Both the position numbers and the translations under genes were made by a program. 34,881 bases of DNA from Gemmatimonadaceae bacterium. GTDB taxonomy: Bacteria; Gemmatimonadota; Gemmatimonadetes; Gemmatimonadales; Gemmatimonadaceae. Shown here in pieces: positions 1-34,881 of the stretch (position 1 is the stretch's first letter; each line of letters begins with the position of its first letter). Under the pieces are notes generated by a model. That model saw only the letters and a list, made by a program, of their open reading frames with translations, was not told where the DNA came from and did no database searches. The stretch covers positions 1 through 34,881 of the forward strand of contig DATEHJ010000285.1 in the NCBI GenBank assembly GCA_035279645.1. Direction: 5' to 3'.

Positions 1-2703
1 ACCCCGTCGCTGTTTCCAATTCTTTCATACAATCTCGAGGGGGGCGACGCGGCGACGTTGTACGACATCGCCCGCTATCAGATTCGTCCACTGGTCTCGC
101 GCGTACCCGGGGTTGGGCGCGTGGACGTGCAGGGCAGCGACGTGCGCGAGATCGAGGTCGTGGCCGATCCAGCGCGACTCGCCGCGCAAGGGATGACGTA
201 CGACGACCTCGCCACCGCGATCAAGCAGTCGACGAGCGTCTCCGCGGTCGGCCGTATGCCGGCCAACTACAAACAGTATCTGATCGTCACGGCGCAGGAG
301 GCGCACTCCTCGGACGACATCGCGAATGTCGTCGTTGCCCACGGACTCCGCGTTCGCGATCTGGCGACGGTGTCATCAGGCACGGAGGATCACGTCCGGA
401 TCATCTCCGGCGACGGGCGCCCGGCGGCGCTCCTCAACATCACACGACAGATCGGCGGCAATACGGTCTCGATCGCCGACAGCATCGCGCAGATCGCGGC
501 GGGTCTTCGCGGGCAGCTGCCGCCGGGCGTGCACCTGAAGGCCGTGTACGACCAAGCGGAGCTCGTGCGCGACGCAGTGCGCTCGGTGCGAGACGCGATG
601 ATCATCGGCGCGGTGCTCGCGGTGATCATCCTGATGCTGTTCCTCCGGCACTACCGTATCACCGCGATCAGCGCGTCGTCGATCCCGCTGACGATGGCGA
701 TCACGGTGTTCGTGATGGCGCGCGTTGGACAGACGTTCAACCTGATGACCCTCGGCGCGATGGCGATCGCGATCGGGCTCGTCATCGACGACGCGGTCGT
801 CATCACCGAGAACATTGTCCGACACACGCACATCAACCCCGATCGCCAGGCGGCGATTCGCGAGGCGGTGCAGGAGCTCATCTGGCCGGTGACGACATCG
901 ACGATCACGACGGTCGTCGTCTTTCTCCCGTTAGGCCTCCTCACCGGCGTCGAGGGGCAATTCTTCCACGCGTTGTCGATCACGCTCACGATCGCGGTCC
1001 TGGTATCGCTGCTGCTCGCGCTCACGATCATCCCGCTCCTCAGCGCGCAGTTCCTCACCGCGAGCGATACGGAGCAGGAGGATCCGACCGTCGAACCGGC
1101 GAGGCGCGCTGGCCCACTGGCACGTGTCCACGAGGGGATCGACTCGCTCGCCGACTGGTATGAGCGTTCACTCACGCGCACGCTCCATCATGCCCGGTGG
1201 ATGATCCTGGTTGCGGTCGTGCTCGTGGTGGCGGGATATCTCGCGCATCGCTTCGTCGGCACCGGGTTTCTACCGGAGATGGACGAGGGTGCGTTCGTCT
1301 TGGACTACTTCACGCCCGGCGGCACGGCGCTCGCCGAAACGGATCGCCAACTCCACATCGCCGAAGGTATTCTGGCGCGCACGCCGGAGATCAGCGGCAC
1401 GTCGCGGCGAACCGGCGCCGAACTCGGATTGTTCGCGACACAGCAGAACACCGGCGACGTCGTAGCTCGCCTCGTGCCGCGGAGCGAGCGCAGCCGCTCG
1501 ATCTTCGAAGTGATCGCCGAGGTGCGCGACAAGATCGGCTCCGCTGTACCGCGCCTGCACATCGAGTTCGTTCAGATTCTGTCCGACGTGATCAACGATC
1601 TCGCCGGCGCGGCGCGGCCCGTCGAGATCCGATTGTTCGGACCGGACCTCACCGCGCTCGAGGCCTACGCACAGAAGCTCCAGCCACAGCTGGAGAAGGT
1701 GGACGGCCTCGAGGATCTGTACAACGGCGTCGCCGAACCGAGCGCCGAGATGCAGATGACGGTGAATGAGGCCGAGGCGAATCGCGTCGGTCTCACCCCG
1801 GATCAGGTGCAGGCGACGGCGAGCGGCGCGTTGTTGGGCGTGCCGGCAGGCGAGATTCGCCTCGAGGATCGCTCGGTCGTGGTGCGTGTGCGCGCGCCGG
1901 ACTCGGTGCGATACAATCCGCGCCAGCTCGGCGCGCTGCCGATCATGTCACCGGCAAGCAAGTCCGCCGTGCCGCTCGCGTCGCTCGCGTCATTCCAGGC
2001 GCAAGACACGCGCGGCGAGCTGCTTCGGCAAAACCAGCAGCAGATGATCGGGATCCACGCGGATTTGGGCAATCGCGACCTGGGCGCCGTCATGTCCGAC
2101 GTCAACTCCATTCTTCGGCACACTCCGGCGCCGCGCGGCATCCGAGTCGAGATCGGCGGTCAGTACGCGAGCCAGCAGGAGGCGTTTCGGGCGCTGCTGC
2201 TGGTGTTGTTTCTCGCGGCGGCGAGCGTAATTGCGGTAATGGTTCTTCAGTTTCAGTCGTTCGTCGAGCCGCTCGTGATCCTGTTGGCGGCGCCGCTCTC
2301 GTTCGTCGGCGCGATGCTCCTGCTCCTGGTGACGGGCACCCCGCTCAACGTCGCGAGCTTCATGGGGCTGATCCTGCTCGTCGGTCTGATCGTGAAGAAC
2401 GGGATCATTCTCCTCGATTTCACTCGACACCGGATGAAGACCGCCGGTATGACGCTCGAGCCGGCGATCCGCGAAGCGGCGCGTATTCGTCTGCGGCCGA
2501 TTCTCATGACGACGCTGTGCACGCTCTTCGGGCTTTTGCCGTTGGCGCTTGGCCTCGGCGCCGGCAGCGAGCTGCAAAAGCCGTTGGCCCTCGCAGTGAT
2601 CGGCGGGCTGGCGCTGTCGACGCCGATCACCCTTTTCGTCGTGCCGACGTTGCTCGTGGCAATTCGCGGGCGTGAGTATTCACTCAACGGGAGCTCCGAA
2701 TGA
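1..2703 (+). CDS. Efflux RND transporter permease subunit (AcrB/CzcA superfamily), 5'-truncated by the window edge
   Basis: Frame 1 is open from nt 1, so the TTG listed at 58 is not the real start. Multi-TM sequence with RND hallmarks (GAMAIAIGLVIDDAVVITENIVRH, LVGLIVKNGIILLDF, two large periplasmic loops). Stop TGA 2701-2703 overlaps the next ATG (ATGA). Confidence 0.9.
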   Translation, partial: TPSLFPILSYNLEGGDAATLYDIARYQIRPLVSRVPGVGRVDVQGSDVREIEVVADPARLAAQGMTYDDLATAIKQSTSVSAVGRMPANYKQYLIVTAQEAHSSDDIANVVVAHGLRVRDLATVSSGTEDHVRIISGDGRPAALLNITRQIGGNTVSIADSIAQIAAGLRGQLPPGVHLKAVYDQAELVRDAVRSVRDAMIIGAVLAVIILMLFLRHYRITAISASSIPLTMAITVFVMARVGQTFNLMTLGAMAIAIGLVIDDAVVITENIVRHTHINPDRQAAIREAVQELIWPVTTSTITTVVVFLPLGLLTGVEGQFFHALSITLTIAVLVSLLLALTIIPLLSAQFLTASDTEQEDPTVEPARRAGPLARVHEGIDSLADWYERSLTRTLHHARWMILVAVVLVVAGYLAHRFVGTGFLPEMDEGAFVLDYFTPGGTALAETDRQLHIAEGILARTPEISGTSRRTGAELGLFATQQNTGDVVARLVPRSERSRSIFEVIAEVRDKIGSAVPRLHIEFVQILSDVINDLAGAARPVEIRLFGPDLTALEAYAQKLQPQLEKVDGLEDLYNGVAEPSAEMQMTVNEAEANRVGLTPDQVQATASGALLGVPAGEIRLEDRSVVVRVRAPDSVRYNPRQLGALPIMSPASKSAVPLASLASFQAQDTRGELLRQNQQQMIGIHADLGNRDLGAVMSDVNSILRHTPAPRGIRVEIGGQYASQQEAFRALLLVLFLAAASVIAVMVLQFQSFVEPLVILLAAPLSFVGAMLLLLVTGTPLNVASFMGLILLVGLIVKNGIILLDFTRHRMKTAGMTLEPAIREAARIRLRPILMTTLCTLFGLLPLALGLGAGSELQKPLALAVIGGLALSTPITLFVVPTLLVAIRGREYSLNGSSE

Positions 2704-3737
2704 AACGCGTCACCCTTTCCATCGCCGGCGCGGTAGGTTCACTCGTCGTCGCCGCGCCCGTGGCCGCGTCGCAGGCGACGGCGACGTATCACGTCACGCA
2801 ACGCTACACGCTCGGAGGAGACGGCGGGTGGGACTATGTGATTCTGGACACGACTGGGAATCGCCTCTTCATTGGCCGGCAGAATCGTGTGATGGTCGTC
2901 GACGAGGCGAGCGGTAAGCTGCTCGGTGAAATCACTGGGCTCAGCGCCGCGCACGGCACGGCGCTGGACAACGCGACGGGACATGGTTTCGCGACGTCGG
3001 GACGCGACAGCAGCGTCGTGATGTTCGATCTGAAGACGCTCAACGTGCTGGGACGCACAACGGCGGCCGACGACGCCGACGCGATCACCTACGATCCGGT
3101 GTCGAAGCTCGTGTTCACCTTCAACGGCGACGCGAACTCGTCGAGCGTGATCGACCCCAAGACCGGCAAGCGTGTCGGCACGATCGCGCTTGGCGGGAAG
3201 CCGGAGTACGGCGTCCCCGACGGCCGCGGAAAGTTGTACGCCAACATCGAGGACAAAGCCGAGGTCGTCGAGATCGACGCCGCGTCGCAGAAGGTGACGC
3301 GGCGCTGGTCGCTGGCTCCGTGCGAGTCACCGACCGGGCTCGCGATCGATCGAGCCCATCGTCGACTCTTCAGCGGGTGCCGCAACAAACACTTGGCGAT
3401 CTCGGACGCTGACAAAGGAAAATTGATCACGACGCTGCCGATTGGCGCCGGTGTAGACGCGAATGCGTTCGATCCTGGCACCCAGGATGCGTTTGCCTCG
3501 AACGCCGATGGCACGCTTACTGTCGTGCACGAGGACGCTCCGGATCGTTTTCACGTCGTGCAAACGGTGACGACGATGCCGGGCGCGCGTACGATGGCGC
3601 TCGATCCCCGATCGCACCGTTTGTATCTCGTGAGCGCGCAATTCGGACCGACGCCGACGGAGTCGACCGCCGCGAACCCGCGGCGACGGCCACCAGTGGT
3701 GCCCGGTTCGTTCACTCTTCTCGTGCTTGAGAAATGA
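2700..3737 (+). CDS. Secreted YncE/YVTN-type beta-propeller repeat protein
   Basis: N-terminal signal peptide (MKRVTLSIAGAVGSLVVAAPVAAS). Repeated short beta-strand blades (GNRLFIG, NRVMVVD, KLVFTFNGD, GKLYANI, RRLFSGC, HRLYLVS) typical of YVTN/YncE propellers. ATGA overlaps at both ends (2700-2703, 3734-3737). Confidence 0.7.
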   Translation: MKRVTLSIAGAVGSLVVAAPVAASQATATYHVTQRYTLGGDGGWDYVILDTTGNRLFIGRQNRVMVVDEASGKLLGEITGLSAAHGTALDNATGHGFATSGRDSSVVMFDLKTLNVLGRTTAADDADAITYDPVSKLVFTFNGDANSSSVIDPKTGKRVGTIALGGKPEYGVPDGRGKLYANIEDKAEVVEIDAASQKVTRRWSLAPCESPTGLAIDRAHRRLFSGCRNKHLAISDADKGKLITTLPIGAGVDANAFDPGTQDAFASNADGTLTVVHEDAPDRFHVVQTVTTMPGARTMALDPRSHRLYLVSAQFGPTPTESTAANPRRRPPVVPGSFTLLVLEK

Positions 3738-4591
3738 CTCGCTCGGCGCTGCGGCAGAAAGTTACGAGTTTCATAATCGCGAGCCTGGTCTCGCCGACGG
3801 TGGTCGCGTCGGTTCTCGCGCAGCCGGCGCTTCCGCCGAAGGCGAAGGCCGACAGCGCGAAGACGCCGGCGGCGCTTTTCACGAAGAAGGACTACGTCAT
3901 CGGCGCGTCATTCGTGATCGGCACGTTCGCGATGTTCCCCTTCGACCAGCGCTTGGCGAAGCACCTCACGAACCCTGGCGCGCAGGCGAACCAGTTCTTC
4001 AAAAACGCGTCGACCGGAGTCGAGTGGATCGCGAGCCCCGGCGCGTACGTGATCGGTGGGACGTTGTACGCCGTCGGGCGTATCGGCCATTTCGAACGGG
4101 TCGCCGACCTCGGCTGGCACGGTACGGAAGCGGTGATCGTTGCCGACGTCGTCACGTACGCATTGAAGGGGCTCACTGGGCGCGCGCGTCCCTTCGCGGC
4201 CGGCGACACGCTTCCTAACGATTTCAAATTCTTGAAGGGCTTCAAGAGCAGTGACCGACAGTCGTTTCCGTCCGGCCACGCCACGTCGGCGTTTGCGGCC
4301 GCTGCGGCAGTGACCGCGGAAACGGGCACCTGGTGGCCGAAGTCGACGTGGGTGATCGGGCCGTTGATGTACGGCGGCGCGACGATGGTTGGGCTCTCGC
4401 GTATGTATCACAACAAGCACTGGGCGTCGGACGTCGTGCTCGGGGCGGCCATCGGTACGTTCAGTGGCCAGAAGATCGTGCAGTACTCTCACGCGCATCC
4501 GACCCGGCTCGACAAGATCATGCTGAACGTTTCCGTGGTACCGGACGGCGACGGCCGGTGGGCGATCGCGTGGTCCGGAACGCTGCCCTAA
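3734..4591 (+). CDS. PAP2-superfamily phosphatase, secreted/periplasmic type (paralogue 1)
   Basis: All three PAP2 motifs are intact: KGLTGRARP (KX6RP), PSGH, SRMYHNKHWASD (SRX5HX3D). N-terminal signal/anchor. The TAA stop at 4589-4591 lies inside a CCTAACG word. Confidence 0.85.
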   Translation: MTRSALRQKVTSFIIASLVSPTVVASVLAQPALPPKAKADSAKTPAALFTKKDYVIGASFVIGTFAMFPFDQRLAKHLTNPGAQANQFFKNASTGVEWIASPGAYVIGGTLYAVGRIGHFERVADLGWHGTEAVIVADVVTYALKGLTGRARPFAAGDTLPNDFKFLKGFKSSDRQSFPSGHATSAFAAAAAVTAETGTWWPKSTWVIGPLMYGGATMVGLSRMYHNKHWASDVVLGAAIGTFSGQKIVQYSHAHPTRLDKIMLNVSVVPDGDGRWAIAWSGTLP

Positions 4592-4674
4592 CGCCTCTGT
4601 CATCGTGGCGTCAGGTACCCGCCTTACGTTCCCGAGAAGAGCAAGCAAACACTCAATTCTTGGAGGGAACGACA

Positions 4675-5061
4675 ATGAAAACTGTTAGGTATGCAGCGCT
4701 GCTCGCGACGATCCTGGCGTTCGGCGCAGCAGCGCGCGCCTCGGCGCAGGCAGCAAAGCCGGCGCCGAAGAAAGAAGCAACGAGCCAGGCCGCGCTGAGC
4801 AAAGAGGCGAAGATCGCCGAGGCCGACGCGCGCAAGACGGCGCTCGCCGCGGTGCCTGGCGGCAAAGTCGAGTCGCACGAGTTGGAGCGGGAGAAGGGCA
4901 AGCTGATCTACTCATACGACATCAAGGTCGCCGGGAAGTCGGGTGTCGAGGAAGTGAACGTCGATGCGATGACCGGCGCGATCGTCGCGCACGAGCACGA
5001 GGACGCGAAGGCCGAGGCCAAGGAGAAGAAGGCCGAGGCAAAAGCGACGAAGAAGCCGTAG
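4675..5061 (+). CDS. PepSY domain-containing secreted protein with Lys/Ala/Glu-rich tail
   Basis: ATG at 4675 is preceded by GGAGGG (4662-4667, 7-nt spacer). Signal peptide MKTVRYAALLATILAFGAAARASA. PepSY-like core (AKIAEADARKTALAAVPGGKVESHELEREKGKLIYSYDIKV...VNVDAMTGAIV). The upstream part of the listed ORF 4333..5061 looks non-coding. Confidence 0.7.
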   Translation: MKTVRYAALLATILAFGAAARASAQAAKPAPKKEATSQAALSKEAKIAEADARKTALAAVPGGKVESHELEREKGKLIYSYDIKVAGKSGVEEVNVDAMTGAIVAHEHEDAKAEAKEKKAEAKATKKP

Positions 5062-5070
5062 CGTCGCCGG

Positions 5071-5805
5071 GTGATGACGGGCGAACCGGGCAGCCGCGAG
5101 CTCTCTGCGGCGCAGCGCGTGAAGGAGTTCCTGGCTGCGCGGTTCGATCCGAATTCGCAACTAGGTCTCGGACTGACCGCGAGCTTCGTCATTTTCGTGC
5201 TCGCGCTATGGGCGTTCAGCGGCTTGCTCGACGCGGTGCTCGACAACGAGACCCTCGTTCGCGTCGATAGCGTGGTGGAATCGTGGTTCCACCTCCACGC
5301 CACGCCAGCAGGTCTCGCGATCTTCAATGTGGTCACGCAGCTCGGGTCGCCAGTGGTGGTGGTGCTCGTGTTCGTCGTCGCGCTCTATCTCTGGCGCGCG
5401 AATGAGATACTGCTGCTGTGGAATTGGCTCGGCGCGACTATCGGCGGCAAGGCAATTGAGTATGTGCTCAAGAACACGGTCCACCGCTCACGGCCGCAGT
5501 ATGCTGCGGCGTACCTGTACGGCCATTCGTACAGCTTTCCGAGCGGGCACAGCATGGGCGCGACGGTCTGCTACTTGTTGCTGGCGTACCTCATCGCGTC
5601 GCGACCGAACGCAACGAGGAGAACGCGCTCGATTGCGTTCGGCGTCGCCACGGCCATCGTCATCGCGGTTGGATTCAGTCGGCTCTATCTCGGCGTGCAC
5701 TATCCGAGCGACGTCCTTGGCGGCATCACCGCCGGCGTCGCGTGGCTGTCCGTGTGTGGGGCGACGCGCCGCTTCGTCGCCCAGCGCCAGGCAGCGAGCG
5801 CGTGA
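5071..5805 (+). CDS. Integral-membrane PAP2-family phosphatase (paralogue 2; PgpB/undecaprenyl-diphosphatase-like)
   Basis: Multi-TM protein with KNTVHRSRP, PSGH and SRLYLGVHYPSD motifs. GTG at 5071 or ATG at 5074. Confidence 0.85.
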   Translation: MMTGEPGSRELSAAQRVKEFLAARFDPNSQLGLGLTASFVIFVLALWAFSGLLDAVLDNETLVRVDSVVESWFHLHATPAGLAIFNVVTQLGSPVVVVLVFVVALYLWRANEILLLWNWLGATIGGKAIEYVLKNTVHRSRPQYAAAYLYGHSYSFPSGHSMGATVCYLLLAYLIASRPNATRRTRSIAFGVATAIVIAVGFSRLYLGVHYPSDVLGGITAGVAWLSVCGATRRFVAQRQAASA

Positions 5806-5941
5806 GCAGGCAGGCGCTGATTGTCTTTGCGACTTCTTTGCGGCTCGGCGCCGATGTGGAGCCACGGTTGGTGTAACGACGACATGGGTCTCGGAGTCAG
5901 TTCGACATTCTGCTGCGCCGACTGCGAACGAGGCTGTCCAC

Positions 5942-6838
5942 ATGCACTCCGCGAACAACGAACGCGTTCTCGAACACGAGCCATCTCTCGCGCGCGCCGT
6001 TCACATGGCGACGCTCCTCGCGATCCTGGCTTGGTCGAACATCTTCGCGCAAGCGCCGCCAGCGCAGGCGACTGACACCGATACGGTGGCGACTCAGTCG
6101 AGTGCGATGGTTACCAGGCGTGGCATCGCATTCGCTGGCGCCGCGGTGGTTGCAACCGGACTGCTTGCACCGTTCGATCACCCGATCCAGCGGACCATGC
6201 AGGCGGAGGATCTGCAGGACAACAAAGCCCTGCATCGCACGGCGAGTGCGTTCGGCTTCTCGGGCGGCCCGGGCCCCTTCATCGCGGCCGGCGCGCTGTA
6301 TCTGTTTGGCCGTGCGACGAGCTCGCAGCGTTTCGCCTCGCTCGGCGTGCACCTCACGGAGGGCATCGTTCTCGCTGCTGGCCTGAATGGCATCGTCAAG
6401 GGTGTTTCGGGACGTGCACTTCCGAACGCGAAGTCTGGCGAGCCGGGGGACTTCTCGTTCGGCCGTGGATTTCATGATGGCAATGGGTCGTTCGTTTCGT
6501 TTCCGTCGGGCCACACGGCCGCGAGTTTCGCGGCGGCGGCGGTGCTGACAGATGAAGTCTCCAGCTGCGACTGCTCGGCGACACGAATTGTCGGTCCCTT
6601 GGCCTATTCGACCGCGACGCTCGTCGCCTTGTCGCGATTATATCAGAACGTTCATTGGGCGAGCGATCTGCCGTTGGGCGCCGCGATCGGCGTCTTGAGT
6701 GGGAAGACCGTCGTATCGTGGCAGCGCCGACATCCGGGGAACTGGCTCGATCGGTATCTAGCGGGCGTGACGCTCGTGCCCGATGGCCACCGAATACGTG
6801 TGGCGACCACGGTCCCGGTTGGCTCCAACCCGCACTGA
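5942..6838 (+). CDS. PAP2-superfamily phosphatase, secreted type (paralogue 3, variant first motif)
   Basis: Only the distal part of ORF 5327..6838 looks coding. It aligns along its length with the 3734..4591 product (FPSGHTAASFAAAAVL, SRLYQNVHWASD, C-terminal VPDG). Start is ATG 5942 or ATG 6005 (MATLLAILAWSNIFAQA signal-like). First motif reads KGVSGRALP, with Leu (6419-6421) where the KX6RP Arg is expected. Confidence 0.75.
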   Translation: MHSANNERVLEHEPSLARAVHMATLLAILAWSNIFAQAPPAQATDTDTVATQSSAMVTRRGIAFAGAAVVATGLLAPFDHPIQRTMQAEDLQDNKALHRTASAFGFSGGPGPFIAAGALYLFGRATSSQRFASLGVHLTEGIVLAAGLNGIVKGVSGRALPNAKSGEPGDFSFGRGFHDGNGSFVSFPSGHTAASFAAAAVLTDEVSSCDCSATRIVGPLAYSTATLVALSRLYQNVHWASDLPLGAAIGVLSGKTVVSWQRRHPGNWLDRYLAGVTLVPDGHRIRVATTVPVGSNPH

Positions 6839-6925
6839 GTCAAGGCGGCGAGTGTGAGCGTATGCTAACCTCGCAAGATCCAATTGGCGTCGCTCACCCA
6901 CCGGCCCGTGCGGCGCACGCTTCCA

Positions 6926-7960
6926 CTACATCTTCGGTCCGCGCGCTGGCGTCGGCGCCTCGCCGCCCATATTGTCGACGCCCATCTCGCGCGCCATCGA
7001 GAGCCACTCCTCGCGCGAAACGACTTCCGTCGTGGAATCGCGAAACGTCGCCATCGCGCGCAGAATTGCCGATCGCTTATCGCGCGACGGCACTTTAGGC
7101 GACGCAAGAATGTCGGCGACGACGTCGTGCAGCGAGTGCAGATTGTCGAAGACGATCGCGGCGTCCGGATAGCGCGCGGCGAAGCGCGGCGCGACCGCGG
7201 CCGCGAGCGGCATCATCGTCGGCATGTGCGTTGGCGCATCGGCGATGAGCGCCCAGAAGCGCGTCGTGGCGGCGTCGACGTTTCGACGCCGCCCCCCGGC
7301 GTCGTTCGTCGCGAGCAGCGCATCGTATACCGCCATCTGATACCAGTGATACGACCAGAGCAGACCATTGAACTTCGGATCCTGTCGGCGGAAAACGAGC
7401 GAGTATGGGGCGCCTTCCATGAGCGCCATGCTCTTCGGGTGCCGACTCAGCGCGATGTCGCGCCGGCTCTCGTAGTAGCGGAGTAATTGCGCGACGCGCG
7501 TGTCGCGCGCCGCACTGTCGAGCTTCTCGTCGGCAAGCACGTCATAGAGCTGACGATGCAACATGTGCGTCCAGTCGAACAGCTCCGCCAACTCCGGAAC
7601 GAGGGTCGTGTACGCGGGGCCTACGGCGTGCTCCTCGAGCGGCAGTTCTGGCGGATCGACGAGGAGCTTGGTGGTGATGAATTGGAACTCGCGTCCGTCG
7701 ATGTCGCGCACGGCGACGTCTGGCCGACCAGCATCGCGCAACAGCCGTTCGTAGAGGATCGCATGTCCATAGTCGAATGCGTTGAACAGGCGGTCGGAGT
7801 GCGGGTATTGATTACGAAAGGCCCAGTTGTAGGGCGCTCCGAGGTAGGTCTGCTCGGACACGCGCGAGATGGAGCCACAGCCGACGACTGCCGCCACGAA
7901 GGCAAGCAGCATCGGCCGCGCAATCCGATTGCCGCTCGGCGACCTCGCCGAACCAGTCAT
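6926..7960 (-). CDS. Hypothetical lipoprotein, no family recognised
   Basis: Long ORF with coding-like composition. Lipobox LAFVAAVVGC-GS after a positively charged N-region. Preferred start ATG 7960 (alternatives 7981, 7912; the listed 8056 is a TTG). Rich in His/Tyr/Trp helical motifs (FDYGHAILYE, WTHMLHRQLYD, WSYHWYQMAVYD, FDNLHSLHDVV). Confidence 0.6.
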   Translation of the reverse strand: MTGSARSPSGNRIARPMLLAFVAAVVGCGSISRVSEQTYLGAPYNWAFRNQYPHSDRLFNAFDYGHAILYERLLRDAGRPDVAVRDIDGREFQFITTKLLVDPPELPLEEHAVGPAYTTLVPELAELFDWTHMLHRQLYDVLADEKLDSAARDTRVAQLLRYYESRRDIALSRHPKSMALMEGAPYSLVFRRQDPKFNGLLWSYHWYQMAVYDALLATNDAGGRRRNVDAATTRFWALIADAPTHMPTMMPLAAAVAPRFAARYPDAAIVFDNLHSLHDVVADILASPKVPSRDKRSAILRAMATFRDSTTEVVSREEWLSMAREMGVDNMGGEAPTPARGPKM

Positions 7961-8085
7961 TGTCGTTCGGCATCCACTCATTGGCTCTCGGCTACCACCT
8001 TCGTCCGGCCGTTTCCAAATTGCGATGGGCGTGTGCGTCCTTCTTTCATGAAACAATACTTCAGGATCGTCGAAACGTCACAGGC

Positions 8086-9993
8086 ATGAACGCTCCAGAT
8101 CTCGTCGCGCTCGTCCATCTCGTCGGTTTCGTCACCGGCATTGCGCTCTACGGCATGCTGGCGGTGATGATCTGGCGCGGTGCGCGGCGTGGGGAGGCTG
8201 TGGCGCGCGGCGGAATTCCCTTGCTCGCCGCGATTCTCGGATTGATCTGGAATGCGGCCGCGCTGGTTGTGTTCGGGTCGCACGACTTTGGCCTTGGCGA
8301 GCTCAGTCCCTGGTACTCCGCGCTCGCCTACACCGCGCTGGGATTCCTGCCGGCGGTTGTCGTCGATGCCGCGACGCGGACGCCACAGCGACGAGCTGGC
8401 CCGCGTCCGCTCGCGATCTTCGCCTACGGGCTGAGCGGCATCGGCGGTGTCCTGCAGGCCATCTCCGTCGTTAGGCGCGACGCGTTGTCGACGAACGGGC
8501 TGCTCCTGCTCACCCTTGGCTACGCGCTCGTCATTCTGTTCTTCGGCGTCTCCGCGCGGCGGCGACGTGAATCGTCACGGGCGCTCACCGCTGTCGCGCT
8601 CGCCGCGTTCGCCGTGTCGGCGCTGCATCTGAGTCGCCACTCGAGTGCGAACGATTCGTGGGTCGTCGAGCTCATCGGCCACCATGCATCGCTTCCGCTG
8701 GTTCTCGTCATTCTTTATCAGGATTTTCGCTTCGCGCTCGCCGATCTCTTTCTCAAGCGAGCGCTTTCCGTCCTCGCCCTCATTGCCGTCGTCGTCGCCG
8801 CGTACGTGATGCTCATCGCGCCGCTCATTGGACGCGATCCCGACGCGCTGCGCATCGGCGTGCCCGGAATGCTCCTCACGGTGTGGGTCGGGACAGCGCT
8901 ACTGTATCCTCTCTTACGTCGCACGACCGACCGATTTGTCGATCGCGTGATGCTGCATCGCGTCGACTACCGCGAGGTCCGGCACGAGATGGCGCGGGCG
9001 CTCTCGGCGGCGACTGCACCTAACGAGGCACTGGACGAGGTGTGCCGGCGACTCGCGGCGGCGCTGGCGCCTGGGAAGGTGCACTGGCGCGAGGTTCCGA
9101 ATCAGAGCGCTGGTCTCCATGGAGGCGCGCTCGAGACCGCCACCGGACCGCGCACCGCGGAGGTTTCCGTCCCGACGAACGACGCGCCGGGTTATGTTCT
9201 CGATGTCGCGTCGCTCGGCGCCGGCCGGCGCTTGATGTCGGATGACATCGCGCTTCTCGACACCGCGGCAATGCTCGTTGGACGCCGCATCGACGAACTG
9301 CGCGTGAGCGAGGAACGGTACGAGCGCGACCTTCGCGAGAACGACATGCGGCGTCTCGCAACCGAAGCCGAGCTCCGGGCGTTGCGCGCGCAGCTCAATC
9401 CGCACTTTCTGTTCAATGCCCTAACGACGGTCGGGCATCTCATCACGACGTCGCCCCCGCGCGCGATCAATACGCTGTATCAGCTCACCGCGCTGCTGCG
9501 CGCCGTGCTGCGACGAACCGCCGACTTCGTTACCTTGCGCGAGGAGCTGCAACTCGTCGATGCCTACCTCGCGATCGAACAGGCGCGGTTCGAGGAGCGC
9601 CTGCACATCGAGCGCGACCTGCCCGACGAGCTCGGCGACGTGCTCGTCCCGCCGCTCATTCTGCAGCCAATCGTCGAAAACGCGGTGAAGCACGGCATAT
9701 CGCCGCTGAGGCGAGGTGGGACGATCTCGATTCGAGCGCGCGTCGAGCACGATCCGTTGGGCGACGGCGAGGTGCTGCGTCTCAGCGTAAGAGACACCGG
9801 TGGAGGAATCGCCTCTGATCGGCTGGCTGCTGGCCGCCGCCGCGGCGTCGGGCTCGCGAACGTGGAGAGTCGGCTACTGCGGTATTACGGAGCGTCGGGG
9901 CGCTTGCGCCTAACGAGTGAGCCGGGAGGGGGCACTCTCGTCGAGATCACGCTCGAGGCCAATCGCCGGCCCGCCTTGGCTGGGGCGATATGA
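8086..9993 (+). CDS. LytS/YehU-family sensor histidine kinase with polytopic N-terminal membrane domain
   Basis: LytS-type His-kinase box LNPHFLFNALTTVGHLI followed by an HATPase_c region (QPIVENAVKHG, DTGGGI, GVGLANV). About 8 predicted TM helices N-terminally. Start ATG 8086 (MNAPDLVALVHLVGF) preferred over the listed 7960. ATGA overlap with the regulator gene. Confidence 0.85.
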   Translation: MNAPDLVALVHLVGFVTGIALYGMLAVMIWRGARRGEAVARGGIPLLAAILGLIWNAAALVVFGSHDFGLGELSPWYSALAYTALGFLPAVVVDAATRTPQRRAGPRPLAIFAYGLSGIGGVLQAISVVRRDALSTNGLLLLTLGYALVILFFGVSARRRRESSRALTAVALAAFAVSALHLSRHSSANDSWVVELIGHHASLPLVLVILYQDFRFALADLFLKRALSVLALIAVVVAAYVMLIAPLIGRDPDALRIGVPGMLLTVWVGTALLYPLLRRTTDRFVDRVMLHRVDYREVRHEMARALSAATAPNEALDEVCRRLAAALAPGKVHWREVPNQSAGLHGGALETATGPRTAEVSVPTNDAPGYVLDVASLGAGRRLMSDDIALLDTAAMLVGRRIDELRVSEERYERDLRENDMRRLATEAELRALRAQLNPHFLFNALTTVGHLITTSPPRAINTLYQLTALLRAVLRRTADFVTLREELQLVDAYLAIEQARFEERLHIERDLPDELGDVLVPPLILQPIVENAVKHGISPLRRGGTISIRARVEHDPLGDGEVLRLSVRDTGGGIASDRLAAGRRRGVGLANVESRLLRYYGASGRLRLTSEPGGGTLVEITLEANRRPALAGAI

Positions 9994-10769
9994 GTCGCCT
10001 TCGGGTCGTCGTCGCCGACGACGAGCGGCCGGCGCGCTCCTTCCTCGTCTCTCTCCTCCGCCACTTCGAGGACGTGGAGTTGGTCGCCGAAGCGGCCAAT
10101 GGGACGGAGGCGGTCGAGCTCATCGAACGAGTGCAACCTGACCTCGCGCTACTCGATCTTCAGATGCCCGAAGTCGACGGCCTCGGCGTGGTGCGCCTCG
10201 TTCGCCGCGACCGTCTGCCTTTGATCGCGTTCGTCACGGCGTACGACGAATACGCCGTTCGCGCGTTCGAGATGAATGCCGTGGACTATCTGCTCAAGCC
10301 GGTCGACGCCGCACGGCTCCGTCAAACCATCAACCGAGCGATCGAGCGACTGGAGCAGGCGGAAATACACGTCGGCGACGGTGAGCGCGTTCGCGCCGCG
10401 GCGAGCGAGTACGCCGCGCACGCGCCGTCGCCGCTGCTGCGGCGCATCCCCGTCCGAAAGAAGGACGACATTTTTCTCGTGCCGGTCGATCAGGTCGTCT
10501 CGATCGTCGCCGACGGCGAGCTGCTCCATCTGCAGACGCGTTCTAACGATCGATACACGATCACCTATCGGCTGAAGGATCTCGAAGCGCGGCTCGATCC
10601 GGCGCAGTTCGTACGTCTGTCGCGCGGAACGATCGTCAGTGTGCCATCGATTCAACGCGTGACGCCGCTGCCTGGCGGGATGTACGTGCTCGTGCTGAAC
10701 AATGGCCAGCAGCACCAGGTGAGCCGGCTGCGCTCTCGGGTCCTGCGCGAACAGCTCCTGCGACTCTGA
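9990..10769 (+). CDS. LytR/AlgR-family response regulator (receiver + LytTR DNA-binding domain)
   Basis: Receiver motifs (RVVVADDE, DLALLDLQMPEVDG, AYDEYAVRAFE..AVDYLLKP). C-terminal LytTR pattern (IPVRKKDDIFLVPVDQVVSIVADGELLHLQT...). Translationally coupled to the kinase (ATGA at 9990-9993). Confidence 0.9.
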   Translation: MSRLRVVVADDERPARSFLVSLLRHFEDVELVAEAANGTEAVELIERVQPDLALLDLQMPEVDGLGVVRLVRRDRLPLIAFVTAYDEYAVRAFEMNAVDYLLKPVDAARLRQTINRAIERLEQAEIHVGDGERVRAAASEYAAHAPSPLLRRIPVRKKDDIFLVPVDQVVSIVADGELLHLQTRSNDRYTITYRLKDLEARLDPAQFVRLSRGTIVSVPSIQRVTPLPGGMYVLVLNNGQQHQVSRLRSRVLREQLLRL

Positions 10770-10775
10770 GGCGCG

Positions 10776-10791
10776 GGCGCCGTTAGGCGCC
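10776..10791 (+). terminator. GC hairpin GGCGCC-GTTA-GGCGCC just after the LytTR stop codon (candidate terminator/structured element)
   Basis: Two copies of the self-complementary hexamer GGCGCC (10776-10781, 10786-10791) around the tetraloop GTTA, 7 nt after the TGA at 10767-10769. No U-tract. The hairpin embeds one CGTTAGGC word (10781-10788). Confidence 0.35.
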
Positions 10792-10972
10792 GGTCGCCGC
10801 TCGCCACCAGCCGCTCGTCGTCGCGGCTGAACCAGTCATCGAAAAGTCGGCGCGTCGTCGCCGGCGCCGGCGTAGCCTCTACGGAAGCGGATCGAGCGTC
10901 TTCGGCTCGACGTCGTTCCAGTGCGACCGATCGCATGGTCGCCGACAGACCAGCATTACGCCTGAACCAGCC

Positions 10973-13399
10973 ATGATCAACGACACACACGTGCCTCGGA
11001 GTGCTCGCGCGAAGGCACCGTCTACCGAGCGATGGAAATTCGCGCTCGTCAGCGCGCTCACCGTCTCGCTCATGCTCGGCGCCGCGAGGCGGAGCGACGC
11101 GCTGGAGCGCGCTCGCTACACCGCCGGCGGCGACGTCTCCGGTGCCATCAGCGATAGCACCAGCGGGCAGCCGCTGTCATCGGCGGAGGTGACCGTTACG
11201 CAAAATGGAAACATCATCGCCAATACGCAGACCGACGGCTTCGGTCGCTATACCGTTCACAACCTGAGTGCGGGCAGCTACGTCGTGGCGGCGCGCCTGA
11301 TCGGCTTTCGTCCCGAGACGAAATCCGTCATCGTGCCGGCGACGGGCGGCGACGTGGTCAACATCGATTTCCGTCTCGTGCCGGCGGCCGTCAACCTAAC
11401 GGTGGTCAACGTCACCGCGAGCGTCCCCATCGCCGTCGACACGCGAACGGGCAACCAGGTTTTTCAGCAAAACGAGTATCACGGTGCGCCGACCAACACC
11501 ACGTCGCAGATTCTGCAGCTGAGCATCGCTGGCGCGGCGCGTGCGCCGACCGGCGAGGTGCACATTCGCGGACAGCACGCCGAGTACACCTATTACGTCG
11601 ATGGCGTCCCAGTGCCGTCTGGCATCTCGGGAAGCCTCAACGAGCTCTTCGACCCGCAGATCGTCAATCAGATCAACTTCCAAACAGGCGGTTGGGACGC
11701 CGAGTACGGCAACAAGAACGCTGCGATCGTGAACGTCACCACGAAAATCCCCGCCGGCGGATTCCACAGCAGCGTTGGCACGTATTTCGGCAGCTATGAC
11801 GAAAGCGCTACGACCGACCGCGGTTTCAATGGACAGTCGCTGAGTCTCAGCACGAACCGTGGGCCATGGGGGTTTTTCTTGTCCGGCGCGCGGCAATTCA
11901 GTGGCATGCGCATCGAGCCGGTCATCCTCGATCCGACGTCGGATAAAATTGAGAACTTTCACAACCAGGGCACCGACTACTTCGGTTTCGGGAAGATTCA
12001 ATTCGCGCCGAGCACGCATGACGTGCTCAGTCTCGACCTGAGCTCGTCGCGAACGAGGTTCCAGGTCCCGTACGACACGACGGGCAACACCTTCCTCGAC
12101 GACCATCAAACCGACGCCAACAGCTTCGCCAATCTCGGCTGGCGACACCAGTTCGGCCAAGGCGCCAGCGAGACAGAGAATGCTGATCTCTTCGCGGCTC
12201 TGTACTATCGCCACGGCACTCTCGATTACGTCCCGGGACTGCATGATACGCCACAATTCGTCTTCTTTCCGGATCCAAACCAGTACAACCTCGCTGAGAG
12301 CCGACAGTTCAACACGGTTGGCGTGAAGCTCGATTACACCATCCATCCTCGGCACGACCTCGAGTTCAAGCTTGGGACGCAGACATCGTCGACAAACGGA
12401 CACGAGGATTTCGTCACCACCGATGCCTCCGGCAGCAATGGTCCGTCGTCCAACTCCGGCCTCAAAGGGTGGGACGCTGGCGTCTTCGCACAGACGGCGT
12501 ACTCCCCGATCGAGCAATTCGAGTTGCGCACCGGCGTGCGGTACGACGCGCACAGCGCGCCGTTCGCCGGTACGCAGACGCAGGTGAGCCCACGCATTCG
12601 ACTCAATTTCTTCCCGTCCCCGTCGACCACGCTCTACGCCTACTATGGACGACAGTTTGTACCGACGAACGTCGAGGACCTGCGAGCGATCACGAGCGTC
12701 GCGCAGGGCGATACGACGACGGAGCCAACACTCCCCGAGCGCGACAATTTCTACGAGCTCGGGCTCATTCAGCGCTTCCCAGGGGGAGTGAATCTGAAGC
12801 TCTCCGGCTATCGCAAGGACTCGAAGCCGGGAATCGACGATAACACCGTCCCTGCCTCGGCGATCGTGACGTCGGTGAACATCGCCGACGTCCACGTGAC
12901 CGGCATCGAGACCGTCGTCGAGTTGCGTCCGCAGGGCCCGTTTACTGGCTACTTGAACGTCGCGCTCAACCACGCGTACGGCGAAGGGCCGATCACCGGT
13001 GGATTCTTTCCGACGGATACGCCGCAGGGCTTCTTCGACCTCGACCACGACCAGCGTCTCTCCATCGTCGCCAGCGCCACATACTCGTTCAATCGCCTCT
13101 ATTTCAGCGGGACCGGGATCTACGGGAGCGGTCTCACCAACGGCGTGGACCCGGCCGACTGCAATTTCAGCTATGGCACTGGCCTCTTCGATTTCAATCG
13201 TGGGGTAAAGGTCGACCCGAGCGCGATCTTCAACTTCAGCGCTGGCTATTCGTTCATTGCCGGCGCCTCCGTGCTGAGACCCGAGCTCTACGTCGAGAAC
13301 CTCTTCGACAAGAAATACTTGTTGAAGGGCGCATTCTTCAGCGGCGCCTCGGTGGCACGCCCGCGGAGCATTCAGCTCCGCTTCAATGTGGGCATGTAG
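10973..13399 (+). CDS. TonB-dependent outer-membrane receptor with N-terminal carboxypeptidase-regulatory-like domain
   Basis: Signal peptide. CarboxypepD_reg-like segment (GAISDSTSGQPLSSAEVTV..TDGFGRYTVHNLSAGSYVVAARLIGF). Plug motifs (VHIRGQHAEYTYYVDGVPV, GGWDAEYGNKNAAIVNVTTK). Long beta-barrel with alternating aromatic pattern to the C-terminus. Confidence 0.8.
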   Translation: MINDTHVPRSARAKAPSTERWKFALVSALTVSLMLGAARRSDALERARYTAGGDVSGAISDSTSGQPLSSAEVTVTQNGNIIANTQTDGFGRYTVHNLSAGSYVVAARLIGFRPETKSVIVPATGGDVVNIDFRLVPAAVNLTVVNVTASVPIAVDTRTGNQVFQQNEYHGAPTNTTSQILQLSIAGAARAPTGEVHIRGQHAEYTYYVDGVPVPSGISGSLNELFDPQIVNQINFQTGGWDAEYGNKNAAIVNVTTKIPAGGFHSSVGTYFGSYDESATTDRGFNGQSLSLSTNRGPWGFFLSGARQFSGMRIEPVILDPTSDKIENFHNQGTDYFGFGKIQFAPSTHDVLSLDLSSSRTRFQVPYDTTGNTFLDDHQTDANSFANLGWRHQFGQGASETENADLFAALYYRHGTLDYVPGLHDTPQFVFFPDPNQYNLAESRQFNTVGVKLDYTIHPRHDLEFKLGTQTSSTNGHEDFVTTDASGSNGPSSNSGLKGWDAGVFAQTAYSPIEQFELRTGVRYDAHSAPFAGTQTQVSPRIRLNFFPSPSTTLYAYYGRQFVPTNVEDLRAITSVAQGDTTTEPTLPERDNFYELGLIQRFPGGVNLKLSGYRKDSKPGIDDNTVPASAIVTSVNIADVHVTGIETVVELRPQGPFTGYLNVALNHAYGEGPITGGFFPTDTPQGFFDLDHDQRLSIVASATYSFNRLYFSGTGIYGSGLTNGVDPADCNFSYGTGLFDFNRGVKVDPSAIFNFSAGYSFIAGASVLRPELYVENLFDKKYLLKGAFFSGASVARPRSIQLRFNVGM

Positions 13400-13486
13400 G
13401 CGGAGTCGGTCACCAGACAATCGACGTCACACGCCAGGCTGAACGCGCCGAGCTGGTCGGGTTGATTTTTGCATAAGAGGAGGCCG

Positions 13487-15214
13487 ATGACCTCGGCCTT
13501 CGCGCGGCACGCCGTCCGCCGCTTCACCAACGCATCGGTGCTGGTGGCGTTCACGGCCGGCGGTTTACTCGCGCAAGGTGGCGCGTCGAGCTCATTGAGC
13601 TGCGACGGAAAGACCGTCCACGAGATCCGGGTGTCATCCCAGCGTCCGTCCTTCAAGGGCGAGGTCGCCTATTGGCGTCGTCTAGCGCGCACGCTCGGGT
13701 TGCACCACGCGACCACCGACACCGTCATCATTCGACGCTTTCTCGTTCTCAAGAGCGGCGGCAAATGTTCGGACTTTCGCGTGAAGGAGTCAGCGCGACT
13801 CCTGCGCCAGCAGCCGTTTCTCACCGACATCAGCGTCAAGGCGGTGCCTGACGACTCGGGTGGCGTCACGATCAACGTCGAAACGGTGGACGAAATTCCC
13901 GCCACCGCCGCGGCGTCCGTCGGCGGAGGGCGCGTCTCGTTTCTCGAAGTTGGCAATGAGAATCTGTTCGGCAAGGCGTGGCTGGGCGCAGTGCACGTTG
14001 CCGATCAGGAGATCGCAGGGCGCTCGGCAGGATTCCGCGCGAGCGACTACCAGTTCCTTGCGAAGCCGTATCAACTGGACGTCACCGCGGACTGGGGGCA
14101 AAACGCATCCTCCTGGCTCGTTGATGCGTTTCACTCGTATCTCACCGACTTGCAACGCATCGCCTGGCAGGTCGGAATCGCACGCGCGAGTCCGCAGCTC
14201 ATCGCGCTCAGCCGTGGCGAGGGCGTGGACCCGCTCGCGCTGGAGTTCAACACGTTCGGCGCCGACATCGGCGGTGTGGTGAAGCTCGGAGATTTTAAGA
14301 CTCCAATCTTGCTCGGCGGGATGATGACCATCACGCATCGTCAGGCGACCGGCGCTCTCGCCATCACGCGCCGCGGCCTCGAGTCGGATACGACGCTCCT
14401 CGGCCGCTATCCCAAGGTCTCGCGGGCACGCTTCGCGGGAATCGGCGCGTGGCGATATCTCAACTTCATCACCGTGCAGGGCTTCAATTCCCTCGCCGGG
14501 ACGGAAGACGTTCCCACGGGGGCGCAGTTGTTAGGTCAACTGGGTCGTGGTACGCACAGTCTCAGCGGCGCGAGCGATGTCTTTCTCCTCGGCGATGTCC
14601 TCGGTGGAATCGGCTCGGGAAAGAGCTTCGCCGAGATTCATCTCATCACTGAAGGACGACATCAGATCGGACAGTCAGACTGGGATGGCATCGTCACCAG
14701 CAGCATGCTGGCAGTGTACCTCAAGCCGAGCGATCTCGATCTCGCACGCTGGTGGGGCGAGTTCGAAGGAGGTTGGCGCGTACAGGCGCCATTTCAGCTC
14801 GGCCTCGACACGGAAGGACAACGGCTGATCGGGTATCGCGCGGCGTTGTTCGGTGGTCGTCGCGCGGCGACGGGATTTCTGATGCGCCACATCGTGCCCG
14901 GCGCCACGAAGTACGGCGATGTCGCATTCGGCGTGTTCTTGAACGCGGCGCGGTTGTGGGCAGGTGACGCGCCCTTCGGGATGAACACGCCGGTGTTGCC
15001 GAGCGCCGGTGTCAGCCTCTTTGGCGCGATGCCACATGGTTCGCAGCGAACGCTACGGATCGATTTCGGCAGGGCGCTCCGGAGCGATGTCGTCCGATCG
15101 GGTTGGGAGGTGCGGCTCGTATACAGTGATTTCACGCGTCGCATTCTCAGCGAGCCGGCCGATATTTTTGGCGCGCGCGAACCGCTCGTCGGGCCTAATG
15201 TGCTCCGGCCCTGA
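13487..15214 (+). CDS. Outer-membrane protein with N-terminal POTRA-like domain and beta-barrel (Omp85/TpsB superfamily-like)
   Basis: ATG 13487 is preceded by AAGAGGAGG (13475-13483); the listed 13469 is a TTG. Signal peptide. POTRA-like segment (VHEIRVSS...VIIRRFLVLKSGGKCSDFRVKESARLLRQQPFLTDISVKAVPDDSGGVTINVETVDE), then about 400 aa of barrel-like sequence. Family assignment is tentative. Confidence 0.55.
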   Translation: MTSAFARHAVRRFTNASVLVAFTAGGLLAQGGASSSLSCDGKTVHEIRVSSQRPSFKGEVAYWRRLARTLGLHHATTDTVIIRRFLVLKSGGKCSDFRVKESARLLRQQPFLTDISVKAVPDDSGGVTINVETVDEIPATAAASVGGGRVSFLEVGNENLFGKAWLGAVHVADQEIAGRSAGFRASDYQFLAKPYQLDVTADWGQNASSWLVDAFHSYLTDLQRIAWQVGIARASPQLIALSRGEGVDPLALEFNTFGADIGGVVKLGDFKTPILLGGMMTITHRQATGALAITRRGLESDTTLLGRYPKVSRARFAGIGAWRYLNFITVQGFNSLAGTEDVPTGAQLLGQLGRGTHSLSGASDVFLLGDVLGGIGSGKSFAEIHLITEGRHQIGQSDWDGIVTSSMLAVYLKPSDLDLARWWGEFEGGWRVQAPFQLGLDTEGQRLIGYRAALFGGRRAATGFLMRHIVPGATKYGDVAFGVFLNAARLWAGDAPFGMNTPVLPSAGVSLFGAMPHGSQRTLRIDFGRALRSDVVRSGWEVRLVYSDFTRRILSEPADIFGAREPLVGPNVLRP

Positions 15215-15229
15215 ACGCGGCGTGGAGAC

Positions 15230-16045
15230 TTAGTGCGTGTCGACCAGGTTGAACCGGTAGCCTACCCCGGGCTCCGTCACGATGTACCGCGGCCTAACGA
15301 CATCCCGCTCGATCTTGCGTCGCAGATGCGCCACCTGCACACGCAAATATTGTTGTGCGTCGCCATACGTGCGGCCGCTCCATACTTCGCGAAAGAGCTG
15401 CTGATGTGTGAGCGTCCGACCCGCTTGTGTCGCGAGCACGCGCAGCACGTCCCACTCCGTTCGCGTGACATGTACGTACTCGCCTTTCACGGTCACGGTG
15501 CGCGCCACGAGATCGATCACGAGATCACCCGACTCGATGCGCGTATCCGCATTCGCCGTCTCGCTCTTCGCGGCGCGGCGGAGCAGTGCCCGGACACGCG
15601 CTTGCAGCTCCGTCGTGCTGAATGGTTTCGTGACGTAGTCGTCGGCGCCGGCATCCAGCAGTGCGACCTTCTCCGTGTCGGAGTGACGCGCCGACAGCAC
15701 GAGAATCGGCGCACGCGTCAGCGCGCGCAGCGCGCGGCACAAGTCCGCGCCCGACATATCCGGCAAGCCGAGATCGAGCACGATGAGCTCCGGACGCTCC
15801 GTGCTGCCCGCGTCGAGACCACTCGCGGCGTCCTTCGCCTCGACGATCCGCGTCGTCGGACTCTGTAGCGCGGAGCGCACGATGCGCCGGATCTGGGGCT
15901 CGTCGTCGATGACGAGGACCGTGAGTGATGTTGCCGGACGAGAAGGCTTGGATTCGGACGTCGCCACGATGTGATAGTCGCGGTTCTCTATCTGAGAGAA
16001 GCTTAACAAGCCAAGCCGCGCGATACCCGTGCTTGACAGTTCCAT
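15230..16045 (-). CDS. kdpE: OmpR-family response regulator, KdpE-like
   Basis: Close resemblance to KdpE through both domains (LDLGLPDMSGADL, PILVLSARHSDTEKVALLDAGADDYVTKPFSTTELQARVRALLRR, LTHQQLFREVWG, YLRVQVAHLRRKIE, RPRYIVTEPGVGYRF). About 45 aa precede the receiver domain. An internal GTG at 15967 is an alternative start. Confidence 0.85.
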   Translation of the reverse strand: MELSSTGIARLGLLSFSQIENRDYHIVATSESKPSRPATSLTVLVIDDEPQIRRIVRSALQSPTTRIVEAKDAASGLDAGSTERPELIVLDLGLPDMSGADLCRALRALTRAPILVLSARHSDTEKVALLDAGADDYVTKPFSTTELQARVRALLRRAAKSETANADTRIESGDLVIDLVARTVTVKGEYVHVTRTEWDVLRVLATQAGRTLTHQQLFREVWSGRTYGDAQQYLRVQVAHLRRKIERDVVRPRYIVTEPGVGYRFNLVDTH

Positions 16046-16104
16046 CAGCGGACCGCAGTTCTCAGGTCGGGTCCTGACGACATCTTCGGAAGGAGCGTGG
16101 CACT

Positions 16105-17061
16105 ATGCGGCGTTCGACGACGGTTGTCGACGGTGCAGTAGGCGGTATGCTCGCAGGGGCGGTCGTGGCCGGCTGGTTTTTCGTGGTTGACCTCGCGACG
16201 GGTCACCCATTTCACACGCCGCAGGTGCTCGCGGCGGCGCTGCTCGGACACGAGCCGACACTCGCGACGGCGCGTCTCGTCGCCGTTTACACGTTGCTCC
16301 ATCTGGGCGTGTTCACACTGCTCGGCATCGGCGGCGCGTGGCTGATGCACGTCACTGGTGAGGTGCCACGCCTCCTCACCGGCGCGCTCTTCGGCGTCGG
16401 TGCGCTGAGCGCGACGCACTACGGCGGATTGCTCCTCCTCGGCGTACCAGTCCTGACGTTATTGCCCCCCGTCCATGTTCTGGCCGCGAATCTCGTTGGC
16501 GGAGTGGCGATGATGCTGTATCTGCATCAGGCAACGCAGGAGTCCGTGCCGTTCGGCCCGGCGATGCTCAAGAACTATCCCCTGATCGTCGACGGGTTGT
16601 TAACGGGCACGATCGGCGCGGCGGCGATCGCGCTCTGGTTCCTGATCATCGACGCGCTCGCCGGGCACCCGCTCTTCACTCCAGCCGCGTTAGGCTCGGC
16701 GTTCCTGCTCGGTGCACAGTCTCCGAACGATGTTCAGCTCACGGTGGGGGTCGTTGTTGCGTATACGCTGATTCACGTGCTGGCGTTCTTCGCCGTCGGC
16801 GTTGGCATCGAATGGGGTGCTCGGCAACTCGAGCGCTTCCCGTCGTTCTGGCTCGTCGCGCTCATGGCCGTCATCGTGCTCGACGTTCTCTTCGTCGGCA
16901 TCGTCGGCAGTCTCGCGCTCTGGGTCCTCGGCGCCGTTGGGCTCTGGGCGGTCGTAATCGGCAACCTGTTATCCATGGGCGCGATGGGCTATCGGGTGTG
17001 GCGAGAGCGTCCCGAACTTCGAGAACGCTTTGCGCGTATGCCTGAAGCGACGCGGGCATAG
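16105..17061 (+). CDS. Polytopic membrane protein of unknown function, built from two homologous ~4-TM halves
   Basis: ATG 16105 is preceded by GGAAGGAG (16088-16095). About 8 hydrophobic helices. Residues ~7-140 align with ~161-297 (see finding). No known family recognised. Confidence 0.75.
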   Translation: MRRSTTVVDGAVGGMLAGAVVAGWFFVVDLATGHPFHTPQVLAAALLGHEPTLATARLVAVYTLLHLGVFTLLGIGGAWLMHVTGEVPRLLTGALFGVGALSATHYGGLLLLGVPVLTLLPPVHVLAANLVGGVAMMLYLHQATQESVPFGPAMLKNYPLIVDGLLTGTIGAAAIALWFLIIDALAGHPLFTPAALGSAFLLGAQSPNDVQLTVGVVVAYTLIHVLAFFAVGVGIEWGARQLERFPSFWLVALMAVIVLDVLFVGIVGSLALWVLGAVGLWAVVIGNLLSMGAMGYRVWRERPELRERFARMPEATRA

Positions 17062-17111
17062 CAGTGCGGGGTGCCATATAAAAAAATCATGAAAAACTGA
17101 TGCCCGTACTG
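17062..17111 (+). promoter_or_regulatory. Inverted repeat (CAGTGCGGG / CCCGTACTG) enclosing a strongly AT-rich 32-nt island upstream of the KimA-like gene
   Basis: CAGTGCGGG at 17062-17070 pairs with CCCGTACTG at 17103-17111 (9 bp including one G-U). The loop GTGCCATATAAAAAAATCATGAAAAACTGAT is the most AT-rich stretch in the window. It contains TATAAA and, on the minus strand, TTTTCA...TTTATA T-tract half-sites. Confidence 0.3.
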
Positions 17112-17174
17112 TCGACGGTGTGGTGGATGCGCGTCGTTCATATGTACCCCACCGCGCACCGCCGCACCGTCGGA

Positions 17175-19145
17175 ATGCCCACCACCATAAAACGTGTGAA
17201 GAATCTGCTCGTCGGCCGACCCCTGCCGAGCGAGCGACTCGAGCACGAACGCCTCAGTAAGAAGACCGCGCTCGCCGTTCTGTCCTCGGATGCGATCTCG
17301 TCTGTTGCATACGCGACCGACCAGATCCTCTTTGTGGTTGGCGGGGCCATCGGCTTGGCGGCAATCAACTACGTCCTCCCGATCTCGGCCGTCATCGTTG
17401 GCCTGCTGGTGCTCGTTGGCCTTTCGTATCGGCAAACGATCTTCGCCTATCCGGGAGGAGGCGGCTCGTATACCGTCGCGAAGGACAATCTTGGCGTCGG
17501 CCCCGGGCTCATCGCCGCCGCCGCGCTGCTGACGGATTACATCCTCACTGTTGCCGTCTCGATCTCGTCAGGCGTCGCCGCGATGACGTCGGCGTACCCG
17601 GCCCTCTTCCCGCACACCGTCCTGTTGTGCGTTGTCTCGATCGTGCTGTTGACCGTTGTCAATCTGCGCGGCGTCCGCGAATCGGGGATTGCCTTCAGTC
17701 TTCCGACGTACGCGTTCATTCTCGTTATGCTCGCGCTGATCGCGACGGGCATCTACCGTGGTTACACGGGACACGAGCTCGCGCCGATCGGGGCGCCGAT
17801 CAAAGTCGATCCGACCTCGGCGAGGTCACTATTCCACTCGCCCGCTGGTTTCGCATTCTTTTATCTGATGCTGCGCGGCTTCGCCGAAGGCTGCGCGGCC
17901 ATGACCGGCACCGAGGCCATCTCCAACGGCATCTCCGCGTTCAAGAAGCCAGCACCGCGGAACGCGTCGGTCACGCTCGTGTGGATGGTGACGATTCTCG
18001 CCGCCTTCTTCCTCGGCACCAGCGCTCTCGCCCAGCACTACGGTGTGATGCCGACAACGGAGCAAACCGTGCTCTCGCAGCTCGGTCATCACATCTTCGG
18101 TACGAATCCGCTGTACTACTTCTTTCAGTACGCGACGTTCGCCGTCCTCGTCCTCGCCGCCAACACCGCGTTCGCCGATTTCCCGCGACTCGCCGGCATC
18201 CTCGCGAACGATCGCTTCATGCCGCGTCAATTCTCGGCGCGGGGCGACCGCCTCGCGTTCTCGAACGGGATCATCACGCTCGCGCTCATCGCGATGTTGC
18301 TCGTCGCGCTCTTTCATGGCGACACGAACGCCCTCGTGCCCCTATATGCGATCGGTGTGTTCATCTGCTTCACGCTCTCGCAGGCCGGCATGGTGGTGCA
18401 CTGGATTCGGACCAAGGAGCCCGGCTGGCGCTGGCGCGCGACCCTGAATGGCATCGGCGCCGTGGCGACGGCGCTCGTCTCACTCATTCAGATCGTCACC
18501 AAGTTCACGAGCGGCGGCTGGATCGTGGCGCTGATCATCCCCGTGATCATCGTTGTCCTTCGCAAGATTCATCGGCATTACGAGGAATTCGCGCGCGAAA
18601 TCGAGTTCGATGGCCAGAGCCCGATCACGCCGCTGCATCACACGGTCATCGTGCCCGTGCATGGCATCACGAAGGCGGTCGCCGGGGCCCTCGTGTACGC
18701 GACGACGATCTCGGACGAGGTACTCGCGCTCTACGTCGAGGTTGACAAGCGCGAGACGGCGGTGCTCCAGCAGGCGTGGGACGAGTGGGATGTCGGCGTG
18801 CCGCTGGTGGTACTGCCGTCGCCCTATCGGTCGGTGCTGCGTCCGCTCGTCGAATATGTTGAGAACTTGCGAATGGTCACGCCGGGCGAGCTGGTAACCG
18901 TCGTCGTCCCCGAGGTCGTGCCGCGGCGGTGGTGGGAGCACTTCCTTCACAATAAAACGGCTCTTTACATCCGGACGGCGTTCCTCTTCAAGCCGAACGT
19001 CGTCATCACAAGCGTGCCATATCTACTCGGCCACTCCTATCGCCTGCGCGACCTGATCGACTACGACGACGACCTCGAAGAGTCCGTGCCGTTGCCGAGA
19101 ATCCCCTTCCGGAACTCAGGTCCCAGGCGCGCAATAAACGAATAG
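17175..19145 (+). CDS. kimA: APC-superfamily permease with C-terminal cytoplasmic domain, KimA-like (putative K+/H+ symporter)
   Basis: As far as I recall B. subtilis KimA (YdaO), this matches along its length: N-terminal IKRVKNLLVGRPL...LSSDAISSVAYATDQIL, LSYRQTIFAYPGGGGSYTVAKDNLG, LLTDYILTVAVSISSG, NLRGVRESG, GCAAMTGTEAISNGISAFKKPAPRNA, LAANTAFADFPRLAGILANDRFMPRQFSARGDRLAFSNGII, and the C-terminal soluble domain (VIVPVHGITKAV, SPYRSVLRPLVEYV, RRWWEHFLHNKTALYIR). Start ATG 17175 preferred (the listed start is 17100). Confidence 0.7.
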   Translation: MPTTIKRVKNLLVGRPLPSERLEHERLSKKTALAVLSSDAISSVAYATDQILFVVGGAIGLAAINYVLPISAVIVGLLVLVGLSYRQTIFAYPGGGGSYTVAKDNLGVGPGLIAAAALLTDYILTVAVSISSGVAAMTSAYPALFPHTVLLCVVSIVLLTVVNLRGVRESGIAFSLPTYAFILVMLALIATGIYRGYTGHELAPIGAPIKVDPTSARSLFHSPAGFAFFYLMLRGFAEGCAAMTGTEAISNGISAFKKPAPRNASVTLVWMVTILAAFFLGTSALAQHYGVMPTTEQTVLSQLGHHIFGTNPLYYFFQYATFAVLVLAANTAFADFPRLAGILANDRFMPRQFSARGDRLAFSNGIITLALIAMLLVALFHGDTNALVPLYAIGVFICFTLSQAGMVVHWIRTKEPGWRWRATLNGIGAVATALVSLIQIVTKFTSGGWIVALIIPVIIVVLRKIHRHYEEFAREIEFDGQSPITPLHHTVIVPVHGITKAVAGALVYATTISDEVLALYVEVDKRETAVLQQAWDEWDVGVPLVVLPSPYRSVLRPLVEYVENLRMVTPGELVTVVVPEVVPRRWWEHFLHNKTALYIRTAFLFKPNVVITSVPYLLGHSYRLRDLIDYDDDLEESVPLPRIPFRNSGPRRAINE

Positions 19146-19176
19146 GGTTGCGTCCGCGTTGAACAAACGAGTGGCC

Positions 19177-20751
19177 TCAAGGGGAATTCGCGGTTCCCGA
19201 AACGGAGCCCAGCGAAACTTCGGACTCGTCTACCGCGGGCAGGAACAACGTGAATACACTGCCACCCCCATCGCGTGCCGCATAAACCAGGCGTCCATTC
19301 TGCGCCTCCGCCACGCGGCGAGCGATTGAGAGCCCCAAACCCGCGCTACCGCTATGCGGCTGACTGCCGTTAGGCAGCTGGAAGGGCTCGAACAGTCGGG
19401 GTACGTTCTCGGCCGGTACGCCCGGCCCGCGATCAGCGACACGAATCGCGATCTCATCTCCGACACGTTCCGCCGACACTTCGATCGATGCCGAGCTGCG
19501 GTCATACTTCTTCGCGTTCTCGACGAGATTGCCGAGCGCTCGCAAGGCGTGGACGAAATCGAAGCGCCCGAAGAGCAGGGCATCGCCGGGTGGCAGCCGC
19601 ACCGCCAGGCGCTTCGCGCCTAACGAGCCTTCCACGCGCTGCACCAGCGCACCAAGCAGGTCATCGACCGCGTTCAACTCGAGCCGCACCGGCAACGCAC
19701 CCGCGTTCAGACGCGACAGGTCGAGCAGATCGGCGACGAACCGGTTCAGACGGTCTGCCTCCTGCTCGATGATCTCACTGCGCTCGTCGCCGAGCGCGCC
19801 GAGGTCATGCGCCATCGCCTTGATCGTCGTCAGCGGCGTTCGCAAATCATGAGAGACCGACGCCAGCAGCGCATCCTTGAGCCGGTCCGCCTCTCGCAAT
19901 GCGACCGCGTGCTCCGCCTCCGCGGCGAGCCTTACCCGCTCGACGCCTAGCGCCGCGTAATACGAGATCGCATCGAGAAAACGCCAGCGCTGCGAGTCCA
20001 GACGTATGCCGCTTCCATCGACCACGCGCAGCACACCGACGGTCCGATTCCGGACGCGCAACGGAAGCAACAGCGCGAGCACACTTCCCCTCTCCAGCAA
20101 GGCGAGCTCACTCGTCGCCGGCCGCGCCGCGGCTAGGTGGGTCGTTCCATCACGCTGCTCGACGACGGCGACGCCGCTATCGTTGACCCACTCCGCCAAT
20201 CCGCGCGACGACTCCGAAACGCTGGCCGCCTCTCGTCGCGCGCGCGCCACGACCGCGAAGCCACTCGACGCGCGCATGAGAATCTCGCACGCGTCGACGT
20301 CGATGCTCGAGCGAATGACGCCAGCGATCGCGTCGAGCGCATCGGTCGCATGGGCTGCGTTCAGAGTCTCCGCGCCGAGCGTGGCGAGCCGATCGATCTC
20401 GGCAGCGCGGGCGCGCGCGATGCGCGCCTCTTCCTGAGCCCGATATAGCAGCTGTGCGGCGACGACGCTCGTAACGAGAAACGCGACCAGCACGATCCAA
20501 TCGAGCGGATTCGCGACGACCATTGTGTTGTACGGCGGCAGGAAGAACGCGTCGAACACGACGAACGATGCGGCAGCCACGGCCAACCCGAGCAGACGAC
20601 CACCAGCCGCGCTCGCTCCCAGGACCACAAGTAACAGTATGAGCGCGACATGCACCTCTTTGAGCATTGGCCGTACAGCCAGCATACCGACGGTGCAAAT
20701 GGCCAAAGCCGCGGCCGCCAGCAGCAAAGGCCGGACTCTACTGGCCCGCAT
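19177..20751 (-). CDS. Sensor histidine kinase, KdpD C-terminal type (DUF4118 membrane domain - GAF-like - HisKA - HATPase_c), lacking the N-terminal KdpD/Usp sensor module
   Basis: N-terminal 4-TM region typical of the KdpD membrane domain (HVALILLLVVLGASAAGG...FFLPPYNTMVVANPLDWIVLVAFLVTSVVAAQL). H-box ASVSHDLRTPLTTI. N/G boxes (GNLVENAKKY, DRGPGVP, GLGLSIARR). At 524 aa it is too short to hold the PF02702/Usp part. Confidence 0.85.
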   Translation of the reverse strand: MRASRVRPLLLAAAALAICTVGMLAVRPMLKEVHVALILLLVVLGASAAGGRLLGLAVAAASFVVFDAFFLPPYNTMVVANPLDWIVLVAFLVTSVVAAQLLYRAQEEARIARARAAEIDRLATLGAETLNAAHATDALDAIAGVIRSSIDVDACEILMRASSGFAVVARARREAASVSESSRGLAEWVNDSGVAVVEQRDGTTHLAAARPATSELALLERGSVLALLLPLRVRNRTVGVLRVVDGSGIRLDSQRWRFLDAISYYAALGVERVRLAAEAEHAVALREADRLKDALLASVSHDLRTPLTTIKAMAHDLGALGDERSEIIEQEADRLNRFVADLLDLSRLNAGALPVRLELNAVDDLLGALVQRVEGSLGAKRLAVRLPPGDALLFGRFDFVHALRALGNLVENAKKYDRSSASIEVSAERVGDEIAIRVADRGPGVPAENVPRLFEPFQLPNGSQPHSGSAGLGLSIARRVAEAQNGRLVYAARDGGGSVFTLFLPAVDESEVSLGSVSGTANSP

Positions 20752-20771
20752 TTCGCCCTTCGGAGGCTGTG

Positions 20772-22514
20772 ATGAACATGGACTCTGAGAATCAAACGCG
20801 ACTCGGGTTGAAAACTATGCGGCGATATAGACGGTATGGGGCGCTCGTGGTCGCTTCTTTCCTCCTCGGCGCGTGTCACAGAGGAGACGACGCCGAGGCC
20901 GCCGGCGAAGTGAGCACGTGGACGCCACCGAGCCCGGACGCGATCGACGGAGTCCCGTTGGACGCCGTCAAGAGCGCGATCCAATTGCGCATCACCGGGG
21001 CAGCACCGAAGGGCGTTACAGCCGATACATGGCGTCACGTCCGCTCGCTGTACGCGAACTACGCCGGCGTACCACTCTGGCTCGACACCCAGGGACTCTC
21101 GAACGATCGCGTAACCGAGCTCGCCAATGCGCTCGCTTCGGCGGATAGCGACGCCATTCGCGTCGACACTTATCCAATCGGGGCGTTGGCAAGTGCGGTC
21201 TCAGCGTTGCGCGCGAGCAAGACACCGACAGCCGAGCAATTGGCCGACGCCGACGTGTTGATGACCAGCACTTACGCGGCGCTTGGTGAGGACCTACTCA
21301 CTGGACAGATCGATCCACATACCGTTTCGCAGAGCTGGTACATCGATCCGCGAGAGGATCACGTCGACAGCGCGCTCGCGCGGACGCTGCGCGAGGGCCC
21401 GCTCGACCGATCGATCCAGCGGATTCGGCCTCAGGATCCGGTGTATGACTCGCTTCGGACGCAGCTCATGCTCTATCGCGAGCTCGCGTCAAAGGGTGAT
21501 TGGCCGACCATTCCGAAAGGCCCGCAACTGAAGCCCGGTGAGAGCGGCACGCGAGCTCGCCTAGCGGCGCTTGCCGAGCGGCTGCGCGCCGAAGGCTACC
21601 TGCCGGCCGACACCACACATGTCTCGGCGGCGCCGACGCGGTACAGCCATGGCCTCGCCGGAGCGGTCGCGCGATTCCAGGCGCGTCACGACATCGGCGT
21701 CGACAGCATGCTCGGGCCGGAGACCGTCGACGCGCTCAACAAGCCGCTGAGCTTCCGACTCGGCCAAATTGCGGCGAACCTCGAGCGATATCGTTGGCTG
21801 CCGCGCTCGTTAGGCGACCGGTACATCCTCGTGAACGTTCCGGCATTCGAGCTCACGGCCTTCGATCAAGGCAAGCCGGCGCTTCAGATGAAAGTGATCG
21901 TCGGTCAAGACTACCAGGGCAAGGCGACGCCGGTGTTCAGCGACTCGATGGAGTTCGTTGTCTTTCGCCCGTATTGGATCGTGCCGGACAGCATCGCGAA
22001 GAAGGAGGTCTATCCGAAAGCCGAGGCCGACCCGTCGTTCATGGCGCGCAACAATTTCGAGATCGCGACGATTGACCGGCGCAAGCGCGTGCGGCAACGG
22101 CCGGGGGACAAGAACTCGCTCGGGCTCGCCAAACTCATGTTCCCGAACGACTTCAACATCTACTTACACGACACGCCGCAGGGAGAGCTGTTCGACAAGG
22201 ACGTGCGCGCGTTCAGTCATGGTTGCATTCGTCTGCAGCATCCGGATTCGCTCGCCCACTTCGTCCTCGGCTGGTCGCTCGACCGCGTGCATCAACAAAT
22301 GCACAACGGGCCGGACAACCACACGGTGAATCTGTCGCGGAAGATTCCAGTCTACATCGTGTATTTCACGACGTACCTGCAGGACGACCAGCTGTACTTC
22401 GGCAACGATCTCTATAATCGCGACGACGCGCTCGTGAGATCCGTCGCCAAGGCAGCCGTCGGCGACTCGGCGAGCGCGCAAGCCGTGGAGACGCTACGCG
22501 AATCGCGCTCGTGA
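20772..22514 (+). CDS. L,D-transpeptidase, YcbB/LdtD-like (peptidoglycan-binding domain + YkuD catalytic domain)
   Basis: GGAGG at 20763-20767 precedes ATG 20772 (alternative ATG 20817, MRRYRRYGALVVASFLLGAC lipobox-like). PG_binding_1-like LAGAVARFQARHDIGVDSMLGPETVDALN. YkuD active-site stretch NIYLHDTPQGELFDKDVRAFSHGCIRLQHP. Confidence 0.85.
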   Translation: MNMDSENQTRLGLKTMRRYRRYGALVVASFLLGACHRGDDAEAAGEVSTWTPPSPDAIDGVPLDAVKSAIQLRITGAAPKGVTADTWRHVRSLYANYAGVPLWLDTQGLSNDRVTELANALASADSDAIRVDTYPIGALASAVSALRASKTPTAEQLADADVLMTSTYAALGEDLLTGQIDPHTVSQSWYIDPREDHVDSALARTLREGPLDRSIQRIRPQDPVYDSLRTQLMLYRELASKGDWPTIPKGPQLKPGESGTRARLAALAERLRAEGYLPADTTHVSAAPTRYSHGLAGAVARFQARHDIGVDSMLGPETVDALNKPLSFRLGQIAANLERYRWLPRSLGDRYILVNVPAFELTAFDQGKPALQMKVIVGQDYQGKATPVFSDSMEFVVFRPYWIVPDSIAKKEVYPKAEADPSFMARNNFEIATIDRRKRVRQRPGDKNSLGLAKLMFPNDFNIYLHDTPQGELFDKDVRAFSHGCIRLQHPDSLAHFVLGWSLDRVHQQMHNGPDNHTVNLSRKIPVYIVYFTTYLQDDQLYFGNDLYNRDDALVRSVAKAAVGDSASAQAVETLRESRS

Positions 22515-22526
22515 CTGTGGCAGTCG

Positions 22527-22555
22527 TTTCGCGGCGAGCCAAGCTCGCCGCGAAG
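22527..22555. terminator. Strong GC hairpin between convergent genes (bidirectional terminator candidate)
   Basis: Perfect 10-bp stem CGCGGCGAGC (22530-22539) / GCTCGCCGCG (22543-22552) with loop CAA, extendable by 2 A-T pairs. It sits in the 43-nt gap between the stops of the L,D-transpeptidase and the LysM peptidase. No canonical U-tract on either strand. Confidence 0.55.
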
Positions 22556-22557
22556 TC

Positions 22558-23325
22558 TCAATGACCCGGAATGATCAGCGTCTGGCCCGGCCGGATTTTC
22601 GTGTGAGCGAGCCGATTGGCGGCAATGATCTTCTGAACGCTCGTCTCGTTTTGCTGGGCGATGCTCCAGAGCGAGTCGCCCTCACGCACCTTGTAGTGCC
22701 TCACGCTTGGCGCCGGAGCGGGCGCACGCGCGACGATCATCGCCGTCGGCCTAATGTCGGTTTGCGTGGCCGCGTAGCGCTCATATTCCGGCCCGAACAC
22801 GGCGACATGGAAGTGCGCTGGATGATGCTCCTCCGTCGCCTCGATGACACCGTCGCCTTCCAAGGCGAGCAGCTCCTTCCGCAGCCACGTTAGGCAATGT
22901 CCCGTCGGCCGGCGCAGATCGACGGCCATGCCCGTCGGGTGCACCGATCGATGCGAGCTATTGGACGGTTGCCGGCTCTCGGGACGAACGCCGCTCGTAA
23001 CGACGAGCTGCTCGCCGCACACGCGATCGTAGTCGCCCGCGAACCAGTCGACGAACGAGAGCGTCGCCGGCCGTACATACGGAAACGCCACGCGATGCAG
23101 GTCGTAACCGTGATCCGTGCGGAGCTGCACGAGCTCGCCCCGCGCCGCCGCCCAACGCACGGCGCTGCTGGTCTCGTAGAACGTGAGACCATCATTGACG
23201 GCGTGATCGTACATCTTCTCGACGCTCGCCATCGAACCGCGCAGCGATTGCGCGGCGCCAATGGTGGGTCGACCGCCGAATAGTATGATTGCGACGAGAG
23301 TCGCCTGAAAACGGAAACGAGTCAT
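22558..23325 (-). CDS. LysM domain-containing LAS-type (peptidase M15-like) zinc cell-wall hydrolase
   Basis: Start ATG 23325 (MTRFRFQATLVAIILFGG signal) preferred over the listed 23475. LAS metal-ligand pattern (VTSGVRPE...SSHRSVHPTGMAVDL, then HPAHFHV). C-terminal LysM (HYKVREGDSLWSIAQQNETSVQKIIAANRL...IRPGQTLIIP). Confidence 0.7.
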   Translation of the reverse strand: MTRFRFQATLVAIILFGGRPTIGAAQSLRGSMASVEKMYDHAVNDGLTFYETSSAVRWAAARGELVQLRTDHGYDLHRVAFPYVRPATLSFVDWFAGDYDRVCGEQLVVTSGVRPESRQPSNSSHRSVHPTGMAVDLRRPTGHCLTWLRKELLALEGDGVIEATEEHHPAHFHVAVFGPEYERYAATQTDIRPTAMIVARAPAPAPSVRHYKVREGDSLWSIAQQNETSVQKIIAANRLAHTKIRPGQTLIIPGH

Positions 23326-23425
23326 GGCAACATCTCGACGAGCCAGCTCGGCAAAGGAAACGCATTCCGCCGGACATCTCACCCGAGCGCCGCGGACACT
23401 TCGTCCGCGTGCGTTCGGCGCGCGC

Positions 23426-23824
23426 TCAACCCGGAACGCCTCCGGTGAGACTAAAAATGAGCAAAGCAAGAACAATCGAAGTCACGACGATGTACACCCG
23501 ATCCCGTTGCAGAATGAACGCGATGAGCGACATCGCCACGCGTGCGACCGGGGTCGCGATGAGGAGCAGCAGGCCCAACTGAATGATCGCGGCCGCGTTC
23601 AATCCGAACGCGCCGCGTACGATACCGCCTACTCGACGCAGCTCCGGCGGCTCACCGCGGAAAACGTGATAGTCGGTGGACTCGAGGCCATGTCGAGCGA
23701 GATACAATACACCGCCAACCGCCGCGAGGATCGTCGCGATGATCACGCCGACGCGCAGCAGGTTGCCGAGCAGTTGATCGACCTCGTCATCGGTCCATCG
23801 GTCACGTCGCGCCGGAGTCGCCAT
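23426..23824 (-). CDS. DUF1634-family small membrane protein (partner of TauE/SafE permeases)
   Basis: Typical DUF1634 layout (LLRVGVIIATILAAVGGVLYL..., GLNAAAIIQLGLLLLIATPVARV, VYIVVTSIVLALLIFSL). ATG 23824 overlaps the upstream TGA (TGATG); the listed 23827 is a TTG. Confidence 0.75.
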   Translation of the reverse strand: MATPARRDRWTDDEVDQLLGNLLRVGVIIATILAAVGGVLYLARHGLESTDYHVFRGEPPELRRVGGIVRGAFGLNAAAIIQLGLLLLIATPVARVAMSLIAFILQRDRVYIVVTSIVLALLIFSLTGGVPG

Positions 23825-24660
23825 CAAAGCCCTCCGCGAAGGCCGCGATACAGCATCTCCAGGGCGAGCACCACGACGACTGCGCCAAAGATTCGTCTGA
23901 GCATTTGCGTATTGGCGCGGGCGAGCACGCGCGCGCCCGTCAGCGCGCCGGCGAGCACGCCGAGCATCACCGGTAGCGCGAGTGACGGATTGATGTAGCC
24001 GCGGGCGAGATAAATCCCGGCGCTCGCAGCGGCGGTGACCCCGATCATGAAATTGCTAGTCGTCGTCGAGACCTTAAACGGTAGGTGCATCAGCTGATCC
24101 ATCGCCAACACCTTGAGAGCTCCGGATCCGATACCCAACAGGCCGGAGAGGATGCCGGCGAGGAGCATCAACCCAAAGCCTGCCGGGACGGCCTGCACGG
24201 CGTAGGGCTGGAAGCCGTTAGGCGTCGGGTAGGTCGAGTTGAGGCGCAGCTGGTTCGCGAGCGGGTGCGCATCCTCGGCCGACACATGCTCCGTCAACGG
24301 CTTCGTCGATCGCCACGCCGAGTACAACAGCATCATGCCGAAAACTACCGCGATCACGCTCGTGCCGACTCGCCCGGCCAGATACGCGCCGCCTAACGCG
24401 CCGACCGTCGTCGCGATCTCGAGGAGCATGCCGACGCGGACGTTGGTATAGCCCTCCTTCACATACGCCGCCGCCGCCCCCGACGACGTCGCGATCACGG
24501 AAACCAGCGACGCGCCGATTGCGTAGCGCAGGTCCACGCCAAATAGCAGCGTGAGCATCGGGACGATCACAATGCCGCCGCCAAGGCCAGTCAAAGCGCC
24601 GAGGAGACCAGCGGAGAATGATCCCCCAGCGACGAGAGTGGTAAAGAGAAGAACTGACAT
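23824..24660 (-). CDS. TauE/SafE (DUF81) family anion/sulfite exporter
   Basis: About 8 TM helices with the duplicated Gly-rich TauE pattern (GLLGALTGLGGGIVIVP ... GILSGLLGIGSGALKV). Coupled to the DUF1634 gene. Confidence 0.85.
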   Translation of the reverse strand: MSVLLFTTLVAGGSFSAGLLGALTGLGGGIVIVPMLTLLFGVDLRYAIGASLVSVIATSSGAAAAYVKEGYTNVRVGMLLEIATTVGALGGAYLAGRVGTSVIAVVFGMMLLYSAWRSTKPLTEHVSAEDAHPLANQLRLNSTYPTPNGFQPYAVQAVPAGFGLMLLAGILSGLLGIGSGALKVLAMDQLMHLPFKVSTTTSNFMIGVTAAASAGIYLARGYINPSLALPVMLGVLAGALTGARVLARANTQMLRRIFGAVVVVLALEMLYRGLRGGL

Positions 24661-24921
24661 GGTCGCTGAATACTATCGATTCGCGACGCATTCTTCTGGT
24701 GCCGCGATCCGACAGCGTCAGCGCGGACTTCCGCGAGTGGAAAACAAGACAACTGACGCGGGGACTGTTGCTCCACTTCGGGCCAAAGCCCGATTTCCAA
24801 CGGTTCATCAGCAGCAAAAGATCTGCAATTCCGCGGGCGATGAGGAATTTCGCTTCGCTCGCAGCCCGTGCGAGTTCGTTAGTGACGGGCGTCAGTCCGC
24901 GGTCACGCTGTCGAGATGCAA

Positions 24922-27900
24922 TCAGTCGTCGCCAACGCCAACTAGCTGCGGTCTCTCCCTCTTCACCTCCTCCAACGGTTCCTCCTCCACCGACCTCGCC
25001 AACCACCGATCGATCTTCACGCTGACTCCGGCCAGATACGTATAAACCACCGGCGTCACGTACAGCGTAATCAACTGAGAGAACGCGAGCCCGCCCACCA
25101 CCGCGATGCCTAACGGTCGGCGCGATTCGGCGCCGGCGCCCATCGACAATGCGATCGGGAGCGTTCCCATCAACGCCGCGACCGTCGTCATCATGATCGG
25201 TCGGAAGCGCACCAGCGACGCGTGCACGATCGCGTCCGCCGGCTCCCGCCCTTCCTTCCGCTCCGACTCCAGCGCGAAGTCGATCATCATGATCGCGTTC
25301 TTCTTCACCAGACCCACGAGCAGCACGATGCCGACGAAGGCGTACACGCTCAGGTCCACATGGAAGATCAACAGCGTCAGCAGCGCGCCGAACGCGGCGA
25401 AGGGAAGGCCTGAGAGAATCGTGATCGGGTGAATGAAGCTCTCGTACAGGACGCCGAGCACGACATAGATCACGAAAATCGCGATCACGAGGAGCGCGAG
25501 GAGTCCGGCCTGCGCTGCCTGGAAGGCCTGCGCCGTACCGGAGAAATTCGTCGCGATCGACGAGGGCAGCACGTTGCGCGCGACATGCTGCACTTCGGTC
25601 ACCGCATCGCCTAGCGCGACTCCCGGCCGCAGATTGAACGACAACGTCACCGAAGGAAGCTGCCCGGCGTGATTCACCGCGACGGGACCCGTGCTCTGAT
25701 TCACCGTCGCGACGGCGGAGAGCGGCACGAGCGTTCCAGTGTTCGCCTGAATGTGCAGCAGCGACAACGCCGAAAGATCCTGCTGGTACTGCGGCAGCAG
25801 TTCCATGACCACCCAGTACTCGTTATTCGGGGTGTAGATCGTCGAGACCTGCCGCGACCCGTACGCGTCGTAAAGCGCCAGCTCGATCTGTGATGCGCTC
25901 ACGCCCAACGACGCGGCCCGCTCGCGATCGATCTCGATGCTTGCCTGGGGATTTCCAAGCTGCAGATCACTCGTCACGTCCTGCAACAGCATCGACTTTT
26001 TCGCCTCGTCGATCAGCTTCTGGGCCGCGGGATACAACGTCGCGATGTCCGAGCTCTGCATCGTGAACTGATACAGACTCTTCGCGACGCGTCCGCCGAT
26101 CTGAATCGCCGGCGGGTTCTGCATGAACACGACCATTCCTGGCACGCGCGAGAGTTTGGGTCGCAGCTCGGCGATAATCTCGTCGACGCTCTTCCGCTCG
26201 CCGCGAGGCTTGAGGCCGATGATGAGACGACCCTGATTCAGCGATTGATTCGCGCCGCCGCCGCCACCGATCGCGGACATGAATCCCGCGATGTTCGGAT
26301 CCTGCTGAACGATCGACGCGACCTCGCGCTGGTGCGCGATCATATCGAGGAAGGATGTGCCCTGCGCTGCCTCGGTCGTCACGGACATATTGCCGTTGTC
26401 CTGACTGGGGATGAACCCCTTCGGCACGAGCGCGAACAACACCGCCGTCCCGACGAGAATGCCCGCCGAGAACACGAGCATCGATCGGCGATGCGCCATG
26501 ACCCAGTTGAGCGACGACGCATACCGCGCGAGCACCTTCTCCCATCCGCGCTCGGTGATGTTGTACAAGCGGCCATGCGTCTCCTGGCCATGTGCCCGCA
26601 GGACACGGCTCGAAAGCATCGGCGTCAACGTCAGCGACACGACGCCCGACATCAGGATCGCTACGGCGATCACGACCGCGAACTCGTGGAACAGTCGGCC
26701 AATGATTCCGCCCAGGAACAGGATCGGAATGAAAACCGCCACGAGAGAGATCGTCATCGAGAGAATGGTGAATCCGACTTCCGCCGAGCCGTCGTACGCG
26801 GCTTTGAGCGGCGGCTTCCCCATCTCCATGTGCCTAACGATATTCTCGAGCATTACGATTGCGTCGTCGACCACGAAGCCGACGGCGAGCGTCAACGCCA
26901 TCAACGAGAGATTGTCGAGACTGTAGTCGAGCAGATACATCACGGCGAACGTGCCGACGACGCTGATAGGCAGCGCCAAGCTCGGAATGATCGTCGCCGA
27001 GACGTTCCGCAGGAACAAGAAAATCACGGCGACGACGAGCACGAGCGTCAACAACAACGTCATCTTCACGTCGCGCACGGACTCCTCGATCGGAATCGTG
27101 CGGTCGATGAGCGTCGTGAGCTGCACACTGCCCGGCACCTGCGTCCGCAGTTTCTCGACGAGATCTTTCACCGCCGATGCGACCGCTACGGTGTTCGACC
27201 CCGGCTGCCGCTGAATCGCGAGCACGATCGCGCGCGCTCCGTTGTACCAGCTCGCCACCTTGTTGCTCTGCACGTCGTCGAGAACGTGGCCGATGTCGCC
27301 GAGCCTAACGGGCGCGCCGTTGCGATAGGTGACGACCATTCGCGAGAACGACGCGGCATCCTGCAACTGGCCGTTCGCCTGCACGGTGAAGGCCTTGTTC
27401 GGTCCCCACAACACACCCGTGGGAAGATTCACGTTCTGGTTGTTGATCGCGTTCGCGACTTCGTCGATGCCGATCTTGCGATACGCAAGCGCCGTTGGAT
27501 CGAGCTGCACGCGCACGGCGTACTTTTGCTAGCCATAGACGATCACCTGCGCCACGCCCGGCACCATCGAAATGCGCTGTGCCAGCACGGTCTCGCCGTA
27601 CTCGTCGAGCTGCGACAACGGCATGAGCTTCGACGTCAACGCAAAGAGCAGAATCGCCTGATCCGCCGGATTCACCTTCTGATACGACGGCGGGATGATC
27701 CCGGGCGGTAAATCTCTGAGCGTCTTTGCAATCATCGCCTGCACATCTTGCGCGGCGGCGTCGATGTTGCGATCGAGCGTAAACTGGATCGTGATCGACG
27801 TCGAACCGAGGTTCGAGATGGAAGTCATGTTGTCGATGCCCGCGATCGTCGAGAACTGTTTCTCGAGCGGCGTCGCGACGGCGGCCGCCATCGTCTCGGG

Positions 27901-28065
27901 GCTCGCGCCAGGCAGCGACGCCGAAACCTGAATCGTCGGAAAATCGACCGTAGGCAGATCGCTCACCGGCAGACGGCGATACGCGGTGATGCCGAAAACG
28001 ATCAGGCCGACCATGAACAGCACGGTCGTGACCGGCCGCCGGATGAACAATGCGGAAAGATTCAT
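24922..28065 (-). pseudogene. HAE1-type RND multidrug efflux permease (AcrB/MdtB-like) interrupted by one in-frame TAG
   Basis: ORFs 27529..28065 (N-terminal 178 aa, MNLSALFIRRPVTTVLFM...) and 24922..27516 are in the same frame and together give a colinear ~1046-aa RND pump. The junction reads GTC TAT GGC TAG CAA AAG TAC GCC GTG CGC GTG CAG CTC GAT (VYG*QKYAVRVQLDP), with the TAG at 27531-27529 on the minus strand. Family members read through here (e.g. LFGSQYAMRIW in AcrB). No frameshift is present. Confidence 0.8.
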
Positions 28066-29210
28066 TCGTCTATTCCCGACGTCCCCGACCGTTGCGCGAC
28101 GGGCGTCGCCTGCGGTTTCGCATCGACTTTGGCGCCCGGCACGAGACGCGATTGTCCGTCGACGACCACTTGCTCACCGGGGACGACACCATGTTCGATC
28201 ACGGTGAGGTCCCCGACCGACTGGCCGACCGTGACCGTTCGCACGTGTGCGTTCTTCTCGCTGTCGACGACGTACACGTACGTTCCCTCTTGCCCGTTCA
28301 GTACCGCCGTCGTTGGAATCGCGATCGCGCCGGTCCGGACGTCCAGCTGGACGGCAACGCGGAGATACTCTCCCGGCCACAGCGCCCGCGACGAATTGCT
28401 GAACCGCGCCTTCGCCGTCACACTCCCGGTCAACGAATCGACCGCGTTGTCGAGAAACGTCAAGGAACCCTGCTCGGGGAGCACCGTGCTGTCCGACGCG
28501 GTCACGCGAACGGGAACCGGACCGCTGCCGACGCGCCTCCGGAGCGCGAGAAAATCGCGCGCCGTTACCGGGAAGCGCACCAGGATCGGTTGCAGCTCGT
28601 TGATCACCACGAGCGGGCCGCCACTCGGCTTGACGAGGTTGCCGCGCCTAACGAGAAGACTCCCCGTACGGCCGCCAATCGGCGCGCGGATCGTCGTGTA
28701 ACCGAGATTCACGCGTGCGTTCTCGACGGCGGCGCTGTCCGACTGCAGCGTGGCGAGCATCGACGCTGCTTGCGCCTGCGCCTGCTCCGCCTGCGATTGC
28801 GTCACGTAGTCCTTCGCCACCAAGGCCTTGTAGCGTTCCGCGTCTCGTTCCGCGCTCTGCGCCTGCGCCTTGTCGCGGGCCACTGCAGCCTCGGACTGGC
28901 GCAGCGCCGCCGCGAAGGGACGAGGATCGATGCGGAACAGCACCTGACCTTCGGTGACGTCTTCCCCTTCCTGGAAGCTGACTTCCGTGAGAATACCGCC
29001 GACCTGCGCTTCGACCGCGACCGTTTGCACCGGCTCGACGACGCCATTCGCGACAACCATCGCCGGGGCGTCGATCTTCACCGCGGGGGAGATCGCGACC
29101 GGAACGCTCGGCGAACGTTCCGGCGCCTTCTTCCCGCACGCGGCGACCAACGTGATCAGACCAACGGCTGCCCGACGTAAATGAACCACCATCATATTGC
29201 TCAGTCTCAC
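28062..29210 (-). CDS. Efflux RND periplasmic adaptor (membrane fusion protein), lipoprotein
   Basis: Lipobox LITLVAAC-GK. HlyD/AcrA-type lipoyl, hairpin and beta-barrel pattern (GGILTEVSFQEGEDVTEGQVLFRIDP, coiled-coil AQ-rich segment, YTTIRAPIGGRTG). Stop overlaps the RND ATG (ATGA, 28062-28065). Start is GTG 29210 or ATG 29195/29192. Confidence 0.85.
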   Translation of the reverse strand: MRLSNMMVVHLRRAAVGLITLVAACGKKAPERSPSVPVAISPAVKIDAPAMVVANGVVEPVQTVAVEAQVGGILTEVSFQEGEDVTEGQVLFRIDPRPFAAALRQSEAAVARDKAQAQSAERDAERYKALVAKDYVTQSQAEQAQAQAASMLATLQSDSAAVENARVNLGYTTIRAPIGGRTGSLLVRRGNLVKPSGGPLVVINELQPILVRFPVTARDFLALRRRVGSGPVPVRVTASDSTVLPEQGSLTFLDNAVDSLTGSVTAKARFSNSSRALWPGEYLRVAVQLDVRTGAIAIPTTAVLNGQEGTYVYVVDSEKNAHVRTVTVGQSVGDLTVIEHGVVPGEQVVVDGQSRLVPGAKVDAKPQATPVAQRSGTSGIDE

Positions 29211-30673
29211 CGATTCGTGCGTGATGTGTCAGCGCCAGCGCCTAACGGCGACAGCGCCTCTCCTCGCAGCCCCAGCACGCCTACGTCGTGGGCGAGCTGC
29301 GCGAGCGATCCATGCCACTGCCACCGCGCCTGCGCGTCCTGCGCGCGTGCATCCGCGAGCGCCGACTGCGCGATGAGCAGATCCACGATACTTCCAACTC
29401 CCTCACGATAACGGCCGCGCGCAACGCTTTCCGATTCGGTCGCGCTCGCGAGCAGGTCGGCCGCCGTTCGCACGCGCTCCGTCGCCGTCTGCAAAGTGTA
29501 GTACGCGCTGAACACTTGCAGCGCGATCTGCTGACGCGTCTGCTCGGCGCGCGCGTTCGCCGCATCGAGCTGTTCCGCGGCAGACCGCAGCGAGTACTGT
29601 CGCGACAATCCGGTAAACGCCGGCAAATCGAAGGTCAGCCCAACGCTGTACGTGCGCCCACGGAGGCCGGGAATGGTCGACGAGGTATACCCGCTGTTGG
29701 CGTTGAGTGATACCGTCGGGTACAGCCCTGATCGCGCGACGCGCACCTGTGCCGCTGCCGCCGCGGCTTGAGCGCGCGCCGCTTCCAGATCGGGCCGCTC
29801 TCGCACCGCGACCGCGATCAACGTGTCGATCGACTGCGCGATGAACTTCAGCGAGTCGGGGCACAACGAGTCTGTCAGCATCGGTGGCTCGAAGCGCGCG
29901 TTCGCGGGAATTCCCATTGCTACCGCGAGCGAGCCTTGCGCGATGTGCACCGCACCCTCGAACGTCTCGAGTGTGAGCTGCGCCTGCGACCGAAAGGTGC
30001 GCGCCTGCAGAACGTCGGCGATCGTCGCCAGCCCGACGCGATGACGCTCCTCGGCGGCGTTGAGATTCGCGGTCGCTTCCTCGACAGCGGTGCGCTGCGC
30101 GTCACGTTGGGCCCGCGCTGCCTGATAGTCGAACAGCGCCTGTTCGGCGCCGAGAATTGTATTCTGAACGGCGACGTTGTGCGCCAGGTCGACGGCGACC
30201 GCGGTTTGTCGCGCGACGTCGACGCTCCCGACGCGACCGCCGAAGTCGAGCACGAGGTACGACAGAGTGATCGTCGGACCGTATTGAATCCGCCGGGTGA
30301 GCACTCCGCTGGGCGCCAGCGGCTGCGCCTGCGAGCCGCCGACGTCGATCGAGACGGACGGGAAGTACTGACCGCGACTCGCACCGTACGCGTCCGCCTG
30401 TGCGCGCGCCTGAGCCCAGGAAAGACGCGTCGTTGGGTTGTTGCGGAGCGCGAGATCGACGATCTCGGCCATGCCCAGTCGGCCAATCGATGCCGGCAAC
30501 GCTGTCGGTGCGGGCGCCGGTGTCGGCGTCTGTACTCGCGTCTTGATGGCTGGCGGCGCGTTCCAGTACTCGTTAGGCTGCGCCGGCGCGCCCGGTTCGC
30601 CACTGATCGACGGCGGCTGATGCGGTGTGCAGGCGGCGACGAGCGCGAGGCTCAGGATGGAGGTGCCTCTCAT
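29207..30673 (-). CDS. TolC/NodT-family outer-membrane efflux factor (lipoprotein)
   Basis: Start ATG 30673 (MRGTSILSLALVAAC-TP lipobox) overlaps the upstream stop (ATGA). Two OEP repeats with characteristic coiled-coil segments (LSWAQARAQADAYGASRGQYFPS..., LEAARAQAAAAAAQVRVARSGLYPT...). The listed ORF start 30829 is an upstream extension. Confidence 0.85.
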   Translation of the reverse strand: MRGTSILSLALVAACTPHQPPSISGEPGAPAQPNEYWNAPPAIKTRVQTPTPAPAPTALPASIGRLGMAEIVDLALRNNPTTRLSWAQARAQADAYGASRGQYFPSVSIDVGGSQAQPLAPSGVLTRRIQYGPTITLSYLVLDFGGRVGSVDVARQTAVAVDLAHNVAVQNTILGAEQALFDYQAARAQRDAQRTAVEEATANLNAAEERHRVGLATIADVLQARTFRSQAQLTLETFEGAVHIAQGSLAVAMGIPANARFEPPMLTDSLCPDSLKFIAQSIDTLIAVAVRERPDLEAARAQAAAAAAQVRVARSGLYPTVSLNANSGYTSSTIPGLRGRTYSVGLTFDLPAFTGLSRQYSLRSAAEQLDAANARAEQTRQQIALQVFSAYYTLQTATERVRTAADLLASATESESVARGRYREGVGSIVDLLIAQSALADARAQDAQARWQWHGSLAQLAHDVGVLGLRGEALSPLGAGADTSRTNR

Positions 30674-31935
30674 CGCACGCTCCCGGATTGGGTCGCGGCG
30701 CGCGCCGTCGTGCGCGCGACACCTTGAGCGAGTCGCAACAACGGTGGTATCGCTGGCCGCGCGCGAGACGCGTCGCCGAGCATCACGACCCTCTCGCCCT
30801 CGCGAATACCGCCGAGCACCTCGACCCACTCGAGGTCCGAGGCGCCAGGTTGAATCGCGCGCAGCTCGTAAACGCCCCCCGGCAGCGCAACGACGGCAAA
30901 GCGCGTCGCGCTGCCGGTCGTGGATGTCGACGAGGGAAGTAGCGAGGGGCTAATCTCGTCGCGCAGAGAATCCGCCGACTGTTGAAACACGCGCGCGATG
31001 GCGACGAGCTCGTTGGACCCGCGAACTGCGTCGACGGGGATAGCGAGGACGCCCGACCGCCGCGCGGCGATGATCGTCACTTCGCCATTCATTCCTGGCA
31101 TGAGCAAACGCTCATGATTGTCGATCGTGACGAGCACGGGAAAAAACGTCACGCCCTGATTCACGACGGCGGTCGGCTCGACCTTCTCGACGACGCCGTC
31201 GAAACTGCGCGAGGGCACCGCGTCGACGCGAATCGTCGCCGGCTCTCCGGGCCGCACGTTCGCGAGGTCCGCCTCGTCCACGTTGACACGCATGCGCACG
31301 CGGAGGAGATTCGCCATCGTCACGATCGATGTGTCGCGGCCAAAGGTACCCGTCGCCGACGTCACGAGCTGACCGAGCGACACGCTCTTGCTCAGGATCG
31401 TTCCGTCCACCGGCGCTCGAACCGTGGCGTCCTCCAACTTTTGACGCGCGAGATCGAGATTCGCGCGATCCTCGGCGACCACCGACACCGCACGCACGAA
31501 GTTCGCCGCGACACTGTCATGCTCAGCCGGTGTGATCACCTTTTGCGCTAGCATGTCGTCGGCGCGCTTCTTCTGCAGGTCGGCGTTGTGCATCGCCGCG
31601 ACGCTGGCCACGTCGTCGGCTCGCGTTTCCTCGAACTCGTTCTTCACATCGCGCGGATCGATCTGCACGATCAGATCGCCGGCCTTTACGTCGCTCCCGA
31701 TGTCGACCGGCATCTTCTGCACGAGTCCCGAGGCCTTCGAACGGATCGCCACGAGATCGATTGGCTCGAGCGTTCCGGTGGATTGTACACGGACGACGAT
31801 ATCCCGTCGCGCCGCGGCGGCGTTTGGCAGGGGCACTGGTTGACTGGCCGTCTGATGACAGGCGGCCACGAACACGAGAAGGGTTATCGAGAGCACCGGA
31901 CGGGTTGACATCCGCTCTCGCCTGAAAAAAGTCAT
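30670..31935 (-). CDS. Second HlyD-family periplasmic adaptor (MacA-like)
   Basis: Lipobox/anchor LLVFVAAC-HQ. Lipoyl motif (SGLVQKMPVDIGSDVKAGDLIVQIDP), alpha-hairpin, VRAPVDGTILSK, beta-barrel and membrane-proximal domains. No ABC or second RND partner in the operon. Confidence 0.8.
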   Translation of the reverse strand: MTFFRRERMSTRPVLSITLLVFVAACHQTASQPVPLPNAAAARRDIVVRVQSTGTLEPIDLVAIRSKASGLVQKMPVDIGSDVKAGDLIVQIDPRDVKNEFEETRADDVASVAAMHNADLQKKRADDMLAQKVITPAEHDSVAANFVRAVSVVAEDRANLDLARQKLEDATVRAPVDGTILSKSVSLGQLVTSATGTFGRDTSIVTMANLLRVRMRVNVDEADLANVRPGEPATIRVDAVPSRSFDGVVEKVEPTAVVNQGVTFFPVLVTIDNHERLLMPGMNGEVTIIAARRSGVLAIPVDAVRGSNELVAIARVFQQSADSLRDEISPSLLPSSTSTTGSATRFAVVALPGGVYELRAIQPGASDLEWVEVLGGIREGERVVMLGDASRARPAIPPLLRLAQGVARTTARAATQSGSVR

Positions 31936-31950
31936 GATGGGTGAAATTCG

Positions 31951-32400
31951 TTAAGGCGTGCTGCTCATCCGACGCGCGGTATCGGCGTCGCGGAGCTGGA
32001 GTCGTCGGAAGCGCTCACGTTGTGCCGGCGTCAGCACCTGCTCCATGTCGCTGCGAACGTCGGAGACTAGCCGCTCAACGCGCGGCCGAATCTCTTCGCG
32101 CAATGCACTGAACTCGCCGGCGCGCTGCATCATGATCGCGTCGAAAGCGCTGTCCTGGGCCGGGGTGAGACTGAGCTCTTTCGCCAACTCGTGCCGCAAC
32201 CGGCGCCGCTCCTCCGGCGTCGGTGACCGCAGCGCCGACGACAGCGGATGGAACCCGGTGTCACCGATTATCGTCGGCGAGCTACGCAGTAACACTCGGT
32301 CGATCGCAATACCGGCAACAACGCTCGCGACGATGGTCGCCGCGATGACGATGATGGCGAGCGAGCGTGCCGGTACGTTGATGCTCGTGAGCGGACGCAT
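31951..32400 (-). CDS. Membrane-anchored Spy/CpxP/ZraP-like periplasmic protein (LTxxQ repeats; 'periplasmic heavy-metal sensor' type)
   Basis: Start ATG 32400 (MRPLTSINVPARSLAIIVIAATIVASVVAGIAI anchor) overlaps the upstream TAA by 1 nt (TAATG). Two LTPAQ motifs (LSLTPAQDSAFDAIM; QVLTPAQRERFRRL). The listed ORF start 32643 is an extension. Confidence 0.65.
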   Translation of the reverse strand: MRPLTSINVPARSLAIIVIAATIVASVVAGIAIDRVLLRSSPTIIGDTGFHPLSSALRSPTPEERRRLRHELAKELSLTPAQDSAFDAIMMQRAGEFSALREEIRPRVERLVSDVRSDMEQVLTPAQRERFRRLQLRDADTARRMSSTP

Positions 32401-32801
32401 TAGCGCGGGGTCCCCCGCGAACCCGCGGAGGCCTCGGAAGCCGGCGCGTCGAGCACGAAGTCGACGAGCTCGCGCGACTCCGCGCGATTCGTGACGACGC
32501 GCAACAATGCGGTGCGCTCGTTTGCGTGCGCTCGCAACGGAGCTCTCGCCGAGCTCCAGGCGAGGCAAACCGTCGCGACGAACGCAGCCGCCACACCTAA
32601 CGGGAGCAGGGTGCCGGCCCAGGCCGCGGCGTATTCCCACCATGATGCGGCCCCGCGCCGGCGCGCGTCGAGCAGGGGCGTTGCTCGGCTGACAATGCGC
32701 CGAGCGAGAGCCGCCATCTGGCCTGCCGTTGGCGGCGGAGGATCGAGCCGGCGCAGCTCCCGCGCCAATTCGCGATCCGAGCCGATATCGTTATGTCTCA
32801 T
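32400..32801 (-). CDS. Putative single-pass anti-sigma factor
   Basis: Position immediately downstream of the ECF sigma gene (4-nt gap; ATG 32801, MRHNDIGSDRELARELRRL). One TM helix (WWEYAAAWAGTLLPLGVAAAFVATVCLAW). No zf-HC2 motif, so the call is by context only. Confidence 0.5.
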   Translation of the reverse strand: MRHNDIGSDRELARELRRLDPPPPTAGQMAALARRIVSRATPLLDARRRGAASWWEYAAAWAGTLLPLGVAAAFVATVCLAWSSARAPLRAHANERTALLRVVTNRAESRELVDFVLDAPASEASAGSRGTPR

Positions 32802-32805
32802 CCAC

Positions 32806-33414
32806 TCAACCTCGACGGAGCGGCGCCAGCGCATTACGCAGCTGACGACGCGCCATATGCAAATGCCAGCGAATCGTTGCTGGCGAAGAATCCAATAGCT
32901 TCGCGATCTCAGCGACCGAAAAGCCATCTACCTCGAAGAGCTGCACTACCAAGCGCCGTCTTTCCGGCAGCGAGGCAAGTGTCCGACGAAACTCATCTCG
33001 GATCTCGCCCCGCTCCGCCGCTTCCGCTGGCGATGGGCCCGCATCACTGACCTCGTCGCCTAACACCTCCGCCGAACGAGCCGATCGCGAAGCCGAGAGA
33101 TCCAGTCCGCGATTGACGATGATGCGAGACAACCACGGCCAGAACGGCCGCGACAGATCGAAGCTATCGATATGCTGCAGCGCCGCTAGAAAGGCGTCCT
33201 GAACCAGGTCTTCCGCATCTTCTCGGTGGTGTAACAGCCGCATCCCCAACGCCATCGCTCGCGGCAGGTACCGTTCGATGACTCGCCCGAACGCATCTCG
33301 TTCGCCGTTCCGAACCCGAGTGAGAAGCTCGCGGTCCTGATCGGCATCGTCCCCTGAGCGGAGCACGAACGTACGAGAAAGATCGCGCGCAGTCGCCGTG
33401 TACGTATCCCTCAC
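32806..33414 (-). CDS. ECF (RpoE-like, sigma-70 family group IV) RNA polymerase sigma factor
   Basis: Region 2 (DAFGRVIERYLPRAMALGMRLLHHREDAEDLVQDAFLAAL) and region 4 HTH (FEVDGFSVAEIAKLLDSSPATIRWHLHMARRQLR). GTG start at 33414. Confidence 0.9.
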   Translation of the reverse strand: MRDTYTATARDLSRTFVLRSGDDADQDRELLTRVRNGERDAFGRVIERYLPRAMALGMRLLHHREDAEDLVQDAFLAALQHIDSFDLSRPFWPWLSRIIVNRGLDLSASRSARSAEVLGDEVSDAGPSPAEAAERGEIRDEFRRTLASLPERRRLVVQLFEVDGFSVAEIAKLLDSSPATIRWHLHMARRQLRNALAPLRRG

Positions 33415-33529
33415 CTCGGTTTTGGAGCCGGTGTGCTCGCTCCAGAGGAAGTACGGCCAACTCGGGCGAACCGTTTGACGCTCGCTACAGGTGCGGGTGC
33501 GGGGTGGCGTTTGGCGTAACGCCGAGCGC

Positions 33530-34792
33530 TTACCCTGGGAGGATCCCCTTCCGCACGTAGATGGGTCTCAAGTATCTCCGCAGCACCGGGAGCCGGATTC
33601 CAAACCAGATCCCCGCACCGACGCACGCGATGCCGCCGAGCAGAATCGTCGTTGGCGCGCCGATGCGATCAGCGAGTACCCCGGCGAGGAGGCTGCCGAG
33701 CGGGGCAGTTCCGAGAAAGGCCATTGTGTAGAAGGACATCACGCGCCCCCGCATGTGCTCCTCGACAATCGTCTGGAGGATCGTATTCGTGGCCGCTGTT
33801 TCAACCATCATACCGCCACCGACGATAGGTAATAGAAGCAGCGAGAGCCACAATAGTCGAGATTGCGAGAACGCGGCTAGTCCAATTCCGAACGCGATCG
33901 TCGACACAACCATGGCCCGGCCAAGCCCGAGCACCGAATTCCGAGACGCCAGATACAATGCGCCGGCGAGCGCCCCCAGGCCGGAAGCAGTCATCAAAAA
34001 GCCCAGCGTATGCGCCCCTCCGTGAAGCGAGTCGCTAGCAACGGCTGGCATGAGCACCGTGTATGGCATCCCCATCGTCGCCACGAGGGCGAGGAGCAGG
34101 AGTGACGATCGCATCGGCAGCGACCGAGACACGTACGCGAATCCGGCGCGAAGCTCCTCGACGACCCTCCCCTCGGCGCGACGGTGGGAGCGGTGGGAGA
34201 CGTGCATGGCGAGCAAAGAGGCGATCACGGCGACATATGAGATCGCGTCGATCATGAAGCACCAACCCTCACCGACCGCGGCGATGACGACCCCGCCGAT
34301 GGAAGGACCGATGATTCGGCTGCCGTTCACCATCGTCGAATTGAGCGCGATTGCGTTCGGCAAGTCGGCACGGTCCTCGATCATGTCGACGATGAACGAT
34401 TGCCGCGCCGGCGTATCAAAGGCGTTGATCACACCCTGCGCGACTTGAAGAGCCAGGATCTCGTTTACGGTGATGATTCCCGGCAATGCGAGCAGCGCGA
34501 GAGCGAGCGACTGCAACATCGAGCACACCTGCGTGATGACGAGAATGCGATGTCGGTCATGCCGGTCGATGAGGACTCCGGCAACGGGGGAAAGGAGAAG
34601 CGACGGGATCTGCCCGCAGAATCCGACGACGCCGAGAAGGAGCGCCGATCCCGTTAGGCGGTAAACGAGCCAGCTCGTCGCGATACGCGTGATCCACGTA
34701 CCGATGAGCGACACGCTCTGCCCGCCGAAAAAGAGCCGATAGTTCCGATGTCTCAGCGCGCGGAGTAAGCGCGGACCTTCCTTGTCGGGCAT
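33530..34792 (-). CDS. MFS transporter (EntS/MFS_3 'transmembrane secretion effector'-like)
   Basis: 12-TM profile. N-terminal LRHRNYRLFFGGQSVSLIGTWITRIATSWLVYRLTGSALLLG is typical of this MFS subfamily. ATG at 34792. Confidence 0.85.
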   Translation of the reverse strand: MPDKEGPRLLRALRHRNYRLFFGGQSVSLIGTWITRIATSWLVYRLTGSALLLGVVGFCGQIPSLLLSPVAGVLIDRHDRHRILVITQVCSMLQSLALALLALPGIITVNEILALQVAQGVINAFDTPARQSFIVDMIEDRADLPNAIALNSTMVNGSRIIGPSIGGVVIAAVGEGWCFMIDAISYVAVIASLLAMHVSHRSHRRAEGRVVEELRAGFAYVSRSLPMRSSLLLLALVATMGMPYTVLMPAVASDSLHGGAHTLGFLMTASGLGALAGALYLASRNSVLGLGRAMVVSTIAFGIGLAAFSQSRLLWLSLLLLPIVGGGMMVETAATNTILQTIVEEHMRGRVMSFYTMAFLGTAPLGSLLAGVLADRIGAPTTILLGGIACVGAGIWFGIRLPVLRRYLRPIYVRKGILPG

Positions 34793-34881
34793 TTCGCGGG
34801 AGCCAGGGGACCAGGTGCGTGGTCTAGGAAAGAATCAAACCACCCTGCCCCCCTCCGCGCGGTCGGGAGCTACGCCGCGTC

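Follow-up and report, generated by a model that had tools for sequence, protein, structure and literature searches.

What does a KdpD/KdpE-like sensor pair control when the genes that it flanks include not the Kdp pump but a KimA-type potassium importer? The role usually assigned to KdpDE is that of a switch dedicated to the Kdp pump. In B. subtilis, kimA (ydaO) encodes a K+/H+ symporter that is under a c-di-AMP (ydaO-type) riboswitch and c-di-AMP binding, and to our knowledge regulation of KimA has been known only from Firmicutes, through these two routes. The question is raised by a locus in a 34,881-nt stretch of DNA (the window) from the metagenome-assembled genome of a soil Gemmatimonadaceae bacterium (80% complete; 4.3 Mb). 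The preliminary description of this locus offered two readings, namely that Kdp-type K+ signalling had been rewired to KimA or that an insertion or inversion had broken a kdpDE operon. We favor the first, and put at about 0.6 the probability that the pair is a cognate, functional KdpD/KdpE paralogue dedicated to kimA in this genus and acting in K+-limitation signalling. The features of the locus are as follows.

15230-16045, minus strand: regulator gene, KdpE-like OmpR-family response regulator (Pfam, NCBIfam and PDB matches)
16105-17061, plus strand: hypothetical membrane protein with 8 TM helices (no Pfam or NCBIfam match)
17076-17096, strand unassigned: predicted regulator box, an 11-bp-period direct repeat (conservation in congeners and PWM scan)
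17112-17173, plus strand: predicted leader hairpin (folding energy)
17175-19145, plus strand: kimA, KimA-subfamily (KUP family) K+/H+ symporter homologue (phmmer against PDB)
19177-20751, minus strand: short KdpD-type histidine kinase (Pfam, NCBIfam, PDB and kinase tree)

An ORF check found the reading frames where the preliminary description had placed them, and its account of a regulator and a kinase on the same strand, flanking plus-strand genes for an 8-TM protein and a KimA-type permease, was borne out by the ORFs, their domains and junction-spanning contigs. The two plus-strand genes place 3131 bp between regulator and kinase. Transcription of the regulator gene diverges from that of the 8-TM/kimA side, and the kinase gene is convergent with kimA across a gap of 31 bp. 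Contigs from an independent assembly of the source rhizosphere sample run across each of the three gene junctions, which rules out a chimeric assembly as the origin of the layout. The kimA start at 17175 also held, as the longer ORF from 17100 is ruled out by frame-shifting indels in congeners. A scan of the intergenic regions for sigma-70 promoters and terminators gave nothing informative. RNA evidence for kimA consists of a few small metatranscriptome contigs.

Judged from its sequence, the permease is a genuine KimA homologue and a predicted K+/H+ symporter. KimA was its only match in a phmmer search of the PDB (6S3K/8B70/8B71; E = 4e-149), with residues 33-641 aligning to residues 5-603 of the 607 in 6S3K, and its identity to B. 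subtilis KimA is 43% over the full length, including the C-terminal cytoplasmic domain. The residues listed as K+-coordinating in bioRxiv 10.1101/2023.07.05.547876 (D36, Y43, D117, T121, S125, T230, E233 and Y377) are identical in the permease at 8 of 8 positions in the alignment to KimA. The assignment to the KimA type made beforehand is thus confirmed.

The regulator carries Response_reg and Trans_reg_C domains (Pfam), an OmpR-type receiver and winged helix, and the phospho-acceptor motif VLDLGLPD. KdpE is its top family in both NCBIfam, where the KdpE model scores 221 bits and the next model 183, and the PDB, where KdpE structures 6LGQ_D and 4KNY match at ~1e-59 and the next family at 1e-42, a gap of ~55 bits. 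The 221 bits lie below the equivalog cut-off of the KdpE model NF007820 (325 bits), and no kdp genes for it to control or be encoded with are found in the window or the assembly. By its sequence relationships, the regulator is a KdpE-family paralogue rather than an equivalog.

The kinase comprises a four-TM DUF4118 domain (PF13493), GAF, HisKA (PF00512; H-box SHDLRTPL) and HATPase_c (PF02518). KdpD is its top NCBIfam model, with a score under the equivalog cut-off and an alignment to positions 402-887 of the 895 in NF007793, and its top PDB match is KdpD 6LGQ_C. In Pfam, neither PF02702 nor Usp matched the kinase, which is thus not a full-length KdpD. PF02702 was not found anywhere in the assembly, and no separate KdpD-N/Usp (ASK) partner was found in the window or the assembly. 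In Gemmatimonadaceae the KdpD-N/Usp half has a gene of its own, which closes the kdp locus, the family order being kdpE-kdpD(short)-kdpF-A-B-C-porin-standalone KdpD-N/Usp (~385 aa). The domain content found here, with KdpD as the nearest family, is that of the histidine-kinase half of a split KdpD. The preliminary description was therefore right that the kinase keeps the membrane, GAF and transmitter parts and lacks the KdpD-N/Usp module, and the check that it proposed against PF02702 and PF13493 returned the latter only. However, its word "truncated" does not apply: the kinase is the normal TM/GAF/kinase half of the split KdpD of this family.

It had also been remarked that kdpFABC is missing. 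This is correct for the window and the assembled genome, in which no Kdp genes were found, but it is unsafe as a claim about the genome, because the assembly is only 80% complete and a kdp-type paralogous pair on another contig (C364) ends 111-144 bp from the contig end, its orthologues preceding kdpFABC. Extension of C364 with source-sample contigs (~4-5x coverage) yielded no piece crossing the contig end. An assembly gap probably accounts for the absence of kdpFABC.

Comparison across genomes ties the pair to kimA. The synteny check proposed for relatives showed that 8 species of the genus conserve the layout, and dN/dS ranges from 0.04 to 0.16 at dS ~0.8-1.5 (against congeners, 0.07-0.11 for the regulator, 0.05-0.16 for the kinase and 0.04-0.07 for kimA). 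The window's layout recurs with the 8-TM gene in G001, G005, G006 and G009 and without it in G004, G007 and G010, and the kinases of these congeners are 72-86% identical to the window's copy. Regulator and kinase have common nearest outgroups (L055, L069, L132 and L036) in which the two genes are adjacent, beside kimA, indicating that they form a cognate pair. In the kinase tree, the clade that holds the window's kinase is starred (95/85) and has 10 rows, 8 of which adjoin KimA. The ninth is G003, in which kimA has been deleted and the box described below retained. There the pair is intact and under purifying selection after the loss of kimA, and so one or more further targets or roles must exist for it. 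The tenth is G011, with the order regulator, kinase, Kup (PF02705) and no KimA in its genome. The short-kinase family also heads kdpFABC in G001, G003, G012 and G015, and a sister clade within the family adjoins MFS/OEP/AcrB efflux genes, so that membership of the family alone does not prove K+ sensing. Among 80 KimA loci sampled from Gemmatimonadota, Acidobacteriota and Chloroflexota, 22 have a KdpE-like regulator and a kinase within 3.5 kb of KimA (16 of the 47 whose flanks are complete), kdp genes occur within 7 kb in 16, and ~60-70% have no adjacent two-component system. This locus and its relatives point to an attachment of Kdp-type sensor pairs to secondary K+ importers, KimA and Kup, that extends over several abundant soil phyla.

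A candidate site for the regulator lies ~75 nt 5' of the kimA ATG. It is a direct repeat, CATAAAAAA-nTCRTGAAAA in kimA orientation, with two half-sites of 8 nt set 11 bp apart from centre to centre. This box is nearly invariant in 8 genus members despite dS of ~0.8-1.5, and its association with kimA does not depend on the presence of the 8-TM gene. Where a species lacks that gene, the box also precedes the regulator gene, by ~48 nt, and may there play a role in autoregulation. The upstream regions of the regulator gene, the kinase gene and an efflux-type regulator gene (C61) showed no box-like sequence. When the bacterium's own 4.3-Mb genome was scanned with a PWM, only four hits exceeded 18 bits. 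The best was the kimA box itself (39 bits); the second-best, its only close match in the genome, precedes the kdp-type regulator gene on C364 by ~50 nt and has the same orientation. The kdp-linked paralogous regulator is 58% identical to the kimA-adjacent one and could bind the predicted box instead of, or besides, the latter. In other Gemmatimonadaceae, TCTTTGTG/TCTTTATG-type direct repeats, also of 11-bp period, occur upstream of kimA and kdpF, and, compared with the T-rich boxes that precede kimA in other genera, the box of this genus has the opposite orientation.

Between the box and kimA, a predicted leader hairpin (-39.4 kcal/mol, z = -3.1) ends 1 nt before the start codon; among close relatives it shows only wobble-type changes and no net covariation support. 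An Rfam search of 15900-17400, covering the kimA leader, gave no match at the gathering threshold or at E <= 5, and the ydaO-type c-di-AMP riboswitch (RF00379) was found in none of the 11 genus genomes searched, this one included. Control of the kimA leader by that riboswitch or another Rfam element was ruled out on these searches. Of 21 relatives, 20 have a diadenylate cyclase and 20 lack the riboswitch. The single riboswitch among the relatives (of the same order) is directly upstream of a KimA-like paralogue, and this riboswitch-linked paralogue adjoins a KdpDE-type two-component system in two other genera.

The 8-TM gene had been considered as a K+-related partner, a reading that was rejected. 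Its product has no match in Pfam or NCBIfam, and its homologues are hypothetical proteins of Gemmatimonadota, the distant ones standing in unrelated contexts that do not concern K+. Six genus members have the gene (G000, G001, G003, G005, G006 and G009); it is missing from the locus in three (G004, G007 and G010), G010 having an orthologue on another contig. The gene is probably a passenger.

The mechanism that we propose would start with the short kinase, whose four DUF4118 helices, GAF domain and kinase core would sense K+ limitation in the manner of the equivalent part of KdpD. The kinase would phosphorylate the regulator, which, as a head-to-tail dimer, would bind the 11-bp-period direct repeat at 17076-17096; activation of kimA, rather than repression, would be the outcome, and with it K+/H+ symport. 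K+ as the signal and the adjacent regulator as the protein on the box are likewise presumed. A KdpDE-type pair would thus stand in for the c-di-AMP riboswitch by which Bacillus gates kimA, while a second paralogous pair would have remained with kdpFABC and a third moved to efflux genes. In the presumed ancestor, regulator and kinase would have been adjacent beside kimA, the split layout, with a divergent regulator gene and a convergent kinase gene around kimA, would be a rearrangement specific to the genus, and the 8-TM gene would have joined later. A tentative extension, to which we give distinctly less credence, is that the short KdpD/KdpE paralogues of Gemmatimonadaceae are each dedicated to one importer (KdpFABC, KimA or Kup) with box variants of their own, jointly replacing riboswitch control, and that in this genus the kimA pair was taken apart and came to be transcribed independently, with one bidirectional box serving kimA and, where the 8-TM gene is absent, the regulator gene.

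The proposal of a cassette that split a kdpDE operon did not survive these comparisons. It would require decaying orphans left behind when an insertion or inversion parted kdpD and kdpE, as might be suggested by the distance between the genes and the lack of kdpFABC in the window and assembly. However, neither gene is disrupted and no catalytic motif is missing from either, their dN/dS in 8 species is 0.05-0.16 at near-saturated dS, and a separate kdp-type pair exists. Moreover, the family order is regulator then kinase, whereas the window's strand order is kinase then regulator, which a simple insertion cannot give, and in the outgroups the two genes are adjacent beside kimA. We regard a broken operon as highly improbable. 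A more serious, if still unlikely, alternative is that the neighborhood reflects no wiring at all: kimA would be a relic of a K+ supercluster (kup-kimA-kdpED-kdpFABC), the pair would control other genes, and the box would be read by the kdp-linked regulator or be a promoter element. Indeed, clusters of K+ uptake genes occur in these phyla with no obligate regulatory meaning, as kup-kimA-kdp in L103, as kimA-kup in L056/L057 and with kimA after kdpFABC in L060/L064, and both the retention of the pair in G003 without kimA and the second-best box hit at the paralogous operon would suit this view. Yet the pair adjoins kimA through three gene orders within the clade (L069, L055 and the genus), the box goes with kimA rather than with the regulator gene where the two are separated by the 8-TM gene and has no counterpart upstream of the regulator, kinase or C61 regulator genes, and the only clade member without KimA in its genome adjoins another K+ importer, Kup.

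A pair that does regulate kimA might instead respond to a signal other than K+ limitation, such as osmotic or ionic strength, pH or envelope stress. The efflux systems attached to the sister clade speak for this, as do KdpD homologues in that they integrate several signals, and the mainly phosphatase-like KdpD of Caulobacter (bioRxiv 10.1101/2023.07.05.547876) may be counted on the same side. We consider it rather improbable, given that all transporters linked to the kinase clade and its nearest relatives are K+ importers (KimA, Kup, Kdp) and that the sensing parts retained (TM and GAF) are those of the kinase half of split KdpD (PMC11018627). Rewiring of Kdp-type K+ signalling to KimA remains the favored reading, supported by the conserved synteny, the KimA/Kup-linked clade, the box and the recurrence in other phyla.

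If confirmed, this arrangement would widen the accepted logic of the KdpDE regulon and supply a minimal TM/GAF kinase for studies of K+ sensing free of the pump-directed N-terminal module, and the predicted box is a directly testable site. Annotation would improve as well, since KdpD-like short kinases are routinely labelled KdpD and KimA-type permeases "APC/amino acid permease".

Compared with KdpD/KdpE of E. coli (4KNY/4KFC, 6LGQ), the regulator is nearest to KdpE and the kinase core with DUF4118 and GAF nearest to KdpD, the predicted site is likewise an AT-rich direct repeat of 11-bp period upstream of the target, and paralogues of the same families head kdpFABC in congeners. In contrast, the adjacent target here is the secondary transporter KimA rather than a P-type pump, the kinase is without the KdpD-N/Usp module, the two genes form no operon and flank their target on the opposite strand, and both scores fall under the NCBIfam equivalog cut-offs. 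A split class of KdpD has been described, in which a separate KdpD-N/Usp serine kinase (ASK) accompanies a TM/GAF/DHp-CA histidine kinase (Silberberg et al. 2024, PMC11018627; a split kdpD of Alicyclobacillus is cited in that paper). The window's kinase is exactly TM/GAF/DHp-CA, but it is attached to kimA and has no ASK partner nearby or in the assembly, an absence that fits a kimA target, as there is no KdpB Ser162 to phosphorylate. The tandem direct repeats of OmpR/PhoB regulators (pho-box) resemble the box in their two 8-nt half-sites, 11-bp spacing and position tens of nt before the start codon, whereas its half-site sequence is lineage-specific and its orientation in the genus is inverted against other Gemmatimonadaceae kimA boxes. 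With B. subtilis kimA the gene shares full-length homology, 8 of 8 K+-site residues and the C-terminal domain, in a lineage that has diadenylate cyclase; in place of a riboswitch, which leader and genus lack, it has a predicted two-component box and flanking sensor genes. No description of KimA under two-component control was found in the literature searched, and a KdpDE-type pair wired to KimA is predicted to be a new regulatory variant built from known parts.

Comparative and cis-element evidence favors the reading of the preliminary description that a Kdp-type two-component pair has been rewired to a KimA-like importer, and we give the proposed mechanism as a whole, in which this pair would control kimA, a probability of roughly 0.6. 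All four ORFs of that description lie where it had placed them, and two predicted elements occupy the kimA leader:

15230-16045, minus strand: KdpE-like regulator gene (receiver domain and OmpR-type winged helix)
16105-17061, plus strand: ORF for an 8-TM protein, no family match
17076-17096: predicted regulator box ATATAAAAAAATCATGAAAAA, ~75 nt upstream of the kimA ATG
17112-17173: predicted strong leader hairpin, ending 1 nt before the kimA ATG (-39.4 kcal/mol, z = -3.1)
17175-19145, plus strand: kimA permease gene, with Bacillus subtilis KimA as sole PDB-sequence match
19177-20751, minus strand: short KdpD-like kinase gene (DUF4118, GAF, HisKA and HATPase_c)

KdpE is the top NCBIfam model for the regulator (221 bits, against 183 for the runner-up and an equivalog cut-off of 325), and KdpE chains 6LGQ_D and 4KNY lead its PDB matches at ~1e-59, with the next family at 1e-42; the phospho-acceptor Asp motif is visible in the translation. 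The kinase aligns with positions 402-887 of the 895-position KdpD model, has KdpD 6LGQ_C as its top PDB match, and displays H-box, N, G1 and G2 motifs. DUF4118 (PF13493) is present, and neither PF02702 nor a Usp part was found in the kinase by Pfam and NCBIfam profile comparison. The permease is indeed a KimA homologue: the PDB match (E = 4e-149) covers KimA residues 5-603 of 607 at 43% identity, and all eight K+-coordinating residues (D36, Y43, D117, T121, S125, T230, E233 and Y377; bioRxiv 10.1101/2023.07.05.547876) are identical in the alignment to B. subtilis KimA. A longer kimA ORF, in frame from 17100, is ruled out by frame-shifting indels in congeners. In the region 20667-20830, an L,D-transpeptidase ORF probably begins at a lipoprotein-like signal, MRRYRRYGALVVASFLLGAC, at ~20820, leaving only ~68 bp to the divergent kinase start at 20751.

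In an independent assembly of the rhizosphere source sample, contigs cross the regulator/8-TM, 8-TM/kimA and kimA/kinase junctions, so the layout is not an assembly chimera. It recurs in seven congeners, four with the 8-TM gene (G001, G005, G006 and G009; the G005 contig ends within kimA) and three lacking it (G004, G007 and G010). The alternative that an insertion or inversion broke a kdpDE operon is rejected on this conserved synteny together with purifying selection and strand order. Among genus members each of the four genes has a dN/dS within 0.04-0.16 at a dS of ~0.8-1.5, which excludes the decay of a broken operon. In addition, the usual family order is regulator then kinase, whereas on their strand the kinase here precedes the regulator, so that simple insertion cannot account for the layout; we infer instead that tandem duplication of kimA-kinase-regulator followed by reciprocal loss would yield it. 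Regulator and kinase descend from one operon and are most likely cognate, since they have identical nearest outgroups (L055, L069, L132 and L036) in which the two genes are adjacent. In the closest relative, G003 (kinase identity 95%), a deletion has removed kimA almost entirely (L039, G003:C46, 1979-2204) but spared the box in its leader, the 8-TM gene and the two sensor genes; the pair is intact with a dN/dS of ~0.07 and so has some role beyond kimA.

The box consists of two 8-nt half-sites with a period of 11 bp and hardly varies across eight genus members, although the spacer around it is unalignable; where the 8-TM gene intervenes between kimA and the regulator gene, it remains with kimA. 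Scanned with a weight matrix derived from these eight genus copies, the own 4.27-Mb genome has only four matches above 18 bits. The best (39 bits) is at kimA; the second (20 bits), conserved in G001 and G003, lies ~50 nt upstream of a kdp-type regulator gene on contig C364, in the same orientation. Other Gemmatimonadaceae carry tandem TCCTTGTG-AAA-TCCTTGTG-type repeats, also with an 11-bp period, upstream of both kimA and kdpF. The predicted architecture is as expected of an OmpR/KdpE-type regulator site and links kimA with kdp through a single regulatory family, although the genus box is inverted relative to the kimA boxes of other Gemmatimonadaceae. In species without the 8-TM gene the box is also ~48 nt from the regulator start codon, so that autoregulation or bidirectional use is possible. 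The leader hairpin might mask the ribosome site or make the mRNA more stable; covariation gave it no net support, with only wobble-type changes among close relatives.

Lying upstream of the box, the 8-TM gene is not under it, and we read it as a passenger at the kimA locus. Its homologues are hypothetical proteins mainly confined to Gemmatimonadota, none with a Pfam family; distant ones occur in unrelated gene contexts, and in G010 the orthologue is on a different contig from the regulator/kimA/kinase locus. In most relatives, short ORFs of ~170-230 aa match only the second half of the protein (residues ~150-310), which fits internal duplication of a 4-TM unit.

The absence of kdpFABC from the window extends to the assembly: KdpA, KdpB, KdpC, the kdp-locus porin and KdpD-N are all missing from the own genome, a MAG of 662 contigs that is 80% complete. 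However, two more paralogous pairs are present, on C364 and C61, and the C364 pair is orthologous to those directly ahead of kdpF-A-B-C in G001 and G003. Its contig ends 111-144 bp past the kinase stop, in a tail that is alignable to the kinase-kdpF spacer of the congeners and breaks off shortly before the kdp promoter box of those genomes. The simplest explanation for the missing kdpFABC is therefore a gap in an assembly of ~5x coverage. The C61 pair is followed by an MFS gene, and a Kup gene lies on contig C91.

In a 58-row kinase tree, the window kinase is one of ten rows that form a starred clade (95/85). Eight of these rows adjoin KimA, in three distinct gene orders. The ninth is G003, with its kimA deletion; the tenth, G011, comes from a genome that lacks KimA, and its pair precedes Kup (PF02705 at 2.6e-186, plus K_trans_C) on the same strand, a regulator-kinase-Kup operon at L132 (G011:C8, 1872-5779). 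Kdp-linked and KimA-linked kinases are interleaved in the family tree, and one locus (L052) unites kimA, both sensor genes and kdpFABC, suggesting that an ancestral K+ supercluster later duplicated and its copies specialised. Other K+ uptake superclusters (L103, L099, L056 and L057) take two forms: an Acidobacteriota genome has kup-kimA with a convergent kdpE-kdpD-kdpCBA block after it, and Gemmatimonadota have kimA-kup in tandem. A separate starred sister clade of short kinases (100/99) adjoins MFS, OEP and AcrB efflux genes (own genome, C61 1-3536; L125-L127, L129, L133, L139 and L140), suggesting re-use of a K+ sensor family for efflux control. The kinase family thus extends beyond K+-related roles, and it is the specific clade that carries the K+ inference.

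Among the best 80 KimA loci from species-representative genomes, spanning Gemmatimonadota, Acidobacteriota and Chloroflexota, a KdpE-like regulator and kinase lie within 3.5 kb of the KimA gene in 22 (16 of the 47 with full flanks), and kdp genes within 7 kb in 16. A distant KimA-like paralogue (identity 31-34%, with 8/8 K+ residues kept and KimA as sole PDB match) divergently adjoins a DUF4118 kinase/KdpE-like pair in two further genera (G021 and G033). Diadenylate cyclase is present in all relatives but one, yet 20 of 21 related genomes lack the c-di-AMP riboswitch; the sole copy (84 bits; G027:C48:174625-174766) is directly upstream of this paralogue, there 31% identical to the window KimA. 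Within a single order, members of one transporter family thus seem to be controlled in either of two ways, by a riboswitch or by a two-component system. We found no literature on KimA under two-component control.

The kinase had been called truncated, which does not stand, since a short kdpD is the norm in Gemmatimonadaceae. Their kdp loci (L044, G001:C38, 1596-11499; also L060, L064 and L058) run kdpE, short kdpD, a small ORF, kdpF, kdpA, kdpB, kdpC, a BBP2-type porin and a stand-alone KdpD-N/Usp protein of ~385 aa, whereas sister families of the order have full-length KdpD then kdpE. The small ORF is a membrane ORF of ~40 codons. Many KimA-linked kinases of the family (L055, L065, L066, L069, L073, L075 and L036) are only ~350-380 aa, with DUF4118, HisKA and HATPase_c and without GAF, an even more minimal KdpD-like sensor. 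Silberberg et al. (2024, PMC11018627) describe a class in which KdpD is divided between two proteins, a KdpD/Usp serine kinase and a TM/GAF/DHp-CA histidine kinase, and the window kinase corresponds to the histidine-kinase part. The observation of a Kdp-type pair with KimA is itself confirmed.
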